IMG/VR virus record: IMGVR_UViG_3300049855_000348
Span: 62,001-126,000 of that record
DNA length: 64,000 nucleotides
Strand: one strand, 5' to 3'
Below are positions 1-64,000 of the stretch, piece by piece. Numbering within the stretch: position 1 is the stretch's first letter; each line of letters opens with the position of its first letter. The notes below the pieces were generated by a model, which saw only the letters and a list, made by a program, of their open reading frames with translations, ran no database searches and was not told the origin of the DNA. The position numbers and the translations under genes were made by a program.

Positions 1-2
1 AC

Positions 3-1040
3 AACGGTGGTCTGCGTACGCCGAACTCGGTCGGCTGCGCCATGACCAACGTCGCTCGTGGCGTGGGTGGCCGCGACGAGGAAGGCATCGAAGAGGCCAA
101 GTTCCTCGCTCCGCTGGTCTACCAAGCCCAGAGCCGTGCCGTCAAGGATATCGACTTCACCGCCCTGGCGCTGAAGCACCCCAAGGTCAGCAAGTGCGTT
201 GCGGTGTCCCGTCAGGACATCGTCGTCGACAGCTTTGAGGATCCTGCCGAGTGGACCTTCCCATTGGCCGCCACTCAGCCGTACACCATCAACATCAACG
301 TTCACCGTCTCGACCTGCGTACCTCGCAGAACTACACCGCCAACGTTCGCCCATCGAAAACCGTCTACACCGACATCAACGAGTTGGTGATCGAGTTGAA
401 TGCGCTGCTCGGCTGGTCGTACGATGAAGCCTCGTTGAGTTTCTATCCGACGGTACTCAACAAACAGTTCATCGGTCGCTTCGATGTCTCCATCCAGGGC
501 TACATCGAGTTCTGGGTCACCCCAGGCAGCTACCAAGCACGCCTGAGCATCAACACCGGTGGCAATGCCTTGCTGCCGCGCCTGTTCATCCCGGCTGGTG
601 ATTACGGTCGTGTCGATGCCAACTACGTCGACCTGCACATCCTCACCTACGCCGATGACGGCAACGTGGCAGTCCCCAATGTCGCCCTGGTCAACGATCT
701 GCGCACCTACTTCGACAAATACCGTGAGATCCAGACCGAGATCGTCATCCGTCGTGGCTTCATCCAGCGTGTCGACATCGACGGCAACGTCTACATCGAC
801 AAGACCGCAGATCCCATCCAGATCCGCAACAAGGTCGATCAAGCCATCAAGGATCTGTTCTCTGCCAGCAAGCGTGAACTGGGTGAGCCGTTCTACGTCT
901 CGAAGCTCTTCGAGGCCATCGAAGCTATCAGCGGTGTCGCCTACGTTGACGAGTTCAAGCCCGCACAGAATGTCTTCCCAGACTCCCGCACGCTTCTTCA
1001 ACTGGGCACGGTCAACGTCGTGTTCTATGAGGCCAAGTAA
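3..1040 (+). CDS. Baseplate wedge subunit (T4 gp6 / baseplate J-like), 5'-truncated by window
   Basis: Frame is open from position 3. 'GGRDEE..EEAK..AP..YQAQSRAV...DF' and the C-terminal 'LGEPFYVSKL..AIEAISGV.YV' are typical of J/gp6 wedge proteins. Confidence 0.85.
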   Translation, partial: NGGLRTPNSVGCAMTNVARGVGGRDEEGIEEAKFLAPLVYQAQSRAVKDIDFTALALKHPKVSKCVAVSRQDIVVDSFEDPAEWTFPLAATQPYTININVHRLDLRTSQNYTANVRPSKTVYTDINELVIELNALLGWSYDEASLSFYPTVLNKQFIGRFDVSIQGYIEFWVTPGSYQARLSINTGGNALLPRLFIPAGDYGRVDANYVDLHILTYADDGNVAVPNVALVNDLRTYFDKYREIQTEIVIRRGFIQRVDIDGNVYIDKTADPIQIRNKVDQAIKDLFSASKRELGEPFYVSKLFEAIEAISGVAYVDEFKPAQNVFPDSRTLLQLGTVNVVFYEAK

Positions 1041-4000
1041 TGTCTCTTCAGGCGAACATCAATGTCCCTGGCCTGATCACGCTGAACTACCCCTACCAAG
1101 GGCAGTCCATCACCAGCCACGTTCGCTTGGCCGGCAACGTCATCATCCCGGACAAGGACAGCCTGCCCGCTGGTACCGATTACCTGATGGAGCAGTTGTC
1201 TCCTGGTGATCAATTGTTGGTCCTGCCGAGCCACGCTCTCTACGGCAAGACCTACAACATCAAGGACATCACCTACTACATGGACGGTGTTGCGGTTCGT
1301 CAGGTGGACTACACCGAAGACGAGATCCGCACCTACCGTTTCAACGATGACTACCTCTCGGTGTTCTACGGTGATGAGATCTCTGAAGGCAATCACGTCT
1401 ACACCATCGTGGTGACGGCCTACTCATCGCAGAACCCTGGCATCATCATCTACGACAGCCTCGAATTGAATTTCGTCTACGATCTGGCCAGCAACAGCAT
1501 CAAGACGATGCTCGATGCCATCACGCCTCAGCCATTCCTTGGTGCTGATGATCACCAGACGATCATGTACGCTTTGGACTACGTCCTCACGAAGCGCACT
1601 GAAGGCTCGCTGAAGACTGACATCGACTTCCTCGGCAGTCTCTACGATCTCGACAAAATCCCCGACTACCTGATCCCGTTCCTCGCCAAGACCATCGGCT
1701 ACGACTACTTCGCTGGTCTCCTCGGCAACGGTGACAGCATTCGTGAAGAACTGCGTTTCCTGCCTGACTGGCAGAAGTCTGTCGGTACCAAGGAAAGCAT
1801 CCTGGTCCTACTGCGTGCCCTGGCCATCTCAGGTAACATCGTTCCGCTCTACCTTGATCTCCAGAACAAGACTTTGGTCACTGGTGCCAAGCAGCGGTAC
1901 TTGCAGACCGACAGCACCAGCTTCCCAGCACAGACCAAACAAGCTCGTTGGACCATTCCACTCGTCCAACAGAACTTCGTCACCACGTCGATCAATCACA
2001 AGATCACGGACGTGGATGGCAACGTGCTGGCCTCCTTCGTGTGGGACATCGTCCTCAATCAAGCCGTGTGGCAGACCTTCGCTGCGGGATGGATCAAGCG
2101 TCCCGACGGCACCAATGCTGATCTGACGGATGTCGAGAGCGTCTACGCCGACAACAACCGTGGCGGCATCACCATCAGCTTCACCAGTGCGCTCAAGATC
2201 GTCGCCACCACCAAGTTCGTCACGACCTACCAGTACGAAGTGGAGACCAAGCCTAGCCGCAACACTCGTCTGTCGGAATTCTTCGACCTCGTGCTCTCTT
2301 CGTTGGAGAAACCGAACGAGAGCAAGACGAAGGATTACCAGCATGCGATGGAGATCGTCAAACGATCGAAGCCGCTACGCACCAAGCTGCGCAACATCAC
2401 CTTCCCAGTGAAGATGGCCGATGCCTTCGTGAGCAACGCTGGCTCCGTTTCATCGACCAACACCTTCAGTAATCCCGATCGAATCAGTGACCAGAACATC
2501 AAGGTCACTGAGGTGAACATGCTGGGCATTCGTGACTCGGTTGGCCTCAGCCACAAGGGTCTGTTCGCCGATGGCTTCCTGTTCTCCTGGGAGATCGACT
2601 GCAACCTGTTCGAGAATCGCTTCGGCATCTACCATTCACTGGCTCTCGATCCTGCGCTCTTCGGGCCGAACTTCCGTGAGATCCTGGCCCGTGATACCTT
2701 GGTGCAGCGTGGTCACGCCATCATGGTGCTCGACGATGAATTACTCGAAGAGAACAAGAAAAGCCTCCTGCGTCGTGTTGATTTCCAGATGCGGAACTTC
2801 ACCACCGAGCCGGCCTGCACGCTGACCACCGACTACCTCGGTCACTACCACACGATCAAGAACAGCATCCCGACCACGCCGGCCTCGGTCACCTTCTCCG
2901 ATCTGCTGATCGAGCTTGACGTTCCCAGCATCAGCCCGGCAGGCTCGGTCACGCTGATCATCGAAGACCCGACCGCAGGCGCTAATCGCACTGGTCGGAC
3001 CTACACCTGGGATGGCGATTCAGGCTTGGTGCAGGGCATCCTCGAAACCGGTGTCACCGGTTCCTTCTCCTTCACCATCGACACCGCCAACCTCAAGACG
3101 ATCGAGGACTCCTACAGCGGTCTCGACTACACCATCACCCTGGTGCGTTGCCCGACCGCCGCAGACGTTGAGGACCTGTACCTCAGCCGTCCGAACCTCC
3201 GGAACATCCAGATCGACCTCAACAAGTGGTATGCGATCTACGACATCACCGGAGACTTCTACGCTGACCCGGTCCACCTGTCGGTCTTCTTCTCGGCGGT
3301 CTACCTCAACCACCAGGGCACCTGCTGCAACTGCGACCTGGACATCGTCACCACCAGCACGCCGGCCACCTTCAACCAGATCCTCGGCAAGACCTACCAG
3401 TTCGGCTACGAGTTCGACCTGGAGATCTATGCCATCTCGACTAACGAGATAGTAGGCGTCTACCACTGGAACAGCCGGCAGTGGATCCCCGTTCTGGTCG
3501 ATTCCGACTTCACCGTGACCCTTTCCCCGGTCAACGGAGGCGTCTGGACCGACGATCTCACCGTGGCTGGCACCATCACCTATGTTGGCGCTGCACCGGC
3601 TGGAATCGCCCAGGAATGGGGAATCCGGGCATGCCCTCGGAAGGTCGGCGACCGCCTCGGCATCGACCTGAACGCCCAGTACACCGACGACTTCGGCTTG
3701 GCCATGGTCCACGGCGGCATGCTGGGGGTCATTGACGAGAGTCAGAGCTTCCTCGACCTGAAGTGGGGCGACCTGATCCCGCACCAGCACGATCAGGGTG
3801 ACCAGCACTTGGCCGCCTTCGACGGGTACTACCTGCGGGGTGGTGTTCTCCTGCCGGCGTTCAGCTACCACGTCACCATGGCCGGCGCTGGGGTGTTCCA
3901 GTGGGACAGCAGCCCGGCGTGGGACAACGGCTTCGCCTGGGACTTCGCCACGCAGTTCCAGTGGGATGTCGACTTCTTCGATGCGATCCAGAAGGTGTGG

Positions 4001-4075
4001 GACGGCAGCAATCCGATTGCCACCGAGTTCTTCATCCACCACTTCCCGAAGCGTCAGGTGTACGAGTTCGCCTAA
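1040..4075 (+). CDS. Large baseplate wedge / tail protein (gp7 / P2 gpI-like N-terminal region)
   Basis: Overlaps the gp6-like stop (TAATG). Contains 'LYDLDKIPDYLIPFLAKTIGY...KSVGTKESI..LLR' (tail I-like) and C-terminal WD-rich repeats. Confidence 0.65.
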   Translation: MSLQANINVPGLITLNYPYQGQSITSHVRLAGNVIIPDKDSLPAGTDYLMEQLSPGDQLLVLPSHALYGKTYNIKDITYYMDGVAVRQVDYTEDEIRTYRFNDDYLSVFYGDEISEGNHVYTIVVTAYSSQNPGIIIYDSLELNFVYDLASNSIKTMLDAITPQPFLGADDHQTIMYALDYVLTKRTEGSLKTDIDFLGSLYDLDKIPDYLIPFLAKTIGYDYFAGLLGNGDSIREELRFLPDWQKSVGTKESILVLLRALAISGNIVPLYLDLQNKTLVTGAKQRYLQTDSTSFPAQTKQARWTIPLVQQNFVTTSINHKITDVDGNVLASFVWDIVLNQAVWQTFAAGWIKRPDGTNADLTDVESVYADNNRGGITISFTSALKIVATTKFVTTYQYEVETKPSRNTRLSEFFDLVLSSLEKPNESKTKDYQHAMEIVKRSKPLRTKLRNITFPVKMADAFVSNAGSVSSTNTFSNPDRISDQNIKVTEVNMLGIRDSVGLSHKGLFADGFLFSWEIDCNLFENRFGIYHSLALDPALFGPNFREILARDTLVQRGHAIMVLDDELLEENKKSLLRRVDFQMRNFTTEPACTLTTDYLGHYHTIKNSIPTTPASVTFSDLLIELDVPSISPAGSVTLIIEDPTAGANRTGRTYTWDGDSGLVQGILETGVTGSFSFTIDTANLKTIEDSYSGLDYTITLVRCPTAADVEDLYLSRPNLRNIQIDLNKWYAIYDITGDFYADPVHLSVFFSAVYLNHQGTCCNCDLDIVTTSTPATFNQILGKTYQFGYEFDLEIYAISTNEIVGVYHWNSRQWIPVLVDSDFTVTLSPVNGGVWTDDLTVAGTITYVGAAPAGIAQEWGIRACPRKVGDRLGIDLNAQYTDDFGLAMVHGGMLGVIDESQSFLDLKWGDLIPHQHDQGDQHLAAFDGYYLRGGVLLPAFSYHVTMAGAGVFQWDSSPAWDNGFAWDFATQFQWDVDFFDAIQKVWDGSNPIATEFFIHHFPKRQVYEFA

Positions 4076-4314
4076 CCGAGGCGACGTTCTTCCTTGTCGA
4101 GTTCGTCTTCAATCTTCGTGATCTCGGCTCGCGCATCATCGAAGCCGCATCGACACGTTGAGCCACCTTCACACAGATAGGTGTGACTCGTGAATTCCTC
4201 CAGCTTGTTGATGATGCTGCGCAATCGCCATTCACGACGAGCACCGTAACAGCATCCGGTGGTGGCGCTGGTGACCGTGATGGCCTCTCGTTGGCAGTAG
4301 ATGCAGATCTTCAT
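4072..4314 (-). CDS. Small Cys-containing hypothetical protein
   Basis: Start/stop overlap with the 4311 gene; last gene of a minus-strand run; CxxC motif. Confidence 0.6.
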   Translation of the reverse strand: MKICIYCQREAITVTSATTGCCYGARREWRLRSIINKLEEFTSHTYLCEGGSTCRCGFDDARAEITKIEDELDKEERRLG

Positions 4315-4742
4315 TCAACCACTTCCTGTTCGAGTTCCCACACGCTTGGATTACTGAGATCCACTCCGTTGAAAGACTTGAATTCCTGAATAGCATCGAA
4401 TGAAAAACGCATCCGCATGCGTCTGACGTGACCCGAAATCGGACACCGGGTGACTTCGATGTCGATTTCAATCTCTGGAATATCATCTGGTCCAAAGACC
4501 TTTTTCGGATCAACTGGATCACCTTTGATCAACTCCTTCGGCCATGGATCGAGACGCCATACCTTGCGGTAACGACGATCGGCCTTGCGACCGACGTTAT
4601 ACCAGTGCCGGCCACGCCTGGAATTCCAACCATGGCGTTTGACCATCACCTCGGCATAGGTGGCGATCTGCTTCAGCCGCAGGAGTTCATTGAGGATGAA
4701 CTTGGGGAGATTTGGATGTAGGTCGCTGAGGTTGAGTTTCAT
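4311..4742 (-). CDS. Hypothetical protein
   Basis: ATGA-type overlaps at both ends. Confidence 0.7.
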   Translation of the reverse strand: MKLNLSDLHPNLPKFILNELLRLKQIATYAEVMVKRHGWNSRRGRHWYNVGRKADRRYRKVWRLDPWPKELIKGDPVDPKKVFGPDDIPEIEIDIEVTRCPISGHVRRMRMRFSFDAIQEFKSFNGVDLSNPSVWELEQEVVE

Positions 4743-4909
4743 CGGTTGAATAACTTTCCGAGCCCTTCACGAATGATGGCGAAGGTCTCACGTGGGCAGG
4801 TCACCAGAGCCAGAATCATCATCAACAAAACGATGAACAAGAAACCGCACAGAAAGACGACGAAGGCCACTGGTTCGAGACGTTCAGCCAGCGTTTGATT
4901 TGTGGCCAT
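4739..4909 (-). CDS. Small single-pass membrane protein
   Basis: Hydrophobic stretch VAFVVFLCGFLFIVLLMMILALV; probable start MATNQ at 4909. Confidence 0.6.
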   Translation of the reverse strand: MATNQTLAERLEPVAFVVFLCGFLFIVLLMMILALVTCPRETFAIIREGLGKLFNR

Positions 4910-5366
4910 AATCGCTCCAGAAGGTACCAGGATCGAAGTTCTTGAACTGACCACCAGCAGACTTGTGTGCCCGCAGGATGCCAGCGAGTTTGCAACCCTT
5001 GTCGGTGAACTTCACCACCGGGTGGATGCCGGTGCCTTCCCAGATGCAGAGACCCATGGCGATCAGATCCTCGAAGCAACTCCAGTCGTCATGTTTCTCC
5101 AGTTTTGCACCGTGCTTCAGGAGGGTGGGGTAATGCGAGTTCGGGTACGCCCGGTTTGAACGGTTGGCCAAACCTGGGTGAACCCTGATATCGCAGCGCA
5201 TACGATCGATATCGATGACGCCACCGTTGTCGACGGCACGACACTCCAGGAAGGCGAAGGTCGCCCAGTGATCATGGCCCCAACGATCGACTGGCACGCT
5301 GGGATTTCCTGTCGCTTCGTCGGTAGGCTTGGCGACGGTCATGGAGAGCGGGCGCTGCTTGCTCAT
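4884..5366 (-). CDS. Hypothetical phage protein
   Basis: 160 aa ORF with phage-like codon usage, downstream of the repeated promoter. Confidence 0.75.
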   Translation of the reverse strand: MSKQRPLSMTVAKPTDEATGNPSVPVDRWGHDHWATFAFLECRAVDNGGVIDIDRMRCDIRVHPGLANRSNRAYPNSHYPTLLKHGAKLEKHDDWSCFEDLIAMGLCIWEGTGIHPVVKFTDKGCKLAGILRAHKSAGGQFKNFDPGTFWSDYGHKSNAG

Positions 5367-5414
5367 TCAAGAGTTCCAGATCAGGAGGTAGAGACGATAG
5401 AGGAAGGACTGCAT
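5367..5414 (-). CDS. Putative leaderless 15-aa micro-ORF (MQSFLYRLYLLIWNS)
   Basis: ATG lies 5 nt after the -10 of the promoter at 5420-5447; its TGA directly abuts the next ATG (TGAATG). Confidence 0.4.
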   Translation of the reverse strand: MQSFLYRLYLLIWNS

Positions 5415-5419
5415 GATTT

Positions 5420-5447
5420 CCTATAGCGACTGATTGATCTAAGTCAA
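5420..5447 (-). promoter_or_regulatory. Repeated sigma70-like promoter, copy 1
   Basis: TTGACT-TAGATCAATCAGTCGC-TATAGG. Confidence 0.75.
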
Positions 5448-5753
5448 CGATCCGGTTTCGTTACTGGTCAATCCGCTTTCGAGATGTCTGATGTTGATCG
5501 ACTCTCTCGACGTGTAGTCGACGCGAACGATCTCCATGCCAGCGGTCGCCTCCAATGGGAGTTGTGTCCTGATGAAGTTCAACAGTGCCTGCATCTGATC
5601 ATACTGGTCATAGCAGATTGGTGGGCTGCGCTTGCTGAGGATCTTCTTGGTGTAGCTTAGCGTCATCCGACCACCGTTCTTGCCGGAGAGCCGGCTGAAC
5701 ACTGAGCAGAGGTAGTCGTTCTTGCTGCCGACGATGCAGTAGCAGGTCATCAT
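5439..5753 (-). CDS. Hypothetical protein with C-terminal GLTxxExG tag
   Basis: ATGA overlap with the 5750 gene; ends ESGLTSNETGSLT. Confidence 0.7.
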   Translation of the reverse strand: MMTCYCIVGSKNDYLCSVFSRLSGKNGGRMTLSYTKKILSKRSPPICYDQYDQMQALLNFIRTQLPLEATAGMEIVRVDYTSRESINIRHLESGLTSNETGSLT

Positions 5754-5980
5754 AGAGTTCCCTTCTCTTCCTGCGTCAGACCAAGGCTCGCTTCGTATTT
5801 CGCCTGTGAGGTCTTGAGCATATCCCAATGGACCTCAGCTTCCTTGATCAGTCGCAGGCAAGTCTTGCAGGTGACCAGTGCTTTGTTGTCAGAAGCACGC
5901 ATGGCGTAAACGCCACAGTACGACTTGCCGGCGTTTGGTCGAGTTCCGTGAACGATGATAATTTTCTTCTGGTCATTCAT
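5750..5980 (-). CDS. Small zinc-finger-like protein with GLTxxExG tag
   Basis: H..CG..VTCKTC motif; ends SLGLTQEEKGTL. Confidence 0.75.
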   Translation of the reverse strand: MNDQKKIIIVHGTRPNAGKSYCGVYAMRASDNKALVTCKTCLRLIKEAEVHWDMLKTSQAKYEASLGLTQEEKGTL

Positions 5981-6192
5981 GCTGGCATTCCGGTCTCGGC
6001 TGAGGTCAATCCACCAGCTTCAATCTCGGCTTCGTAGTCTTCCTGCGAGACTTCACCACGGCACACCGGACAGGTGACCAGCGGCTGCATGGATGCGATC
6101 TTGATCCCCTTCGTGTTGGTCCGCAGACCGCAGGCGGTGGTGTCGTTCCTGAACAGGCCACGGTAGTGCGTGTGATCGAGTGATGGCTTCAC
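5977..6192 (-). CDS. Small zinc-finger-like protein with GLTxxExG tag
   Basis: H..ACG..VTCPVC motif; ends GGLTSAETGMPA. Confidence 0.75.
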   Translation of the reverse strand: MKPSLDHTHYRGLFRNDTTACGLRTNTKGIKIASMQPLVTCPVCRGEVSQEDYEAEIEAGGLTSAETGMPA

Positions 6193-6374
6193 GCTGGCAC
6201 CCCTTGCTCTGCCGTGGTGAGACCGGGCTTCTCTTCTTCACCGAGACGAGCCCAGGCCAAGCACGACGAGCACGTGATCATGCCGATCTCTTTCGTGGTA
6301 CGAACGTCCGGATCGGCGAGTTGTCTTCCACACCCAGTATGATCGGTGAAGATGACATGCCAGTGAATCATCAC
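6189..6374 (-). CDS. Small zinc-finger-like protein with GLTxxExG tag
   Basis: H..GCG..ITCSSC motif; ends PGLTTAEQGVPA. Confidence 0.75.
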   Translation of the reverse strand: MMIHWHVIFTDHTGCGRQLADPDVRTTKEIGMITCSSCLAWARLGEEEKPGLTTAEQGVPA

Positions 6375-6787
6375 GTCGGCCTCCCTTGCTCTTCAGCGGT
6401 GAGACCGGTCGGAGCTTCCTCGTCTGATTCCCTGACCACATTCCCTTCAGCATCGAGCCACACACAGCGGGTAGAAGCCTTGATAACAATCACTCGTTTT
6501 TCAGGCATCTCGAAACCCTGACCAATTCCTTGATTGGCTGGCGGTTTGACTGGTGGCATCGGGATACCACCACTAAGACCACTGGTGGCATCGGTTGTCG
6601 GCTGCACAGCAAAGGACTCTGGTTCCTCACCATCTCGCCAGTCGACATTGGTTCTGAACTTCCACTGCTTCTTCCGGCAGTTCATGCAGATACGAAGATC
6701 GTGATGATCACCCAGAGTGGTTTTCTTACCCACAAAGGGCATCGACCATTTGTGATAGCCTACCCGACATCCGAGTGTTGCGCTCAT
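6371..6787 (-). CDS. Hypothetical protein (C..GxHKW..CxxC N-terminus) with GLTxxExG tag
   Basis: Overlapping start and stop with neighbours; ends TGLTAEEQGRPT. Confidence 0.75.
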   Translation of the reverse strand: MSATLGCRVGYHKWSMPFVGKKTTLGDHHDLRICMNCRKKQWKFRTNVDWRDGEEPESFAVQPTTDATSGLSGGIPMPPVKPPANQGIGQGFEMPEKRVIVIKASTRCVWLDAEGNVVRESDEEAPTGLTAEEQGRPT

Positions 6788-7221
6788 TACGACAGATTCT
6801 CGTAGATCACGAACCGCTTGCCAAGGGCAGCCGCCTCTTCGGCACCGAGGCTGATGAAGAACCGGTATTTCTCGTCGGCGTAGAAATGCGCGTTCAGAGC
6901 ACGCTTCACCCGGTGGAAGTAACCGTCGGCGAGGACCTGCTCCTCAGCCGTGCGCCAGTGCGGCTTGACGCTCGGGACGACATCCTCGATGTCCATGCGG
7001 TTGATGCAGAACACCTTGTAGGGAGTCCGACCCGGCAGGCTGGTCATCTCGATACCAGGGAAGCTCTGGATCTGGATACCGCTGGCCTCGGAGCGCCGGA
7101 TGGCTTCTTCGATGTAGCGGTCCTGGAGTTCCCTGACCGTGTTCTCGTTGAGATCGGCCATCTCCTCCTTCGTGAAGACGGCTTCCCAGGCGTAGTAGAT
7201 CCCGTAAAAGGTCTGGCTCAT
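6787..7221 (-). CDS. Hypothetical protein
   Basis: Start MSQTFY at 7221 overlaps the stop of the upstream gene. Confidence 0.7.
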   Translation of the reverse strand: MSQTFYGIYYAWEAVFTKEEMADLNENTVRELQDRYIEEAIRRSEASGIQIQSFPGIEMTSLPGRTPYKVFCINRMDIEDVVPSVKPHWRTAEEQVLADGYFHRVKRALNAHFYADEKYRFFISLGAEEAAALGKRFVIYENLS

Positions 7222-7490
7222 AGCGGCTTCCCGTATTGGAGGGTGGTGAGGACTGAGGTTTTGATCTGTTCGGGAGTGTATTCGTGGTTGAAGCGGGCTT
7301 GGTAGGTGCCGGCCCGGGCGATCACAGGGTCGCCGTTGGCATCCTTCTTCCACTCGTGATCGACAGGCAAGTCGATCGTCGCGTAGTTGCGATGCAGTTC
7401 GAGGTGCAGCACCTTCACTCCCGGGAAGGTGTCCTTCTCGATCAGGGAGATGACTTCGGCGCGTTTGGAGGCGAGTTTGGCTTTGCTCAT
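7218..7490 (-). CDS. Hypothetical protein, leaderless
   Basis: ATG is 6 nt downstream of TATACT. Confidence 0.75.
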   Translation of the reverse strand: MSKAKLASKRAEVISLIEKDTFPGVKVLHLELHRNYATIDLPVDHEWKKDANGDPVIARAGTYQARFNHEYTPEQIKTSVLTTLQYGKPL

Positions 7491-7496
7491 GCCCAC

Positions 7497-7524
7497 AGTA
7501 TAGCGACCTTTCTGTCTAAGTCAA
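7497..7524 (-). promoter_or_regulatory. Repeated promoter, copy 2
   Basis: TTGACT-TAGACAGAAAGGTCGC-TATACT-GTGGGC-ATG. Confidence 0.85.
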
Positions 7525-7531
7525 CCCTGAA

Positions 7532-7744
7532 TCAGTAGCAGCCGTAGCCGAGCACCTGGACGTGCTGACCGACCAGATCTTCACAGTCAGCCGCGTCATC
7601 GGCCTCTTTCTGGTCGACCAGATGCAGGCATGGCCCGAAGTTGATCGTACGGGGCGAGCCACCACCGTTGAAGCCGTCGAGGATCATCACCTCCTGCTCA
7701 GGATCACAGAGTTCGAGGGCAGCGATGAGTTCTTTGATCTTCAT
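7532..7744 (-). CDS. Small hypothetical protein (MKIKELIAALE..DPEQEV type), leaderless
   Basis: Common phage small-protein N-terminus; ATG 6 nt after the -10. Confidence 0.75.
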   Translation of the reverse strand: MKIKELIAALELCDPEQEVMILDGFNGGGSPRTINFGPCLHLVDQKEADDAADCEDLVGQHVQVLGYGCY

Positions 7745-7750
7745 GTCCAC

Positions 7751-7778
7751 AGTATAGCGATCATTTGGTCTAAGTCAA
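7751..7778 (-). promoter_or_regulatory. Repeated promoter, copy 3
   Basis: TTGACT-TAGACCAAATGATCGC-TATACT-GTGGAC-ATG. Confidence 0.85.
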
Positions 7779-7892
7779 CCTCTACCTCAAAATGGTTTGG
7801 GTGTTGACAGCGCCAAAAGGGTCAATATGCTCCCGGCTCCAAGGGCTAAGACGGTTCCGTTTCACGGAGTAGTCGAGGCAAGCCCAGAGATC

Positions 7893-7921
7893 ACCCTCCA
7901 GCCACACCTGGAGGGTTTTTT
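7893..7921 (+). terminator. Intrinsic terminator
   Basis: CCCTCCAG-ccacac-CTGGAGGG followed by TTTTTT. Confidence 0.75.
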
Positions 7922-7934
7922 CGTTTATAAGTCC

Positions 7935-8537
7935 ATGAGCCCAGAATTAGTTGCAGAAGTGTTCACCCGCATCCATGACCAGAACCTCTGGGGCAGTCCT
8001 GAGAGCGTTTCTGGCGGTGGAAGTGCTCTGGAGGCCACCACCAAGATCCGCGCCGAGATCCCGGCCCTGATCGCCCAGCATGGCATCCTGAGCATGCTCG
8101 ACTTGCCCTGTGGAGACTTCAACTGGATGGGTGAGATGCTGAAGGTTCTGCCTGATCTGCGGTACACCGGTGGTGATGTGGTGGTTCCGCTCATCGAGAA
8201 GAACATCCGCAAGTACCCCACCATTCGCTTTGAGGTGTTGGATGTGATCTCGTCACCCCTGGCACAGCATGATCTGGTGTTCTGCCGTGACTGCTTGGTT
8301 CACCTGCCTGAGAAGCTGGTTCGCAAGGCCATCGAGAACATCAAGGAGAGCAACTGCCGCTTCCTCCTGGCGACCACGTTCCCCAAGGCCATCCCCCAGG
8401 ACATCGAAGTCGGACAGTGGCGTCCGCTCAACCTGATCCCCTTTCTGGGAGAGCCGATCCAGGTGATCAGTGAGTGCTTTGCTGACCTGGATGGCGTACC
8501 AACCGAGAAGCAACTCGGACTGTGGCGCTTCCGGTAA
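7935..8537 (+). CDS. Class I SAM-dependent methyltransferase
   Basis: WG..ES.SG.GS, MLDLPCGDFNW, Y.GGDVV and CRDCLVHL motifs. Confidence 0.85.
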   Translation: MSPELVAEVFTRIHDQNLWGSPESVSGGGSALEATTKIRAEIPALIAQHGILSMLDLPCGDFNWMGEMLKVLPDLRYTGGDVVVPLIEKNIRKYPTIRFEVLDVISSPLAQHDLVFCRDCLVHLPEKLVRKAIENIKESNCRFLLATTFPKAIPQDIEVGQWRPLNLIPFLGEPIQVISECFADLDGVPTEKQLGLWRFR

Positions 8538-9199
8538 TGCCTCCTCCACAACCACAACGACCGTTGTCCGACAAGGGTGACGTGGATGAGATCGGCGACC
8601 TGAAGGATCGCCGGACATGGCTGTCTGGCCTGCTGGTGCAGTTCGCCTACACCAACTTCCACCACGACCCACATCCGATCTGTGTGGTCCTGTACGCCGA
8701 CCGTCGGTACACCCATGCCATCAACGTCAGCTACCTGAGCGGTCAGCAGCGCCGGCAGTTCAAGGGTGGTCTGCGGATGTGGTACATGCTCGATCCTCGG
8801 CTGAAGTACCACTGGATGAAGATCTACAACAAGACGTGCTTGGTCGGCTATCGGACCTACTTCACCGGTCTGCTTCATCCGCTGACGGCTTGGCCCATTC
8901 AAGAGGTGAAGGACTCCATCCCGCAAGCCATGGGGCTGCTGGGCTCGATCAACGGCATCAAGCCGACGGACTGGGGCAAGTTCGCTGCTCGTGCCACCAA
9001 GGCGGCGACGGCTCGTGATCTGGCCATGAGCAACCGGCCTAGCGCCCGTCCTAATCAGCAGAGACCATCGAATCGTCCGAACGCAAGACCATTGGCGATT
9101 CGGGTTGGAGAAGCTATTCGACGGGCTGAACGTGGGATGAACCAGGGATCAATCCGACCGGGTCCTCTGCGACCACGTGGCCAGCGACCGGGGCAGTGA
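8537..9199 (+). CDS. Putative DNA end protector (T4 gp2-like)
   Basis: D..P.C.VL...AIN.SYL...R..F...YRTY pattern; basic C-terminal tail. Confidence 0.45.
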   Translation: MPPPQPQRPLSDKGDVDEIGDLKDRRTWLSGLLVQFAYTNFHHDPHPICVVLYADRRYTHAINVSYLSGQQRRQFKGGLRMWYMLDPRLKYHWMKIYNKTCLVGYRTYFTGLLHPLTAWPIQEVKDSIPQAMGLLGSINGIKPTDWGKFAARATKAATARDLAMSNRPSARPNQQRPSNRPNARPLAIRVGEAIRRAERGMNQGSIRPGPLRPRGQRPGQ

Positions 9200-9212
9200 T
9201 CGTGAATTTCGC

Positions 9213-9770
9213 TCACGGCTGATTCAAGGTATCGCCAGATAGACCAATGATCAGCCCACCAACAGAGATCATTGGTGTAACCATCGGAGAAATCTGCATG
9301 GTCATGTCGAGTTTTGCTTTGAATAAAACAGCACCTCTACCGGTTTTTGATTGACCGATTGAAATATGTGAAGCCAAGACGCTCTCCCCATCACACTCAG
9401 GGAAAGCGATGTCTAATGCATTCGTTATCGTTTTACCATCGAAAGCGAAACCACTACCACGTGGAACTGCGACACGATCGTAGTTCTTATAGCTCACTTC
9501 GTTGGTTGATTGATCGTCATTCGGTTCGCCATGATGCAGCGCAACATAGAATTTTTCTGACTCATCAACTGCCATCACCCTGTCGACTGGAAGACCACCA
9601 TCGCCGACCTGGACGGTATTTCCGAGATGCGGCAACACCTCAGGTGACGTTGGTTCGCGTTTGGTGATCTTGGGAAAGAGACCGGTCGCAGCGAGACCAT
9701 CCCAGTCCACACTGAACTTCATCAGTTCCTTCTGAGAGAGTCCGCCATCGCCGACAGGGATATCAGTCAT
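9213..9770 (-). CDS. Tail-fibre-associated structural-type domain with N-terminal VGDGGL tags
   Basis: FYVALH..P....TNEVSY..Y.RVA; paralog of 49074-49514; two VGDGGL copies. Confidence 0.7.
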   Translation of the reverse strand: MTDIPVGDGGLSQKELMKFSVDWDGLAATGLFPKITKREPTSPEVLPHLGNTVQVGDGGLPVDRVMAVDESEKFYVALHHGEPNDDQSTNEVSYKNYDRVAVPRGSGFAFDGKTITNALDIAFPECDGESVLASHISIGQSKTGRGAVLFKAKLDMTMQISPMVTPMISVGGLIIGLSGDTLNQP

Positions 9771-9957
9771 GAAGATCTTTCAGTGGAGTGAGCGTTGGCT
9801 TCAGGCCGATCTCTCTTGCCAGTTCTTCAGCCTCTTCTTCAGCCATTTCTTCAAGGATCTTCTGTCGCTCTCTAGCCTCAAGAGCCTCACGGAGCCGTTG
9901 GATACCAGGGCTCACCTTCTCCAAGCCACCATCATAGACCTGAATTGGATTGTTCAC
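9763..9957 (-). CDS. Small coiled-coil protein with IQVYDGGL motif
   Basis: Overlaps both neighbours in a minus-strand run. Confidence 0.7.
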   Translation of the reverse strand: MNNPIQVYDGGLEKVSPGIQRLREALEARERQKILEEMAEEEAEELAREIGLKPTLTPLKDLHD

Positions 9958-10324
9958 GTCTCTTCCCGAGGACGAAGGAGTTGAAGATGGATTCGAGGCA
10001 CCCCTCGTAGAGTAAGGTCGGCAGTGGATTACGAAACTGAATGTAGCTCATGGCATGGCCCATGCTCTCCAGCGTCTTGGTCAACTGGTCCATGTTCTGC
10101 ATCCCTTTGAGACGACGCTCGAAGTCGAGGATATTCGAGTGCTCAGCCCATTCGGGCTGCATGATACCCATGCGGAGGGCACGCTCATTGGTGTCGGCTT
10201 TGTAACCGCAGTTCTGACCGTTCTCGTCGAACAGGATCGCACCAACGTTGCAGCACTCATCGTGTCTGACTTGGTCGACGATCTTGAGGATCGAGTAGTT
10301 GCCGTATTTGGCCTTCTCATTCAT
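9932..10324 (-). CDS. DUF3037-like protein
   Basis: YSILK.V.....E..NVG.IL N-terminal signature. Confidence 0.6.
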   Translation of the reverse strand: MNEKAKYGNYSILKIVDQVRHDECCNVGAILFDENGQNCGYKADTNERALRMGIMQPEWAEHSNILDFERRLKGMQNMDQLTKTLESMGHAMSYIQFRNPLPTLLYEGCLESIFNSFVLGKRREQSNSGL

Positions 10325-10698
10325 GGGAGTCTCCTTACTGGTCCGCCGACTACGCCACTAGGTAGGCGCTTTTTGCTGGCTGCAAGGAGTTCATCTGCGT
10401 CGGTGTACTCGACAGCATTCCTCTCGCCTGGGTTTCCACCTCCGAGATCTCCATCACCGACATCAACTGAGATCGTCTGACCAACCTCGTCTACCTCAAC
10501 CTTCCTGTTGTTCCGATCGAGGATGATCTGGGCGATGGTGGAAGCCTTGATGGTGATCTGACCAACAGTGCCGTCCTTCATCTGAACTTTGATTTCGATC
10601 TCATCCTCCTCGGTGACATTGGCGTGGACGATTCTCCTCCCGACGTTGAGATCATCATCCGGAAAGTCCGAGAGGAGAGGATTGATTCCCTTTGCCAT
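10321..10698 (-). CDS. Hypothetical protein with ISVDVGDGDL motif
   Basis: ATGA overlap with the downstream gene. Confidence 0.7.
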   Translation of the reverse strand: MAKGINPLLSDFPDDDLNVGRRIVHANVTEEDEIEIKVQMKDGTVGQITIKASTIAQIILDRNNRKVEVDEVGQTISVDVGDGDLGGGNPGERNAVEYTDADELLAASKKRLPSGVVGGPVRRLP

Positions 10699-10702
10699 CT
10701 GA

Positions 10703-11179
10703 TCACCGCTTCGCAGCGATCAGCATGCACTTGTAGAGATTCCAGAACGCTGACCACGGACGTTTCTCGGTCAGTTCGTTGACCTCGATGAAGTGAATTA
10801 GTTCGATGACACTCCCCACGGTATCACAGGGAAAGTGCTCTAATTTCACCGTGTCGATGCCACCGTCGAGAACTTGAATGTTGTTCTCTTGGCTGTCGAC
10901 GTGTTTGAGGATGTCGTTGAGCAACGCTTTATGATCGATGCCTTCACTGTCGGTGAATTCACGCTTGCGGTTCTCTTCCTGAGCCGTCAGTAGAAGTTTG
11001 CGTAGGTCTTCATGTGAGACCACTCGTTCATGAATGGTATCACTACCGGCATCGATCTTCTCAACGTAGGTGAATTTCTTATCACCCTTCACGTAGATGA
11101 GATCGCCGACGATATGTCTGGACTGATCACCGGGTTCCTGGACCCGTATCCGCATCGGTTCTGTTTTTGTCTTGGCCAT
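10703..11179 (-). CDS. Hypothetical protein with IQVLDGGI motif
   Basis: TAATG overlap with the upstream gene. Confidence 0.75.
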   Translation of the reverse strand: MAKTKTEPMRIRVQEPGDQSRHIVGDLIYVKGDKKFTYVEKIDAGSDTIHERVVSHEDLRKLLLTAQEENRKREFTDSEGIDHKALLNDILKHVDSQENNIQVLDGGIDTVKLEHFPCDTVGSVIELIHFIEVNELTEKRPWSAFWNLYKCMLIAAKR

Positions 11180-12327
11180 TACTGGCTCCCTCCCGTGAGC
11201 TTCTTCGTCCCGAATGAGGTTGCCAGCGACTTAGCAACCTCGGCTTCCTTGCCGGTGCCGGCTGCGAGCAAGACACGGATGGCAGCCGTCTCAGCGAGTT
11301 GACTGCCTTCCTCCATGGCTTGCTCGACCACGAAGGTAGTGTTGTTCTTCCGACGCTCAGCGACCAACTGGAGGCTCTTGATCAGTTCCTCCATGGCCTT
11401 CTTGCCGATCGGCTTGCCGACGTTCTCACTCAGACTCTTGATGATGGCGGTAAGATCCTTGTCTTGCTCGCTGATCGAATCGTTGAGCCGCTGACGCATC
11501 CGATCCAGGATCGAGTCAGGGTTGAAGACACGTTCACGCAGGGCCACCGCGTTCTCGTCGATCATCCAGTAGTGATCCAGCGTGCAGGGGACCGATGAGC
11601 GACCAATGAGGAAGCTGGCGAACTGCTCAGGAGACAGAGCGATGCGGGCGATGGTCCGACCATCAGGGTTGTGGACCTCGATCGTCACATAGTGCTGGTG
11701 CTCGGACATGCTGCCGTTGAGATACCGCTGACCCGAGGTGATGGTCAGGGAGATCGTAGATCTGGAGCGTTCGAGATCTGACCAGTTGTTGTAGTCGTGC
11801 AGACCGTGCTGGGTGGACTGTTCGGCGTCGGTCCCCTCGTGCTTCTTGTGGCCATGCACATCAGCGCCCTTGCGAAGATTCTCAGCAGCGTCTTCGAGCT
11901 TCCGATGTGCCTGGATCAACTTGGCGAATGCCAGGATCTCTTCCTCAGAGATGGCCAGCATGCCCTTCGAGTTGCGGAAGCTGTAGTTCAGATTCAACTT
12001 CTCAGCCGCATTGATCCACGTACGGGCAGTGTGGTCAGAGACAGCGACGACACCCTGCTTCGGCAGGTAATTGATATCGTGGAGACCATCGGTCTTGAAT
12101 TGGACACGGTCGCAGTTGGCGTGCAGGTTGGAATCGACCGCCTCCGGTTTCACGTCAGTACGCTGTGCCTTGGCGACGACTGGACCTTCCAGGCCGATCT
12201 CATTTTCGATGTAGGAAACGGCGTCCAACAGTTCCTTCGGACCTTTGTACTCAACATTCCCAGCGAAGAGTGCCTTGGTGGACTTGGCCAGCGTCCGCAT
12301 GGCGATGATGAGCTTGTCGTTTTGCAT
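11179..12327 (-). CDS. Hypothetical protein, leaderless
   Basis: 382 aa; ATG 6 nt after promoter copy 4. Confidence 0.8.
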   Translation of the reverse strand: MQNDKLIIAMRTLAKSTKALFAGNVEYKGPKELLDAVSYIENEIGLEGPVVAKAQRTDVKPEAVDSNLHANCDRVQFKTDGLHDINYLPKQGVVAVSDHTARTWINAAEKLNLNYSFRNSKGMLAISEEEILAFAKLIQAHRKLEDAAENLRKGADVHGHKKHEGTDAEQSTQHGLHDYNNWSDLERSRSTISLTITSGQRYLNGSMSEHQHYVTIEVHNPDGRTIARIALSPEQFASFLIGRSSVPCTLDHYWMIDENAVALRERVFNPDSILDRMRQRLNDSISEQDKDLTAIIKSLSENVGKPIGKKAMEELIKSLQLVAERRKNNTTFVVEQAMEEGSQLAETAAIRVLLAAGTGKEAEVAKSLATSFGTKKLTGGSQ

Positions 12328-12333
12328 TGGATA

Positions 12334-12361
12334 CCCTTAGCGACCTTTTGGTCTAAGTCAA
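12334..12361 (-). promoter_or_regulatory. Repeated promoter, copy 4
   Basis: TTGACT-TAGACCAAAAGGTCGC-TAAGGG-TATCCA-ATG. Confidence 0.75.
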
Positions 12362-12362
12362 T

Positions 12363-12614
12363 TTATCTCTCTTGGACGACGATATCAACCGGCAGACTCC
12401 GATCGTTACGGAACGTCCGCTCGGTGGTCTTGAGGAGGATCACCAGACCCATCACGCCGAGGTCCTGGTTGTCGGGGTCGATCTGTTGAGTGGTATGCGG
12501 GATCTGATCACGTCCAACGAAGTAGGCGTGAGCGATCTCTGGAGCCTCGGCCAGAACTATCCCGATGATGTCACCGTGGTGATTCTTGGCGATGAAGATG
12601 AAGCGTTTGCGCAT
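12363..12614 (-). CDS. Hypothetical protein
   Basis: ORF in minus-strand run with an upstream AAGGA SD. Confidence 0.65.
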   Translation of the reverse strand: MRKRFIFIAKNHHGDIIGIVLAEAPEIAHAYFVGRDQIPHTTQQIDPDNQDLGVMGLVILLKTTERTFRNDRSLPVDIVVQER

Positions 12615-12784
12615 GCGAGTTCCTTGCGTTCTTGAAGCACGGTGTCAATGAAGGCACCGAGGCGCTTCACCGCTTTGAGATCAGTCTCACCAACACAGGA
12701 CAAGATTGGTCTGCCTGTACGGTCTCGAACGACCACTCGACAGTTGGAGACGGAGACCTTCAGGAAGAGATCGGGAATGGTCAT
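12557..12784 (-). CDS. Hypothetical protein
   Basis: ATGA overlap with the 12781 gene. Confidence 0.55.
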   Translation of the reverse strand: MTIPDLFLKVSVSNCRVVVRDRTGRPILSCVGETDLKAVKRLGAFIDTVLQERKELACANASSSSPRITTVTSSG

Positions 12785-13047
12785 GTTTTTTCGATTGAGA
12801 CAATCGAATCGGACTGCATCGCTATCGCTATGCTATCCTGAAAGTCAGCCAGAGCTAACCGCTCTTCCTCCGGCATCGGTTTACCTCGTTTCGCTTTTAC
12901 AACATGAAGTGGTTTGTGCTTCAATGAAGCACCGCCAGGGAAAGACTGGATAGCCGTCCAGATCGCCACCGATTGAGGAACCGGCAGGCCATCACCGACT
13001 TGAATCGATATGGTCAGATCCCGTGCCATCGTCCACACTGCTTGCAT
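12781..13047 (-). CDS. Hypothetical protein with ISIQVGDGL motif
   Basis: Start may be 13029; carries a tag variant. Confidence 0.6.
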   Translation of the reverse strand: MQAVWTMARDLTISIQVGDGLPVPQSVAIWTAIQSFPGGASLKHKPLHVVKAKRGKPMPEEERLALADFQDSIAIAMQSDSIVSIEKT

Positions 13048-13123
13048 CGTGGGGTGGGATAGTCTCGGCCAACATGACCATCCCAGTCATGCCAGCCGAT
13101 GAAGCAGAGAAATCCCTTCCAAG

Positions 13124-15049
13124 TCATGCGTACTGCTCCTGTGCGGCCTTCGCCGACTGCTTGCGGACCCAGCGATCGAAGATGCCGATCAGGTCGTTGA
13201 TGTTCTTGCAGGTCACCGTCTCGACGATGCCGGAGTGCTTCACCACCTCATCGAGCGACACCAGGAGGCACGCCTCGAAGCCGGCATCCTTGAGCATCTT
13301 CGAGAGCATGGGCACCTCGGTCTCGTACACCGCACCGTCGGTGAAGACGAAGGCTACCTTGCGGTTCGACTTGGCACGCAGGAGAGCCTTGACGCAACCA
13401 GTGCCGCAGGCGATCAGCGAGGTACCGCCATCCGAGTTGTGCTTGTTGCCGCGCACTGCCGAGACCTGCTCGTCGAGCGACTTGGTGATGGTGGCATCGG
13501 TGTTCCACACCACCTCAGCGTTCTCGCAGCTAGCAGCCTGGAGCGCAAAGAGAGCGTTGTGGGCGAAGCTGTTCAGCAAACCGTTGATGTTCGACGTGCT
13601 GCTGCTGAAGTCGGTAGCGACCACGCAGGCCACCGGCGCATCGGTGATCTCTTCGATCGAGTTCACGAAGGGCTTGCGGGCGAGCATGCCCTTGCGGTCA
13701 GCCGCCACCACGGTGGGCAGGTGCAGGCGACCGGTCTTCCGCAGACCGGCGACACGATCCATCACCAGCGTGCGCAGCTTGCGCATGCTCATCTTCACCC
13801 GGTTGGCGAAGTTCCGATCGACAGCGTCGGCAATCTTGGTGACGTTCACATCACCCTTCTCACTGCCGATGCCGCGAACGGTCGACAGATCGGTCTCCGG
13901 CATCTCGATTTCTTCGTTCTTGTCCGGGCCGTTCATCCCAGCCGAAGCCGAGTCGCCAGCGGCGTCTTCCTTGGCCTGAGCTTTCTTGGTGCGACCCACC
14001 TCGCCGACCTTGGCCTTGGCCTTCTCCAGGGCACCTTCCAGGTCTGCCGGCTGCTGAGCCTCCCCTTCCTGCTCGTTCTTCTTCTGGCCGCCAGAGCCAT
14101 TCTGAGAGGGTTTCGGCTCTTTGGGCTGCTGGGCACCGCCCTGGGGCTTGAAATCGTTCTGAGCGCCTTCCTGAGGCTCCTGATCGCCCTCCTCGCCACC
14201 CTCCCCCTCGCCATCCTCTTCCGGACGCTCTTTGGGGCGCTCGCCGGCACGACCAGCACCCGACTTGATGCGGATCTGGCTGTCGGCCTCCCCGTCTCCA
14301 CCACCCTCGCTGTCCTTCTGCTCACCCTTGGGAGCGGGCTGATCGTTGAGGATCTTGGTAGCCAGGGCAACGTTGGCTGACTTCTTGGCTTCCGGGAACA
14401 CGTCGAAGTAGGAGATGCACCACTTTTCCAGGGTGTCCTTGCTGACGGTCTTCAGACGGGTGATGCGCTGGGCTTCCTCGACCAGGGAGGCGAACTTATC
14501 CTTCCAGCCCGGCTGGTCTTCGTACTTCTTCTCGGCCACGTAGGCGTTGATCGAGTCGCTGGCAGCCAGACGGACCTCATCACCGCAGTGCGGGCGGAAG
14601 AAGAGCAACGCCCACAGGCTCGGATCGAAGTTCTCTTTCGACCAGGGGTCGCGGACGTTCTTGGCATCGGCAGCGTGCTCGTGGCCGGCTTCGTCATAGC
14701 GGTTGTTGGCGATGACGTTGATCGCCAGATTGGCCAGGACCGCCTCGTAGTGCGGACGGTTCAAGATGAACTGGCGTTCGATGCGGCAGTCGTCGATCAG
14801 GTTGGCGAGTTCACGCAGGTTGCCAGCCGGGTAGTTGGCCGGGTAGTTCAGGTGGCAGCACTCGTGGACCAGCACGGCGAAGCGGTCGTCTTCCTCCCAG
14901 TTGATCGCCGAGCCCATGATGACCTGACGGCCATTGGTGTGCGGGCCGTCGGACGGCAACCCAGCGATGACCTTGACCTGCTTGCCGGTGATGACCGTAG
15001 CGAAGGCAGAGGGCTTGGCGAAGTTGATGTTTGCTGATGCTTTGCTCAT
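13124..15049 (-). CDS. vWA-domain protein with N-terminal HExxH region (CobT-like MoxR partner), leaderless
   Basis: HECCH; long G/E/Q-rich linker; MIDAS residues DFSSS, GGT and FTDG. Confidence 0.85.
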   Translation of the reverse strand: MSKASANINFAKPSAFATVITGKQVKVIAGLPSDGPHTNGRQVIMGSAINWEEDDRFAVLVHECCHLNYPANYPAGNLRELANLIDDCRIERQFILNRPHYEAVLANLAINVIANNRYDEAGHEHAADAKNVRDPWSKENFDPSLWALLFFRPHCGDEVRLAASDSINAYVAEKKYEDQPGWKDKFASLVEEAQRITRLKTVSKDTLEKWCISYFDVFPEAKKSANVALATKILNDQPAPKGEQKDSEGGGDGEADSQIRIKSGAGRAGERPKERPEEDGEGEGGEEGDQEPQEGAQNDFKPQGGAQQPKEPKPSQNGSGGQKKNEQEGEAQQPADLEGALEKAKAKVGEVGRTKKAQAKEDAAGDSASAGMNGPDKNEEIEMPETDLSTVRGIGSEKGDVNVTKIADAVDRNFANRVKMSMRKLRTLVMDRVAGLRKTGRLHLPTVVAADRKGMLARKPFVNSIEEITDAPVACVVATDFSSSTSNINGLLNSFAHNALFALQAASCENAEVVWNTDATITKSLDEQVSAVRGNKHNSDGGTSLIACGTGCVKALLRAKSNRKVAFVFTDGAVYETEVPMLSKMLKDAGFEACLLVSLDEVVKHSGIVETVTCKNINDLIGIFDRWVRKQSAKAAQEQYA

Positions 15050-15055
15050 GCCCAG

Positions 15056-15083
15056 AGTATAGCGACAAAAAGGTCGCCGTCAA
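15056..15083 (-). promoter_or_regulatory. Repeated promoter, copy 5
   Basis: TTGACG-GCGACCTTTTTGTCGC-TATACT-CTGGGC-ATG. Confidence 0.85.
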
Positions 15084-15355
15084 CCTTCAGTTTGATTGCC
15101 TAATACTTTGACAAAGAGTTCCTTGACAAATTCATAAATCTCCTCTGGTGGAATCCCATCGGCACGCATCTGATCTAAGAGTGCATTTAGCTGGTCTGTG
15201 ATCGATAACCACTCGATTTTCTGTTTTTCACTAATTGTCCGTCCCTGCATTAGTTCTTCCAACACATGAAGAGAAACAGCATCACGACGGGAAAGCCTTT
15301 CATCAAGAGTCTCATCACCGTGATTAGTATCGTCCATGTTCATGATTAGCCCCAT
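15080..15355 (-). CDS. Hypothetical protein (AT-richer than neighbours)
   Basis: 91 aa; its stop codon lies inside the -35 box of promoter copy 5. Confidence 0.6.
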   Translation of the reverse strand: MGLIMNMDDTNHGDETLDERLSRRDAVSLHVLEELMQGRTISEKQKIEWLSITDQLNALLDQMRADGIPPEEIYEFVKELFVKVLGNQTEG

Positions 15356-16482
15356 TCCTGAGTGGGAGATTTGAACTGTGGCCGGAGGTTGTAACGCCCG
15401 AAGGCCGGCATGCGTACCTGCTTGACGATCTCCGCCACGGCATCCCGTTCCTTGATGGGATCGACATCGAAGTACAACTGGTCATGCAGGTCTCCACTGC
15501 CGAACAGATGAACACCGGCACAGGCCAGTCGAGACATCAGTTCCCACTTGCAAAGCTGAAGGGCGGTTTGAGCCCAGTGGTTCGGACGCTTGTACTCGGT
15601 ATCGCCAAGGTCGTAGTGGAAGCCGTTGAACTCCGCCAGCCGGCTGCTGATGCACTGTTCACGCCACTCGTTGACCAATGGGTAGACCTCCTGCAATCGA
15701 GCCAGGATGCGGTCGACGTTGCGGGCATCGCCACCGGCGTTGGCGTACAGGGTGGTGTGCAGAGCGCCGTAGATGTAGGCCAGGATGGTTTTCTTGGTGA
15801 GGTCACGATCCAGGCCATCGGCGACGAATAAGCCGTAGGCGTCTTCTGGTGGCTGGTAGCCGAGGTGCTGAAGGATCAGGTTGAACTCAGCAGCCGACCA
15901 GTCGAACTGAACCGTGAAGCGATCTGGGTGCGGCGGTCTGATCCTGGCACGCAGTGACCGTTCAACGTTGTGGTAGGGAGCCTTGGCACGGTAGCTGAGA
16001 GTGTTGCTGGCCCGGTAGGAGAACGTGCGGATCTTTCCATCCCAGTCCTGCATGGGGTGATGGTGCAGTTGCCAGAAGTACAGAGCGGTGTTGCGACAGA
16101 TGGCATCGGTGGTCGGGCTGACCTTGGGTACGATCTTGCAGGGTGCCTCTGCTGCCCAGGGAAAGACACCCGCTACCTGCTCAGGTTTGAAGATGCCCAG
16201 TTGGAAGACCAGGGCGAGGTAGGTGTCGATCGCCATGTAGATTGGAGCCGTGGCGATTAGTTGGGCAGCCAGACTCTGCACCTGTTCAACATTCAGTGAC
16301 CTGCCGTCACGAGTCTTCCCTAGATTAGCTGTGAAGAAATCGCGGCCCAAGTCGGCACCATCCAAGAAGCCTGCCAAAGTAGTAGCCTCAGGGGCCGTCT
16401 CGCGGACGGTGAACCCTTTGCGATCGGCTGGCACTCGTTCAGCGAGCGACATCCCCGACAATACGACAGACCTGACGGCCAT
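15346..16482 (-). CDS. Family A DNA polymerase-like protein (polymerase domain only)
   Basis: Motif A FDWSAAEF, motif B RDLTKKTILAYIYG, motif C LHDQLYF. Confidence 0.75.
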   Translation of the reverse strand: MAVRSVVLSGMSLAERVPADRKGFTVRETAPEATTLAGFLDGADLGRDFFTANLGKTRDGRSLNVEQVQSLAAQLIATAPIYMAIDTYLALVFQLGIFKPEQVAGVFPWAAEAPCKIVPKVSPTTDAICRNTALYFWQLHHHPMQDWDGKIRTFSYRASNTLSYRAKAPYHNVERSLRARIRPPHPDRFTVQFDWSAAEFNLILQHLGYQPPEDAYGLFVADGLDRDLTKKTILAYIYGALHTTLYANAGGDARNVDRILARLQEVYPLVNEWREQCISSRLAEFNGFHYDLGDTEYKRPNHWAQTALQLCKWELMSRLACAGVHLFGSGDLHDQLYFDVDPIKERDAVAEIVKQVRMPAFGRYNLRPQFKSPTQEWG

Positions 16483-16614
16483 TGCGAAGGCTTCCGGCTT
16501 ACCCCTGGAACATGCGAGACATTATGCTGAGCGTGATCGTCGGTGGCATGGGGTCATCTGTCCACTTCGAGTCAGGGCAGCATGCGAGCGTTTCGCTCGC
16601 CTTGTGGCCAACAC

Positions 16615-16908
16615 TTACGAGTGACGCTTGATGCGCTCTTCGAGCACGCGACGTTCGATGTTGTGCAGTGCCTCGGCGTGACGTGACTGTTCTTGGCTCT
16701 TCACGATCTGCAAGGCGAGCGGGACGATGCCGTGTTGCTTGGTCAGCAGACCAACGGTCAGCAGTTCCTTGTGGTACTGAGGCAAGCCTGAATCCTGAAT
16801 GAGCTTCGTGAACTCGTCACACGCCTTGGGATCATCGAGATTCAGGTTGCGGTACTTGGCGAAGATCTCCTGAAGTTGATCACCGAGGGAGCGAGACGGT
16901 TGAGGCAT
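16615..16908 (-). CDS. Hypothetical protein
   Basis: GGAG SD; downstream of a variant promoter copy. Confidence 0.7.
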   Translation of the reverse strand: MPQPSRSLGDQLQEIFAKYRNLNLDDPKACDEFTKLIQDSGLPQYHKELLTVGLLTKQHGIVPLALQIVKSQEQSRHAEALHNIERRVLEERIKRHS

Positions 16909-16932
16909 GGAAGACTCCAGATTGGGAAGGTC

Positions 16933-16960
16933 GTGTTAGCGACACTGCGGCTGATGTAAA
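16933..16960 (-). promoter_or_regulatory. Repeated promoter, copy 6 (variant)
   Basis: TTTACA-TCAGCCGCAGTGTCGC-TAACAC. Confidence 0.5.
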
Positions 16961-16967
16961 GGGCTGG

Positions 16968-17636
16968 CTACTGAGCGGGGTCGTAGTTCACATCGCCCTG
17001 CTTTTCTCTTTCTTCTTGCTTTTGTTTTTCCCTGATCTCTTTCGTCAACTTGCTCAGTTTTCGGAACGCCGGCCAGTTGAGGTAGATGACGTAAAGCAGC
17101 GGCAAGAAGGCGAACGAATCGTAAGGCTTTGGTAGCATTCCGCACACTGGGATCATGAAACAAAAGAAGCTAGATTTTATGAGAGTCAGCGTCATGCGTG
17201 TTGTTTCCACGCTATCGTTGTGAATCTTTCTCTTTTCTGCTTTCAACACGATCTCATTGTCTGCCAAGATCTGTTTCTTCAACAGATCCTCTGGCGTGTA
17301 GGTCGACTTGAATTTCTCAATTATTTTCGCCTCGTGGTCGTTCATCCACTCATTGAAGTTCTTTTGTGCGTGTATCGTCGGCAAGGAGTGCTCTGTTCCC
17401 ATCCTCATCGCATGAGCAATGTTTTCGATTCTGAAATAATCCAGACCAATACGGGTTTTGTCTTCTGCTGGTTTACTGAAGTCCTCGTCGGCGATCTCTT
17501 TCGCACGTTTGACGATCCACTCATGTGATCGAGTGATGCCACATAACTGATCATCGAAGGCTTCGGCTTCGGCCTTGGCGAAGAACGGATCGACCGGCAG
17601 CGTCGGATACTCAGCACCATCAGCAGCTTCATTCAT
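16968..17636 (-). CDS. Membrane protein with two C-terminal hydrophobic segments
   Basis: Probable start MNEAADG; hydrophobic segments near the C-terminus. Confidence 0.65.
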   Translation of the reverse strand: MNEAADGAEYPTLPVDPFFAKAEAEAFDDQLCGITRSHEWIVKRAKEIADEDFSKPAEDKTRIGLDYFRIENIAHAMRMGTEHSLPTIHAQKNFNEWMNDHEAKIIEKFKSTYTPEDLLKKQILADNEIVLKAEKRKIHNDSVETTRMTLTLIKSSFFCFMIPVCGMLPKPYDSFAFLPLLYVIYLNWPAFRKLSKLTKEIREKQKQEEREKQGDVNYDPAQ

Positions 17637-17750
17637 CGTCTCACCACCGGTCCTCAACATAGTACGTTTGTTACCAACGGAAGCGCCCAGGGTATTTCTA
17701 CCCTGGGCGGAGTGGCCACCGATGCCATTGAAGTCCTCAAACCAACCCAT

Positions 17751-18710
17751 TTAGAAAACCTGCTTGCCCAGATCCCCTCCGTTGCCCTGGCTGGCGAAGC
17801 GACCGGCGCGACCCTTCTTCACCGCCTCGGCCTGGGAATCGCTCACCGACAGCGGCTTGCCTTCAGCAGTCCAGATGTCGTTGAAGCACGAGCGCAGAGC
17901 GGTGATCTCGGCCTCATCATCCGAGAAGCGGGTCAGGAACATCGTCCGTGCCGTCTGGAAGGTGTGGACGGCCATGTTCTTGGCCAGATCCAGGAAGGCG
18001 CGGGTCGACACGTCCGAGTGGACGGCCTTGTTCTTCACCGCAGCACGCACCTTGCCGACGAACTGTTCCAGGGCCACCGCATCACGCGGATCGAGCTTGT
18101 CGACCGAGGAGTTGTTGCGCAGCACGGCGATGTCCAGTTCCTGGTGGTAGCCCAACTGGAGTTGGATGGCGAAGCGGTCGCGGAAGGCTTCGTTCATCAC
18201 CCGGACGCCCTCGTAGAAGGGGTTGCCGGCAGCGATCAGGCCGAACTTCTCGTGGGCCACGACGACTTCGGGCTCACCATCAGGACCCGGCTTCTCAGCC
18301 AGGACCAGTTCACGACGGTGGTCGAGCAAACCGTGGATGGCGAACGACACCTCGGGCTTGAGGCTGTTGATCTCGTCGAGCAGACAGACGTGACCGTTGC
18401 GGGCGGCACGGGTCAGGATGCCATCCATCCAGACGTAGCCGACACCGGAGGGGTTGGGGATCCACTGGCCGATCAGGGCTTCACTGGTCGCACCCGTGTG
18501 GCAGGGGATGTAGCAGTATTGCTGATTGAGGCGCAGAGCCACGTCAGCAGCCAGACTCGACTTGCCGGTGCCACGGGGTCCGAGGAGCAGACAGTTCTGC
18601 TTGTTGCGGATGGCGTCGCAGAGGATGTCCACGTCGGTCTTGTCGTGGTACTTGCGGGCGATGTAGGTCGAAACGGCGGGTGCCGGCTTGGTTGCTGTTT
18701 TCGTGGTCAT
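17751..18710 (-). CDS. MoxR/CbbQ/CobS-family AAA+ ATPase
   Basis: Walker A GPRGTGKS, Walker B LLDEIN, sensor AAGNP.YEG, MNEAFRDRF, STR. Confidence 0.92.
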   Translation of the reverse strand: MTTKTATKPAPAVSTYIARKYHDKTDVDILCDAIRNKQNCLLLGPRGTGKSSLAADVALRLNQQYCYIPCHTGATSEALIGQWIPNPSGVGYVWMDGILTRAARNGHVCLLDEINSLKPEVSFAIHGLLDHRRELVLAEKPGPDGEPEVVVAHEKFGLIAAGNPFYEGVRVMNEAFRDRFAIQLQLGYHQELDIAVLRNNSSVDKLDPRDAVALEQFVGKVRAAVKNKAVHSDVSTRAFLDLAKNMAVHTFQTARTMFLTRFSDDEAEITALRSCFNDIWTAEGKPLSVSDSQAEAVKKGRAGRFASQGNGGDLGKQVF

Positions 18711-18743
18711 GGTTGCTATGCTCCGTGCTTGGTTGATGCGCAG

Positions 18744-18771
18744 AGTATAGCGACCAATTGGTCTATGTCAA
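18744..18771 (-). promoter_or_regulatory. Repeated promoter, copy 7
   Basis: TTGACA-TAGACCAATTGGTCGC-TATACT, containing a perfect GACCAATTGGTC palindrome. Confidence 0.85.
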
Positions 18772-18774
18772 AAA

Positions 18775-19266
18775 CTATTTCCGGATACCCTGCTTGGCCA
18801 GCCAGCCGGTGAACAATGGGTGTATCTGACGCCTTACCAGCCAGATCCTGATCCGGTAAGAGACTCGAACCGGGATGGTCAGCAGGTAGGTGACCAGGGT
18901 TGCCGCAACGAACACGAAGATCCAGAAGATTCCAATGCAACAGCCGTTCTTTTCAGTCGGGCAGAGACGGGCCAATGATCGCTTGCAATGTACGGAGTGC
19001 TGATGCTGTTGATCCAGGAGGTCAAGGAACTGCCGGTGCAGGACGTTGGACGACTCCAGGTAGCGATACAGTTCACCCTCATCAACTCGGTACGGCGAGA
19101 TCAACACCAATCGTTCGATCTCACAGGCCATTGACGGGATATAATCTTCGATCACTCCGAGCATTGTCATGCGATGGTAGAAATCCATCCGACGCTTCTG
19201 GTTCCAGTTCTCTGGCCAGCCCGCTTCGAGACGGTGTTCCCCTTCGCAATACAAGCACGGCCTCAC
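18775..19266 (-). CDS. Hypothetical membrane protein
   Basis: GTGA overlap start; C-terminal hydrophobic segment. Confidence 0.6.
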   Translation of the reverse strand: MRPCLYCEGEHRLEAGWPENWNQKRRMDFYHRMTMLGVIEDYIPSMACEIERLVLISPYRVDEGELYRYLESSNVLHRQFLDLLDQQHQHSVHCKRSLARLCPTEKNGCCIGIFWIFVFVAATLVTYLLTIPVRVSYRIRIWLVRRQIHPLFTGWLAKQGIRK

Positions 19267-19535
19267 GCTGGTTTGACTTTCCGGGCCATGATGCCCATGG
19301 AGCACAGGAGGAGATCATTAGCTACGGCAACCACTCTTGGCTTCATCTTGCCGAAGATCTTCATGAACTTGTCGTCGTTGGGATTGTCACTCAGCGGGAC
19401 GATCACCATCGCCCTGACCATCGGGTTGATCTGCTGGGTATCGATCTTGACCTTGGTCTTGATCAGAGCGGTGCATCCGGCACGCTCTTTCTCGATCACC
19501 CAGATTGCGGTCAGATCAGCGGACTTTAGTTTCAC
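19263..19535 (-). CDS. Hypothetical protein
   Basis: ORF in an overlapping minus-strand run. Confidence 0.6.
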   Translation of the reverse strand: MKLKSADLTAIWVIEKERAGCTALIKTKVKIDTQQINPMVRAMVIVPLSDNPNDDKFMKIFGKMKPRVVAVANDLLLCSMGIMARKVKPA

Positions 19536-19716
19536 TCGGCCACCTTATTCGTCTGATGAGGGAGGTTGGATAGGAATACGAGCCGCGTTCGTTCTGGAGG
19601 TGAGCCGAAGCATAGTCTTCAGAGAGTGTGATTTTACCGGTGATCAGAGTACCATCGTGTAGCTCGATGGTACCCTTCCGGTCTACCACTTTTTCCCTGA
19701 TCTTGCGTGGCTCCAT
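19516..19716 (-). CDS. Small protein, possible Sm/SH3-like fold
   Basis: IELHDGTLITGKI resembles an Sm1-type motif. Confidence 0.4.
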   Translation of the reverse strand: MEPRKIREKVVDRKGTIELHDGTLITGKITLSEDYASAHLQNERGSYSYPTSLIRRIRWPSETKVR

Positions 19717-19744
19717 GAACGGCTGCATAAACCTAGATAAGCCA

Positions 19745-20356
19745 ATGGATCTGATCCGCCACACAAATCTCATCGCCGAAGAGCGAGATCCGTCAGCCAG
19801 CTTCCCGACGCCGGAGGAGATCCTGTCGGTCTTGAAGCTCTACCTGAACAAGAAGCAGAACCTGGGCGAACTCCACGACCTGCGGAACCGGCTGCTGGTA
19901 GCTGCCCGTCAACTGCTACGGAACACCATCAAGCTCAACGCCATCGTCGATCGCCCCGACTTCGATCTGCTCATGGCGAAGATGACCGGCCTGAAGAAGC
20001 TCCGTGGCTACTGGGCATCACGGCTGCTCAGTGTCCCTCTGCTGAAGTCAGCAGTCGACCAGTTGACCAAGGCGCAGAATGGTCCTCAGCTTGCCCTGGC
20101 CATTGCCCGTCTAACCGGTGTGGTCGAGAACGCCGAAGACACCATCCCAGCGCCAACCAAGACGTTCCTCGACTCCGGTGACGACACCTACAACTCGATC
20201 TACAAGTACCTGACCAAGATCGATGGCTGGAACGAGGCACGAGTCGATGAGTTCAACACCGCATTGCGGAACTTGCGTGATCGGTTAGTACAGCAAATGG
20301 CAGCGAAGATCACTGCTGCCAAGACACTGAAAGCGCCGAGGCCGGCAGGGTGGTAG
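19745..20356 (+). CDS. Hypothetical helical protein (late-type motif upstream)
   Basis: TAGATAA lies 4 nt before ATG 19745. Confidence 0.75.
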   Translation: MDLIRHTNLIAEERDPSASFPTPEEILSVLKLYLNKKQNLGELHDLRNRLLVAARQLLRNTIKLNAIVDRPDFDLLMAKMTGLKKLRGYWASRLLSVPLLKSAVDQLTKAQNGPQLALAIARLTGVVENAEDTIPAPTKTFLDSGDDTYNSIYKYLTKIDGWNEARVDEFNTALRNLRDRLVQQMAAKITAAKTLKAPRPAGW

Positions 20357-20534
20357 TTCGCAATGCAGAAGGGTGATGTTGCTCCGTCCACTTGGACCAT
20401 CGTGCGGCACGGAAAGTTTCGCTTCTACTGGTTCCCTGAGACCGGCTTCAACATCGTCCACAACTTCTGCTGGGAGTTCTCCTGGTTCTTTGTGGTCAAC
20501 GTCTGGCTGTTTGCACTCGAATGGGAATACGAAC

Positions 20535-21158
20535 CTAGCTCAGAATCTTGTTCAGACCCCGACGCAGCGAACGTGACTCCGGAAGGAAGCCATCATCTGG
20601 CGATGGATCAGGCACGTGAGCCTTCTGACCAATCCGCTGACGCATCAGTGTCCGATTCTGTTTGTCAGAGAGACCCGTAGGAATCCCCTTCACGGCTTTC
20701 ATGCCCTTCTTGACCAGGGCAGACACCTGGGATGAGTCTGGGATCTTTCCGGCCTTGAGATCCTTGTGGATGTCGCTCATACCTTCCATGAAACGCTGCT
20801 GGTAACCTGACAGGAGATCGCTGACCAGGATCTCACTGTGCGGGCCGACGCCGTTCTTCTTCATGAACGGCAGAACCTTCCTGAGGTGTGAGGCTGTGCT
20901 TCCAAAGGTCTGGATGGCGTACTTGCCTTGGTAGCCACGCACACGAACCCAGCCCTTGGCCATGGCAGCCTTGAGCAGCTTGCCGCGAACGCCTTCGGGA
21001 TCAACATCACCCGGGTTGTAGTCGGTGGTCAGGTTCTTCACTTCGGCTTCGGTGAATCCATACCGCTCAGGGTTGGCCTGGATGTCCATGCCATGCTCGG
21101 CGACGTGGTAGCCCTTGCCCGTGCTGCCATTGACCCACCAACCTTGAAAACCAGCCAT
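20535..21158 (-). CDS. Hypothetical protein, paralog of 21389-21892
   Basis: Shared G.W, H..D...NP.R.. and GW.R.R motifs. Confidence 0.75.
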   Translation of the reverse strand: MAGFQGWWVNGSTGKGYHVAEHGMDIQANPERYGFTEAEVKNLTTDYNPGDVDPEGVRGKLLKAAMAKGWVRVRGYQGKYAIQTFGSTASHLRKVLPFMKKNGVGPHSEILVSDLLSGYQQRFMEGMSDIHKDLKAGKIPDSSQVSALVKKGMKAVKGIPTGLSDKQNRTLMRQRIGQKAHVPDPSPDDGFLPESRSLRRGLNKILS

Positions 21159-21176
21159 GGTGACCCTCTGACGTAG

Positions 21177-21389
21177 TTAGCGAAAGGGTGCGATCTTGAT
21201 GGCTGGGCCGCCTAGTGTGTCCTGTTCTTTCTTGGCATCTTCGACGGCCTTCTTCTCACGCTTCTTGATGCACCTCTTGCGTCGACAGAACGGTCCAGGG
21301 CCGTCGTAACGAGGCGACGACATCATGCACTCACCGCAGGCTTTGCAGGAGAAGGTTCGACCATCTCGATCACAGATCCAGCCAGCCAT
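21177..21389 (-). CDS. Small Cys-rich basic protein
   Basis: CKAC and C..C pairs; TGATG overlap with the upstream gene. Confidence 0.55.
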   Translation of the reverse strand: MAGWICDRDGRTFSCKACGECMMSSPRYDGPGPFCRRKRCIKKREKKAVEDAKKEQDTLGGPAIKIAPFR

Positions 21390-21892
21390 CAGCGCCCCGG
21401 GTACTGAGGTTGATCGGGTCGTTCGTAGCGACGAATCCACCGATCGATCAGATCCTTCACCGGTGACTTGTGCAGTCCCTTGCCGAACTGGAATGCCCGT
21501 TCGGTCAGCGACACGCCCATGCCGAAGTCCGTGAAGGTGATCAGGGTGGTATTGCCGATCTCCTTGGACTTGATGTAGCGACGGAGGACCTTCAGAGCAT
21601 CTTCAGGATCTCCGGCGAACTCCCAGCCCAGGTGACCCTTCCACTGGCGAATGCGGATGTAGCCGGCGACGGCAGTGCGCTGGATGATCAGGGCTCTGAC
21701 ATCTTCGTTGTTGACGACAACATGACCTTGGCATGTGTGTGGCTTCTGGTCACCACGTAGAATGGCACGTTGCAGGTCGACAGCGGTCAGACGAAACCGC
21801 TGTGGGTTGCGACAGACATCCTGTGCATGATCGTCGATCAGTAGGTAGCGACGGTTGAGCCGGTCGTACCAGTATCCAGTTCCGAGAGGCAT
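21389..21892 (-). CDS. Hypothetical protein, paralog of 20535-21158
   Basis: GYWY..DH..D...NPQRF; GYIRIR. Confidence 0.75.
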   Translation of the reverse strand: MPLGTGYWYDRLNRRYLLIDDHAQDVCRNPQRFRLTAVDLQRAILRGDQKPHTCQGHVVVNNEDVRALIIQRTAVAGYIRIRQWKGHLGWEFAGDPEDALKVLRRYIKSKEIGNTTLITFTDFGMGVSLTERAFQFGKGLHKSPVKDLIDRWIRRYERPDQPQYPGR

Positions 21893-21898
21893 GTTGAA

Positions 21899-22810
21899 TT
21901 AGACCTTGGTGAATTGTGGGTGATTCTTCTTGAGGAAGTCAGCGATGAGATCGAAAGTCTTGGTCTCGAACTGAACTTCCAGTTTGGTTTTGCGGAAGAC
22001 GAAGCTGACACCAGGGAAATCTATAATGGTTCCGTAGGCGACTGAGGTGTCTGTGCCATCACAGCTTTGGATGGCCTTCCTCATGATCTCAGCCATTGGC
22101 TTGTGATCTTTGTGGACCGCACCGAGCAGGGTCAGAGTATCTTGGATGGTTTTCACCAGAAGACTTCCGCCATCGCGGCAGCCATTCTTCCAATCGATCT
22201 TGTTTGGGACCACCTTCCAGGAGTCTGCCACGTAGCAGCAAACGTATCCGTGAACTTCACCCTTTTTCTTGGTGAATGACTTCTCGATGAAGTTCTCGAA
22301 CTTCTCCTCGCTATTCATTCCAGACGATCCAATCCAACCGGAATGACCGAGTTGTTCGGCAATGATCTTTGCGAGTCGTTGTTTCGAGATGTCTTCACCA
22401 CGTCCGGCGAACTGACTGACCATGTGATTGTAGAACTTGATCAAGTTGAGCGACATCGGGTCCTTGAAATCCTGCTGTCTGGGCAGGATCTCGGTTGGGA
22501 TCGCACAAGCCAACTCGACCTGCACACCCTTGTTCAGAGCGGTCAATTCCTGGCCGAGTTTGGTGATCATCGCCTCACAGAAGACACTGGCGTTGGTGTG
22601 GTAGATCGACTGATCGTTATCTCCCTTCAGGCCGTAAATCTCAACGATTCCGCTGATCCGGTTCTTGCAGATTGCGAAGTTCCGATCGCTCTTGATCAAA
22701 GCATCGGTCATTTGCAGGTAGCTGTCCTGGAAGGTCTGCACCCATGCCGGGACATCGTCAGGTTCTTGGACGAATTGGTTCACAGTGATTCTCTCTTCGA
22801 GTTCGAGCAT
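21899..22810 (-). CDS. Hypothetical protein
   Basis: GGAGG SD before ATG 22810. Confidence 0.8.
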   Translation of the reverse strand: MLELEERITVNQFVQEPDDVPAWVQTFQDSYLQMTDALIKSDRNFAICKNRISGIVEIYGLKGDNDQSIYHTNASVFCEAMITKLGQELTALNKGVQVELACAIPTEILPRQQDFKDPMSLNLIKFYNHMVSQFAGRGEDISKQRLAKIIAEQLGHSGWIGSSGMNSEEKFENFIEKSFTKKKGEVHGYVCCYVADSWKVVPNKIDWKNGCRDGGSLLVKTIQDTLTLLGAVHKDHKPMAEIMRKAIQSCDGTDTSVAYGTIIDFPGVSFVFRKTKLEVQFETKTFDLIADFLKKNHPQFTKV

Positions 22811-22821
22811 GGTTCCTCCGA

Positions 22822-23088
22822 TTATGCGAGACGAAGAAGTGGACGATAGCTGTTGAGAGAAGGGGCCACACCACATGGTGTTGCCCGATACTCCTCGACC
22901 GCTTTCTTCCACACACGTTCGGCACGGTCAGCCGCACCAGATGCGCGAGCCAGGAGAACGAGGTTTGCTTCCCTGTTCTCTTCGTCCTCTACACACAGAC
23001 TACGAAGGTCACATTCGAGGGCGATAGCCTCGACCATTGCCTTGCGCAGCGGGTGATTGGGAAGAGTTGGATCAGACGGTTTGAACAT
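22822..23088 (-). CDS. Hypothetical protein, leaderless
   Basis: ATG is 6 nt after TATATT. Confidence 0.7.
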   Translation of the reverse strand: MFKPSDPTLPNHPLRKAMVEAIALECDLRSLCVEDEENREANLVLLARASGAADRAERVWKKAVEEYRATPCGVAPSLNSYRPLLRLA

Positions 23089-23094
23089 GCCAAC

Positions 23095-23122
23095 AATATA
23101 GCGACCATTTAGTCTAAGTCAA
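23095..23122 (-). promoter_or_regulatory. Repeated promoter, copy 8
   Basis: TTGACT-TAGACTAAATGGTCGC-TATATT-GTTGGC-ATG. Confidence 0.85.
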
Positions 23123-23158
23123 GAAGGATCCAGTAGCAGATCTGATCTCGATCGCAAT

Positions 23159-23449
23159 CGGTCAATGAGCCTTCTTTCCGAAGCACCACACCAACCAATC
23201 CTCATTCAGTCACGGTCGCTCGGTGGGGTGTGTCCACTCCGCTCTTATGACCTCCATCAGATTCGTACCCCACCACCCTTGCGAGGGATGGGTTTCCAGC
23301 AACGCGAAGCTGGTCTGCAAAGCGGCTCCTTACCAGAAAACCCCACGAGTGTCGGCGTTACCCGTTACACTGTGAGGTTTCCTGATGGTCTTTCGACCGT
23401 AGGGCGAACCGGTATTATTCGGTTTGCCTCCACCATCCATGATTGACCG
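23159..23449 (-). ncRNA. Unclassified ~290-nt structured RNA
   Basis: Ends pair (CGGTCAAT/ATTGACCG); 15-bp stem with G-U pairs specific to the minus strand; GGTC-GAAA-GACC hairpin; multi-way junction; no credible ORF. Confidence 0.65.
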
Positions 23450-23461
23450 CATGGCCGGTTG

Positions 23462-23837
23462 TGGTGGACGCGCCCGGAATCGAACCGGGGTCCAAGAGAT
23501 CTTCTTTCTGTGTGCTCTACCAAGAATATGAGGTGTTTCTGTCCTCCAACCTAGTTGGTCTTTTCTCGATGACCTACACTCGTCTGCGTTGTTCTTTCGT
23601 GCCTTACCCGCAGCGGGAAAGCCCTAGCGTCCGGCCTATGGTACCAGGGTGCGACCGGCGACGGCCCTGGGGTTGTTGGTGCAGCGTCTAGCTGCCTGAT
23701 TGCTCAGGCGGCGAGTGCGATGCGACCGTACTCGACGTGATCGTCGGGTATTTTTTTACGGGTTTTTTAGGTGGACTCCCGCACCACCTCTTGGCTCACC
23801 CTGATGTCTGTTCTCCTGTCGAGACCTGTTCGCGCCC
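23462..23837 (-). ncRNA. ssrA: tmRNA (one-piece), tag (A)DDHVEYGRIALAA
   Basis: Acceptor stem GGGCGCG/CGCGTCC with G3-U70 and encoded ACCA; T-arm CCCGG-TTCGATT-CCGGG; pk1 AGGTGG/CCACCT plus TGCGGG/CCCGTA; tag ORF at 23704-23745. Confidence 0.95.
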
Positions 23838-23852
23838 ACATGAACTGATTGT

Positions 23853-23890
23853 AAAAGAGACCACCGGGCGCTCGGTGCGTACCGGTGGTC
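23853..23890 (-). terminator. Terminator-like hairpin immediately upstream of tmRNA
   Basis: GACCACCGG...CCGGTGGTC followed by TCTTTT. Confidence 0.6.
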
Positions 23891-24195
23891 GGAATCTCGT
23901 TGGTTCGTCGTGCGTGTCAACCGATGGTTAGGTCAATGTCGCATGTCGTCCTTTCTTTTTGGTGCGCTGTCCGAGGTCGCGCCTACCTGTCGTCTCTCCG
24001 TTTTTTTTCTTACCGCCAGATCAGCTTGGGGGATTGGCCTTACGCTGTCGTCGCAGCACATAGTACGCATGTGTTGTGTGTGTATTCAATGCATTGGAAC
24101 CTCCTTCTTTGTTTTACGTAAGGCACCTTCTCAGTCGGTCAGGTTGGGGGTTGTCCTTACCCTGGGCTCCGTGAGTCGGCAGATCATCGTTGCGG
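23891..24195 (-). ncRNA. Structured leader / small RNA containing two minigenes
   Basis: Duplicated hairpin motif CAG(G/C)GTAAGG..CCCCCAA(C/G)CTG; SD-ATG-CAT-TGA at 24086-24094; SD-ATG-CGA-CAT-TGA at 23933-23944. Confidence 0.5.
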
Positions 24196-24200
24196 CGATA

Positions 24201-24228
24201 TTTATAGCGACCATTTGGTCTATGTCAA
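24201..24228 (-). promoter_or_regulatory. Repeated promoter, copy 9 (drives the ncRNA cluster)
   Basis: TTGACA-TAGACCAAATGGTCGC-TATAAA. Confidence 0.85.
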
Positions 24229-25988
24229 ACAATTTGTGGAACGCCGGCTTCTGCGAGTCGTGATTTTCCGATCGTCCTGACCTTGATGCCCAGTGTACCG
24301 AGAAACGGCATCAGGTGACGGTAGTTGCGCACGATCTTCGGGAAGTTCTGGTCGATCTCTGAAACCTTGGTCTCTTTGTAGAATCGTGGCTGCTGTGGTG
24401 AGTAGTCATGACCACAACCAGCGAGCAGGATGTCCTTGGCTCCAGCCCACACAGCGACCTGAATGGCCACCCAGACGATCGAGTAACCATGGAAGATGCC
24501 ACGGGTGAGGTCGGAGCAGAAACCCTCATGGCCGATGGTCTTGATGTACGAAGCATCGCAGTTGCCAGGAAGGAATGGACGAACCACCGAGTTGTAGATC
24601 TTCAGACCACACGCCTTGATGGCGATCTCTTTCTTCTCTGGAACATCGAGGAAACGCTTGTCGCCGATGCAATACACATCGAACGGGATACCGAGTTTCA
24701 TCGCAGCGTTGGTGCCGATGTTCTTGGCGTTTGGGTAGAGTCCAACCGCTTCAAGTGCTGTTGGTCCATTTCCCCAGATCACCACCTGCTGATCTTTCCA
24801 TTGCCCGAACAGTTCAAGCACGGCGGGCTGGATCTTCTCCGGCACGAGGTACGGAGAGGCGAGACGCTGGAAACCTCCCCACTGACGGAAATAGGTTTTC
24901 TCTTTCACTGGTGGAGTGATGGGACTCTGACCGGTGGTGACTTGCTCATAAACATCGGTGAAGTGTCTGACCAGTCGATTGGGATTCCAGTTGTTCTCCA
25001 TCCACGAACGACCGTCAATTTTCAACTTCTCCACCAGATCTGGATTGGCGGCGAGATTGCGCAGTGTGGCTTCGAGTTCGTGCTGCTGCGTGTTCACCCA
25101 TGGCAGGGTGGTGTCGTATCCAACGATCTGACGGATGGCATCCTTCGTCTGATCATCAATCCAGCCGATGGTGACCAGACCCTGGCTGAGAGCTTCCAAC
25201 GAACAGAGATGGTAGCCACCAGTGACGCACTCGTCGATGCAGACATCGTGCTGTTGTTTGATGGGCATCAACTCTTCCCAACGCTTGTCGGTGATGAGTG
25301 TGTACTCGATGAGCCCTTCGGCCTGCAATTTCTTCAGGACAGCGTTGACGGTGGAATAGCCCTTGCCGCAGCAGGTGTTGGTGTAGATGGCGTAGGACTT
25401 CAGATCGCTTGGTGTGTAGATGACCTTCAGTTTGCTGTGCTTCGCCAGCATCGGCATCAGGCGTGTGTCGTAGATGTCGATCATGTTCGGAACTGGCGTG
25501 CTCTTGGGATAGAAGCGAACATGCTTCTGAGCGATGACCAGCGTGCGAATGTCATCACGATTCACCACATCACGCTTATAAGCCTTCTGGAGGAGTGATG
25601 GTTCGGTGTGGTACTGGAGGACTTTGTATTTCTCCCGCAGCAAGTGCTTGAACGGAGCCATCTCAGGCGATTCGTGATCCACCCAGTTGTGAAAGTGAAT
25701 CACATCAGCCTTGCTGATGAGGTGCTTCACTTCGTGGACTTGATGCAGGAAGACATCGTGCTGAAACTTCCGACCGTTGGTGGTGTCACTGGCGGTGACC
25801 GTCCGGCAGGTGTGTGACGTGTACTTGTTGATGGCGTCATGGATGCGCCAGATCGCCCCGGCACAGTTGGTCCGAGAGATCTGAAGGATCAGTTTTCCTT
25901 CCGCCTTGTTGATTGCCGGGGCGGCGTTCTGCAACTCGGGAAAGGATGAGTTATCCATCGGGATCAGTTCGACTGGGTAGTTGGTCAT
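24225..25988 (-). CDS. Two-domain glycosyltransferase (GT-B-like plus DUF115/MAF-like domain)
   Basis: KGY and GYHLCSLEALSQG (GT-B); C-terminal IWGNGP..IGTN..AIQVAVWAGAKDILLAGC. Confidence 0.75.
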   Translation of the reverse strand: MTNYPVELIPMDNSSFPELQNAAPAINKAEGKLILQISRTNCAGAIWRIHDAINKYTSHTCRTVTASDTTNGRKFQHDVFLHQVHEVKHLISKADVIHFHNWVDHESPEMAPFKHLLREKYKVLQYHTEPSLLQKAYKRDVVNRDDIRTLVIAQKHVRFYPKSTPVPNMIDIYDTRLMPMLAKHSKLKVIYTPSDLKSYAIYTNTCCGKGYSTVNAVLKKLQAEGLIEYTLITDKRWEELMPIKQQHDVCIDECVTGGYHLCSLEALSQGLVTIGWIDDQTKDAIRQIVGYDTTLPWVNTQQHELEATLRNLAANPDLVEKLKIDGRSWMENNWNPNRLVRHFTDVYEQVTTGQSPITPPVKEKTYFRQWGGFQRLASPYLVPEKIQPAVLELFGQWKDQQVVIWGNGPTALEAVGLYPNAKNIGTNAAMKLGIPFDVYCIGDKRFLDVPEKKEIAIKACGLKIYNSVVRPFLPGNCDASYIKTIGHEGFCSDLTRGIFHGYSIVWVAIQVAVWAGAKDILLAGCGHDYSPQQPRFYKETKVSEIDQNFPKIVRNYRHLMPFLGTLGIKVRTIGKSRLAEAGVPQIV

Positions 25989-26018
25989 GGATGAGTGCTG
26001 GTCTTCTACTTATGAGCG

Positions 26019-26690
26019 ATGACCACACTCCGATCCGCCAAAGAACTCTGGTCCGACGCCCAGCCCGCCCGGCCTTGTTTGATCATGGGGAACTCCCCCA
26101 GCCTGGATCTCTACAAGGACGAGACCTACGACCAGTTCTTCACCATCGGCTGCAATTCCCGCCTGCACACCCGGTACACTCCCGATCTGACCATGATGAT
26201 CGACCGGAACATACCAACACCCGATCCTGAGGCTGATCTGGTCTCACAGATCCCCCATTGGCAACAGAGTCATCCAGGGACGGTCTACAAGTTCCAACTC
26301 GGCCTGCGACTCCAGTTCCACCCCGATCTGAGTTCTGACAAGATCGACTATTCGATCACCAGTCCGTACATGGCCATCTGCCTCGCCTATCTTATGGGAT
26401 GGCGCAGCTTCACTCTCATCGGGATCGACCTGGGCATGGTCGACGGGAAGAACTACCATGACGACAAGGAGAAAGCTCCCATCGTCACCCGTCCTGGCTT
26501 CGTGCTCGGACCCGATGGCAAGGAGATCCCCGACCCCCTCAACACTCGGCGTCGCTTCCTCGCTGCGTGCTACAATCACCTCAGCTACCTCATCAACAAG
26601 ATGAGCACGTACCACAACTGCCGTTTCTTCTCGCTCTCGCCCTACTCGCAGTTGCTTCAAAACGGTAACGTCAAGAAAGTCACGCTGTGA
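26019..26690 (+). CDS. DUF115/MAF-like (sialyltransferase-like) putative glycosyltransferase
   Basis: CLIMGNSPSL, TIGCN, AICLAYLMG..FTLIGIDL. Confidence 0.7.
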   Translation: MTTLRSAKELWSDAQPARPCLIMGNSPSLDLYKDETYDQFFTIGCNSRLHTRYTPDLTMMIDRNIPTPDPEADLVSQIPHWQQSHPGTVYKFQLGLRLQFHPDLSSDKIDYSITSPYMAICLAYLMGWRSFTLIGIDLGMVDGKNYHDDKEKAPIVTRPGFVLGPDGKEIPDPLNTRRRFLAACYNHLSYLINKMSTYHNCRFFSLSPYSQLLQNGNVKKVTL

Positions 26691-27544
26691 ACGACGCCGA
26701 CAAGTTGAAAGACGAGTACCACTCGAAGCTCGCAGACAACCAGACCTACTGGTTGAAGATCCGCTTCACGCCCGGCATGGAGATGCTGGCCAAAGAGCTT
26801 GCCACCGGTCGCCGGATCTATGAGCAGGATTTCGTCGATCCGAATACCTCACCAAGAACGGTCATCATCTCACCGGATGGCAGTGAACTCAGCCCAAGTA
26901 TTTCGCCGAGTCCGCCACCTCCATCACCGGCATCCTCACCATCACCAATACCAGCCTCGCCACATCCGGTCATCACTCGTCGTCGCAGCCAACGCTGGAT
27001 GATCGATGCTACCGGCAGCTTTCCCACGCTTTTCATCGAAGAATCGAAGGTGAGCTTCTATTCGACGCTCGCTGAACTGAAGCAGGGTATTTCCGATCGT
27101 TCCGACACCGGTCGCAACAAGGTGGTGATCAACATCGCCAACGTCATCTCGGTCGAGAAGATCATCACCCGTCGCAGCTACTCGCAGAGCATCGTCTACC
27201 CCGATGTCGAAGCAGGCATCAATGGTCAGGAACCGAAGATCGTTGAAGAACCACTGACGATCGACTCACCGCAAGAGATCCCAGCGATCACCGACATCAA
27301 CCAAGAGATGATGTTCAAGATCCTGGCCCATGGTGGTCAGGCTCCGTACCGCTATTCGATGATCAACGCGCCCACCGACCTCTACGTCACCGAGGACGGC
27401 TGGGTTCGTGGCTTCATCGAAGAGGACCAGTGGCCGACCTCCGACTTCCGTGAGTTCGTGGTTCTCATCCTGGTCGAAGACTCCTCCATCCCAGTCCAGA
27501 CTGCCGGCCTGGAGTTCCGCTACCGGCTCTACCCACGCTCATGA
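26687..27544 (+). CDS. Protein with Ser/Pro-rich linker and C-terminal Ig-like domain
   Basis: A.GG.APY.YS..AP..L.V..DG pattern; SPSISPSPPPPSPASSPSP linker. Confidence 0.65.
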   Translation: MNDADKLKDEYHSKLADNQTYWLKIRFTPGMEMLAKELATGRRIYEQDFVDPNTSPRTVIISPDGSELSPSISPSPPPPSPASSPSPIPASPHPVITRRRSQRWMIDATGSFPTLFIEESKVSFYSTLAELKQGISDRSDTGRNKVVINIANVISVEKIITRRSYSQSIVYPDVEAGINGQEPKIVEEPLTIDSPQEIPAITDINQEMMFKILAHGGQAPYRYSMINAPTDLYVTEDGWVRGFIEEDQWPTSDFREFVVLILVEDSSIPVQTAGLEFRYRLYPRS

Positions 27545-28119
27545 TGCACCAACCCACCAAGGTTTCCAAGCAGACCATCGGCTCGGTCCTGGAGGACATC
27601 AAACGCCAGCAGAAGCGGCTGGAGGATGCCTTCAACTGGACCAGCACGGTGGCCAAGGCCATCCAGACTGCCGGTCGCCGGGTGGTGTTCACCAACGTTG
27701 GACCGATCGAGCCAACCACCCGGGAGGTCGGGATCGCCTTTTCCCTGGTCGTAAACGGGGTCATGCAGGACGTTCTAGTCGTCACCCTGGTCGTTACCCC
27801 TTCCAAGGACGATCTTGCCTCCATGAGGCGGGAAACCGCCCTGGCGATGGAGGGAATTCGCCTGGAGACCATGCTGGCGTGGCAGGAGCAGGGGGTGCGG
27901 GTGTTCGAGACGTGGTTCGTCAAGGAACAGACCCTGTGGCAGGGCTCGCCGGAGAAGACCCAGGTCTATCTTACTAAGGTCATAGCAGATTGGCTGGCCT
28001 ACTGGTTCGAGACGCCACCTTCGCCGATCTTCCGGGCACCCGAACTCCGCATCCGGTCGATCAGCCCGAAGGCACCGCTCGCCACACCGCTTCCTGTTGC
28101 TTCACCGATGGGCGGTTAG
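27541..28119 (+). CDS. Hypothetical protein
   Basis: ATGA overlap with the upstream gene. Confidence 0.7.
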   Translation: MMHQPTKVSKQTIGSVLEDIKRQQKRLEDAFNWTSTVAKAIQTAGRRVVFTNVGPIEPTTREVGIAFSLVVNGVMQDVLVVTLVVTPSKDDLASMRRETALAMEGIRLETMLAWQEQGVRVFETWFVKEQTLWQGSPEKTQVYLTKVIADWLAYWFETPPSPIFRAPELRIRSISPKAPLATPLPVASPMGG

Positions 28120-29413
28120 TCGCTCCGTAGGTGTACGGGATCTTCTTCATGCCCGGCCATGGCTGGAGGTTGCTCAAGAAGCGTTTGAACTCGTAGGTGT
28201 CGCCACCGTAGGTGAGCACCGATCCGAAGGGCATGAAGTGGACCGAGTAGTATTCGCCGGTGGCGTGATCATTGATCTCGCTGTCGACCAACGTCATCAG
28301 ATTGCGATGCGGACGATTGACCGTCAGCGAGATACCCAGGGCTTGCTCACCCTCTGAGGTGATGGCACTGGGATGCAGGCCGAAGTTCGTGCCGTACTCC
28401 GTCGGCGTTCCCTCGACTCGTGACAGACGCTGATTGTAGGTCAGGCCAGCGGGCAGGATCAGGTCATCAGGATCGAAGCTCGGGTAAACGCTGTCGCACT
28501 GTTCTTGGTTGTCACAGACGTTCGAGCATTCGAGCGAGCACAGGTAAGGAACACCCACCACGCCGTGCGGCATCTTCACCACGGCACCCGGTGGGTATCC
28601 ATCCTGCACGACGATATTGCGCACGAACACCTGACCAGATGCATCTTTGATGGCGATCGACAGTGCGGTCGGCTGGCTGGCAGTGACCGACAAGGTCATG
28701 TAATAGCCGCCGATTCCATCGGCATAGACGGTAACCGTCGCCACTCCACCGACATCGCTGCCTGAGGGATTGTACGAGTCGATGCCCTGCTCGGCATCAT
28801 AGGCGATCACTGCACCAACGTTGCCAATGATCGGCAGGTTGACGATGCAGTTCTCGTTGAGCATTGGGATGATGTCGAAGTCACAGTCGAACTGCAACGG
28901 CACCAGATGCTTCATCAACAAATTCTGATCGACGTGGCGAAGGTCCTGCCAGTAACGAGAGATGAACACCAGGAAGCCGGTGCTCATGTCATCCGTGGTG
29001 GCCGAAGCGAGGTCGATTGGACGCGGGAAGTTCGCTGGCGGCTCATCGAGGAAGAGCAGACGACCAGAAGGATCACGAATCCCTTCCGACAGACGAGCCC
29101 GGCAGATGTTGCGATCTGGCTCAGCATGGAAGCCGAAGGTGATGCCAGCCGACTCCTGGTTGACCTGGGCAGCCATATCGGTGGTCAGCCGCTTGCAGAG
29201 TGCGCTGGTGAAGATCGCCTTCGAGAAGGTGGGTGTCTCCAGGTTCAGGCCAGACTTCCGACCCGCTGAAGGGATGTGAATGATCTGTGGCTGGATGGCA
29301 GCGCAGTTCTCTGGCGAGTCATAGTTTGCACCGTCCACCGTGGCAGCCAGATAGGGCGTCCTGAGGAAGCCTCCGCCAATCGAGAACAGGTGAACTTTTT
29401 CGTCAAACTGCAT
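28061..29413 (-). CDS. Putative virion protein with putative Ig domain
   Basis: GVVGVPY...LPAGLTYN...EGTPT. Confidence 0.65.
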   Translation of the reverse strand: MQFDEKVHLFSIGGGFLRTPYLAATVDGANYDSPENCAAIQPQIIHIPSAGRKSGLNLETPTFSKAIFTSALCKRLTTDMAAQVNQESAGITFGFHAEPDRNICRARLSEGIRDPSGRLLFLDEPPANFPRPIDLASATTDDMSTGFLVFISRYWQDLRHVDQNLLMKHLVPLQFDCDFDIIPMLNENCIVNLPIIGNVGAVIAYDAEQGIDSYNPSGSDVGGVATVTVYADGIGGYYMTLSVTASQPTALSIAIKDASGQVFVRNIVVQDGYPPGAVVKMPHGVVGVPYLCSLECSNVCDNQEQCDSVYPSFDPDDLILPAGLTYNQRLSRVEGTPTEYGTNFGLHPSAITSEGEQALGISLTVNRPHRNLMTLVDSEINDHATGEYYSVHFMPFGSVLTYGGDTYEFKRFLSNLQPWPGMKKIPYTYGATNRPSVKQQEAVWRAVPSG

Positions 29414-29447
29414 GACCTAGTTAGCCTGTTTTCCCTGTAGTTAGATC

Positions 29448-30209
29448 ATGCCACAAACACTCGCTACGCTGCGGTATCTCTCCTTCGAGGTCGGTTCCAA
29501 GTGCAATCTCGCTGACGATCACCCGACCTGCCCGATCAACCACATGAACCGGGTCTACGAGAAGACCATCCAGCCGGCTGACGTGTTGGCCTTCGTCCGC
29601 TCGGCTGTCGACCACGGCTTCCGTGGGTTCGTCGCCTTCCACTACTACAACGAGCCGATGCTCAAGATCATCGACGTGTTGACCATCATGGACCTCATCG
29701 ACGAGGCCAAGCTGCCGGTGCAGTACCTGCTGTGGTCGAACGGTCTGCTGATCCCGAGGAGCCCGGACAAGCAACAGTTCCTCAAACGCTTTCACGACAT
29801 CATCATCTCGCAGTATTTCGCCAAGGACGTTCCCTTCTTCGTCGAACTCCAGAAACGCTTCCCCCACATCCGCATCATTCCCAACGCTCAGTTGGACGAC
29901 CGTGCCGCTGTGGTCGAGAAGCCGGCCACCTCCTACACCGACTTCGGTCAGTGCATGCGCCAGAAGATCGAGATGATCATTCGCAACGATGGTGAGATCC
30001 ACCACTGCTGCATCGACTACGGTAACGAGATCAAGGCCGGCAACGTCCTGCGTGACGACCATGCTGCCGTCATTGCTCGCTGGCAGAAGAACCGCGACAT
30101 CGTCGGTGCCGGCGACATGAACCAAGAAGGGTTCAACGCTCTCCCCTCCGTCTGCAAAGCCTGCGTCGTCAAGACGCCTCACTCCGTGATCATGCCCAAG
30201 AGGACCTGA
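29448..30209 (+). CDS. Radical SAM / SPASM-domain-like protein with atypical Cys motif
   Basis: SFEVGSKCNLADDHPTCP, YNEP, SNG; SPASM-like C..IRNDG.IH.CC.D...GN..W..C..C. Confidence 0.75.
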   Translation: MPQTLATLRYLSFEVGSKCNLADDHPTCPINHMNRVYEKTIQPADVLAFVRSAVDHGFRGFVAFHYYNEPMLKIIDVLTIMDLIDEAKLPVQYLLWSNGLLIPRSPDKQQFLKRFHDIIISQYFAKDVPFFVELQKRFPHIRIIPNAQLDDRAAVVEKPATSYTDFGQCMRQKIEMIIRNDGEIHHCCIDYGNEIKAGNVLRDDHAAVIARWQKNRDIVGAGDMNQEGFNALPSVCKACVVKTPHSVIMPKRT

Positions 30210-30901
30210 TGCGTCTCGACTCCGTTCTGTACGTCAACCTTCCTGAATCGATCTATCGCCGTGATTGCGTTGAATCAGAGATCCACAAAGTTGGTCTCTT
30301 CGACATCGCACACCATCACGAAGGCATCCGACCGGAAGCTAGTCTCCCGTTGCCACGTGGTTTCTCTCCCGAGCTTCTAGGCAGCCTCTATGGTGATCAG
30401 CAGGCACGTGGTGCTCTGGGTTGTGCGTTGGCTCACTACAACGCCTACAAGCGCATCCAATACAACGGCTGGCAGAACACGCTGATCCTCGAAGATGATG
30501 CAGTGATCGACGTGGCTCATTTCAAGACCCTGCTCGACAACGCACCAGCCGATGCCGACATCATCTACCTCAATCGTTCACAGTGGCCGGTGGCGGTCAT
30601 CGACGACACTCAGAACAGTGATTTCTTCGAGCGTGTGAAGGGACAACTCTGCACCGTCGGCTACATCGTCAGGCAGTCAGCGATCGAACGACTCATCGAA
30701 CGTTGTGATCCGTTCGCTCCGCGTCCGAATCCCGTTCATATCAGTGTCATCGACGTGGTACTGGCCAATGAGATGACCGACCTGAAGATCTTCCGTCCAT
30801 TGCATGGAGCGGTCGATCAGGATCTCACCAAGTTCGGCTCCATCATCGCTGGGGTGCCGGCTGTGGAGTATCAGAAGAAGAAGGAACTGGGATCGGTGTA
30901 G
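30209..30901 (+). CDS. Glycosyltransferase family 25
   Basis: YVNL....RR, GALGCALAH, LILEDDA, GYIV. Confidence 0.9.
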   Translation: MRLDSVLYVNLPESIYRRDCVESEIHKVGLFDIAHHHEGIRPEASLPLPRGFSPELLGSLYGDQQARGALGCALAHYNAYKRIQYNGWQNTLILEDDAVIDVAHFKTLLDNAPADADIIYLNRSQWPVAVIDDTQNSDFFERVKGQLCTVGYIVRQSAIERLIERCDPFAPRPNPVHISVIDVVLANEMTDLKIFRPLHGAVDQDLTKFGSIIAGVPAVEYQKKKELGSV

Positions 30902-30946
30902 TCTACTGGTCTTTGAAGCCCGGCAGGAACTGCACACCCACCGTCG

Positions 30947-31186
30947 CTAGTGAGAGGTTTCCCATTCGAGCGGAGTACCGATTTCCACACGGCAGTGCTG
31001 AATGGCTGGGAAGCGTGCGGTCTTCCTGTAGGCAGCCTTGAGAGATCTCGCACAGCGGATGCGACGGAATCGACCGTTGGGTAGACTGACGATGGTGTCA
31101 CCATCGTCGGTCTTGCGAGTCTTCAACTCACCTTTGATCGGACACATCTCGGCGAGATGTTCGAGGATTGCGTTGATTGGTGTCAT
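30947..31186 (-). CDS. Hypothetical protein
   Basis: Follows the lipoprotein gene in the same operon. Confidence 0.6.
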   Translation of the reverse strand: MTPINAILEHLAEMCPIKGELKTRKTDDGDTIVSLPNGRFRRIRCARSLKAAYRKTARFPAIQHCRVEIGTPLEWETSH

Positions 31187-31188
31187 GA

Positions 31189-31611
31189 TCAGTCCTTATT
31201 GAAGGTGATGTCGGTGGTCGACAGACGCCAGTAGTCGAGAGCGTTGTAGGGAACATTGATGCGCTGGGTGGTGTAGACGCTATCCGGCTTCAATGCCACC
31301 ACAGCATCCTTCACGCACCAGCCACGACCGGTCAGGATGAAGTTCAGATTGATGACTCTGTTGGTGGTGTTGCGGAAGGTCACAACCACATCAGATCGTC
31401 CACCACGATCGTACTCACGATTGTCGAAGCACCACGGAGAGCCATCGCTCTGAAACCGGGTCTGCGTGATCTCGAAGTGGCCGACCGGCTCGTCCTGGTT
31501 GCGGTTCTGCACCACCTGATGGGCTGTGGTGGTGACCATGCGACCGTTCTGGCCGCATCCGATGGTGAACAGGCAGGCGAGCAGGAGGACGAAGTGAAAG
31601 ATGTTCTTCAT
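31189..31611 (-). CDS. Putative lipoprotein, leaderless
   Basis: Signal peptide MKNIFHFVLLLACLFTIGC with lipobox. Confidence 0.75.
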   Translation of the reverse strand: MKNIFHFVLLLACLFTIGCGQNGRMVTTTAHQVVQNRNQDEPVGHFEITQTRFQSDGSPWCFDNREYDRGGRSDVVVTFRNTTNRVINLNFILTGRGWCVKDAVVALKPDSVYTTQRINVPYNALDYWRLSTTDITFNKD

Positions 31612-31617
31612 GCCCGA

Positions 31618-31645
31618 AGTATAGCGATCAATTTGTCTAAGTCAA
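31618..31645 (-). promoter_or_regulatory. Repeated promoter, copy 10
   Basis: TTGACT-TAGACAAATTGATCGC-TATACT-TCGGGC-ATG. Confidence 0.85.
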
Positions 31646-31648
31646 CAC

Positions 31649-31957
31649 CTACTTGATGAAGAGCAACACTCCGATCACAGTGGCTGCCATCGTCATCGCC
31701 AGAATCACCACCGAGGCCAGGACATCAGTCCGGTGGATGCTGCGAGCCTTCTGGACGGCTTCTTCCACGGCTGAGAAGGGTACCGTCACGAACAAGTGAC
31801 CATCGTGCAATTCAGGCCGGCAACTGGTGGCCATGGAGGTCAGCAGGGGTTGGATCTGGGAGGGAGCCTTGGCGAGGTGACTGACCAGTTCTTGGTTGGC
31901 ATCAGCGACGGCGGTCATGGACTTCCCCAAGGGGTGGTAGGGTGGTATTGGGATCAT
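31649..31957 (-). CDS. Hypothetical protein with C-terminal TM segment
   Basis: VLASVVILAMTMAATVIGVLLFI. Confidence 0.6.
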   Translation of the reverse strand: MIPIPPYHPLGKSMTAVADANQELVSHLAKAPSQIQPLLTSMATSCRPELHDGHLFVTVPFSAVEEAVQKARSIHRTDVLASVVILAMTMAATVIGVLLFIK

Positions 31958-32628
31958 CTCACAGCCAACGGCAGGGCACCGGGCACACGAGGGTAGCCAA
32001 TGCGCCTCCAGGCTTCGTTCAGCAGCGTGGTGTGGTCGTGGTGCCCACAGTCGACCAAAGTGTCCAGGTACGCCTCGCAGAGGGCGTAGCAGGCACCGGC
32101 AGTGTTGGCATCGTCCAGGGCGGAGTGGGCTCTGGGGTTCTCGATGCCGAAGAAGCTGGCGATCTCTTTCAGGTTGGACTTCCTGACCGGGCTCTTGATG
32201 CGACGCTTCAGATTCCAGAAGTTATACATCAGGTCTTCAGGGTGGTAACTGACCTGGGCTTTGAGACCAAACTGGCTGGTCCAGTAGTTCAACAGGGGGA
32301 AGTCGAAGTTGACGATGTTCTGCCCCACCAGGATGGCCCGGTCACTGCCACCACCGGCGACCTTGAAGACCCAGTCGCAGAACTTGGCCCACCCTTCCAA
32401 CTGGGAGACTGCTTCACGGTCCCAGACGGCTTGGTCGTAGTGGTTGTAGACCCCCATGGTGTTCGGGGCGATGCGGTGTGGATGTTCGATCCTGAGCTTG
32501 ACGTGAAAATTCTCCGTCGTCGGCACCAGCGTGTCGTGACGTAACATGACACCTGCGATCTCGATTGCCTCGTTGTGGCGAGGATCGAGACCGGTGGTCT
32601 CAGTGTCGAAGGAGATGAGCACGCTCAT
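31954..32628 (-). CDS. DEDDh 3'-5' exonuclease (DnaQ-like)
   Basis: FDTETTGL, GQNIVNFD, AHSALDDA. Confidence 0.92.
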   Translation of the reverse strand: MSVLISFDTETTGLDPRHNEAIEIAGVMLRHDTLVPTTENFHVKLRIEHPHRIAPNTMGVYNHYDQAVWDREAVSQLEGWAKFCDWVFKVAGGGSDRAILVGQNIVNFDFPLLNYWTSQFGLKAQVSYHPEDLMYNFWNLKRRIKSPVRKSNLKEIASFFGIENPRAHSALDDANTAGACYALCEAYLDTLVDCGHHDHTTLLNEAWRRIGYPRVPGALPLAVR

Positions 32629-33080
32629 CCGGGACGGATACCCTGCGTCAGTTGCTTGCGGATGATGTTCTGGGCGATGGCTCCCAGGACATTTTCATGC
32701 CAGTGCTTCTCGAAGCGTTCGGCTTCAACACGGAGGAGAGCCGGTGCCTTGGTGTAGGCTTCCTCGACCGTCACCGCTGGCACCGGGACGAAGATCGCCT
32801 GCTTGTGTTCCTTCGGCTTCTCACCGGGTGCTGGGCGGTAGTTCTTGTCGAACGGGATCGGCACCGTGACGACGGCATGCGCCACCCAACGTGGGAAGTC
32901 GGGAGGGAAGGCACCGGAGATGAGGATGTTTTCCTCAATCCGCAAGCCTTCCTGGTTGTAGTAGTTCTCGCGCTTGAAGATGAAGATCGGTGCTGCCTCG
33001 AACTTCTTCAGTGCGTCGGCGATGACCCCTTCCGGGAGCAGCGGAGCATCGGCGGGCGGGGCTTGATTGGTTTCGTTCAC
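32625..33080 (-). CDS. Hypothetical protein
   Basis: Overlapping starts and stops with neighbours. Confidence 0.7.
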   Translation of the reverse strand: MNETNQAPPADAPLLPEGVIADALKKFEAAPIFIFKRENYYNQEGLRIEENILISGAFPPDFPRWVAHAVVTVPIPFDKNYRPAPGEKPKEHKQAIFVPVPAVTVEEAYTKAPALLRVEAERFEKHWHENVLGAIAQNIIRKQLTQGIRPG

Positions 33081-33949
33081 TGCTGAGTTCCTTCTTCGTC
33101 TTCTTCAGCCGGTGGTTCTTCACCGGTGAGGTCCTTCTGAACCAGACGAGCTACATCGGGGTGGAGGTTACGACCTGAGTTGGTCTTGTCGACACGTTCG
33201 ATCAGTCGTGCATCGGCTTCGGCTTCTTCCATCGCCATGGCAAGGCCGGCGATCACCTTTTGGATCTGATTGCCAAAGAGGGCACGGTAATCGGCCATCC
33301 GCACACGGTGCATGGTCGCATCGTAGAAATCGAGAGCGTTGGTCAGTTCCTGCCAGAGCTTGCGATCGGTGCCAGACCAGAACCAAGACTCAGGATCGTT
33401 GACGAACGTGTAGACCAGTTCACTGCTCTTCGACAAGCCAACCAGACTGATCGTGCGCTGGGCGGTGTCGATACGAAAGACTTCACGACCGTCGAAGAAC
33501 AGGAGGCGTTCGTCCGAGTTGGCGACCGTGAATTGTCGGTCGATCTTGAAAGCCATCGCTTTGATAGCGTCGATGAGGACCACCACCTCATGCCGGGTGA
33601 TCAGGTTGGCGGTTGCCGCTTCGTGACTGCTGATGGCGTACTGGGATTGGATGACCCTTTCCAGACGCTCCCAGATCTTCACTTCGATGTTCAGACTGAA
33701 GATCTTGCGAGGTGGGCAGACGTATGCCCGCTCGACATTCCCATCACGCTTGCGGCTGATGGTCCGGTTGGTCAGGTCGATGCGAAAAACCTCGACCCCA
33801 GCCGACGAGAGGGTGGCCACCACGTCTTCCCCACTGCTCATGGAGACCGTGAAGGCCGACTGCTCAACACCATCAGCGATGGCTTGGATCTGGTCAGGTG
33901 AGAGCAGGTTGACCACTCGTTTGACCGGTTCTGGTTTTCTTGCTCGCAT
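33077..33949 (-). CDS. Hypothetical protein with an internal duplicated domain
   Basis: G.EVFRID...RTIS occurs twice. Confidence 0.75.
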   Translation of the reverse strand: MRARKPEPVKRVVNLLSPDQIQAIADGVEQSAFTVSMSSGEDVVATLSSAGVEVFRIDLTNRTISRKRDGNVERAYVCPPRKIFSLNIEVKIWERLERVIQSQYAISSHEAATANLITRHEVVVLIDAIKAMAFKIDRQFTVANSDERLLFFDGREVFRIDTAQRTISLVGLSKSSELVYTFVNDPESWFWSGTDRKLWQELTNALDFYDATMHRVRMADYRALFGNQIQKVIAGLAMAMEEAEADARLIERVDKTNSGRNLHPDVARLVQKDLTGEEPPAEEDEEGTQQ

Positions 33950-33956
33950 GGACTAG

Positions 33957-34163
33957 CTAACCCTTGTCGCCCTGTTTGGCGTCCTTCTCTTTGATCTCGG
34001 CGATCTCGGCGGTGGTTGGCTGTTCGATGTCCTTGATCAGGTAGTCATGGAGCATGCGAATGCCCCGTCGAACCTGATCCGACTTTCCGAGCCTGAACTT
34101 CTTGCTGATCTCCAGCAATTTTTCGTTGTCCTCATCCGTGATGAGGAAGCTGATCTTCGGCAT
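33957..34163 (-). CDS. Ribbon-helix-helix DNA-binding protein
   Basis: KISFLITDEDNEKLLEISKKFRLGKSDQVRRGI; GGAGG SD. Confidence 0.7.
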   Translation of the reverse strand: MPKISFLITDEDNEKLLEISKKFRLGKSDQVRRGIRMLHDYLIKDIEQPTTAEIAEIKEKDAKQGDKG

Positions 34164-34624
34164 CAGGTGCCTCCCTTCTTCACGGGGCAGAGGCAGTCCA
34201 GGTACTCCGGGTGGAGTGCCAGGATGCTGATCGCCCACGAGATGTTCCTGGGGCTGAAGGCGATCACCATGGTAGTGCCGTCTGGATAGAAGAACGTCGG
34301 AACCTCGAAGTCATCCAGGCTTTCGTCGAACAGCATGGTGTTGATGACTGCGACCACATGCGGTGCCAGATTGATCTGCTTGGAGACCAGCGGCAGATAG
34401 AAGTCGCTGAACTTACCATTGATCGACTTCTGACGCACCGTTGGAAGCTGCGTGATGAAATAACCGAAGGTGGTTGATTCCTTGGCGTTTTCTTCTTCCC
34501 GCTCGTCGAACCTTTCGCCCAGGGAGTCCGGGAAGTAGAAGTTCACTCCGAACACATCGGAGAGGTAATGCTCCAATGCCTTTCGGGCATCTGCCACGGG
34601 GTCTTTGACTGTTTTCATGCTCAT
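34163..34624 (-). CDS. Hypothetical protein
   Basis: TGATG overlap with the downstream gene. Confidence 0.7.
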   Translation of the reverse strand: MSMKTVKDPVADARKALEHYLSDVFGVNFYFPDSLGERFDEREEENAKESTTFGYFITQLPTVRQKSINGKFSDFYLPLVSKQINLAPHVVAVINTMLFDESLDDFEVPTFFYPDGTTMVIAFSPRNISWAISILALHPEYLDCLCPVKKGGT

Positions 34625-34660
34625 GCTGTGCTTCCTGGATCTAGGGGGTGCCGACCGGTT

Positions 34661-35776
34661 TCAAACCTTGGGAACCGGCAGGGCCGCAGCCTGCTGGAGG
34701 ATCCACTTCACCGCACCACCCGACACGTTCTTGCCGGCGATGATGTCTTCGATCACCTTGCTCCAGCCGTAGTTGCCGGTGGCCTGGAGACGCTTGGCGA
34801 GCGCCAGGACCTCGTCGCTGGCCTTGCCGACAGTCGTGGTGTCCTGCGGGGGCGGGACGCGGCTGGCGAGGCTGTGGACGACCACCGGCTTGGGAGCAGC
34901 GGGTGCCGGCTGGGGCGTGGCAGCAGCCAGAGCAGCGGCTTCCGCCTTCTTGCGTGCCTCTTCCTCGGCGGCGAACCGCTGCTGGAGGAGGTTGATCACC
35001 TCGTTGATCGGCACACCGGCAGTGCGGTGATCCGAGCACCACTTCAGGAACTTGGGGATACGGCGAGCCTGCTGATCGTTCTTCACCACGTGGCGGTAGT
35101 AGCCTTCGCGCACACGGTAGCTGCGATCGAAGACACCGCTTTCGCAGTCAGCCAGCCACTTCTCATCGACACCGTTGGCCGAATCGAGGCGGCGGACAGT
35201 CTCCTGCCACAGGCGGCGGTAGGGGTTGCTGCCCGAGGCCAGGAGATCGCGGTGCTCGTAGAGACCAGGGAAGTCACGCTTGAAGTCGTTGACCTTCTCC
35301 ATCGTGCGGCGGAACTTCTCGGAGCGGGTGCGTTCAGCCTTCACCGCTTCGATCATGGCTTCCGCAGCCGGCAAGCCGAGGTTGCGCACGATCTCACCGA
35401 AGCAGTCCGTACCCGACCAGCCGAGGTAGGCACCCTTCAGCGTGCGGTAGAACACGCACCAGTTGTGATGAGCATTGCAGAGGCTGCACTGAGCCGCCCG
35501 CTTGCCGTTCACCGTGGGGGAGACCGCCAGAGCGTACTCGAACTCACCGAGTTCGGCGACGGTGTTCACCAGGGTGTTGCGCTTGTCGAAACGATCACGC
35601 TTGTCGGTGATGATCGAGTTGTCCTTGAGGACCGTCACTTTGCGCCACGTCAGCGGCTGACCGTAGGTTTCGACATTGCCGAGACCCGGTACCTCCGTGA
35701 GGACCACACCGCGCTCAACCTGTCGGAGGTTGCTGCCGGTGGTGGGGGAGAAGGGGATGTTGGAATTGAAGGCCAT
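34661..35776 (-). CDS. Hypothetical protein with CSLC..H zinc motif
   Basis: AGGAG SD; strongly biased codon usage; follows promoter copy 11. Confidence 0.8.
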   Translation of the reverse strand: MAFNSNIPFSPTTGSNLRQVERGVVLTEVPGLGNVETYGQPLTWRKVTVLKDNSIITDKRDRFDKRNTLVNTVAELGEFEYALAVSPTVNGKRAAQCSLCNAHHNWCVFYRTLKGAYLGWSGTDCFGEIVRNLGLPAAEAMIEAVKAERTRSEKFRRTMEKVNDFKRDFPGLYEHRDLLASGSNPYRRLWQETVRRLDSANGVDEKWLADCESGVFDRSYRVREGYYRHVVKNDQQARRIPKFLKWCSDHRTAGVPINEVINLLQQRFAAEEEARKKAEAAALAAATPQPAPAAPKPVVVHSLASRVPPPQDTTTVGKASDEVLALAKRLQATGNYGWSKVIEDIIAGKNVSGGAVKWILQQAAALPVPKV

Positions 35777-35806
35777 GGTGAATACTCCTGCTTTGCTTGT
35801 GCGTGG

Positions 35807-35834
35807 AGTATAGCGACACTTTGGCTGATGTCAA
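35807..35834 (-). promoter_or_regulatory. Repeated promoter, copy 11
   Basis: TTGACA-TCAGCCAAAGTGTCGC-TATACT. Confidence 0.8.
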
Positions 35835-35850
35835 CACTTAGCTCAAACGT

Positions 35851-36075
35851 CTAGCCCGGACCCCTCGGTGGATTCCTGGATCCGGTGGAGCCCTTTTCCC
35901 TGGCTTCCTTCATCCGCTTCGCCCGTTCGGTCATCAGATTGATCCAGTTCTTACGCTGGATGTTGGTCATGTTCATGACCTCCCAGCGTGCCAGACCACC
36001 GTCAGCCGTCATTGTGAAGACCTGATTGTCCAGGGCTTTACGAGTGTCCCAGTTCTCGGTTGGGCTCAGATTAGG
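35851..36075 (-). CDS. +1-frame extension of the gp26-like gene (gp51 / tail chaperone GT-like)
   Basis: 75-codon open +1 frame starting at CCC-TAA; encodes VF.M..GG..WEVMNM..QRKNW. Confidence 0.6.
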   Translation of the reverse strand, partial: PNLSPTENWDTRKALDNQVFTMTADGGLARWEVMNMTNIQRKNWINLMTERAKRMKEAREKGSTGSRNPPRGPG

Positions 36076-36901
36076 GACGAAAAAACGACTCCGTGATGGC
36101 GATGTTCACATCTTCCATCGAACCAGTCTCGGCGTTCTCGACTTCGATACGCACCTTCGGACCCGGGTTCTTGTCCATCAGTTCGGCACGGATGGCATGG
36201 GCCGTCTTGGCAATCATGCGATCGACAGCTTTGCGGACAGTGTCCGGGTTGCTGTCACCGTTGATGCTGACGATCTGACGACGCAGGGCCGAGGTGGGCG
36301 AGGAGTCGGGAGCCTTGGGGTTCTTCTTCTTCTCGTTCATCCGTTCGATCACGGCGTCTTGTTCATCCTTGCCGCGACTGAAGCGCAGTTCGTAGGTCAC
36401 GCCATCGTACTGGAATGGCCAGGGTTCCTGGAAGCCCTCGGGCAGCTTGTTGATCGTGAGCTTGCTCACGTCGGTCTTGATCTCCTGCTCGGTGCCGTCA
36501 CGCATGCGGGCACGGAAGCTGTACTCGGGGCCATAGCTGATGGCACGCAGGTAGAACAGCAGGTGCAGGCGATCTCCACTGAGGAGATCCATGGTGTTGA
36601 TGCCCTTGGTCATGATGCAGCGACTCAGCAGCATATCGATGGCGATACCCTGCTTGTGGAAACGCTCAGTGACCAGGATCTCTTCCTCCTTGGTTGTCAT
36701 CGGACGCACCAGCACGTAGCCGGCACGGGCGGGTGACTTCGCATCGTAGAGGGAGCCACCGCTGGGCAGGTCGACACGCTCTCCGGTGAACTCGGTATCC
36801 TGGCCAGTGGTGCCGATGCTGGCCTGGGCAAAGACGGCGTCGTTGGAGATCACCTTCTTGGGTGCGATCGGAGCTTTGGAGGGATCGTTTTCGGTGGGCA
36901 T
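36071..36901 (-). CDS. T4 gp26-like baseplate hub / tail assembly chaperone
   Basis: LPSGG.LY, VRPMTTKEEEIL, LL.GDR..LLFYLRAISYG..Y; ends FFRP. Confidence 0.85.
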   Translation of the reverse strand: MPTENDPSKAPIAPKKVISNDAVFAQASIGTTGQDTEFTGERVDLPSGGSLYDAKSPARAGYVLVRPMTTKEEEILVTERFHKQGIAIDMLLSRCIMTKGINTMDLLSGDRLHLLFYLRAISYGPEYSFRARMRDGTEQEIKTDVSKLTINKLPEGFQEPWPFQYDGVTYELRFSRGKDEQDAVIERMNEKKKNPKAPDSSPTSALRRQIVSINGDSNPDTVRKAVDRMIAKTAHAIRAELMDKNPGPKVRIEVENAETGSMEDVNIAITESFFRP

Positions 36902-36940
36902 GGTGGCTTCCTGCGACTACCTACCTGCCCACCTCCAGTT

Positions 36941-39900
36941 TCAGGACTCAGTTTGTTTGGTCAGGTGGTTGCCCACATAGGCGTCGTCGTAAATGTCGTC
37001 GATGCTATGGGCATACGGCTTGAGCAGGGCTTCCAATTCCGTCCGAGGGGCACGGAAGTGCAGTTCGATCTGGAGGTAGTTGAAGACGATGCTTTCCTTG
37101 GCGACCTTCTCCAGGCTGTCACGATACCCCAGCAGACCCTCGAACCCGAACCAGCCCTTGATGCCGGTCATGACGAGTTCATCGTCCTTGTCCCCGTAGG
37201 TCGGCCATGGGCTGGAGCCTGACGGGTTGGGTGATGCCCCATCCTTCCAAGGCGATGGAGAGCCAGCGGCGGCGAAGTTCGGCACCGGATCCTGAACCGA
37301 GGTGATCGAGTTCCATTCCTCGTTGAGGACGGAACGCAGCCACTCCAGGTAGGACAGCTTGCGGGGAACGTACTTGTTGCACACCGGATCCCACACACGG
37401 TCGTTGTAGTCGTAGGTGGCAGCCTGCCCGGGATTCATGAAGTCCCACAGAATCAGACCGTCGGCGAAGCCAACCGTCTGGATGTCGATCAATTCCTGAA
37501 GGTAGGCGTTGTCATACCAGTCAGCGATCAGACTGCGGCTGCGGTCGATGTCTGGCTCGATGGTGATCGGATCTTCCACCGACGCACGAACGGCACCGAA
37601 CTTCTCAGTGATGGGGATTGGGAACGGCTGGTAAGGGCTCTTGTAAGTTTCATTCCACGAGGTCCACAGACCGAGGTCGGTCGTGTTCTCCTGCCAGAAA
37701 TTCATGATGCCGTCTTTGTCGTAGTCCAGGTTCTCGCCGAACAGGCTGTACTGGAGTTCGTTGAAGTTGACGGCTTCACCAGCGAAGATGCTTGAGCGGT
37801 CAAGCGCCGGCATGCGGTACTGGAAGATCTTGAAGGAGTAGAACGACACCGGTGCAGCGGTGTTGGTCGTGCGTGGGTTGCTGGTGCCGATGAGGAGATC
37901 GTCACCGTTGGAAGCAGCATTCTCGTCGATCGACGCCGAGCCTTGGATCACCGTGATGCTGTTGATGCCGACTTCGAGATCACCCTGAGCCATGGCGATG
38001 TTGATGTGACACCAACGATCGTAGCGGATCTTTCCACCAACGAACAGCGGGTGACGGACGCGCATGTTGCCATCATCGATCAACGTATCCCAGGTGAACG
38101 GACTCCACAGCGGTGTCGGTCCATACAGGAAGCTGTCACTGGGCCAGAGGATTGGCAGATCGCCCCAGTCCTGCGGTGCAATCGGCCAGTACACCGGATA
38201 GGTGTCGGGCTGAGCATTCGCTGGTGAGATGGGCGGCGAGGCTGGGGTGAAGATGTTGGCCGGGAACGGATGTGGATCGAGTGGCGACGGGTACGGCGAA
38301 ACCGTCGGCGAGAACAGCCAGCGTGGGCTGTACTGTCCCGGGCTCGGAGCGTAGACACCATAGAACTGATCGATGGTGTAGAGCAGTGGATTGATCGGGA
38401 TCGGAGCGAAGACGAAACCTTCAGCCGTGCCAGCGGGATCGACACGATCAACAGGCATGATCTGGGCATAGGCTTGTTGAGCATGCCACATCAGGTATTG
38501 GCTGGCGATGATGGTGCCGTGGCCAGCGACGTAAGGGTCATCAGGCGACACGAGCAGGTACTTGCCACCACCGATGTCGAACGGCACACCGATCGACACC
38601 ACGCCGTCATTGCCCTGCCATTCGAGCGGCTGCAAGCCAGTCTCTTTGAAGGCAGTGTGGTAGGTGTCGTAGATGTTCGGGTTCGCCCAGTCAGTGCGCG
38701 GCGGGAAGATGCTGGTGCCGACTGAAGGATGGATCAGTGAGTTCCGGAAGGTGGTGCTGTTGAAGACACCTGAGTTGGCCAGTGAGAAGCGCAGCAGCTT
38801 TTCACGATCGACCGAGGCGATGTAGCCGGGCAGGTATGAGCCAGTCTTCTGGAAAAGAGTGAGCGCACCACGGGTGCCGAGCACGTCGTTGGCCGTCTCG
38901 TCATCCGAGTTGATCTTGAACCACGTGTCGATCGTCGTGCCGGCACGGCGGATGTTGTAGGCATCACGATGCTCAGCTTGGACGATGGTGTTCTTGCCAT
39001 CGAAGCGGAAGGAATGAGCCGCACGTTCACGAACGCCGAACTCCGAATCCACCTGGAAGCACTTCTCCAGGTCGACATGACGAAGCTCAGGGCGGGTATC
39101 GTAGGGCTGGGTCGACAGGTTGACCGTGTTCAGGATCTTGACGCTGTGACCGTAGACATCCTGGTAGAGGTTGAAGTGGTCGAACAGGGCAGTCTCAGCC
39201 GTGATGACGACGTAGATCTCGTGGGCCGGGTAGCCCTCACCCTTGACCATCATCTGGTCGACCAGATCGAACGACAGGTTGATGTGTCTCCATCCGTCAC
39301 TCTCACGGACATTCGTGGCGACGACCGTCTCGTAGTTCTCACGCCAGTGCTGGATGCTCGTCACCCGGTTGGTGACCTGATCCATGGCCCAGCCCTTGGG
39401 GCGGAGGCGGTTGTTGCGGACGACCTCGATCTTGGCATCCCCGGAGGTCGTCTTTACCCACAGCGAGAGGCCGTAGGAGCCGTTTGGAAGCACGATCCGG
39501 CGACAGAGGTACCCATCAGTCACCTCGACCGACTTCGTGCCGTAAACGGGCGTCTTGTCCCTCAGGAAGGCATAGGGCGGCAGGTCAGCCGGGATGTCGG
39601 TCGACGAGGCAGTGGTGGCAGTACCGCACCAGCCATCTTCGTCGATGGTGCCAGCCTCGAATGACGAGGTGAAGCGCCAGTCGCCATTGGCATCAAGCAG
39701 GTTGAACACGTCCTGGGTCACGTCCAGGGCGGTGAGGGGGTCGACCTCGGTCACCCGGTAGGAGTCGTAGTCCCCCTGGCTGATGATGTCCCGGTTGAAC
39801 GGAATGTGCAGCGAGCGGTTGGTGGTGGTGTCCAGGTAACGGCTCACACGACCATGCTGGGCAGCGTTGACGCTGGGCGGCTCAGCATCGACCGCAGGGC

Positions 39901-40690
39901 GAAGCACGTCGATGTACTGACCATACACGTACGAGAACGCAGCGCAGTCGGCCACCTGTTCATCGATCTTGCGGCCAAGGTATTCGTCGTAATTCGCCCG
40001 GATCAGATCCTCGTATGGTCCCCACACCTCAGGGTTGAGGATGGACATGCTGGGATCCATCCACATGGCGGCGAGGGTGACCATGTCGGTCTTCTCGCCA
40101 TCAGGACGGTAGAGATCCTGTTCCAGACCGATCAGACGAGCATCCCAACGACGATCACTCCACTTGATCGAGATCGAGTGGAGGTACTTCAGTTCTGTGC
40201 AGCGGAACGACAGGTAGTCGATGACCGAAGTTGCATCAGCCATCATGATCGGCGTACGAACACGCCACGTGACATCGCCTGGGCGACGCACGTTGTATCG
40301 CTGAGCTTTTTCCTGCTTCTCAGTGGTGGTGCCAGTGGAGGTGAAAACCACTCCATCGAGATCGGTACGCCCACCCATGTTGGTCAGATTGTAGAGCGGC
40401 TGCACCACGCCTGCGGAGTCAGGCAGGCCGGTGAATAACAGGTTACCAGTCAGGCGGGTGAACTGGCGATCATCGCAGCCGACGCCGGGCTTGGTGGTCT
40501 GCTGTTCGCAGACGGTGATGCGACGCAAACGATGAACGTTGCGACGAGGATCTTCGGCCTGATCATCAGTCAGCAGGAAGCGATCTTCGGGGAATTGACG
40601 AAGACTCAGCGCGATGGCTGAAAGGATGGGAATCCGGTAAAGCCGCAACGCTCTTTCGAGATCATTCGTTAGAGCTTTGGCGATGCCCAT
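36941..40690 (-). CDS. Large virion protein with LamG/ConA-like and carbohydrate-binding-like domains
   Basis: Start MGIAKA after GAGG SD; F.FDG, TIDTWFK, W.HI and LLIG..N patterns; Pro/Ser-rich insert. Confidence 0.7.
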   Translation of the reverse strand: MGIAKALTNDLERALRLYRIPILSAIALSLRQFPEDRFLLTDDQAEDPRRNVHRLRRITVCEQQTTKPGVGCDDRQFTRLTGNLLFTGLPDSAGVVQPLYNLTNMGGRTDLDGVVFTSTGTTTEKQEKAQRYNVRRPGDVTWRVRTPIMMADATSVIDYLSFRCTELKYLHSISIKWSDRRWDARLIGLEQDLYRPDGEKTDMVTLAAMWMDPSMSILNPEVWGPYEDLIRANYDEYLGRKIDEQVADCAAFSYVYGQYIDVLRPAVDAEPPSVNAAQHGRVSRYLDTTTNRSLHIPFNRDIISQGDYDSYRVTEVDPLTALDVTQDVFNLLDANGDWRFTSSFEAGTIDEDGWCGTATTASSTDIPADLPPYAFLRDKTPVYGTKSVEVTDGYLCRRIVLPNGSYGLSLWVKTTSGDAKIEVVRNNRLRPKGWAMDQVTNRVTSIQHWRENYETVVATNVRESDGWRHINLSFDLVDQMMVKGEGYPAHEIYVVITAETALFDHFNLYQDVYGHSVKILNTVNLSTQPYDTRPELRHVDLEKCFQVDSEFGVRERAAHSFRFDGKNTIVQAEHRDAYNIRRAGTTIDTWFKINSDDETANDVLGTRGALTLFQKTGSYLPGYIASVDREKLLRFSLANSGVFNSTTFRNSLIHPSVGTSIFPPRTDWANPNIYDTYHTAFKETGLQPLEWQGNDGVVSIGVPFDIGGGKYLLVSPDDPYVAGHGTIIASQYLMWHAQQAYAQIMPVDRVDPAGTAEGFVFAPIPINPLLYTIDQFYGVYAPSPGQYSPRWLFSPTVSPYPSPLDPHPFPANIFTPASPPISPANAQPDTYPVYWPIAPQDWGDLPILWPSDSFLYGPTPLWSPFTWDTLIDDGNMRVRHPLFVGGKIRYDRWCHINIAMAQGDLEVGINSITVIQGSASIDENAASNGDDLLIGTSNPRTTNTAAPVSFYSFKIFQYRMPALDRSSIFAGEAVNFNELQYSLFGENLDYDKDGIMNFWQENTTDLGLWTSWNETYKSPYQPFPIPITEKFGAVRASVEDPITIEPDIDRSRSLIADWYDNAYLQELIDIQTVGFADGLILWDFMNPGQAATYDYNDRVWDPVCNKYVPRKLSYLEWLRSVLNEEWNSITSVQDPVPNFAAAGSPSPWKDGASPNPSGSSPWPTYGDKDDELVMTGIKGWFGFEGLLGYRDSLEKVAKESIVFNYLQIELHFRAPRTELEALLKPYAHSIDDIYDDAYVGNHLTKQTES

Positions 40691-40710
40691 GTAGTCCTCT
40701 TTGAAAACGA

Positions 40711-40746
40711 AAAAACCCGCTGGCCTATCTAGCCAGCGGGTCTTCG
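40711..40746 (-). terminator. Intrinsic terminator after the tail tube gene
   Basis: ACCCGCTGGC-TAGATAG-GCCAGCGGGT followed by T-tract. Confidence 0.85.
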
Positions 40747-40760
40747 TTTGAAGCCAATGA

Positions 40761-41441
40761 TCAGTTGGTGATGGCTTCTTTGCGGCGGATGCGGAAGGCA
40801 CGGTCGTAGCGGAAGCTGACCGAGATCTCCTGCACATCGCTCGAACCGTAGTCGAGGTCGCCGTACTCGATCTTCTGCGGGAAGATGCCCTGGATGAGCC
40901 ATGTCTGGGTGATGCCCTGGCCAGCGTTCTCAGCGGCGAAGTCGACATCACCATCTTCGTTGTAGGACTCCAGCAGCATCGGCTCCAGCATGTGGAGGTA
41001 GGCCAGACCCTTGCAGTTGGCAGCCGAACCGAAGGCATCACCCTTGTTGGGCTGGTACATCAGTTCGCGCCAGCCTTCCATGACATCCGAGGTGGACGGC
41101 ATGCTGGTGTCGAGACCCTGGGAAGCATCAGCACCACCAGCCGAGCGCATCTGGATCGAGTCGTAGAACGACACCTGAAGAGGCTCGTACTTCGGCTTGC
41201 CCGGCAGGTAGATCGAGCCGTTCAGGCGCTTGACCTCGGTGTCCTCGAAACTGATGTTCGGGCGGGCAGCCTTCGAGCAGTTCAGGCGCAGCGAAGCCGC
41301 TGGGTTGTTCATCGCAGCAGCGAGGCCAGCCGGGAGAGTGAACTCCAGGATCCAGCGGTTCTTGCGCATGTACTCCATGTGCGGAGTAACCAGATTCTGA
41401 TCGGCTGCGGCCCAACCGAAGGTCTTGGTATCATCTGGCAT
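40761..41441 (-). CDS. Tail tube protein (T4 gp19-like)
   Basis: NRW..F, RPNISF, YLPGKP.Y..L.V.FYD, W.I.GIFP....GDLDY.SSD..EI.V.FRYDRA. Confidence 0.9.
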   Translation of the reverse strand: MPDDTKTFGWAAADQNLVTPHMEYMRKNRWILEFTLPAGLAAAMNNPAASLRLNCSKAARPNISFEDTEVKRLNGSIYLPGKPKYEPLQVSFYDSIQMRSAGGADASQGLDTSMPSTSDVMEGWRELMYQPNKGDAFGSAANCKGLAYLHMLEPMLLESYNEDGDVDFAAENAGQGITQTWLIQGIFPQKIEYGDLDYGSSDVQEISVSFRYDRAFRIRRKEAITN

Positions 41442-41486
41442 TGGAAGGTCCTCGTGTTTATCTAGTAGGTGGGCCGGTTTGCTGGA

Positions 41487-44024
41487 TCAGACAACGCCGA
41501 CGGCGGCGAGGGCTTCGGTGAAGTTCGCACCCTGAGCGGTGATGACGAAGCTCAGGATGATCTTCTCGGCTGCCTTGGTCGGTTCGACCACGATGTAGCC
41601 GTAGACCTCGTTGTTGTCACGAGCGGCACTGCTCGTGGTCTGAGCGTCAATCTTCACCAGGAAGTTGTTCAAGCCACGCTTGTTCTTCACTTCCTGGTAG
41701 ATCGGGGTCAGGATCTTCACCAAGCTGGCCCAGAGGACAGCGTCGTTCGGATCGAAGAGTTCCGGACGAACGGCGGCGACCGAGGTGCGCTTGATGTAGT
41801 TCAACATGCGACGCACGTTGACACGATCGAGAGCCGAAGCGGCACGCTGGAGAGTGCGCTGACCGAAGATGACCACGCCATCCTTGGGGAAGTTCACGAT
41901 CGGGTTGACGGCGTTGCCGTTCGAGTACATGAAGTCGCGGTCACCCTGGTTGTTCACTGCATTGCCCTGGATGCCCAGAGCACGCACGAGGCGACCACGC
42001 TTGAAGCCAGCCGGAGCGAACCACACCTCACCGACGTTATCGGAGTAGGCGATCTGTTCGAGGACGCAGACGCTGGGCGGAACCCAGATCGTGCCACCGT
42101 TGAACAGGTCCTGGACCGGGAGCCAGCCGTAGTACAGAGCACCGAAGCTGGAGTTGAAGGCAGCGGAGTTGCCGAAGCCACGACCGTTGTGCCAGTCAAC
42201 CACATCCTGCGGAGACAGACCCTTGGTGACATCGCTGCCCGAGGGCGGATCGACGATGTAGATCAGATCGCCGGCACCTTCACAGATCGACAGACCAGCA
42301 CGGACGACAGCAGCCTGATCGAAACCAGGAGCAGCCAGAATGCTGTTGTCGTAGGTCTCGCGGTTGGCGTAGCCGTAGAGGCCGGAGTTGTCAGCAGGGT
42401 TGCCGATGACTGCATCGACGAGGTCGTTGTAGTCTTCCGGGATGCCGCTCTCACCACCGGTGAAGGCAGCGTCCTGCGAGGTGTAGAACTCGTAGGCGTT
42501 CCAGGTCAGGAAGGACTTGGCTGCGACATCGCTGATCACGTCGATACCACCCAACGCCGTTGTCAGCGAGGTCGAATCGCTGAGCAGGGTGATGTCTGCG
42601 GCAGCGAGCGGCGAGATGCCGCTGAAGCCTTCGAGTGCATCGATGAAGCTGCCGCTGACACCAGACGGCTGGATGCGCAGGTTGACAGCCTTCTCGCCGA
42701 GTTCGTTCGTCTCACGGTACTCGACGGTCATGAGACCCGAGTCATCGTGGCCGAAGTACATCTTGGCGCTGTTGGCGTACTCACCAGGGCTCGAAGCCTT
42801 GAAGTGCAGCTTGAGCGAGTTGGTGTAGTCGAGGCGCTTGGTACGGGTGCTCGACAGATTGATGGTGCCGATGCTTTCGTCGACCGGGTTGACGATCTCA
42901 CCCTGCGGCAGGTTGGTACCACCGTTGACCAGGGTGACAGTGCCGGCGTCGATGAGACCAGAACCGTCGCTGCCCGCACCGTTCGCAGCGGTGACGATCA
43001 GACGGGCCGTGGTGTTGGCAGCCAGAGCGGACAACACTTCAGCAGCCGTGGTGACGGTCTCGTTGATGTTGACCGTGACTTCACGACCAGAAACGCTGAC
43101 TGGTGGCAGACCGGTGAAGGTGTTGCCGACATCGACGAAGGTGACCGAGATGCCATTGCCGGCGATGCCGGGCTTCTTGGCCGTCAACTGAAGCTGGCTG
43201 TACGGCGTTCCACCATCGTAGGCGTTGGTGGCGTAGCCGGGCTCGTTCGGGCTGACCGACGAGGTGTCGTCAACGAGCTTGAACTCCAGGTTGAGAGCGA
43301 CGAGATCAGCGAGGTTCGCCGTCTTGATGGCGATGAACTTCTGCACGCCGTTCACATTGTCTTCGACCAGGATGTTCTCAGCACGCAGCGGAGCGTCGAC
43401 CATCAAGCGGTTGAAGCGGTTGGTGAACTGATCGTAGTTCTCGAAGGTCTTCGTGGCGGAAGCCATCGGCACGAGCACCTGCACGAACGCACCGGAGCCA
43501 GTGATGGCAGCGTTGAGTTCGTCGAGAGTGGTGATCGGAGCGAAGGCGGCGGTGAAGATGTTCGAGGCACCGAAGCGGCGGACCAGGGCATCGAAGGCAT
43601 CCGAGCCCAGGAACGAACCACTGCGCTTGAACACCTGGATGGCGAAGGCGAGTTGGCCACCATTGATGGTGATGCCGGAATCGTCCTTGGCGAGATACAG
43701 GACCTGCGAGTTGACGACGATGGGCGAGTCAGCACTGGCGAAGGCTTCCGTGCCGTCAGTGACGCGGGTGTACCAGACCTGCGAGGTCTTGGACAGCGCA
43801 TTCATCACGGCGTGCATGCCGAAGCGTGCTTTACTGGTGCCGATCGCCGGTGGCTTGCCGAAGATGTTCGCAGCATTGGACTGCGAGGTCAGCAGCGTGG
43901 GTACGCCGACCGGTCCCTTACTGGCCACGCCAACCAAGGCGAGGACGGTGCTGGCGATACGGGCAGCGTAAGCCGACACATCGACTTCATTGGCGTAGGC
44001 ACCAGGGCTGAGATAGGTCGTCAT
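41487..44024 (-). CDS. Tail sheath protein (T4 gp18-like)
   Basis: YLSPG.Y..E.D, KGP.G.P, WFAPAG.KRG, NPIV.F, GQRTLQ..SALDRVNVRR, F.PND. Confidence 0.96.
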   Translation of the reverse strand: MTTYLSPGAYANEVDVSAYAARIASTVLALVGVASKGPVGVPTLLTSQSNAANIFGKPPAIGTSKARFGMHAVMNALSKTSQVWYTRVTDGTEAFASADSPIVVNSQVLYLAKDDSGITINGGQLAFAIQVFKRSGSFLGSDAFDALVRRFGASNIFTAAFAPITTLDELNAAITGSGAFVQVLVPMASATKTFENYDQFTNRFNRLMVDAPLRAENILVEDNVNGVQKFIAIKTANLADLVALNLEFKLVDDTSSVSPNEPGYATNAYDGGTPYSQLQLTAKKPGIAGNGISVTFVDVGNTFTGLPPVSVSGREVTVNINETVTTAAEVLSALAANTTARLIVTAANGAGSDGSGLIDAGTVTLVNGGTNLPQGEIVNPVDESIGTINLSSTRTKRLDYTNSLKLHFKASSPGEYANSAKMYFGHDDSGLMTVEYRETNELGEKAVNLRIQPSGVSGSFIDALEGFSGISPLAAADITLLSDSTSLTTALGGIDVISDVAAKSFLTWNAYEFYTSQDAAFTGGESGIPEDYNDLVDAVIGNPADNSGLYGYANRETYDNSILAAPGFDQAAVVRAGLSICEGAGDLIYIVDPPSGSDVTKGLSPQDVVDWHNGRGFGNSAAFNSSFGALYYGWLPVQDLFNGGTIWVPPSVCVLEQIAYSDNVGEVWFAPAGFKRGRLVRALGIQGNAVNNQGDRDFMYSNGNAVNPIVNFPKDGVVIFGQRTLQRAASALDRVNVRRMLNYIKRTSVAAVRPELFDPNDAVLWASLVKILTPIYQEVKNKRGLNNFLVKIDAQTTSSAARDNNEVYGYIVVEPTKAAEKIILSFVITAQGANFTEALAAVGVV

Positions 44025-44090
44025 TTGGTACTCCGGTGAAGGTCTGCGTTTATCTACGGTTGGACGTAAACGACTGCTAGTCGCTCAAAG

Positions 44091-46310
44091 TCACATGCTC
44101 ACGACGGTACGTTCGGTTTCCGTAGCTTCCCCTGGGGAACCAACCACTCGAATCCGCTGGATGTAGCGTCGGAATGTGGGAACAAATTGGAAAGGAAGGC
44201 CAAGATAGGCTTCCAACTGAACTACCAGGGAACCCTTGACCGTACGTTCGGCATCGCCGTTTTCGACGTTGTGACTGTAGGAACGCAGCCAGAGAGGGAA
44301 GATTTCCTGGGGAACCGGCTGTGCGCCGACGAAATCAAGGGGATAGGCCATCTTCAGGTAGGAGAGGCCACCGTGGTGGTGGAAACGCTGAAGGATGGTA
44401 CCGATGGAGTAACGAAGGTCCTCCTCGAACTCGGCATAGACCTCGACAGCATAGGTCAGCTTCCAAGGAGAAGGCTTCGAGAAACGTGCGGCCCGGCGAG
44501 CCTGTTCCCGAGGTCCATCGTACAGCACACCAACGTAGGATTCTGGTGGGTGGTAGCGGTCACCGTTGTATTCCACCTGCTGAAGACGCAGCGTCACTAC
44601 CGGCTGTTTGGCACGCTCGTTACGCGCATCATCACCCTTCAGAGCTTTGATGGCGCGGATCGCCTTCTCACCACCGGCATACTCGACGCGGAATTCCAGG
44701 GAATGGCTATCATCGCGGGGTGTTTTGATCGTCCGGAACCAGTCAACAAAGGCTTTCTCATACGACAAGAAAGCCGGGATGAAGGGAATCACCTTCTCGT
44801 ATTGTTGAATGGCTGCCATAGCTTCTTCGTCCTCTTCTATGTAGACAGCCTCGGCGATCACAACAGGCGCAGAAATCTTGATCGAAGGGAAACTTACGCT
44901 GGTTGAGGCTGTGCCGGTTGCCGTGCCGGTTGGTGGTGTGACGGTGATGGTGCCGATGTCGCCGTTGCCATGAACGGTGACCAACACGTCGACCGTCGGA
45001 GCGTCCAAGACGACGGTTGCCAGAGATCCGGAGGTATTGGCCGAACCGGTTCCCTGTGCATCAATTGCAACAATTTGAACGGTACCGATGAGTGATGTCG
45101 CCGATGCCCCAGCCGTGGTGTCGGCTGTGGGTGCGGTGACGTTCACCGTGCTCAGGTTGCCAGAGGCGTTTGCAGAGCCTGTGGCGGACGATGTCGGTGC
45201 CGAGGTGGTGATGGTACCAATCGAGACCGAAACGGTCACGCCGGCACTGACAGTGGCCGTTGGGGCGATGACGACGACTGCCGGCAGCGAGGCGGTTCCT
45301 GTACCGTTGCCGGTGCCGGTCACCGTCGGTGAGGTAACCGTTACGGTGCTCAGGTTTCCAGAAGCAACGACGCTGACACTGCCCTGTGCCGTCGGAGCCG
45401 ACACGTTGACGGTGTTGAGGTTGCCGTTTACCGAAGCGGCACCAGTCGCCGATGCCGTCGGAGCGGTGACGGTGACCGTCGATAGCGAAGCAGAGGCAGT
45501 CGCTTTTCCGGTCGCCGATGCCGTCGGTGCGGTGACAGTGACCGTACCAATATCACCCGATGCACTGCCGGTTCCAGTTGTCGACGCCGATGCCGTCGGA
45601 GCGGTGACGGTGACCGTACCGATCGAGGTGTCAGTGTTTGCTGCACCAGTGGCTGAGGCAGTTGGCGTCGAAACGGTGACCGTGCTGATCGAGGCACTGA
45701 CATTCGCAGTGCCCGTCGCCGAAGCGGTCGGAGCCGAGACGGTGACGGTGTTGATTGAGGCATCGACAGCAGCAGCACCCGTCGCCGAAGCGGTTGGCGC
45801 GGTGACAGTGATGGTACCAATCGAAACGTCGACAGCAGTAGATCCAGCAGCCGAGGCGGTCGGGGTCGAGAGAGTGACGGTGCCAATCGAGGCATCAACG
45901 TTTGCGGTACCGGTCGCCGAAGCTGTTGGAGCCGTGACAGTGACGGTACTGATTGAGACATCAGCGATAGCAGATCCAGCAGCCGAAGCTGTTGGTGCGG
46001 TGACGGTGACCGTGCTGATCGAGGTATTGACATTCGCAGCACCGGTCGCCGAGGCTGTTGGAGCCGAGACGGTGACCGTGCTGATCGAAGTATCGACGTT
46101 CGCTGCACCGGTTGCTGAAGCGGTTGGTGCGGTGACGGTGACCGTACCAATCGAAGTATTGACAGCGGCAGATCCAGTCGCCGAAACAGTTGGTGCAGAA
46201 ACTACTACGGTACCGATATTACCAGATGCAACAGCGTCGGTACTGCCACTTCCGAAGAAGTTGCTGGCGAAGTGGTCGCTACCGAAGTGATTCCCATTCA
46301 GATAGCCCAT
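44091..46310 (-). CDS. Thr/Ala/Ser/Val repeat protein fused to a gp15-like tail-terminator domain
   Basis: About 20 x 22-aa repeats (SIGTVTVTAPTASATGAA..); C-terminal P..W.L.Y...VYA...DL.....IL.RF. Confidence 0.65.
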   Translation of the reverse strand: MGYLNGNHFGSDHFASNFFGSGSTDAVASGNIGTVVVSAPTVSATGSAAVNTSIGTVTVTAPTASATGAANVDTSISTVTVSAPTASATGAANVNTSISTVTVTAPTASAAGSAIADVSISTVTVTAPTASATGTANVDASIGTVTLSTPTASAAGSTAVDVSIGTITVTAPTASATGAAAVDASINTVTVSAPTASATGTANVSASISTVTVSTPTASATGAANTDTSIGTVTVTAPTASASTTGTGSASGDIGTVTVTAPTASATGKATASASLSTVTVTAPTASATGAASVNGNLNTVNVSAPTAQGSVSVVASGNLSTVTVTSPTVTGTGNGTGTASLPAVVVIAPTATVSAGVTVSVSIGTITTSAPTSSATGSANASGNLSTVNVTAPTADTTAGASATSLIGTVQIVAIDAQGTGSANTSGSLATVVLDAPTVDVLVTVHGNGDIGTITVTPPTGTATGTASTSVSFPSIKISAPVVIAEAVYIEEDEEAMAAIQQYEKVIPFIPAFLSYEKAFVDWFRTIKTPRDDSHSLEFRVEYAGGEKAIRAIKALKGDDARNERAKQPVVTLRLQQVEYNGDRYHPPESYVGVLYDGPREQARRAARFSKPSPWKLTYAVEVYAEFEEDLRYSIGTILQRFHHHGGLSYLKMAYPLDFVGAQPVPQEIFPLWLRSYSHNVENGDAERTVKGSLVVQLEAYLGLPFQFVPTFRRYIQRIRVVGSPGEATETERTVVSM

Positions 46311-46318
46311 GGACTACC

Positions 46319-47056
46319 TTATGGGGTAAGCGTTACGACTGACCTGTTACCATCGACATCAGCCGTGGTAGCAACACGGTTTGCTGTGTCAGGCATGTTG
46401 CGGAATACAGTCGAGCCAGGACCTCCAGAGGCTTTGCCACACAGAACCGCAGCCATCAGGCGCAGAGTCTGTTTGACGGTGTAGCTGGCTTCAACGCCGT
46501 TGGCGAGATCCAACAAGGAATTGGCAATCGCATCGCGTTCGGTGCTGTCAAGCGTTGCGGTGATCTTTCCACCAGAGAGAGAGGCGGGGAGACGGGCACC
46601 TAGTGCAACCATCAACTCACCAAAGCTGCCAACAGCTTGGAGACCCGAGGTCTGTGCATTCCAAACGGCAACAGCAAGATTTTCTGGGCTGAGTGTCGTG
46701 AATGGAGTGATCGCACAACCGAGGATACCACGCATGAACGGTGTGATGGAAACCACCGAACTCATGCTCATAGAGCACGAACGAGTAGCTGGAGTGCCGA
46801 GTGTGATCGTCTGGACACTGTCCGTCCGCATCACGTACGACATCGAAACTACGCCGGGCTTCTCAGCCCAGATCCACGCCTGTCCTGGTGCATAGCCGAT
46901 CGGCACTGAGGAGTATTGGCTCCACTGTGGATTGATGAATTTATTACGTGACGCACCGGCACCATTCCAGTTCGCACGATCACCAGACAACGTCGATCCA
47001 CCAAGAGACCGGCCAGGGCTCTTGAGCAAAACCGAATAGTTGCCTAGCAGCGGCAT
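46319..47056 (-). CDS. Putative virion structural protein
   Basis: C-terminal T..Q.LRL.AAVL.GK.SG...R..AT.D.DGNR, common in fibre-associated clusters. Confidence 0.65.
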   Translation of the reverse strand: MPLLGNYSVLLKSPGRSLGGSTLSGDRANWNGAGASRNKFINPQWSQYSSVPIGYAPGQAWIWAEKPGVVSMSYVMRTDSVQTITLGTPATRSCSMSMSSVVSITPFMRGILGCAITPFTTLSPENLAVAVWNAQTSGLQAVGSFGELMVALGARLPASLSGGKITATLDSTERDAIANSLLDLANGVEASYTVKQTLRLMAAVLCGKASGGPGSTVFRNMPDTANRVATTADVDGNRSVVTLTP

Positions 47057-47059
47057 GTA

Positions 47060-48214
47060 TTAGCCCCAGCCGAAATCGAGGTGACCGTAGAAGGCGCTGT
47101 TGGTCGGGGTGTTGGCACCGTGGTAAAGCAGCCAGTGCAAGCACGCGCCATCGTACACGCGAGGCAGTGACGGCACCTGATGCATCAGGTCACGCTCAGC
47201 AGCCACACCGATGGTGGTCATCGGCAACGTGAGCAACGGCTTGGCGAGCACAGTCGAGAATTCACCCGACACATACGAGACCGACAAGTTGATCTGATCG
47301 ATCTTCTGGATGCCCGAATCGCCAGCGGCGAGTGGCATGAACGGCCCGTATTTGCCGGCACCGGTACCCGAGTAGAGAATCAGACCGTTTGGAGCAGCCG
47401 TCTTGCCGATCGGCAACGTACCGGGAGTCAGGTTGCCGGTGTTGTTCTGTTCATCGGTGTAGGTGATGCGCAAGTTCGGTGTGGCAGCGCCGAGCGGGGT
47501 GGCGTTGTTGGCAACCATGAATGCCTGCACACCACGACCCGAGGTGTAGCGAGGCAGGACCGAACTAACGGTGTGGGTACCGGTACCAGCGTCGGTGATG
47601 TTGACGGCGGTGCCGGCGACGGCGTTGGCATAGCTGGTGGCGAGCTTGAACGTCAGGTCCGACTGCTTGATGACGAAGTAGTCGGTAGCGAGCGATAAAC
47701 CAGCCGGCAGCGTGGTGGTCGTGGTCAACTGGACACGAGTCAGATTCTCGATGTTGATGTTGGTATGAGTGCAAACATCGGTTGGAGCATCAGCCGTGAA
47801 CGTGCTGAGCGCCGTGAGCGGATTGCTGGTCGCCTGATCACCCGTGGTGGTGGTTGAGGTCACGCGGTAAAAGCCGAGCAGGTCGACGAGCATCAGAACA
47901 GCCGGCATCGTTGTTGCGGCAGCACTGAAACCTGAAGCGTTGAGGATGTGCTTGTAATCCGGCGAGACGTTACCGCCGTGACGAATACCAGCAGCGCCCG
48001 CAACGGCATCGCTCAATTGCTGGAAGGCGAGGTTGGTACCAGCGTTGAGAACGGTATCTGCGGTGGGGTTACCACTGCCACGGCTCAGGCTGTTCCATTC
48101 ACCGGCAACACCTGCCGTGGTTGGCAGCATGTTTTTGTTCCAGTCAGTACGCAAGAATTTGCCGTTGACTGTGATCTCATTGATGAAGTCGTCGAGAGAG
48201 GAGAATCCAGGCAT
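47060..48214 (-). CDS. Putative virion structural protein (paralog of 48218-49072)
   Basis: PRYT.G.GVQ; GPF.PL..GD.G; insert LPAGLS..TDYFV..FKLA. Confidence 0.7.
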   Translation of the reverse strand: MPGFSSLDDFINEITVNGKFLRTDWNKNMLPTTAGVAGEWNSLSRGSGNPTADTVLNAGTNLAFQQLSDAVAGAAGIRHGGNVSPDYKHILNASGFSAAATTMPAVLMLVDLLGFYRVTSTTTTGDQATSNPLTALSTFTADAPTDVCTHTNINIENLTRVQLTTTTTLPAGLSLATDYFVIKQSDLTFKLATSYANAVAGTAVNITDAGTGTHTVSSVLPRYTSGRGVQAFMVANNATPLGAATPNLRITYTDEQNNTGNLTPGTLPIGKTAAPNGLILYSGTGAGKYGPFMPLAAGDSGIQKIDQINLSVSYVSGEFSTVLAKPLLTLPMTTIGVAAERDLMHQVPSLPRVYDGACLHWLLYHGANTPTNSAFYGHLDFGWG

Positions 48215-48217
48215 GGG

Positions 48218-49072
48218 TTAGTTCCAGGTAGTGGAAAGGACACCGTGTAGCGAGACACCAGACAGCGATCCGTTCGGCAGGCAAAGGAGATTGAGATAGG
48301 CGTTGTCGTCAATCTCAGGAAGGAGCGAGCGATCAGTCACATATGATACTTCAACCGGAGCGTCCACGCCGCGCAAAATGAAGGAGGTGAGTGGTTTCAC
48401 GAGGACCAAAGTGAACAAACCGACATCCGAACCAAGCATAGTCACCGATTGGATCGAACGAACGCCGGTGTCACCGTCCTGCAATGGCAGAAATGGTCCA
48501 GCGCAACCATTGGTTGCTGTCGCTGTTGTTGCAATAGCACCGGTGAAAGTAGCAGTATTGAAAGTAACAGCAGGGGTTACTCTTCCAGCAACTCCATCTT
48601 GATTGGTATAGGTGACTGTGAACGACTGACCGCCCGTCTGCGCACCCACGAGAACCGGCAGGATCTGTACGCCTTTCCCGTCGGTGAAACGTGGGATCGG
48701 CACAGTATTATCCATCGTCTGTGGGTCTGTAGTTCCCTGATCAACGAATGGATAATACAGAAGATAATCGCACAAGATCAACGAGAGCGGCAAACCAGTG
48801 CCACTGCTCGATAGGATCATACTCTGCAATAATTTTTTCTTCGCTGGTGTTACCGGTGATCCGTGAAATAGACCTTCATTACCATTCAGAACTGCTGCCA
48901 CCAAAGGCGTGTTGGCGTAATAGTTCGGAATCGGATTGCCCGGTGCCATGCTGAGATCGTACCAAATGCCAGCAACCGTAACGACCGCAGGAGTCTTACG
49001 GAACGAAAACTCCCTAAGTTTTCCGTCCAGAGTTGCATCAACAATGGATTTGAAGTTAGGGAATCCTGCCAC
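48218..49072 (-). CDS. Putative virion structural protein (paralog of 47060-48214)
   Basis: PRFTDGKGVQ; GPFLPLQDGDTGV. Confidence 0.7.
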   Translation of the reverse strand: MAGFPNFKSIVDATLDGKLREFSFRKTPAVVTVAGIWYDLSMAPGNPIPNYYANTPLVAAVLNGNEGLFHGSPVTPAKKKLLQSMILSSSGTGLPLSLILCDYLLYYPFVDQGTTDPQTMDNTVPIPRFTDGKGVQILPVLVGAQTGGQSFTVTYTNQDGVAGRVTPAVTFNTATFTGAIATTATATNGCAGPFLPLQDGDTGVRSIQSVTMLGSDVGLFTLVLVKPLTSFILRGVDAPVEVSYVTDRSLLPEIDDNAYLNLLCLPNGSLSGVSLHGVLSTTWN

Positions 49073-49073
49073 G

Positions 49074-49514
49074 TTAGTCTACCTGGATGGTGAACGTTCC
49101 AGCAGCGATAACGGGCTGAATCGGGGGGACGATCGGAAGGGTGGTCGACAGAGGACCGGACCACAGGATCACACCAGCGCCGGAACTGGCGAGTCCGATG
49201 GATCCGTAGGTCGCAGAGGCACTACCAGCGGTGCATTGACCGAAGGTGATGGCAGCAACGTTCGAGATGGTATCGCCTGAACGAGAGAAACCAGAACCGG
49301 TGCGAGGAATGGCGACACGGGCGTAGCCGGTGTAGGAGACTTCGTTGGTTGACTGGGTGCCTGCTTCACCCGGATCCGCACTGTGCAGTGCGACGTAGAA
49401 GTTGCCTGGAGTTGCTGAGTTCTGAAGACCTGCTGCGTCGCCGACATCGGCCCAGTCGATGTTCAGAAACAGCAGATCGAGAAAGGCTGCTTCCGCAGCA
49501 TTGGACATACTCAT
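49074..49514 (-). CDS. Tail-fibre-associated structural protein
   Basis: FYVALHSADPGE.G....EVSYTGYARVA. Confidence 0.75.
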   Translation of the reverse strand: MSMSNAAEAAFLDLLFLNIDWADVGDAAGLQNSATPGNFYVALHSADPGEAGTQSTNEVSYTGYARVAIPRTGSGFSRSGDTISNVAAITFGQCTAGSASATYGSIGLASSGAGVILWSGPLSTTLPIVPPIQPVIAAGTFTIQVD

Positions 49515-49531
49515 GGCAGTTGGTCCTCAGC

Positions 49532-49951
49532 TTAGTTCTGGAAGCGGAATGGGGTCAGGAAGTTGACGGCGAAGTCACCGAGCGTCGAGACGATATCCGA
49601 GCCGAAGTCGACGTAGGCTACCAGTTCGTCGGCTGATGCCACACCACCACGGCGCTTGTAGATCACGCCGGCACGGGCGGTAATCGTCGCAGCCGGCCAT
49701 GTGGTGCTGGCGAAGGTGATGTCTTCACGATCGTTGGCGGTGTCCTTGGTGACCGTTGCAGCCGTGGCCTTACCACCCGAGGTGTAGCCGGTACCGGTTA
49801 CCTCGTTGGTCACGTCAGACCGCTTCATATGCGTGTCTTTGTTCGGGGTGTAGGCGCTGGTCACCAGCATCAGATAGAACGTGTCCGCATCACAATCGAT
49901 GACACCTCTGACGATATCATCAATGGCTGAGTTGTAGATGAGTGAAGCCAT
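49532..49951 (-). CDS. Conserved phage structural protein
   Basis: Start MASLIYN after GAGG SD; NEV.GTGYT.GG; W...TITAR. Confidence 0.75.
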   Translation of the reverse strand: MASLIYNSAIDDIVRGVIDCDADTFYLMLVTSAYTPNKDTHMKRSDVTNEVTGTGYTSGGKATAATVTKDTANDREDITFASTTWPAATITARAGVIYKRRGGVASADELVAYVDFGSDIVSTLGDFAVNFLTPFRFQN

Positions 49952-50048
49952 AATGTCCTCGTAAGGGTGAACGAGTGCGAAGGTGGATGATCTAGTTACC
50001 CCTATCAATCGACCAATCTGACGGGGCTTTCTTTGGCTACATAGACTT

Positions 50049-50252
50049 ATGCGATACAAAGCGACCCGTGATGTCCCTCTCGGCGGCGGCCACATCGTGG
50101 CTGAGGGGCAGACCGTAGAGCTATCAGCCGGAACCCACATCCCCGGTCTGGAACCCGTCTTGGAGCGGGTACCGAGCGCCAATGCCCTGGAACACCAGAG
50201 CGGTGAGCGCAATCTGGATGCCCCAGGGCGCGGGAAGGTCCTCAAAGGATGA
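50049..50252 (+). CDS. Small hypothetical protein
   Basis: TACATAG motif before the ATG; first gene of the neck operon. Confidence 0.6.
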   Translation: MRYKATRDVPLGGGHIVAEGQTVELSAGTHIPGLEPVLERVPSANALEHQSGERNLDAPGRGKVLKG

Positions 50253-50491
50253 TCTTCGCCCGTTGCAAGCCCAACAAGGCCGGGATCCTGATCCTGGCTG
50301 ACAAACTCCACCGGGTGAAGCCCGGGTGGACTGGGCTTGTGCCACGGGACCTCTATCTGGCCAACTCCTCCTTCCTGGAGCCAGCCGAGGATCGGGCTCA
50401 GGAGGTGCCGAAGGAGGCCGACCCCTTTCGTCGAGGCAGTTGTTTCCATTTTCATGGCCAAGCTGGGTCCTGGTCCGCTCGTGCTGCTTGA
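50249..50491 (+). CDS. Small hypothetical protein
   Basis: ATGA overlap with the upstream gene. Confidence 0.5.
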   Translation: MIFARCKPNKAGILILADKLHRVKPGWTGLVPRDLYLANSSFLEPAEDRAQEVPKEADPFRRGSCFHFHGQAGSWSARAA

Positions 50492-50519
50492 AGACACCGA
50501 CCCTATTCTGGACTGAACC

Positions 50520-51308
50520 ATGACCACCGCGACTGAGACCAATTGCTCGACTTCATCCTGCTCACCAGAGCCGGTGATGAACACGTGCCTGACGCTCAGC
50601 ATCAAGCGGTACATCCTGACCGAGCTTGGCTACCCCAACGTCGAAGTCGAACTCTGCGATGAACACCTTGAGAATGCCATCAAGGACACCATCAGCGACT
50701 TCCTGCGTTTCAATGCCCTCAACCTGACCAAGTATTGGAAGATCACCCTTCAGAACGGTGTCAGCACCTACGATCTGCCATCAGACTTCCGTGTCCTGCG
50801 TGAGGTGGTGACCTTCAAGCTCAGCCAGTTCGATGTGATCTTCGGTGCCGACCTGATCATCAATCCGATCTATCTGCGCAATACCCGTGATGCCTATCAG
50901 GATATCCTGACCTTCTGGCTCAGTGAAGCCGCCTTCGAGACCCAGAAGCGCACCTACGGCCTCAACACGTCCTGGGACATCATCGAAGGCAACAAGAAGA
51001 TCTGCCTGCGTCCATGCCCGTCCTCTGATCGTGTGGCCATCCTCAAAGGCAGCTACCAGCCAGAACCCGGCACGGTTACCGAGCAGACGCTGGGCACCAA
51101 GGATGAACTCTTCCGTCGCATGGCTTTGGCTCGTGCCATGTCCATCCTTGGTCGTATTCGTGGCAAGCGTACCTCCGGCATCAACACCTCCCAAGGTGTG
51201 GTCATGCTCGACGGCCCTGAGCTTCGTGCTGAGGGAGAGAAGATGCTGACCGAAGCTCGGGAAGAACTCAAGAACACCGGTCGTCCTCTTGGCTTCTACG
51301 CGGGGTGA
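50520..51308 (+). CDS. Neck protein (T4 gp13-like)
   Basis: YIL..LGYP.VEVEL.DE....AI; ALA.A..ILGRIRGK; LDG.EL..EG. Confidence 0.85.
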   Translation: MTTATETNCSTSSCSPEPVMNTCLTLSIKRYILTELGYPNVEVELCDEHLENAIKDTISDFLRFNALNLTKYWKITLQNGVSTYDLPSDFRVLREVVTFKLSQFDVIFGADLIINPIYLRNTRDAYQDILTFWLSEAAFETQKRTYGLNTSWDIIEGNKKICLRPCPSSDRVAILKGSYQPEPGTVTEQTLGTKDELFRRMALARAMSILGRIRGKRTSGINTSQGVVMLDGPELRAEGEKMLTEAREELKNTGRPLGFYAG

Positions 51309-51311
51309 ATC

Positions 51312-51545
51312 ATGGATCTCTATAAAGCACTCGTCGAAGCTAGCATGGGCGTGGGAGGCTCCGGTACGGATACCGGTTCAGCCGACGCCGGCACTGGCAT
51401 CCCCGTGAAGAAGCCAGTGCCAGCAAAGAAGATGAAGAAGAACATCGGCGATCGTCTGAAGCTCGGATCACCGGCCAATGCCGGCATGATCGGCACCAAC
51501 ATCGCCATGCCTGGACGCTCTGCCTTTGCCAAGGGTATCGAGTAA
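51312..51545 (+). CDS. Small hypothetical protein
   Basis: Lies between the neck genes; TAATG overlap. Confidence 0.65.
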   Translation: MDLYKALVEASMGVGGSGTDTGSADAGTGIPVKKPVPAKKMKKNIGDRLKLGSPANAGMIGTNIAMPGRSAFAKGIE

Positions 51546-52204
51546 TGGGCAACGACTCCCGCAACAACTTCGAGCCTCCATGCTACATGGACGTTGGCTC
51601 AAAGCTCTTTCCGGAAGCACCGGAAGGACAGGGACTCGATTTGACTGATCCCAACACCCGGGATCAGTCATTGACGAAGCATGTCATTCGTGAAGGGCAG
51701 AAACAGGGCTTCAAGCCGATCTCAATCTGGCTCTTCTCCCATCGTGATGCGATGGGTAATCAACCCGGTGTCGGACCAGTTGGTGCTGCTGGACCCGTTC
51801 GTGACGTGGATGACTTCTACGGCGATGGTGGTGGCGGCAAGATGCGCAACGACAAGTCGGATGCCGCTGGCTCCAACTTCTACAACGAGATGCCGACCAA
51901 GGTCTACTCAGGACCTTTCGAGATTCGTGCTGAGTATATTCCAGTGCAGGCCGAAGCTGTGTTGCTCGATTTCGGCTACGACAAAACCTACAACGATGTC
52001 TTCAATTTCCTGATTGAAGATGCTGTCAAAATTCTCGGTCGAGTTCCCTACAACGGCGATCTGATCCGTCGCTTCGACGGCAAGATCCTGGAGATCGTCA
52101 AGAGCATCGAGATCCAGGCAGAGACATGGCAGTGGATGTACCAGCAGTGCTCGGCCATCAACACCGGCAAGGATGATCGTACGTTCTTCCGGAGTCAGAG
52201 TTGA
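51545..52204 (+). CDS. Neck / head closure protein (T4 gp14-like)
   Basis: FYNE..KVY..P....; L.DFG; P..GDLI; position after the gp13-like gene. Confidence 0.6.
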   Translation: MGNDSRNNFEPPCYMDVGSKLFPEAPEGQGLDLTDPNTRDQSLTKHVIREGQKQGFKPISIWLFSHRDAMGNQPGVGPVGAAGPVRDVDDFYGDGGGGKMRNDKSDAAGSNFYNEMPTKVYSGPFEIRAEYIPVQAEAVLLDFGYDKTYNDVFNFLIEDAVKILGRVPYNGDLIRRFDGKILEIVKSIEIQAETWQWMYQQCSAINTGKDDRTFFRSQS

Positions 52205-52542
52205 AGAACCGCTTCAGTTCAGTCGGTGAGTGGGCACCAAACTTTCACCTACGTGTGAAAGAGTGCGTGAACGACGAGATGATGGAGAAATTCATCAAGC
52301 GGTACATCGAGCGTCTTCAGGAAGATCTCAACCGCATTGCTCAGAACCGAATCGCCGAAGAAGACCTCTCTGAAAATCTCACCTTCGAGGTTGCTCGTTC
52401 AGGTCCGAAAGAGATCGCCATTCGTCCGTCGAACCCAGTGCTGTTCTACAAGCTGGAGTTCGGTGAGTTCAATGCCGATGGTACCCTGAAGACCCCACCA
52501 CACTCGATCATGAAAGAGTGGAAGGCCATCATCAGGGTCTGA
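52201..52542 (+). CDS. Hypothetical, possibly head-tail joining protein
   Basis: LEFG....PP motif; TTG start. Confidence 0.55.
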   Translation: MKNRFSSVGEWAPNFHLRVKECVNDEMMEKFIKRYIERLQEDLNRIAQNRIAEEDLSENLTFEVARSGPKEIAIRPSNPVLFYKLEFGEFNADGTLKTPPHSIMKEWKAIIRV

Positions 52543-52547
52543 ACATG

Positions 52548-52582
52548 AAAGAGCCCTGCCAGGATCACCAGCAGGGCTCTTT
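52548..52582. terminator. Bidirectional terminator between convergent genes
   Basis: AAAGAGCCCTGC...GCAGGGCTCTTT. Confidence 0.8.
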
Positions 52583-52602
52583 GCAGACGATCTGAAGCAG
52601 AA

Positions 52603-52956
52603 TTACTCAGTGACGAGGGTCTTGTCGCCATTGACTCCCAGCGACTTGCGTTCCTCATCACTGAGGCCATCTACTGCCATGGCATTGATGATTGCTCGAC
52701 GTACCCAGGCTTCGGTGATGCTGTGGACAGCATCGTTGACCGCCTGAGCGATGATGTAGACCACCGCTACCAGGATGATGCCGTTGATGGTCAGGGCGAT
52801 GTTCTCGCGGCCAAACCAGATCAGGCAGGCGACGATGGCCAGCATGGACAGCAGCTTCTTGCTGAGCCAACCGGACTTCTTGGGGAGAAGGGAAGAGAAA
52901 CCGGCACCGACCTTGAGGCCGGCGATCTTCTCTTGGAGCTTGGCGATGTCCGACAT
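52603..52956 (-). CDS. Two-TM membrane protein (holin-like)
   Basis: AAAGGA SD; WLSKKLL followed by two hydrophobic segments; YIIAQA..D. Confidence 0.55.
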   Translation of the reverse strand: MSDIAKLQEKIAGLKVGAGFSSLLPKKSGWLSKKLLSMLAIVACLIWFGRENIALTINGIILVAVVYIIAQAVNDAVHSITEAWVRRAIINAMAVDGLSDEERKSLGVNGDKTLVTE

Positions 52957-52966
52957 GACGTTCCTT

Positions 52967-53581
52967 TCAGTAACGTGTTGACAGAGAGATATAAGGAGAC
53001 CAACCAGAACCAGACCGATAATCGGAGAAATAGCCCAGACCGATCCCGAGCCGTTGCCAGAAGGGGGAGACAGTTTGGGAGGGGGCGTAGAAGGAGACTC
53101 CAAGTCCAGCCTGATGAGGGGAAATGAGTAGGTCGGGGGAGATGACACCGTAAGCGTATCGAACGGGCGAATATCTGAGTCCCACGTCAACTCCCACCTC
53201 ACTGTCGGTGGTTCCTCCATGGGTTCTGTCCTCGGCAACTCGAAGTCCAGTCCAAGCACCAAGGTCTGTCCGGTAGTCGCTAAAGTAACGTTTTGCAGTG
53301 TACTTGACGGTCCATCCGTCTTTGGCGTCACGCTGGGTTCGCTCCTGGTAGAGCAGCCCGCCATCGTACACAGAAGTAGACCAAGCAGCACCAGTTGGCG
53401 AGAAGACCTCAAGCACCCCATCAGGCTTGTCATCAGCATTGCGTGACCCCACATAGTCGTTGGCGGTGACCGGGATTGCGACTTGTGTCCCTTTATCGGG
53501 GGCACGACCACCGGACCCAAAATAGACCATGGCGGCGAAAACGCCGAGCACGACAAGGATGAGACCAGGGTGGTTTTCCAC
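52967..53581 (-). CDS. Membrane-anchored protein with beta-rich C-terminus
   Basis: N-terminal TM; alternating aromatic strands ending SLSTRY. Confidence 0.65.
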   Translation of the reverse strand: MENHPGLILVVLGVFAAMVYFGSGGRAPDKGTQVAIPVTANDYVGSRNADDKPDGVLEVFSPTGAAWSTSVYDGGLLYQERTQRDAKDGWTVKYTAKRYFSDYRTDLGAWTGLRVAEDRTHGGTTDSEVGVDVGLRYSPVRYAYGVISPDLLISPHQAGLGVSFYAPSQTVSPFWQRLGIGLGYFSDYRSGSGWSPYISLSTRY

Positions 53582-53603
53582 CCTAGTATGTATCAGGCCA
53601 GCC

Positions 53604-53957
53604 CTACGCCCATTCCTTGTCGAGGTTGATCTTCAAGCGGCGAAGAGCAGCGCAGGCATCACGTTTGGCTGTCAGGCGGCTGTCACGCTGCTTGGCTCCG
53701 CTGATCGGTACGATGTTACCATCGACCATCAGCACACCGAGGTAACATAGAACTTCACCATACTCATCACTTCTCATCTGTTGGATGAAGTCGGCTTCGA
53801 CCACCGGGCGCTTCTTGGCACGAGCGAGAGCACGAACGATGCGCTTGGCTGCCGGTTTCTTTCCTTCTTTCTTCAAGATGTCGACGAGGGTGAGTAGAGC
53901 GGTAGAGACGAATGCGTAGTCCTCTCCCGTGAAGGTGATGCGGACAGGCTGTTTCAT
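53604..53957 (-). CDS. Hypothetical protein
   Basis: ATGA overlap with the upstream gene. Confidence 0.7.
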   Translation of the reverse strand: MKQPVRITFTGEDYAFVSTALLTLVDILKKEGKKPAAKRIVRALARAKKRPVVEADFIQQMRSDEYGEVLCYLGVLMVDGNIVPISGAKQRDSRLTAKRDACAALRRLKINLDKEWA

Positions 53958-54871
53958 GATTTCGCTTTCGAGTAGAGCTTGGTCTTGCGGTCAACCGAGA
54001 TGAGTTTCTTGCGCTTGAGTGAGGCGAGACGCTTGGTGATCTGTTCACAGTAGCCATGATGTTCATCAGCAACCACGTCACCGTTGTGATAGTGGAGATC
54101 ATAGATCAGGTTGCAGATCTCACAAAAGCTAAGGAACACACCGGCCTTTTGGGTGAAGAGATTCAAGATCCGCTTGTCGACATCATCGGTACGCAGCAGA
54201 GCCTTGGGTGGGATGTAAGTCACCACCTTCGAGAGATCTGGCACCGGCACATCGAACAGTTGGCAGACCTGCTGGAAAATGTTTGGATCGGTAAAAACCA
54301 TCCAGCCGTTGTCGAGTTCGACACCGCCGATGAAGGATCGACGTTCTTGGTTCTTCCAGAAGCTGGTCGGGTCGAAGAGGGAATCCCACAGGCAGATGCC
54401 ACGCTTCAGACTGACCGGGCTTGGATCGCCGTATTCACCCTGGATCTTGGTGCCGTTGAGCAGGGAGTCGATCGTCTCTTCGATCTTCGGCAGATGGTTC
54501 ACGCAGCCGAGAACGTAGACCGTGGTTTTCGTCTTGGTCTTACTACGGGTAAGCCAGCCATTTGGCCGATCACGCTCAGCGAGTGGACCGGTGACTTCGA
54601 TCGCCTTGGCCACCAGGAGTTCAGCGACACGGAAGTGACGGATAGCGTTGAAGGCACCAGCGACGGCACCAAACTCGTACTCGGCTGCCCCCATGTAATC
54701 GAAACTGAAGAACTGACAGAGCAGTTTCTGAGCTTCGTTCGAGAGACCAGATCCACCACCACCGAAGTCGAAGGGACCGATCTTACCACCCCAATGCTTG
54801 CTGGGTGGGTTCAGCGATTGGATCAGGTAGGTGCTGCGATACTTGTCGGGGTCGGGGATCAGTTCTCTCAC
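53954..54871 (-). CDS. Hypothetical protein (FDYMGAAEYEFGA motif)
   Basis: DYMG.AE.EFG motif recalled from large-phage hypothetical proteins; possible C-terminal winged helix. Confidence 0.75.
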   Translation of the reverse strand: MRELIPDPDKYRSTYLIQSLNPPSKHWGGKIGPFDFGGGGSGLSNEAQKLLCQFFSFDYMGAAEYEFGAVAGAFNAIRHFRVAELLVAKAIEVTGPLAERDRPNGWLTRSKTKTKTTVYVLGCVNHLPKIEETIDSLLNGTKIQGEYGDPSPVSLKRGICLWDSLFDPTSFWKNQERRSFIGGVELDNGWMVFTDPNIFQQVCQLFDVPVPDLSKVVTYIPPKALLRTDDVDKRILNLFTQKAGVFLSFCEICNLIYDLHYHNGDVVADEHHGYCEQITKRLASLKRKKLISVDRKTKLYSKAKS

Positions 54872-55020
54872 TTCTTGGCCTTTCTCTTCTTTTTCTTCTT
54901 CACCTTGATGACTGGTCCGATCCAGAATCCAATGGTCTTGTTGCGATGTTCGATGGCAAGTTTCCTGGTCGGCTCATGACCGACGATGGAACCACCTCGC
55001 AGCTTGGTTGCCCAGGTCAC
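54868..55020 (-). CDS. Small Lys-rich protein (50 aa)
   Basis: GTGA overlaps at both ends fill the gap exactly; ends VKKKKKRKAKK. Confidence 0.55.
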   Translation of the reverse strand: MTWATKLRGGSIVGHEPTRKLAIEHRNKTIGFWIGPVIKVKKKKKRKAKK

Positions 55021-55607
55021 AGTAAGACCTCTTTGAGTGCCTTCATCACCCTGGCCAACTTCTCCTGGTTGAGTGAACGAAGTTCCAGCTTGAACTCCGG
55101 AGCTTCAAGGGTGCCCTCACCTCGATTGAGATCGGGGCAGAACTCTTTCAGTGCTTCAAGATCTTTCTCGTAGTTCGAGATCACACCATCAACTACTTTA
55201 CGATACTGCTTTGAAATCTCAGTGTTCTTCTTGATTCGACGTGCCCGTTCAGCTTCTTCCTTGACCACTTCGATCACCTTGTCGAAGTCGAGGCTCTTTT
55301 TGACCTCACTGACCCGTGGCGTCTTGGCATAGTAGCCGGTCGAAGACTTGATATCGAGAACGTAGCGAATGTAACTGGTTTTGTAATTGCTGTCACGTCC
55401 TTCGATTGATTTGAAGGTCAAATTCACTTCCGTGTCGTCATCGAAGAGAACATTGATGATGGAAAGCCAGCCATAGACGGCTTCATTGCGCTTATTACTG
55501 GTTACTCCTTTGACCGTTCCGGCGACTCCACTCCGCAACCGTTTGATGAGTTCTTCGTGAGCTTCGTTGGAACGCTTGAGGGTGGCGAGTGAGGTTGCGT
55601 CTTGCAT
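55017..55607 (-). CDS. Hypothetical protein, leaderless
   Basis: ATG is 6 nt after TATACT. Confidence 0.8.
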   Translation of the reverse strand: MQDATSLATLKRSNEAHEELIKRLRSGVAGTVKGVTSNKRNEAVYGWLSIINVLFDDDTEVNLTFKSIEGRDSNYKTSYIRYVLDIKSSTGYYAKTPRVSEVKKSLDFDKVIEVVKEEAERARRIKKNTEISKQYRKVVDGVISNYEKDLEALKEFCPDLNRGEGTLEAPEFKLELRSLNQEKLARVMKALKEVLL

Positions 55608-55613
55608 GCCCAG

Positions 55614-55641
55614 AGTATAGCGACCAAAAGGTCTATGTCAA
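55614..55641 (-). promoter_or_regulatory. Repeated promoter, copy 12
   Basis: TTGACA-TAGACCTTTTGGTCGC-TATACT-CTGGGC-ATG. Confidence 0.85.
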
Positions 55642-56183
55642 CCTGAAAGGAGACCCTTCACGTGTCCAACAACAGACTCCACCTTCGATGGCCTGAAGAG
55701 GCCATCTGCCTCATTAGCATTCCACGGCAAAGGGAAGAGTAACGACAGACCACCGTGTTGTTTGAACTTACGGCAGTTGAGCGGATGATCATCGATCAGG
55801 ATGTCACCCGGACGGGCAAGGTACTCCTTTTTACAAGTGAAGATCCAGTCCTCGAACTCCAGACCGAAGCGATCATGGAGCCACAAGAGCTTACCCTTGC
55901 AGGCATCGGATGACCAGCTTGGGTTGGTCAGGATGGTAACATTGTCGATCTCCTTCAATCCGTTGTAGAGGTCCATCGCCCACGGGTAGGGCTTGAGATT
56001 CCTCCACCATGCTGACCCACCACAGTTGATCAGATCCCACATCTGTTGATGAGTCATGCCGAGGCACTTCCAGATGTCCCACTGATCAAGGTCATCATGG
56101 GTGACACCGATCGTGCTGGGAAGTAAATCGAGGAACCCCTGGTTGAAGTTCACCAGGGGGCCGTCCATGTCGAGGTAGATCAT
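55638..56183 (-). CDS. HAD-family 5'(3')-deoxyribonucleotidase (NT5C-like)
   Basis: IYLDMDG.L..F, GK..WL, LIDD..N. Confidence 0.88.
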   Translation of the reverse strand: MIYLDMDGPLVNFNQGFLDLLPSTIGVTHDDLDQWDIWKCLGMTHQQMWDLINCGGSAWWRNLKPYPWAMDLYNGLKEIDNVTILTNPSWSSDACKGKLLWLHDRFGLEFEDWIFTCKKEYLARPGDILIDDHPLNCRKFKQHGGLSLLFPLPWNANEADGLFRPSKVESVVGHVKGLLSG

Positions 56184-56362
56184 GCCTTGGAGAGCTTGAC
56201 CACGATGCGACCGAGGCGCTTGTGCCCGGCCTTGGTGAAGTGCTTCTCCCACCACTTGCCGACATCCTTGGCGGTCCAGGTGGAGAAGTTCTTGGCGATC
56301 TCAGCTTCAGCCTGTGCGGCTGCTTCGTCCATCTGGCTGGTTGGTCCACCGTCTTCGGTCAT
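56180..56362 (-). CDS. Small hypothetical protein
   Basis: ATGA overlaps at both ends. Confidence 0.65.
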   Translation of the reverse strand: MTEDGGPTSQMDEAAAQAEAEIAKNFSTWTAKDVGKWWEKHFTKAGHKRLGRIVVKLSKA

Positions 56363-57039
56363 GATTCTTCCTTGGTTGAGAGGATCTTCTCGGCCTGTTC
56401 CCAGGCAGCGAGACGGCGGGCTTCGTACTCGGGGGTCTTTCCACCCGAGTCCTTCATGTTCTTGGTATCGACGAGTTCCTGGAGTGCCTTGATGGCAGCA
56501 TCACCCTTGCTCAGCGGCTTGGGATCGCCGACACCGAAGTATTTCTCGATCTCATAGATGATCGAGCCGTACTGATTGTTGACGTTGGCGTCTGGGCTCA
56601 TCAGAACGCCGATGATCTCCCAGAGCTTCTGATCAGCCGTTGGGAGAGGTGCGACAGCGGCAGCGAGTTCTTTCTCCTCCATCTCCTTGCGGATGTCGTC
56701 TGGCTGATGCTCCTCAGGGACCAAGGAGAAACCGACGAAGCGTACCAGTGGATTCTTCCCATCGGCACTCTTCTCGGTCGGAGATGCGAAGAATTGAATG
56801 CTGATCCGTGGAAGACCAGCAGCGGTCAGGATGCCATTGATGACACCCATGGGTCCGAGCGAGAAGTAGGGAGCAACCTCCTCCTTACGCACGATGATGT
56901 CTGGATGGTCGAGCAGTGCTTCGTTGGTTGGCACACGCATAGCCATCAGACAGTGCAGGGCACCGGCGTCGGCTTGTTGGGCGGAGTTCAAGCAATTCAG
57001 GATGGCTTGAATTTGAAGAGTCTTTGCAGGTGAGAGCAT
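56359..57039 (-). CDS. Hypothetical protein
   Basis: ORF in minus-strand run. Confidence 0.75.
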   Translation of the reverse strand: MLSPAKTLQIQAILNCLNSAQQADAGALHCLMAMRVPTNEALLDHPDIIVRKEEVAPYFSLGPMGVINGILTAAGLPRISIQFFASPTEKSADGKNPLVRFVGFSLVPEEHQPDDIRKEMEEKELAAAVAPLPTADQKLWEIIGVLMSPDANVNNQYGSIIYEIEKYFGVGDPKPLSKGDAAIKALQELVDTKNMKDSGGKTPEYEARRLAAWEQAEKILSTKEES

Positions 57040-57047
57040 GGAATCTT

Positions 57048-57560
57048 TCAGGCGTCAGGAGTGGAGTCGATGGCGGCGAAGTATTCTGCACGGGGGATGA
57101 CATCAGCACCCGGCATCTGTCGCATTGGTGTCATGAACGGAAGTTCGACGAAGTAATTCTCGCCGATCTTCTTGAAACCGCAGTCAGTCATGTAGTGCTG
57201 ACCGCAGTTGTAGAAGAATGGATTGCAGCCGAGTTTCACGGCGAGATCGGTACCAGACGGAATGTGGATGTCCCACATCGCCTTGGCGATCTCCTTACCG
57301 GCCTTGGCCTTCTTGTTCGGACGGTAATAGAACGGCATTTTGGCGATGGGACGCCAGAGCTTCTGGTCTGGTTCGGCTTTGAACTTCAGACCTTCGACCT
57401 TGGTACCGTACATGACGTGCTTATCCATCTCGGCACCGTAGCGTACGGCGATCTCATTGATCTTGGCATAGCCGGCGCGGACCTCAGCATGCCAGTCCTT
57501 GATGATGGTGTGGGCTTCGCCAGAGACCACCTTGTAGTAGCGCATGTCGGGAAAATTCAT
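57048..57560 (-). CDS. Hypothetical protein
   Basis: ATGA overlap start. Confidence 0.75.
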   Translation of the reverse strand: MNFPDMRYYKVVSGEAHTIIKDWHAEVRAGYAKINEIAVRYGAEMDKHVMYGTKVEGLKFKAEPDQKLWRPIAKMPFYYRPNKKAKAGKEIAKAMWDIHIPSGTDLAVKLGCNPFFYNCGQHYMTDCGFKKIGENYFVELPFMTPMRQMPGADVIPRAEYFAAIDSTPDA

Positions 57561-58123
57561 TCGTCGTCCTTTGGCCAATCTGCTGGAGTGGTGATGATTA
57601 CCCGTTTCTTACCGTGACGCCAACAGATGGGTTTCTTGTAGGCTTCGATCGCTTTGTTGAGTTCATCCAGCTTGTCAGCGATCACTGACGGAAGTTCACC
57701 ATCTTCCGGCAACTCATCTTGCCAGAATTCACTGGTCACCTCACTGAGGTATTCAGGTTCGGTGATGACAAGCATGACTTCGTCAGGAGCAAGATCATTG
57801 TCTCGGCAGAACTCGTAGAATTCTTCGAGTTCGCTGAAGTATTGATCCCCGTCGTGAACGGCGAGCATACACTCACCATCCCACTCGACGATCGGCATCT
57901 TCAGCCACTCTTCCCGCTGACGCTTGGCGTAGCAGGGTGAGCAGTAGCTGTTCTTGGGGATGATGTTTCCGCACTCACACTTTTTGTGTGTACTGCCGAT
58001 GTAGCGAGCCATGTGCTCGTCATCGCCAAGGAAGTGACCGGTGGAGGCCACCCAACCGGTGACAGTCTTATACTCAGCCGCCTTCGGCGAGTCGTAGAGA
58101 ATTTGTTCTTCTTCAGATCCCAT
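57557..58123 (-). CDS. Conserved phage hypothetical protein with zinc ribbon
   Basis: A.Y..VTGWV...G..E..ARY.G.TH..C.CG. Confidence 0.75.
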   Translation of the reverse strand: MGSEEEQILYDSPKAAEYKTVTGWVASTGHFLGDDEHMARYIGSTHKKCECGNIIPKNSYCSPCYAKRQREEWLKMPIVEWDGECMLAVHDGDQYFSELEEFYEFCRDNDLAPDEVMLVITEPEYLSEVTSEFWQDELPEDGELPSVIADKLDELNKAIEAYKKPICWRHGKKRVIITTPADWPKDDE

Positions 58124-58418
58124 CGAGTGTTCCTTTGCATACAGCACGGAGACGAACGCCGGCATCTTTCCACGAACACATCTCATCGGTCCACTGACCA
58201 AGCGAGATCAGCGTGGCAATGGTCTTCGACAGCGGATGCTTCGGACAGACCTTGATGTGCTCCTTCAGAACTTCAGCCATGGTTGGTGGCGTGTTGTCCT
58301 TCGGACCATAGCGGTGACCGCAGTAGACGCAGTTGATGAACATCCCCGACTGGAGATCAGAGATCCACAGCTTGAGCTTTTCATTCTCGGCGAGGAGTTC
58401 GTCAAGCTGGCTGGACAT
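58113..58418 (-). CDS. Small zinc-binding protein
   Basis: CVYCGH..L.EHI..CPKHP. Confidence 0.7.
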   Translation of the reverse strand: MSSQLDELLAENEKLKLWISDLQSGMFINCVYCGHRYGPKDNTPPTMAEVLKEHIKVCPKHPLSKTIATLISLGQWTDEMCSWKDAGVRLRAVCKGTLDGI

Positions 58419-58950
58419 CGGTTGATTCCTTCACTGGGTTCTGGGCGTGTAAGACCTCAAAGTTGGCGAAGCAACCGGTGATACCACACTTGCCGCTGTT
58501 CGGCTTGATGTGACCAGCAGAGGCGCTGTTGATCGTGTAGACCTGAAGATCGAGGTTGACGACGATGATTTCTCCATCGTTGAGCATCTTGCTGGCGAAG
58601 CGTTGGCCGGCTTCAAAGGTGACGATGTCGCCGACCTTGAAGCGTGGTGTAATGGGGTTTTCCTTCGCCCACGACTTGATCACTTCCTGGTGAGCGTGGT
58701 AGAGGTGTGAGCCCCAGCCGTCGAGAATTTCCACCAGATCAGAGTCTGGCATGAACGATTCATCCTCGAAGTATCTGGCGAGTTGATAGCCGTCATCCTG
58801 TCCGTAGGCGTTCTTCAACACCTTCTTCGCAGCGTTGCGGGTATCCTCGTCATCTTCGGTATGACCGACCCACTTCTTGATGGATGGCCAGATTTTCTCG
58901 AAGGCGATGTCGACGACAGCATCGTCGGTGCGTTCTGGGCGAGGGATCAT
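58402..58950 (-). CDS. Hypothetical protein
   Basis: DGYQLAR; F.VGD.V. Confidence 0.75.
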   Translation of the reverse strand: MIPRPERTDDAVVDIAFEKIWPSIKKWVGHTEDDEDTRNAAKKVLKNAYGQDDGYQLARYFEDESFMPDSDLVEILDGWGSHLYHAHQEVIKSWAKENPITPRFKVGDIVTFEAGQRFASKMLNDGEIIVVNLDLQVYTINSASAGHIKPNSGKCGITGCFANFEVLHAQNPVKESTDVQPA

Positions 58951-59486
58951 TTCTTGTTCCTGAGTTCAATGATGAGATCGAGCAGTGTGTTCAGTTCAGG
59001 CGAACTATGATTACCACGTTCACCGTTTCGGATCGCTTTCCAGAGGACATCGAAGAGACCGTGGCAGGCGGAGTCATGCCCCTGCCAGAATTGCGGGTCG
59101 AATTCACCGGTGAGGAAGTCTTCATCGACGTTGAGGTACGCCTCGAAAATTGGTAGCAGACGAAGATGGTTGAAGCTGAATTGAAGTTCGGCCTCTTTCC
59201 ATTCGAGTTTTCCACCCGGTGAGCACTCTGCATACCGCTCAAACACCTTGCCCACCTCGTCACGCAGGGCCATCCACCGGGTGATCTTGTCACTCCTGTC
59301 GAGGTGTGCCGGCGCACCAACGTTGTCTTCTCCGTCGATGGCGTTGGTGGTGGCAGCCTCAAGCTCATCCATCAGTCGATTGGCCACTGCCCCTGGCGGC
59401 ATTTGGTCAGGGCCGATGGTCCCACGTGGGTAGGCTTCACGGACGGCTTTGGCAGCCCGGATCAGGCGGACGAACTTCTCATCCAT
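58947..59486 (-). CDS. Hypothetical protein
   Basis: Overlaps neighbours in a minus-strand run. Confidence 0.7.
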   Translation of the reverse strand: MDEKFVRLIRAAKAVREAYPRGTIGPDQMPPGAVANRLMDELEAATTNAIDGEDNVGAPAHLDRSDKITRWMALRDEVGKVFERYAECSPGGKLEWKEAELQFSFNHLRLLPIFEAYLNVDEDFLTGEFDPQFWQGHDSACHGLFDVLWKAIRNGERGNHSSPELNTLLDLIIELRNKK

Positions 59487-60780
59487 GGTGCTTCAGGACC
59501 TCTTTGGCGTCGTTCGACAGGCTGGTCAGGATGTTGACCATCTCAAAGGGTCCGGCCTTCTGGGCAGCCACAACCGAGTCGATGATCAGGGAGGCCACCG
59601 CCACCAGGGCGACCTTGTCCTCCTGGAGCTTCCTCACCACCTCGGAATCGACCTGCTTGGCCTTCAATTCGTCGACCTGGAGGAGTAAAGCCTCCACCTT
59701 GGCCAGGGATTCAGCCTGGGATTGGCGCAGGCTGTCGTTTTCCTGCCTCGTAGCGGCCAGATCGGCTTTGAGGGGTCCGGTATCCTCAATTCCGGTCAAT
59801 GTGGCCTTGGCGAGGCTCTGGCGGGCAAGGCGGGCACGGTCCAGGACCGACCCAGCCGTCCGCATGGCAGCTTCGGCAGCCTGCATCACCCCGTCGAGGG
59901 TCTTCAGGTTGGCGCTGTGGACCGTGTCGACCTGGGTCTGGGCGAGTTCCTGGGAGGTTCGTGGGCGGTTCTTCTCGGCCTTCCGGGCTTCGATCTCGGC
60001 TTCCTTGGCCTCACGCTCGGCACGCTTCTGTTCCTTTTCGGCCTGTTCGGTATCCCGGAGCAGGTCGAGTTGGTCTTTGACCTCCTCGTAGATCTCCAGG
60101 CTGGTGGGGTAGGACGGGTCGGCGGTCTTCAGGGCGGTCCATTCACGCTCGGCGTGTTCTGATCCCATGATATCAGCCAGCACCTTTCGAGGCGAGTCGA
60201 ACTTGCTCAGCAGGGTCAGCAACTGGCCGACGGTTTTGCAGTTCGTCGTGTTCTTCCTGGTGTTGGCCACCATCGAGTTGTGGATGAGATCGCCCACGAA
60301 GCCTTCCGCATTCCGGCTGCTGGCCTGGATGATCAGGTCGTCGCGGATCTCCTTCTCGGATCGTGTGAAAAAAGTGCTGGGAACGTTCGAGGCGACCATC
60401 GCATGCATGATCGCATTCGCTGCGGTAGCGAATGACCGGACCATCCGTCGGACATCGGCTGCCAGTCTCATCGGGGCACGCCAGTCACCAGAGGTCTTCG
60501 CTGCGTTGATGGTCAGCTTGTTGACGACCTTGTGTCTCCACATCCACGAATGCGTGGTGTCGCCAGCGTACTCGTAGTTGTTCTGCTCTGCCCACTTGCC
60601 CCAGTCGTCCTTCGTCCATGCACGTGCCTGACCGGGTGTTGGACATTCATCGGGAGTGGGGATTCCCATCCATCTGCACAACGGCGTCACGTCTTCACTG
60701 TGGGTCTTGCTGAACGCCTCTTGCAGGGCGACCAGATAGGCCGGCTTTGAGATAGTTTCCATGGTGGCTCCTTTGTTCAT
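59479..60780 (-). CDS. Coiled-coil protein, possible HicA-like N-terminal segment
   Basis: Long heptad-rich C-terminus; 'H.W.W.H....AKTSGDWRA' near the N-terminus. Confidence 0.7.
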   Translation of the reverse strand: MNKGATMETISKPAYLVALQEAFSKTHSEDVTPLCRWMGIPTPDECPTPGQARAWTKDDWGKWAEQNNYEYAGDTTHSWMWRHKVVNKLTINAAKTSGDWRAPMRLAADVRRMVRSFATAANAIMHAMVASNVPSTFFTRSEKEIRDDLIIQASSRNAEGFVGDLIHNSMVANTRKNTTNCKTVGQLLTLLSKFDSPRKVLADIMGSEHAEREWTALKTADPSYPTSLEIYEEVKDQLDLLRDTEQAEKEQKRAEREAKEAEIEARKAEKNRPRTSQELAQTQVDTVHSANLKTLDGVMQAAEAAMRTAGSVLDRARLARQSLAKATLTGIEDTGPLKADLAATRQENDSLRQSQAESLAKVEALLLQVDELKAKQVDSEVVRKLQEDKVALVAVASLIIDSVVAAQKAGPFEMVNILTSLSNDAKEVLKHHG

Positions 60781-61064
60781 TGTGGCTTTCCTAACTTGGT
60801 GATTTGTTGACGACTCTTCTTCAGCTTCTTGCTCAGGCGTTTGATCCGTTCCTGCATGAGCAGATTATCGAGACGGCGATAGTCCGGCACAAACAGATCC
60901 AATTGCAGGCAGATGAACTTCACCATCAGGTGATTGTCATTCTCTTGAGCATCCTTCTGAAGCTCTCTGATCTTCTTGGACAACTCACGATGAAGCCGGA
61001 TATCGAGACACCAGTTCCTGACTGCTTTGCGGAAGAAATATCGACGAATCCAGTCTTCTAACAT
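60777..61064 (-). CDS. Hypothetical protein
   Basis: Follows promoter copy 13. Confidence 0.65.
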   Translation of the reverse strand: MLEDWIRRYFFRKAVRNWCLDIRLHRELSKKIRELQKDAQENDNHLMVKFICLQLDLFVPDYRRLDNLLMQERIKRLSKKLKKSRQQITKLGKPQ

Positions 61065-61085
61065 TGTGATCCCTTTAGGCGTTTG

Positions 61086-61113
61086 AAAGTAGCGACTGAA
61101 TTATCGCTGTCAA
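61086..61113 (-). promoter_or_regulatory. Repeated promoter, copy 13
   Basis: TTGACA-GCGATAATTCAGTCGC-TACTTT. Confidence 0.7.
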
Positions 61114-61583
61114 TGCCAAGGATCAGGGTACTGCATCGGCGGCACTGGCAATGCCGCATCTGGCATCCAATGCTTCAATATCACGATGGCAGTAGCCACA
61201 CTCTTCGTGACGAAATCAACTTCCCGGGTAGTTTCAGTTTTGTAGAGCCACCACCGCTTGCCGGCTGTCTGCGGTCGGAAGCCCTTCTGCTGCATCATGG
61301 TCTTCGATGATTGCAGACCCAGATACGTGGATTCCCGGAGGATGGCATCCTGTTGTGCCTTGTGCCATTCCTGCACGAACTTGTCCAACTCCTCCAGGAA
61401 CTTCCGGGCACCATTCTTCGGATCGTCGCCGGTCACCACGGTACGCTGACCATTGGAGCGTAGCCAGTCGACCAGACGCCATTCCAACACATCCTGTTTC
61501 CAGGACAACACGAGGTGCCCGGTGGGTTCCTTCTGGCAGCCTTGGCCGTGAAAGCGGAAGCGGACCAGCGGGAGATCGGGCAT
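61110..61583 (-). CDS. Hypothetical protein
   Basis: 157 aa; stop codon lies inside the -35 box of copy 13. Confidence 0.7.
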   Translation of the reverse strand: MPDLPLVRFRFHGQGCQKEPTGHLVLSWKQDVLEWRLVDWLRSNGQRTVVTGDDPKNGARKFLEELDKFVQEWHKAQQDAILRESTYLGLQSSKTMMQQKGFRPQTAGKRWWLYKTETTREVDFVTKSVATAIVILKHWMPDAALPVPPMQYPDPWH

Positions 61584-61588
61584 GGGAC

Positions 61589-62167
61589 TCAGGGGTTGTT
61601 GAACAGCCTCACTTGGATACCGAAGTCAGGCCGTTCGGCGATGGTGGCAGCATCATCGTCATACCACTCGCCCTTGCCGAAGACTTCAGCCAGGACATCG
61701 CGGTTCAAACGTAATGAGTACCACAGCAGGATGGGCGCTTTCGGTTTAGCGACACGTTTGACTATGTCAAGCAAACGACGCTGGTCCTCTTCGACGAGAT
61801 GTTCGAGGACGTTGATCGAGGCGACCACGTCGAAGGAGGCGGTCTGAAGGTCGTCAGAGACGTTGGTATAGAACAGATTGGGCTGTGGGACCGCACACTC
61901 CTTGCGGGCCAATTCAACGCACTCGATCACCGGGTCGTAGCCGACCACGGTTCTGAAGTAGCCGGCCAGCGGACGGGCGATGCGACCGGTACCACAGCCG
62001 TACTCCAGGAGTGTCATCGATGGGCTGATAGAGGCACCGGCGTGAAGCCTGCGGATGCACTCCATGGCGACAATCGCCCCATGCGTGGCATAGGCGATGT
62101 CGTCGTTTTGGTACTTGTTTGCGATCGTCTTCCGAGGCGAGCGCCAGTGGTCTTGAGTGAACGGCAT
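61589..62167 (-). CDS. Class I SAM-dependent methyltransferase
   Basis: LLEYGCGTGRIA, VVGYD, FDVV...VLEHL. Confidence 0.9.
   Translation of the reverse strand: MPFTQDHWRSPRKTIANKYQNDDIAYATHGAIVAMECIRRLHAGASISPSMTLLEYGCGTGRIARPLAGYFRTVVGYDPVIECVELARKECAVPQPNLFYTNVSDDLQTASFDVVASINVLEHLVEEDQRRLLDIVKRVAKPKAPILLWYSLRLNRDVLAEVFGKGEWYDDDAATIAERPDFGIQVRLFNNP
61743..61770 (-). promoter_or_regulatory. Repeated promoter, copy 14 (intragenic)
   Basis: TTGACA-TAGTCAAACGTGTCGC-TAAACC inside the methyltransferase CDS. Confidence 0.6.
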
Positions 62168-62177
62168 GGTCTATGAA

Positions 62178-63998
62178 CTAGGCGGCGACTGCTTTCACGA
62201 CAGCGAAGTTGATGACGGGGGCATCGGAGGCAGTGCCTGCGATTGATGCGAACGTGATTCTGAACGATCCAGCCGCGACAGCCGACACACAGGCGATGTA
62301 AGTGTTGGTGCCAGACTTGACCGAGACAACAATCGTGTCAGTTGCTGCAACGGCTGAGTTGGTAACCGTGAAAGAAACCCAAGCATTCAGGGTCGGAGCA
62401 ACGGTGAACAGAGTGATTGCACCAGCAACGGTGTTGAGGGTAACGCCGGTGGTTCGGCTGGTGATCTGGGTAACCGCACCACCAGCACCGGTCGAGTAAC
62501 CGATACCGGCAGTGGCGTTGTTCGAGAGGACCGCACCGTTGAACTGCGAACGACCAGCCTGCACCCAGAGAGCGTAGGAGTTGGTCAGGGTTGCATTGGT
62601 ACCAGCGACAGGAGCACCAGTGATCGCAAAGGTGGCTGCGCTGGTGATGGTCGATGTACCAACGAAGGCGTAGGTTGGAGCAGCTACTACGAAGGCACGC
62701 TGAGTCGTGATGGCACCAGTCGCCCACTGCACCGTGCGATCCAACGAGAAATTTACATCATGGATTTCAGTTGAAGCAGTAAGAGAGGTATGAGCGCCAC
62801 CAAGAATAATGAATGCTTGCTGTGGCGACCCTGTTCCAGCCGGTTGTGTAATCCTGATGCTTCCATCAAACTGCGAACGACCAGCCTGCACCCAGAGAGC
62901 GTAGGAGTTGGTCAGGGTTGCATTGGTACCAGCGGCAGGAGCATTGTCGATGGCGAAGGTAGCTGCGGTAGTGATCGTTGAAGCACCGACAAATCCATAG
63001 GTCGGAGCCATGATCAGAACGCAACGTTGCGTTGTTAGAGCACCAGTGTTGAATTGTTGTGTTGCTGAAAAATTGAAAAGGACAGAGTTGTATTCCGTTG
63101 AAGCTAGAGCCCCTGTATGCGCCCCACCAATAAGTCTAAGCATTGGGGTTCCACCACCAGCGGCAGTACCTGCACTTTGTGTAATCGACCAGCCGCCAGC
63201 CCCCTGACCTGCACCACCTTGATTATGAATAGTTCCAACAATAGCACAGTTGAAGGTCCAGGCTCCAGATGTTTGAGAAGTTAGTGTTCCGCCTTTTCCA
63301 CCAACACCGTTTCCAGCGATAAGCGCATCGGTGTTGACAGTGAGTGTTCCGCCGGTGGTAACAGGACCATCAAGCTGAGTTTTTCCACTCTGCACCCAGA
63401 GAGCGTAGGGGTTGGTGATCGTTACATTGGTGCCAGCCGCAGCAGGACCTTCAATAGCAAAGGTCGCAGCCGTGGTGATAATCTGACCGGCACCAGAGCA
63501 AGCATAGGTCGGAGCCGAGATGAGCACCGCACGCTGTGTGGTCGGTGTCGTCGTCGCAAACTGAACAGTGCGGGCAAGGTTGAACCAAGCGTCGAGCAGT
63601 TCGGTCGATGCTGGAGTGAGGGTGTGGGCAGCACCGTCAAACCGAATGGCCAGCATGTTTGCCGCAGTGCCAGAAGCGATTGCTGCCGGATTTATGAAGA
63701 TCGTATCAAGATAGACCCTGCCGGCTATACCAACACCACCAGAGATGACAACAGCACCAGAGGTCTTGTTGGTGGAAGCGGTCGTGTTGGAGAACGTGTT
63801 GATACCAGAGAGGGTCTGCGTCATTCCTCTCGTGACGAAAGTATCGTTGCCGGTCACTACTGGCAGGGTGAAGGTTCTTGAAGAAGTCTGTGCTCCGGTG
63901 TCAAACGTGGTGAGCGTATTACCAGTGTGATTGTCGACCTGGAAGTTTAGTTGCTTACCAGGAGCAACGTTGCCAGCGATGACGAAGTTGGAGTCCGA
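62178..63998 (-). CDS. Tail fibre / spike-like repeat protein, 5'-truncated by window
   Basis: Frame is open to the window edge; three ~109-aa repeats (H..L.ASTE..QF.T...TQR..APTY..AAGTN.T.TN.YALWVQ.G); T/A/G-rich. Confidence 0.75.
   Translation of the reverse strand, partial: SDSNFVIAGNVAPGKQLNFQVDNHTGNTLTTFDTGAQTSSRTFTLPVVTGNDTFVTRGMTQTLSGINTFSNTTASTNKTSGAVVISGGVGIAGRVYLDTIFINPAAIASGTAANMLAIRFDGAAHTLTPASTELLDAWFNLARTVQFATTTPTTQRAVLISAPTYACSGAGQIITTAATFAIEGPAAAGTNVTITNPYALWVQSGKTQLDGPVTTGGTLTVNTDALIAGNGVGGKGGTLTSQTSGAWTFNCAIVGTIHNQGGAGQGAGGWSITQSAGTAAGGGTPMLRLIGGAHTGALASTEYNSVLFNFSATQQFNTGALTTQRCVLIMAPTYGFVGASTITTAATFAIDNAPAAGTNATLTNSYALWVQAGRSQFDGSIRITQPAGTGSPQQAFIILGGAHTSLTASTEIHDVNFSLDRTVQWATGAITTQRAFVVAAPTYAFVGTSTITSAATFAITGAPVAGTNATLTNSYALWVQAGRSQFNGAVLSNNATAGIGYSTGAGGAVTQITSRTTGVTLNTVAGAITLFTVAPTLNAWVSFTVTNSAVAATDTIVVSVKSGTNTYIACVSAVAAGSFRITFASIAGTASDAPVINFAVVKAVAA
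62542..62934. repeat. 66-bp exact direct repeat (62542-62607 and 62869-62934)
   Basis: Identical sequences 327 bp apart within the fibre repeats. Confidence 0.85.
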
Positions 63999-64000
63999 TA

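What the first reader, a model, noticed from the sequence alone, without database searches (positions are those of the whole stretch)
23853..24200. Leader with twin RNA motifs, two minigenes ending CAT-TGA, and a terminator gating tmRNA
Seen in sequence (minus strand), after promoter copy 9: hairpin CAGG-GTAAGGACAACCCCCAA-CCTG, then AAGAAGGAGG-N5-ATG CAT TGA (24086-24094). Next is a second hairpin CAGC-GTAAGGCCAATCCCCCAA-GCTG, with a compensatory G-C to C-G change, then AAGAAAGGA-N4-ATG CGA CAT TGA (23933-23944). A GC-rich hairpin with a U-tract then ends about 15 nt before the tmRNA. An internal GCCTTACG can pair with either GTAAGG loop, allowing alternative folds. Established: SD-led minigenes such as lambda bar cause peptidyl-tRNA drop-off and tRNA sequestration. 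Inference: a translation-stress sensor (His-tRNA or RF2 availability) that controls read-through into tmRNA and the unknown RNA, or a ribosome/tRNA-sponging small RNA. Together these would form an RNA-only translation-control operon.
Basis: partly seen in the sequence, partly recalled or inferred. Interest (0 to 1): 0.85.

Follow-up and report, generated by a model that had tools for sequence, protein, structure and literature searches.

The report
Phage tmRNA leader with shared hairpins
An uncultured 220-kb phage transcribes its own tmRNA behind a ~340-nt leader that holds two copies of a conserved RNA hairpin (also scattered through the phage's tRNA array), two tiny ribosome-binding ORFs and a conserved terminator; it is real and partly new, but it is not the histidine or stress sensor first proposed.

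Summary
The window comes from a 220,489-bp uncultured phage with terminal repeats. Three related metagenomic phages keep the same leader plan: promoter, hairpin, SD-led mini-ORF, hairpin, SD-led mini-ORF, terminator, tmRNA.

Three parts of the interpretation fail.
- The twin hairpin is not specific to tmRNA. The genome holds six more copies in its tRNA array, some replacing the anticodon arm of tRNA-like RNAs. Relatives carry it at matching array positions. Stem covariation is clear across 20 copies.
- The CAT-TGA ending is not conserved. One relative has MSRRR* and MNITRK* at the same two start sites, so only SD, ATG, shortness and TGA persist.
- The GCCTTACG alternative pairing is not conserved.

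The terminator is conserved in all seven relatives with different stem sequences, including four that lack hairpins and mini-ORFs. No conserved promoter lies behind it.

My reading is a stable-RNA operon leader. tmRNA is made by read-through of a conserved terminator. The leader carries a lineage-specific cassette: a new structured hairpin module, perhaps for antitermination or factor binding, plus ribosome-loading mini-ORFs. The function is inferred, not shown.

The parts
24201..24228 (-). Stereotyped phage promoter (TTGACA, 16-nt spacer with GACC-N4-GGTC, TATAAA). The transcript start is inferred near 24194.
   Evidence: about 39 copies genome-wide, most placing an ATG 6 nt after the -10 (leaderless mRNAs). 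This copy instead runs into non-coding sequence. It is conserved in L019 and L020.
24130..24175 (-). Hairpin module copy 1. Outer helix CTCA/TGAG (24175-24172 with 24133-24130), inner stem CAGG/CCTG (24164-24161 with 24143-24140), conserved loop 24160-24144.
   Evidence: The outer helix is also present in L019 copy 1 and in array copy 5.
24117..24124 (-). GCCTTACG, complementary to the GTAAGG part of both loops (9 bp with copy 2 in the minimum-energy fold).
   Evidence: One search shows the pairing in this sequence. It is not conserved: L020 has a deletion that leaves 6 bp, and L019 has no equivalent at this place.
24086..24109 (-). SD AAGAAGGAGG (24109-24100), 5-nt spacer, mini-ORF 1 ATG CAT TGA (24094-24086).
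   Evidence: L020 is identical. L019 has GGAGG-N5-ATG at the aligned place with a 5-codon ORF, MSRRR*.
24022..24047 (-). Hairpin module copy 2: stem CAGC/GCTG and an 18-nt conserved loop (24043-24026).
   Evidence: This is the best hit of model R1 at 43.8 bits. Array copy 6 has the same stem.
23964..23983 (-). Small GC hairpin (GGCGC...GCGC) between hairpin 2 and the second SD.
   Evidence: conserved in position, with the stem GGCGCT/AGCGCC in L019.
23933..23957 (-). SD AAGAAAGGA (23957-23949), 4-nt spacer, mini-ORF 2 ATG CGA CAT TGA (23944-23933).
   Evidence: L019 has GGAGG-N5-ATG within 2 nt of the same place (measured from the invariant GTTGACACG), with a 6-codon ORF, MNITRK*.
23913..23921 (-). 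GTTGACACG, invariant in the three hairpin-bearing leaders. Role unknown; no -10 follows it.
23853..23890 (-). Intrinsic-terminator-like hairpin (GACCACCGG / CCGGTGGTC) plus TCTTTT, ending 15 nt before tmRNA.
   Evidence: An equivalent hairpin plus U-tract precedes tmRNA in all seven related sequences, with different stem sequences.
23462..23837 (-). tmRNA, tag DDHVEYGRIALAA.
   Evidence: The same tag is found in relatives.
23322..23440 (-). Conserved trailer element: invariant TGGTGGAGG, a small hairpin, GGTC-GNRA-GACC, then a second terminator.
   Evidence: 5 sequences, 10 pairs with compensatory changes. The tetraloop varies between GAAA, GCAA and GUAA.

Best explanation
The region is the 5' leader of a phage stable-RNA transcription unit. 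A strong stereotyped promoter (24228-24201) starts a non-coding RNA of about 340 nt that ends at a conserved intrinsic terminator (23890-23853). tmRNA is made from transcripts that read through this terminator and is then cut out, presumably by RNase P at its 5' end.

Inside the leader sits a lineage-specific cassette of about 230 nt. It holds two copies of a structured hairpin module: a short covarying stem, a 4x4 internal loop GYAA/CYAR, a GG/CC pair and a variable apical loop. Each copy is followed by a strong ribosome-binding site with an ATG and a 2-6 codon ORF.

The hairpin is a general building block of this phage lineage's stable RNAs. It occurs in the tRNA array and in tRNA-like RNAs, and it is not a tmRNA-specific ligand sensor. 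It most probably serves as a docking or recognition element for RNA polymerase or for a factor acting on these untranslated transcripts. My leading guess is terminator read-through; processing is the second.

The mini-ORFs most probably act by loading ribosomes on an otherwise untranslated RNA, which would protect it from 5' decay or Rho. They do not act through their peptides or a particular codon.

Shown: the anatomy, its conservation, the stem covariation, and the spread of the module. Inferred: the transcript start, read-through, translation of the mini-ORFs, and every functional role.
For: - Anatomy and tmRNA.
- The promoter family drives mostly leaderless genes.
- The same leader plan occurs in L020 and L019, whose flanking proteins are 89% and 84% identical.
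- A terminator hairpin plus U-tract precedes tmRNA in 7 of 7 relatives, with different stems.
- TACAAT lacks a -35 and is CACAAC in L020.
- Hairpin module: 8 copies in the genome and none elsewhere in it; 10 more in the tRNA arrays of two relatives at matching places. All copies lie on the strand of the RNA genes. In the 20-copy alignment 85.7% of cells are paired, covariation is 0.405 against 0.135 in shuffles (0 of 500 reach it), and slid controls give 0.18 or less.
- A parallel layout exists at the tRNA array: promoter, module-bearing RNA, strong conserved terminator, then tRNAs without an evident promoter.
- Each of the three leaders has exactly two SD-ATG sites, each opening a 2-6 codon ORF that ends in TGA.
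- A metatranscriptome holds a 100%-identical 182-nt contig on 23901-24082.
Against: - There is no direct transcript-end, termination or ribosome data. The RNA-library contig could come from contaminating DNA, and tmRNA itself was not covered in that run.
- Only three lineages carry the leader cassette, so its conservation is shallow.
- Four relatives keep the terminator and tmRNA without hairpins or mini-ORFs. The cassette is therefore dispensable for tmRNA expression in them.
- Most array copies lie downstream of the array terminator, which an antitermination role does not require.
- A weak promoter behind the terminator cannot be excluded.
Confidence: 0.55

Rival explanations
1. Translation of the mini-ORFs senses His-tRNA or RF2 availability, and ribosome position decides, through alternative RNA folds, whether the terminator forms and tmRNA is made.
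For: SD-led mini-ORFs lie upstream of a conserved terminator, and all end in TGA. In this sequence GCCTTACG can pair with either loop.
Against: - The last sense codons differ between lineages: CAT/CAT against CGA/AAG. ORF lengths also differ: 2 and 3 codons against 5 and 6.
- TGA ends 66% of the phage's long ORFs, so four TGA stops are not informative.
- The stop codons lie 42 nt (window) and 32 nt (L019) before the terminator stem, out of reach of a terminating ribosome.
- No antiterminator helix is conserved between the window and L019.
- The GCCTTACG pairing is not conserved.
- The same hairpins occur in the tRNA array without mini-ORFs.
Confidence: 0.08
2. The leader is an independent small RNA of about 340 nt that ends at the terminator. 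It works in trans as a ribosome or tRNA sponge: lambda bar-like minigenes cause peptidyl-tRNA drop-off, or strong SD sites titrate 30S subunits, which could favour the phage's leaderless mRNAs.
For: - Strong promoter, very strong SD and 2-3 codon ORFs.
- A terminator directly after them.
- The phage's own mRNAs are mostly leaderless.
- The leader was recovered from an RNA library while tmRNA was not.
- Minigene-type tRNA sequestration is established (PMC2490762).
Against: - The phage encodes no Pth or other recognised partner.
- In L019 the ORFs have 5-6 codons and different last codons, so no particular tRNA is targeted.
- tmRNA needs a transcript source, and no conserved promoter follows the terminator.
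- Relatives without the cassette keep the promoter-terminator-tmRNA order.
Confidence: 0.15
3. The hairpin module is a cis-acting antitermination signal. It would be like HK022 put RNA, acting on RNA polymerase directly, or like a nut/boxB site for a phage protein. It would let polymerase pass the terminators that guard the tmRNA and tRNA genes.
For: - Two loci share the order promoter, module-bearing RNA, strong terminator, stable-RNA genes without an evident promoter.
- The modules come as pairs 87-119 nt apart.
- put RNAs are two stem-loops placed downstream of early promoters and upstream of terminators (PMC9378689).
Against: - No sequence or Rfam similarity to known antitermination RNAs.
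- Five of the six array copies lie beyond the array terminator, several inside tRNA-like RNAs.
- The L021-L024 relatives pass the same kind of terminator without the module.
Confidence: 0.2
4. The cassette is a drifting duplicate of a tRNA-array segment with no function of its own, and the mini-ORFs are accidents.
For: The stems of leader copy 2 and array copy 6 are identical, and the outer helix of copy 1 resembles that of array copy 5. Four relatives do without the cassette.
Against: - Between the window and L019 the flanks have diverged, yet the hairpin cores, both SD-ATG sites and their spacing are kept.
- Two SD-led mini-ORFs in 360 nt is far above the genome-wide rate.
- A DNA variant from another sample has 5 changes, all outside the hairpin and the mini-ORF.
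Confidence: 0.07

Closest known systems
Lambda bar-type minigenes
   Same: A strong Shine-Dalgarno sequence, an ATG, one or two sense codons and a stop, all in a phage transcript. Such units cause peptidyl-tRNA drop-off (established; see PMC2490762).
   Different: Here the sense codons and ORF length are not conserved between relatives. No Pth-related gene is present. The units sit in the leader of a tmRNA gene, and toxicity or drop-off is untested.
HK022 put RNA and other processive antitermination signals
   Same: Paired stem-loops in the nascent RNA just downstream of a phage promoter and upstream of terminators that precede needed genes (PMC9378689).
   Different: There is no sequence resemblance. 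The two hairpins are about 117 nt apart rather than forming one 70-nt unit. Copies also occur deep in the tRNA array and inside tRNA-like RNAs. Activity is untested.
STAB-SD and ribosome-dependent 5' stabilisers (B. thuringiensis cryIIIA, B. subtilis hbs)
   Same: A polypurine SD-like sequence in an untranslated leader that binds ribosomes and blocks 5' exonuclease (PMC5737220, PMC4113751, PMC3997798).
   Different: Here each SD is followed by a real ATG and stop. The host and its RNases are unknown, and stabilisation is untested.
Ribosome-mediated attenuators (trp, his, pyrBI leaders)
   Same: A short leader ORF upstream of an intrinsic terminator that precedes the regulated gene.
   Different: There are no regulatory codon runs, no conserved alternative hairpins and no overlap between ORF and terminator. 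The regulated product is an RNA.
Phage-encoded tmRNA and tRNA arrays in large phages
   Same: Huge phages commonly carry tmRNA and many tRNAs (PMC7162821).
   Different: I found no description of a structured leader, mini-ORFs or a shared hairpin module upstream of a phage tmRNA. Rfam 15 has no matching family.

Membership tests
tmRNA (RF00023) | Match to the covariance model over its gathering score, plus a tag reading frame | tested here: met
   97.4 bits against a cut-off of 47, full length 1-374. ARAGORN gives the tag DDHVEYGRIALAA.
Intrinsic terminator | GC-rich hairpin directly followed by a U-tract | tested here: met
   9-bp stem plus TCTTTT. The equivalent is present in 7 of 7 relatives with different stem sequences.
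Intrinsic terminator | Actually stops RNA polymerase in vivo | not testable with these tools
   Only assembled contigs of a metatranscriptome were available.
bar-type minigene | SD, ATG, 1-2 sense codons and a stop | tested here: met
   ATG CAT TGA and ATG CGA CAT TGA behind strong SDs.
bar-type minigene | Conserved last sense codon that defines the sequestered tRNA | tested here: not met
   CAT/CAT here and in L020, but CGA and AAG in L019.
bar-type minigene | Peptidyl-tRNA drop-off and Pth-dependent toxicity | not testable with these tools
The phage has no Pth gene.
Ribosome-mediated attenuator | Leader ORF overlapping mutually exclusive antiterminator and terminator helices | tested here: not met
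   The stops lie 42 and 32 nt before the terminator stem. No alternative helix is shared by the window and L019.
Ribosome-mediated attenuator | Conserved regulatory codons in the leader peptide | tested here: not met
   MH*/MRH* against MSRRR*/MNITRK*.
Any Rfam 15 family (riboswitches, put-like RNAs, sRNAs, ribozymes) | Covariance-model match to the leader or to the hairpin | tested here: not met
   Only tmRNA and tRNAs were found at E up to 10 in the leader and up to 1 in the array.
HK022 put-type antitermination RNA | Nascent-RNA stem-loops between promoter and terminator | tested here: inconclusive
   The layout fits at two loci, but copies also lie elsewhere, and relatives lack the module upstream of the same terminator.
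HK022 put-type antitermination RNA | Binding to RNA polymerase and terminator read-through | not testable with these tools
   Needs in vitro transcription or reporter assays.
Structured RNA hairpin module (proposed here) | Base pairs kept through compensatory changes | tested here: met
   20 copies, 5 stem pairs with changes on both sides, 23 such cells. No shuffle out of 500 reaches the covariation score or the percentage paired. The alignment was fitted to the model, which favours the structure. The independent MAFFT alignment of 12 copies gives the same picture.

The most novel reading that the evidence does not exclude
The conserved hairpin is a previously undescribed cis-acting RNA signal of phage stable-RNA operons. 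By binding RNA polymerase or a phage factor, it would license read-through of the strong terminators that guard both the tmRNA and the 25-tRNA array. The ribosome-loaded mini-ORFs of the tmRNA leader would tune this, so the phage's supply of ribosome-rescue RNA would be set by an RNA-only control region.
Probability: 0.2. Interest if true: 0.8.

Novelty: new variant of a known kind. Interest (0 to 1): 0.6.

Why it matters
Phage tmRNAs are widely annotated, but how they are expressed is essentially unknown. This case shows a conserved layout in which a terminator sits between the only recognisable promoter and tmRNA. The phage's tRNA array has the same layout.

A structured RNA module not present in Rfam is shared by both loci and by odd tRNA-like RNAs. 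This gives concrete, mutable elements for testing how large phages control their own translation-related RNAs: two hairpins, two SD-ATG sites and one terminator.

The work also removes an attractive but wrong idea, the His or tRNA sensor.

Tried and rejected
- **Rfam.** Gathering and permissive thresholds on the window, the leader and the tRNA array gave only tmRNA and tRNAs.
- **Exact and degenerate motif scans.** IMG/VR returned 15 and then 10 hits, all single, none near a tRNA and mostly inside long ORFs, so they are chance. A stricter stem-plus-loop pattern gave 0 hits in IMG/VR and 0 in 185,579 species genomes.
- **Promoter and tag scans.** The promoter pattern in IMG/VR and the tmRNA tag-coding pattern in IMG/VR and JGI metagenomes each gave 0 hits. 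GenBank phages gave no DNA match and only one 27%-identical protein match. One of my own promoter patterns had a wrong spacer and found nothing; it was corrected.
- **NAD+ riboswitch resemblance.** Copy 1 contains ACAACCCC, which I recalled from memory as the ACANCCCC bulge. I rejected this: the other copies do not keep it and Rfam gives no hit.
- **CsrA-type GGA sites.** Rejected, because GGA is not conserved in the loop.
- **Loop-to-downstream pseudoknot (GTAAGG with CCTTAC).** The changes in L020 are not compensatory, and L019 lacks the partner.
- **Long-range leader-trailer pairing.** Not better than shuffles.
- **A third minigene, ATG GGG TGA, between array copies 5 and 6.** Not conserved in L036 or L037.
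- **CGA-codon enrichment in the mini-ORFs.** Confounded by frequent GACGAC strings in the leader.
- **Phage-encoded Pth or SmpB.** None found.
- **Records of relatives.** They could not be searched as whole records, and several relatives had no retrievable DNA.

Full report
**Source and observation**

The window is bases 62001-126000 of a 220,489-bp virus record with direct terminal repeats, judged complete. GC content is 56%. ARAGORN and Rfam both call a full-length tmRNA at 23837-23462, at 97 bits, with the tag DDHVEYGRIALAA.

The loop pattern shared by the two hairpins occurs twice in the window, against none expected in shuffles. The promoter TTGACA-N16-TATAAA at 24228-24201 belongs to a family of about 39 near-identical promoters in the genome. 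Most of them place an ATG six bases after the -10 element, which implies leaderless mRNAs. This copy instead opens onto about 1.1 kb without a plausible gene. That stretch holds the leader, the tmRNA and a trailer, and runs up to the next promoter at 23122.

**Relatives**

DNA searches of GenBank phages, IMG/VR and JGI metagenome contigs found nothing. The 587-aa protein that ends at the promoter has homologues in a larger protein collection, and DNA around seven of them could be fetched.

L020 (89% protein identity) and L019 (84%) carry the same leader plan. L021-L025 (61-64%) have the promoter remnant, a variable hairpin of about 50 nt, a terminator-like hairpin and then tmRNA. They have no twin hairpins and no mini-ORFs. 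The hairpin plus mini-ORF cassette of about 230 nt is therefore specific to one sub-lineage, while the promoter-terminator-tmRNA order is older.

**The terminator**

In all seven sequences a GC-rich hairpin followed by a U-tract lies 21-41 nt upstream of the tmRNA 5' end. The stems differ in sequence but stay paired.

The other clade has unrelated sequence there. The simplest reading is that tmRNA comes from read-through of a partial terminator, followed by processing. This is an inference. The only expression evidence is a 100%-identical 182-nt contig on 23901-24082, and another on 23060-23322, in a sediment metatranscriptome. That is contig-level evidence and could reflect DNA carry-over.

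**The mini-ORFs**

Each of the three cassette-bearing leaders has exactly two SD-N4-8-ATG sites, at aligned positions, each opening a tiny ORF that ends in TGA. The window and L020 have MH* and MRH*. L019 has MSRRR* and MNITRK*.

Genome-wide such SD-led ORFs of six codons or fewer number 15, against 8 in reversed sequence, so two within 360 nt is not expected by chance. What is conserved is the ribosome-binding geometry and the shortness, not the peptide, the codons or the length. This removes the His-codon hypothesis.

TGA ends 323 of 490 long ORFs, so the shared TGA carries little weight. The stops lie 42 nt (window) and 32 nt (L019) before the terminator stem, and I found no competing helix shared by the two lineages. 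A classical ribosome-controlled attenuator is therefore not supported. The phage encodes no Pth and no SmpB.

**The twin hairpin**

A looser search showed that the loop G-Y-AAGG, a variable stretch, then CCCC-(Y)-A-R is not confined to the leader. Six more copies lie on the plus strand at 17.9-20.4 kb of the genome, inside an array of at least 25 tRNA genes.

A covariance model built from 12 copies finds these 8 copies in the genome and nothing else in it. It also finds five copies each in the tRNA arrays of two relatives, at matching positions. Every copy is on the strand of the neighbouring RNA genes.

On 20 copies, 85.7% of cells pair. All five stem pairs show changes on both sides, in 23 cells. 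No shuffle out of 500 reaches the covariation score, and slid controls collapse. The unfitted 12-copy alignment agrees. The minimum-energy folds give a short stem, a 4x4 internal loop, a GG/CC pair and a variable apical loop.

Several array copies take the place of the anticodon arm in tRNA-like RNAs that have a 6-7 bp acceptor stem, a T-arm and a 3' ACCA. The tRNA finders do not call these RNAs. The array copies have no conserved mini-ORF.

**A parallel at the tRNA array**

In L037 a stereotyped promoter is followed by a module-bearing tRNA-like RNA, then about 300 nt of highly conserved sequence, then a strong terminator that is nearly identical in three phages. After that come the tRNAs, with no evident promoter. 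This is the same order as at tmRNA.

It suggests, without proving, that the module helps polymerase pass these terminators, as HK022 put RNA does (PMC9378689). Against this, most array copies lie beyond the terminator, and the L021 clade manages without the module.

**Conclusion**

The architecture is real and conserved. The terminator in front of tmRNA is the most robust feature. The twin hairpin is a new, covarying RNA module of this lineage's stable RNAs rather than a tmRNA-specific sensor. The mini-ORFs are conserved as ribosome-binding sites, not as codon sensors.

The most likely working model is a read-through-limited stable-RNA operon. Its leader carries recognition hairpins and ribosome-loading sites, comparable to ribosome-dependent stabilisers (PMC5737220, PMC3997798) or to minigenes (PMC2490762). 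All functional steps remain inferred.

Noticed in passing
Whole genome; in the window e.g. 7524, 15083, 23122, 31645, 55641 (minus strand): About 39 copies of one promoter (TTGACTTAGACC, a short A/T stretch, GGTCGCTATACT), most followed after 6 nt by ATG. This implies that much of the phage is expressed as leaderless mRNAs. The spacer holds an inverted repeat GACC-N4-GGTC that could be an operator.
   Followed up: partly
G000:C1:18490-23010 (locus L026 1492-6007), outside the window: An array of at least 25 tRNA genes (26 by Rfam) on the plus strand, interrupted by HNH-like ORFs. Relatives L036 (28 tRNAs) and L037 carry arrays in the same order.
   Followed up: partly
L026 859-1009, 2135-2212, 2224-2297, 3258-3340 (G000 17858-18008, 19134-19211, 19223-19296, 20257-20339): tRNA-like RNAs not called by ARAGORN or Rfam. 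They have an acceptor stem, usually a TTCGATT T-loop and a 3' ACCA, but the hairpin module stands where the anticodon arm should be. One (3258-3340) has a G3-U70 pair like tRNA-Ala and tmRNA, and its 3' end is GTCCACCA, the same as tmRNA.
   Followed up: partly
window 23322-23440 (minus strand): A conserved structured element right after tmRNA: invariant TGGTGGAGG (complementary to the tmRNA 3' end TCCACCA), a small hairpin, a GGTC-GNRA-GACC hairpin with a varying tetraloop, then a terminator. It is present in 5 relatives and absent in L023.
   Followed up: partly
window 23123-23321 (minus strand): A further 200 nt of apparently non-coding sequence between the second terminator and the next promoter. 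A metatranscriptome contig covers 23060-23322 at 100% identity.
   Followed up: no
L026 1010-1300; L036 6560-6850; L037 3950-4225: About 300 nt between the first module-bearing RNA and the array terminator are very highly conserved in three phages. The only ORFs listed there (110 aa from GTG, 84 aa) overlap the tRNA-like RNA. It may be another structured RNA or a small gene.
   Followed up: no
L026 1309-1338; L036 6853-6881; L037 4230-4258: A strong, nearly identical terminator (11-12 bp stem, then TTCTTTTTC) stands directly upstream of the tRNA array in three phages, with no evident promoter behind it.
   Followed up: partly
window 44929-46253: A long run of 66-nt tandem repeats at 60-75% identity. 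It is probably a repeated 22-residue unit in a structural protein gene.
   Followed up: no
window 24228-25988 (minus) and 26019-26687 (plus): Both proteins next to the leader give weak hits to the MptE-like family PF01973, below its cut-off. The 587-aa protein has 73 homologues in metagenomes, many of them 800-900 aa long.
   Followed up: no
L019 2860-3236 and L023: ARAGORN does not call the tmRNA in L019, L020 (cut by the contig end) or L023, although the aligned sequences look intact and carry the same tag frame. L019 also has about 130 extra nt between tmRNA and the trailer element.
   Followed up: no

Follow-up and report, generated by a model that had tools for sequence, protein, structure and literature searches.

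What do the glycosyltransferases (GT) clustered at 24225–30901 of this stretch of phage DNA modify? The stretch analyzed, hereafter the window, is 64,000 nucleotides long and corresponds to bases 62001–126000 of a 220,489-bp IMG/VR virus record, which carries direct terminal repeats and is rated 100% complete. Its source is an uncultured ~220-kb tailed phage, a leaderless-mRNA jumbo myophage. All 7 ORFs of 24225–30901 are supported as genes by codon-position GC. We found that the region consists of two glycan-building modules, one kept across relatives (24225–29413) and one a movable cassette (29448–30901). Our best reading, which we hold tentatively, is that the enzymes glycosylate particle proteins of tail or adhesin type. 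The features considered are as follows.

24225–25988, minus strand: 587-aa bifunctional glycosyltransferase (AF2, Foldseek, VIA, Pfam, PDB profile, NCBIfam)
25989–26018: 30-bp divergent intergenic spacer between the 587-aa and 223-aa genes (sequence read, PWM scan)
26019–26690, plus strand: 223-aa stand-alone GT42/MptE-like glycosyltransferase domain (PDB profile, hhalign, tblastn)
26687–27544, plus strand: 285-aa partner protein (S/T/P content, synteny, AF2, Foldseek)
27541–28119, plus strand: 192-aa conserved protein, fold unassigned (homologues in L001, L039 and L041)
28061–29413, minus strand: 450-aa protein with a He_PIG/cadherin-like Ig domain at ~300–350 (Pfam on the family, profile search)
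29414–29447: 34-bp divergent spacer between the 450-aa and rSAM-like genes (PWM scan)
29448–30209, plus strand: 253-aa BtrN-like twitch/SPASM iron-sulfur protein, here rSAM-like (SPASM Pfam, BtrN alignment, family survey)
30209–30901, plus strand: 230-aa GT25 glycosyltransferase, GT-A type, EDD at ~95–97 (Pfam, phrog_2835, COLGALT1)
61589–62167, minus strand: 192-aa class I SAM methyltransferase (Methyltransf_11 Pfam, 1.2e-14)

The original prediction described the first gene as a fusion of GT-B and DUF115/MAF-like domains, and our analysis agrees. In the AF2 model (pLDDT 90.8), residues ~29–355 adopt a GT-B fold of GT4-like type according to Foldseek and VIA comparisons with the PDB. VIA Z scores were 22.6 for T4 AGT, 22.3 for BshA and 20.8 for PimA (8e-10 in Foldseek), and lower for GtfA (18.0), WaaG (16.8) and WaaB (16.7). 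Residues ~365–587 form an MptE-like/DUF115 domain of GT42/WaaZ type, with the motifs GNGP(T/S) at 406–410 and GCGHDY at 524–529. The window proteins remain below threshold for the Pfam MptE-like model (19.6 bits for the 587-aa protein against a 34.6-bit cut-off), and the assignment leans on the homologues of the 587-aa protein, of which 37 of 38 match it, the best at 7.8e-15.

The nearest named family for this C-terminal domain is WaaZ (Kdo III transferase; TIGR04437/PF27901): NCBIfam WaaZ_KDO_III matched at 1.2e-4, below its cut-off, predicted structures agree at TM 0.82–0.84, and the Atlas structure comparison gave TM 0.84 to an MptE-like/WaaZ cluster. WaaZ is, however, a single-domain LPS-core enzyme, and the phage domain scores 21.5 bits, so far under the 200-bit equivalog cut-off that we rejected its identity as a WaaZ orthologue. 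Searches with PDB profiles also matched the domain to the GT42 sialyltransferase Cst-II (3.6e-4). Cst-I/Cst-II and Maf (DUF115; PDB 5mu5) have the GNGPS nucleotide and G-x-D-x-Y motifs in common with the phage domains and belong to the same MptE-like superfamily, and the Maf flagellin nonulosonate transferase illustrates that this fold can glycosylate protein in the cytoplasm. The phage domains match GT42 at E 1e-4 to 1e-6 but Maf at 0.13, and the phage is without a CMP-sugar pathway, as Pfam models detected no Kdo/nonulosonate or NDP-sugar genes in the complete genome. That the C-terminal domain of the 587-aa protein is closer to WaaZ than to the protein-modifying Maf runs counter to a particle acceptor.

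A second DUF115/MAF-like gene had also been proposed, and the 223-aa protein confirms it. Its profile matched the CMP-Neu5Ac LOS sialyltransferase 9c08 (4.7e-6), Cst-II (2.5e-4) and Maf 5mu5 (0.13) in the PDB, and hhalign aligned it with the C-terminal domain of the 587-aa protein (97.3%, E 1.9e-11), of which it is, on this homology, a paralogue. In diderm bacteria, a single 800–900-aa protein has the layout [GT42-like]-[GT-B]-[GT42-like]. Since tblastn maps the 223-aa protein onto the N-terminal domain of these fusions, the phage form corresponds to a gene fission with inversion. The 30-bp spacer between the two divergent phage genes contains neither a Shine-Dalgarno nor a recognizable early or late box, by sequence reading and PWM scan.

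The cellular homologues that we found all come from diderm lineages. The gene immediately preceding the fused GT encodes an eCIS-type effector in at least 6 of ~13 loci. Three eCIS operons could be traced to their sheath gene (Mameliella, a Paracoccaceae MAG and Aliiglaciecola); in these, the fused GT is the last gene of the operon, on the same strand, 25–28 kb after the sheath gene. Directly upstream of bacterial GT genes we found a CIS tape measure, an AAA ATPase and an eCIS_core effector, one of the latter carrying an Endonuclease_NS_2 domain. The Oleispira homologue follows a tail-collar-domain gene, and the Scalindua homologue lies near DUF6519, GT25 and Peptidase_S74 genes. More distant homologues occur in a Wzt ABC-transporter/sulfotransferase polysaccharide locus, and for several bacterial homologues no sheath gene was detected in the same genome; both observations count against particle proteins as the target.

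In phages, the conserved module comprises the 587-aa gene, divergent from the 223-285-192 genes, together with the 450-aa protein. The 223-aa and 285-aa proteins are found beside the GT in phage contigs L001, L006, L039, L040 and L041. The start of the 285-aa gene overlaps the stop of the 223-aa gene, and the 192-aa gene is translationally coupled to the 285-aa gene; Pfam and PHROG searches gave no match for the 192-aa protein. In the 285-aa protein, a disordered Ser/Pro tract (~55–95) separates a small N-terminal domain from a middle domain, and the C-terminal part (~190–285) is a beta-sandwich. The sandwich is Ig/He_PIG-like (pLDDT 74–87) with weak Foldseek matches to Ig, cadherin and PKD domains (best E 0.016). 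The tract is short, ~30–40 residues, and is kept across relatives despite sequence drift. It is also the S/T/P-richest 30-residue stretch of the whole genome (73%), followed by stretches in a 1366-aa protein (60%) and, at 57% each, in a 739-aa protein and in a 440-aa protein outside the window, so that the Ser/Pro and Thr-rich tracts proposed as acceptors are indeed present. The 285-aa protein is a candidate acceptor or adaptor.

The Ig-like character claimed for the partners is carried by the 450-aa family, whose profile matches the cadherin-like domains of SraP (2.7e-6), and is suggested for the 285-aa protein by the weak Foldseek matches. Among 18 members of the 450-aa family, Pfam detected He_PIG in 5 and LamG in 2, and longer relatives add a lectin-like Laminin_G_3 domain. 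The family comprises 21 homologous clusters; in 9 of them the longest contig has the same size as that of a GT homologue. The 450-aa protein appears adhesin- or fiber-like and is a second candidate acceptor. The SraP match recalls the GtfA/GtfB system, in which cytoplasmic GT-B enzymes act on the Ser-rich tracts of SraP-type adhesins, but this is an analogy only, without orthology or an accessory Sec system and with a short Ser/Pro tract here. Sheath homologues lie at most 10 kb from GT homologues in L004 and L044.

The rSAM-like and GT25 genes form a cassette with a different distribution, which L001 lacks in its syntenic stretch, and the picture of a single cluster is therefore replaced by two modules. 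The former had been called a radical SAM/SPASM gene. SPASM/twitch stands (24.1 bits against a Pfam cut-off of 21.5), and the protein aligns end to end (residues 11–240, E 0.003) with BtrN, a radical SAM 2-deoxy-scyllo-inosamine dehydrogenase (PDB 4m7t) likewise of ~250 aa, including the YGEP/YNEP and TNG motifs and the four auxiliary-cluster cysteines (C169, C187/C188, C236 and C239). The radical SAM motif needs correction, however: CX3CX2C is replaced by C19-x5-H25-x2-C28-P, and Pfam returned no PF04055 match. C-x5-H-x2-C-P is invariant in the large uncharacterized family to which the protein belongs. Family members are fused to GT2, GT7C and sulfotransferase domains, and are repeatedly fused or adjacent to glycosyltransferases. 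The 253-aa protein is probably a sugar-modifying enzyme of dehydrogenase type.

The GT25 assignment was correct (42.2 bits against a 24-bit Pfam cut-off, 1.1e-10; phrog_2835 in PHROG). The gene start overlaps the stop of the rSAM-like gene, and its closest solved relative is the protein glycosyltransferase COLGALT1 (3.7e-5). GT4-like GT-B, WaaZ-like and GT25 enzymes are all typical LPS-core families, another observation that speaks against a particle target. Of the two methyltransferases that had been proposed, the one at 61589–62167 is clear and the one at 7797–8537 is below the Pfam cut-off. Only the former can be tied to the cluster, by synteny in one relative: it is 47% identical to the methyltransferase of L010 that directly and contiguously follows the rSAM-like and GT25 genes, whereas nothing links 7797–8537 to them. 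It is of small-molecule type, with UbiG-like best matches, and adjoins a 3994-aa Thr/Ala/Gly/Ser-rich ORF. A GT25 and a SPASM-type radical SAM gene also occur together in a T4-like cyanophage (S-SCSM2R ORF303–306; PMC12801897). With tblastn, none of 50,697 phage records matched the window's rSAM-like and GT25 proteins, and hence these are not close relatives of the cyanophage clusters.

Several results lend comparative support to virion glycosylation, which had been proposed for this locus: the GT is co-conserved with two Ig/cadherin-like partners in phage contigs, the cluster lies ~5 kb from the baseplate/sheath block, and the fused bacterial GT ends eCIS operons or adjoins tail-collar/tail-spike-type genes. 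We infer the donors, acceptors, step order and timing as follows. In the cytoplasm of the infected cell, the GT-B domain would take a hexose or HexNAc from a host UDP-sugar and place it as the first sugar on Ser/Thr residues of a particle protein. The likeliest acceptors would be the Ig-like proteins of 285 and/or 450 aa, or else proteins of the tail, baseplate or fibers. A host CMP-sugar, in a diderm host most obviously CMP-Kdo, would then supply the ulosonic acid residues that the two GT42/WaaZ-like domains attach. In phages with the cassette, GT25 would add a beta-hexose, the Fe-S enzyme would oxidize or otherwise change a sugar hydroxyl and the methyltransferase would O-methylate the sugar. 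The outcome would be virion proteins of tail or adhesin type that carry a glycan coat.

The main rival, which we consider rather unlikely, is remodeling of the host envelope, with the enzymes acting on lipid A-core, O-antigen or capsule intermediates of a cell that is infected or produces eCIS, for example by attaching one more Kdo and some hexoses to its LPS core. Masked receptors would then block superinfection, progeny loss on debris or self-binding of the particles once released. Each of the three GT families includes LPS-core enzymes (WaaG and WaaB are among the GT-B matches), WaaZ_KDO_III is the nearest named family, Pfam describes GT25 as an LPS biosynthesis family, and both the Wzt/sulfotransferase neighborhood and the diderm origin of the cellular homologues fit. 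Cyanomyovirus clusters of GT25 and radical SAM genes have likewise been read as cell-surface modification (PMC12801897). This leaves unexplained the strict co-conservation with Ig/cadherin-like, Ser/Pro-rich partners, and the module has no membrane segments or lipid-carrier enzymes. Masking of pre-existing LPS is, moreover, slow within a lytic cycle. WbbB, which joins Kdo transferase, GT1 and GT25 modules in one protein, resembles this locus in combining a ulosonic-acid transferase-type domain with GT-B, GT25 being nearby here, but that domain is GT99 in WbbB and MptE-like here, and WbbB acts on lipid-linked O-antigen.

It is improbable that the cassette, together with the methyltransferase, serves to build or modify a small metabolite of glycoside or aminocyclitol type instead of a protein-bound glycan. 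BtrN acts on an aminocyclitol, L054 has a tandem pair of family members beside a PKS and an EryCIII/UDPGT-type natural-product glycosyltransferase, and the methyltransferase is of small-molecule type, but the phage lacks scaffold and activated-sugar genes, and the family fusions are mostly of polysaccharide/glycoconjugate assembly types. The position of the GT at the payload end of eCIS operons, right after eCIS_core effectors, would fit a cargo or toxin that the contractile machine injects into the target cell to glycosylate molecules there. We regard this as quite improbable: a three-GT-domain layout is of glycan-assembly type, unlike known GT-A toxins, the phage enzyme is split into two divergent genes with conserved non-enzymatic partners, and Pfam found no eCIS_core or other loading domain in the protein. 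The least probable of the four is glycosylation of modified phage bases by the GT-B enzyme, perhaps with others, to evade restriction. T4 alpha-glucosyltransferase is the top structural match, yet tied with BshA; the nearest phage by sheath protein, Bacillus phage SP-15, is noted for hypermodified DNA and has GT-B proteins among the BFVD matches. Known glycosylated pyrimidines derive from hm5C, hm5U or 5hoC made by thymidylate-synthase-type enzymes (PMC13326640), and Pfam models found no thymidylate-synthase homologue in the complete genome, which makes DNA glycosylation unlikely. The T4 alpha- and beta-glucosyltransferases have the GT-B fold in common with our enzyme, but no hydroxymethylase homologue is found here, DNA glycosylation systems offer no counterpart to the additional GT42-like domains and the Ig-like partners, and the bacterial homologues occur in eCIS and polysaccharide loci instead of loci for DNA modification.

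Glycosylation of particle proteins has precedents in the actinobacteriophages Che8, Corndog and Myrna, in which phage GTs, accompanied in some phages by a methyltransferase, are thought to modify virion proteins in the cytoplasm (Freeman et al. 2023, cited in PMC12619734). Compared with these actinobacteriophages, the enzyme families here differ (GT-B with two domains of GT42/WaaZ-like type, GT25 and an Fe-S enzyme), and the phage is a jumbo myophage with a probably diderm host. The candidates for acceptor here are accessory or tail proteins of Ig-like type, not the C-termini of capsid or tail-tube proteins.

Regarding genomic context, the nearby structural genes are T4_baseplate (36071), sheath (41487) and a head-tail adaptor (50520). 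An RNase T-type exonuclease and early-promoter genes separate this block from the cluster, an arrangement that does not favor a particle role. The cluster had been placed behind a putative late motif, and this holds poorly, which again does not favor a particle role and makes late-promoter control the second correction to a set of enzyme assignments that otherwise hold. The exact late-type box CTAGATAA occurs in 15 copies genome-wide, none of them ahead of the cluster genes, and the PWM scan found no late box for the 587/223 gene pair. The 34-bp spacer at 29414–29447 contains two TAGTTAG-type boxes, loose versions of the late box, each ending 3–4 nt before its own ATG. The variant before the 450-aa gene is not significant in the PWM scan; the rSAM-like gene alone has a fair late-box variant at the canonical 10-nt distance, with a score of 4.25 and a corrected p of ~0.01.

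The 587-aa product of 24225-25988 (-) was modelled with AF2 from a 38-sequence alignment (pLDDT 90.8). Residues 29-355 form a GT-B fold, with two Rossmann-like domains and a cleft between them. VIA alignment of this part gave T4 alpha-glucosyltransferase (Z 22.6), BshA (22.3), PimA (20.8) and WaaG (16.8); the best matches (Z 22.6-19, 280-297 aligned residues) tie, and for this reason the GT-B fold cannot name the acceptor. With Foldseek, PimA scored 8e-10, and PimA, GlgM and BshA spanned about 1e-9 to 1e-8. Pfam found no glycosyltransferase in the window protein, and only one or two of the 38 relatives matched, weakly (Glycos_transf_1 / Glyco_transf_4 signature). Within the GT-B part, the family keeps K209-G210, D252-E253 and E265 without variation; the two glutamates lie 11 residues apart as against 7 in EX7E.

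Residues ~365-587 make up an MptE-like domain, also known as DUF115 or MAF-like. Its Pfam model, PF01973, was matched by 37 of 38 homologues (best 7.8e-15), while the two window proteins with this domain, the 587-aa enzyme and the 223-aa product of 26019-26690 (+), scored 19.6 and 18.7 bits, under the 34.6-bit cut-off. A seven-sequence profile of the C-terminal domain matched the GT42 sialyltransferase Cst-II (3.6e-4) at the GNGPS and G-x-D-x-Y motifs. Both GT42 hallmarks, N-terminal GNGPS and central G-x-D-x-Y, align to Cst-II in the C-terminal domain and in the 223-aa protein; the alignments stop short of, or are unreliable at, the position of catalytic His188. Structure searches with the whole model return the GT-B domain only, and the C-terminal fold rests on the profiles and on an ESM Atlas model (TM 0.82-0.84 to MptE-like/WaaZ clusters). 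A PDB search with the single 587-aa sequence retrieved nothing, domain profiles being needed for matches. On these grounds, the fusion of GT-B and DUF115/MAF-like domains named in the original prediction holds. NCBIfam WaaZ_KDO_III (TIGR04437) was matched at residues 487-559 only (21.5 bits, E 1.2e-4), and with an equivalog cut-off of 200 bits this identity was ruled out. A pterin-kinase reading of MptE-like domains was likewise ruled out by the GT42 motifs and the glycosyltransferase fusions.

With the 587-aa protein, tblastn against phages found one unannotated 484-kb metagenomic phage, and a scan of IMG/VR found two distant loci only. For the domain encoded by 24228-24896 (residues 365-587), the Atlas contains several clusters of stand-alone MptE-like proteins of 200-245 aa, 82-97% of them viral. 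This transferase-type domain seems to be widespread among uncultured tailed phages, without an assigned function.

The profile of the 223-aa protein matched 9c08, a CMP-Neu5Ac LOS alpha-2,3-sialyltransferase (4.7e-6), Cst-II (2.5e-4) and Cst-I (5.5e-4); a weak match was to Maf, which glycosylates flagellin (5mu5; 0.13). When profiles were compared, the 223-aa protein and the C-terminal part of the 587-aa enzyme matched with 97.3% probability (E 1.9e-11), which puts both in one superfamily, so that the expected second DUF115/MAF-like gene was recovered in spite of its sub-threshold Pfam score. Among 5.8 billion proteins, the 587-aa protein has 73 homologues, many of them 800-900 aa long. In the bacterial ones, a 223-like domain is joined at the N-terminus, giving [GT42-like]-[GT-B]-[GT42-like]; the phage arrangement therefore reflects fission of this gene together with an inversion, which leaves two divergent genes 30 bp apart. 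From this fusion, we infer that the 587- and 223-aa proteins may form a heterodimer. In the 137-kb relative L006 (10001-12730), the glycosyltransferase is 909 aa long and carries at its N-terminus an additional partial GT-B copy (29% identity to residues 70-274), and the 223-type gene is still separate.

The neighbours of this pair are conserved with it. The 191-kb relative L001 is syntenic from an AAA_5 gene through the baseplate and the 1366-aa protein, and its homologues of the 587-, 223-, 285- (26687-27544, +), 192- (27541-28119, +) and 450-aa (28061-29413, -) genes are 52-83% identical. The block of the 587-aa gene with the divergent 223-285(-192) genes was also found in L006 and in three further related contigs (L039, L040, L041). 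Homologues of the 450-aa protein fall into 21 clusters, and in 9 of these the longest contig is identical in size to that of a glycosyltransferase homologue (34590, 29190, 10049, 39391, 12389, 191330, 22611, 103233 and 11137), which suggests that both genes lie on the same contig.

Two of these partners have features of the Ig-like type placed in the cluster by the original prediction. Members of the 450-aa family match He_PIG (5 of 18, best 1.4e-5) and, in two longer members, Laminin_G_3, and the family profile reaches SraP, a serine-rich adhesin, in its cadherin-like domains (2.7e-6). The 285-aa protein ends in a beta-sandwich (pLDDT 74-87), whose Foldseek matches are weak (best E 0.016, prob ~0.99) and are all to domains of the Ig, cadherin, PKD, intimin or phage-capsid BIG2 kind. 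Its disordered Ser/Pro tract (~residues 55-95), also predicted, was confirmed as the richest S/T/P stretch of the genome (73% over 30 residues), and is kept among relatives despite sequence variation. The 192-aa protein belongs to no recognisable family.

Beyond the 450-aa gene lies a cassette of two genes, 29448-30209 (253 aa) and 30209-30901 (230 aa), the stop of the first overlapping the start of the second. Neither has a homologue in the 21.9 kb around the glycosyltransferase gene of L001, and tblastn against phage records gave no match for either. The downstream gene is indeed a GT25 enzyme: it matches PF01755 at 42.2 bits (cut-off 24), among solved structures it comes closest to human procollagen galactosyltransferase 1, in the catalytic domain (COLGALT1; 3.7e-5), and its acidic motif ILEDD aligns to COLGALT1 VFEDD. 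Repeats flanking the cassette were limited to short matches of chance size.

The 253-aa protein had been taken for a radical SAM/SPASM enzyme, of which the SPASM part stood (PF13186, 24.1 bits, cut-off 21.5). Its alignment with BtrN, a radical SAM dehydrogenase, runs from end to end (E 0.003), the two sharing the YGEP/YNEP and TNG motifs and all four auxiliary-cluster cysteines (C169, C187, C236 and C239, aligned with BtrN C169, C187, C232 and C235 and conserved family-wide). However, C19-x5-H25-x2-C28-P stands in the place of CX3CX2C, so that the middle cysteine of BtrN is absent, and PF04055 (Radical_SAM) found no match genome-wide at E up to 0.1. An exhaustive HMMER search returned 425 representative clusters, 243 of them at E up to 1e-10, which puts the family at a minimum of 243 clusters (50% identity) with members of ~250 aa (including P0077-P0225). 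All 150 aligned members share E14, C19, H25, C28, P29, C169 and C187 without exception, and C188 is nearly always present. Six of 10 long members examined bear GT2 or Glyco_transf_7C domains, and one of these has a sulfotransferase domain in addition; elsewhere, two members in tandem adjoin a UDPGT/EryCIII-type glycosyltransferase. There is no NCBIfam model for the family, and our literature search found no paper naming a CX5HX2C motif. By its sequence, this C-x5-H-x2-C-P twitch/SPASM family is a predicted, uncharacterised branch of radical-SAM-like enzymes in which fusion to glycosyltransferases is frequent.

In L010, another related contig, the rSAM-like and GT25 genes are followed by a methyltransferase 47% identical to window 61589-62167, and this synteny links the latter gene to the cassette. 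Of the two methyltransferases first drawn into the picture, the other (7797-8537) is weaker and nothing ties it to the cluster. The gene at 61589-62167 directly adjoins a 3994-aa ORF that runs from 62178 past the end of the window (genome 124178-136162, -) and is composed of 15% Thr, 14% Ala, 13% Gly and 10% Ser; it is fibre-like and a further candidate acceptor of glycan or methyl groups.

The phage itself is contractile-tailed, as seen from the following genes:

36071-36901 (-), T4_baseplate gene (8.4e-13)
41487-44024 (-), tail sheath (Phage_sheath_1C, 2.9e-10)
50520-51308, head-tail adaptor

The baseplate gene is 5 kb from the cluster, with non-structural genes intervening. The closest sheath in the phage collection is that of Bacillus phage SP-15, at only 38% identity; no nucleotide-level relative emerged when the region was compared by blastn with 50,697 phage records, and seven of eight proteins had no match in PHROGs. 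Codon-position GC (GC3 ~0.7-0.84, GC2 ~0.35-0.44) backs all seven cluster ORFs, read with genetic code 11 only, as genes. Nothing resembling human sequence, a disrupted toxin gene or an animal or plant virus turned up.

A strong early promoter consensus, GTGTTGACTTAGAC-N5-GGTCGCTATACT, was found genome-wide, with examples in the window at:

31624-31645 (-), early promoter
15062 (-), early promoter
55620 (-), early promoter

In many genes the ATG lies 6-7 nt past the -10 box, and Shine-Dalgarno sequences are absent; this spacing suggests that the phage mRNAs are leaderless. A second box, CTAGATAA, precedes large genes, at 3-4 nt from the ATG, as well as the sheath gene, at 32 nt, and the genes that carry it are probably structural or late. 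A PWM built from 15 CTAGATAA sites gave little backing to the placement of the cluster behind a late motif: the rSAM-like gene scored (TGTAGTTAGATC-ATG, corrected p ~0.01), but the 587, 223 and 450 genes were not above chance. Early promoters flank the cluster at 23122 and 31645. Two divergent gene pairs have tiny spacers, 25989-26018 (30 bp) and 29414-29447 (34 bp), and if transcripts are leaderless, the promoter of either gene has to extend into the first codons of its partner.

Among 185,579 species genomes, homologues of the enzyme were found at 12 loci, all in diderm lineages: Scalindua, Acidobacteria, Gammaproteobacteria, Aliiglaciecola, Oleispira, Paracoccaceae/Rhodobacteraceae, Mameliella, a deltaproteobacterium, Phycisphaerae, Longimicrobium and an alphaproteobacterium. 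The cluster-bearing phages probably infect diderm hosts. In six loci, a large eCIS_core-domain protein is encoded directly upstream (eCIS being "injection-machine" operons of bacteria). In Mameliella, a Paracoccaceae MAG and Aliiglaciecola, the gene lies 25-28 kb downstream of a sheath gene on the same contig and strand, and is the final gene of an eCIS-type operon. Upstream of it, Aliiglaciecola encodes CarboxypepD_reg, a CIS tape measure (4e-100), an AAA ATPase and an eCIS_core + Endonuclease_NS_2 protein, such effector genes being described here through Pfam matches only. In Scalindua, the gene follows four large proteins (one DUF6519) near GT25, GT11 and Peptidase_S74 genes; in Oleispira, it follows a phage-tail-collar-domain gene; and a sheath homologue occurs within 10 kb in two more metagenomic or viral loci. 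By contrast, a Phycisphaerae homologue (29% identical) sits with Wzt and sulfotransferase genes, and three genomes carrying homologues showed no sheath gene. Our literature search found no paper on eCIS glycosylation.

That the cluster is enzymatic in nature is secure. For its target we favour, tentatively, the proteins of the particle, because the Ig/cadherin-like and Ser/Pro-rich partners are co-conserved, because tail genes are near, because the fused enzyme repeatedly ends eCIS operons, and because there is a precedent in Maf, which glycosylates protein in the cytoplasm with the same MptE-like fold. The main rival, remodelling of LPS or another envelope glycan, draws on the GT4-like, WaaZ-like and GT25 enzymes, all of LPS-core families, and strikes us as somewhat unlikely. 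A small-molecule product, which would concern the cassette only, is improbable, and a role as delivered effector slightly more so.

The complete phage genome contains no match to CTP_transf_3 (CMP-Kdo or CMP-nonulosonate synthetases), NeuB, NAD-dependent epimerase, GT2 or GT1; any glycan must therefore draw on activated sugars made by the host. CMP-Kdo is universal among diderm bacteria and would be the obvious donor candidate for the WaaZ-like domains. Modification of DNA would fit the structural match of the GT-B part to T4 alpha-glucosyltransferase, yet the genome has no thymidylate synthase homologue (PF00303), the family whose enzyme makes the hydroxylated base in systems of the T4 type. 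Known glycosylated pyrimidines of phage DNA begin from hm5C, hm5U or 5hoC, made by thymidylate-synthase homologues (PMC13326640). DNA glycosylation is thus the most doubtful of the readings considered.

If particle proteins are the target, a wider and speculative proposal, which we hold to be unlikely as a whole, can be put forward: contractile-tail machines, jumbo phages and bacterial eCIS alike, could share a dedicated, hitherto undescribed three-domain glycosyltransferase that decorates their fibre or adhesin proteins; the glycan would contain ulosonic acid, resemble LPS core and be made from host CMP-Kdo, and some phages could tailor this glycan further through a new BtrN-like Fe-S class with His in place of the middle radical SAM cysteine. 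To our knowledge, virion glycosylation has been demonstrated to date in actinobacteriophages only; a conserved glycosylation module in phages with probable diderm hosts would extend it to another enzyme chemistry, with ulosonic-acid transferase-type domains and host donors. Since cultured bacteria (Mameliella, Aliiglaciecola) have eCIS operons that close with the same enzyme, the question is open to laboratory testing, and it matters for the recognition of phages and engineered injection systems by hosts, grazers or immune systems.

The source is a single contig of 220,489 bp (GC 56%), which IMG/VR lists as a 100% complete virus carrying direct terminal repeats. Both ends (1-130 and 220361-220489) consist of a 15-bp tandem repeat, TCAAGCTCAAGCTCG, which IMG/VR scored as the direct terminal repeats; these arrays could be a genuine terminal repeat, or else the assembly may have wrapped around within a repeat array. 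At the extreme start of the contig, outside the window, a 144-aa ORF (genome 193-354, +) gave the best He_PIG (putative Ig) match of the genome (34.2 bits). About 31 tRNA genes, covering most amino acids, form two arrays outside the window (L011-L013; genome 18.5-23 kb, +, and 39.9-40.8 kb, -). A phage tmRNA gene at 23462-23837 (-; Rfam RF00023, 97.4 bits, E 1.2e-37), with the ARAGORN tag peptide DDHVEYGRIALAA, occupies an apparent gene-free gap, 388 nt away from where the 587-aa glycosyltransferase gene ends.
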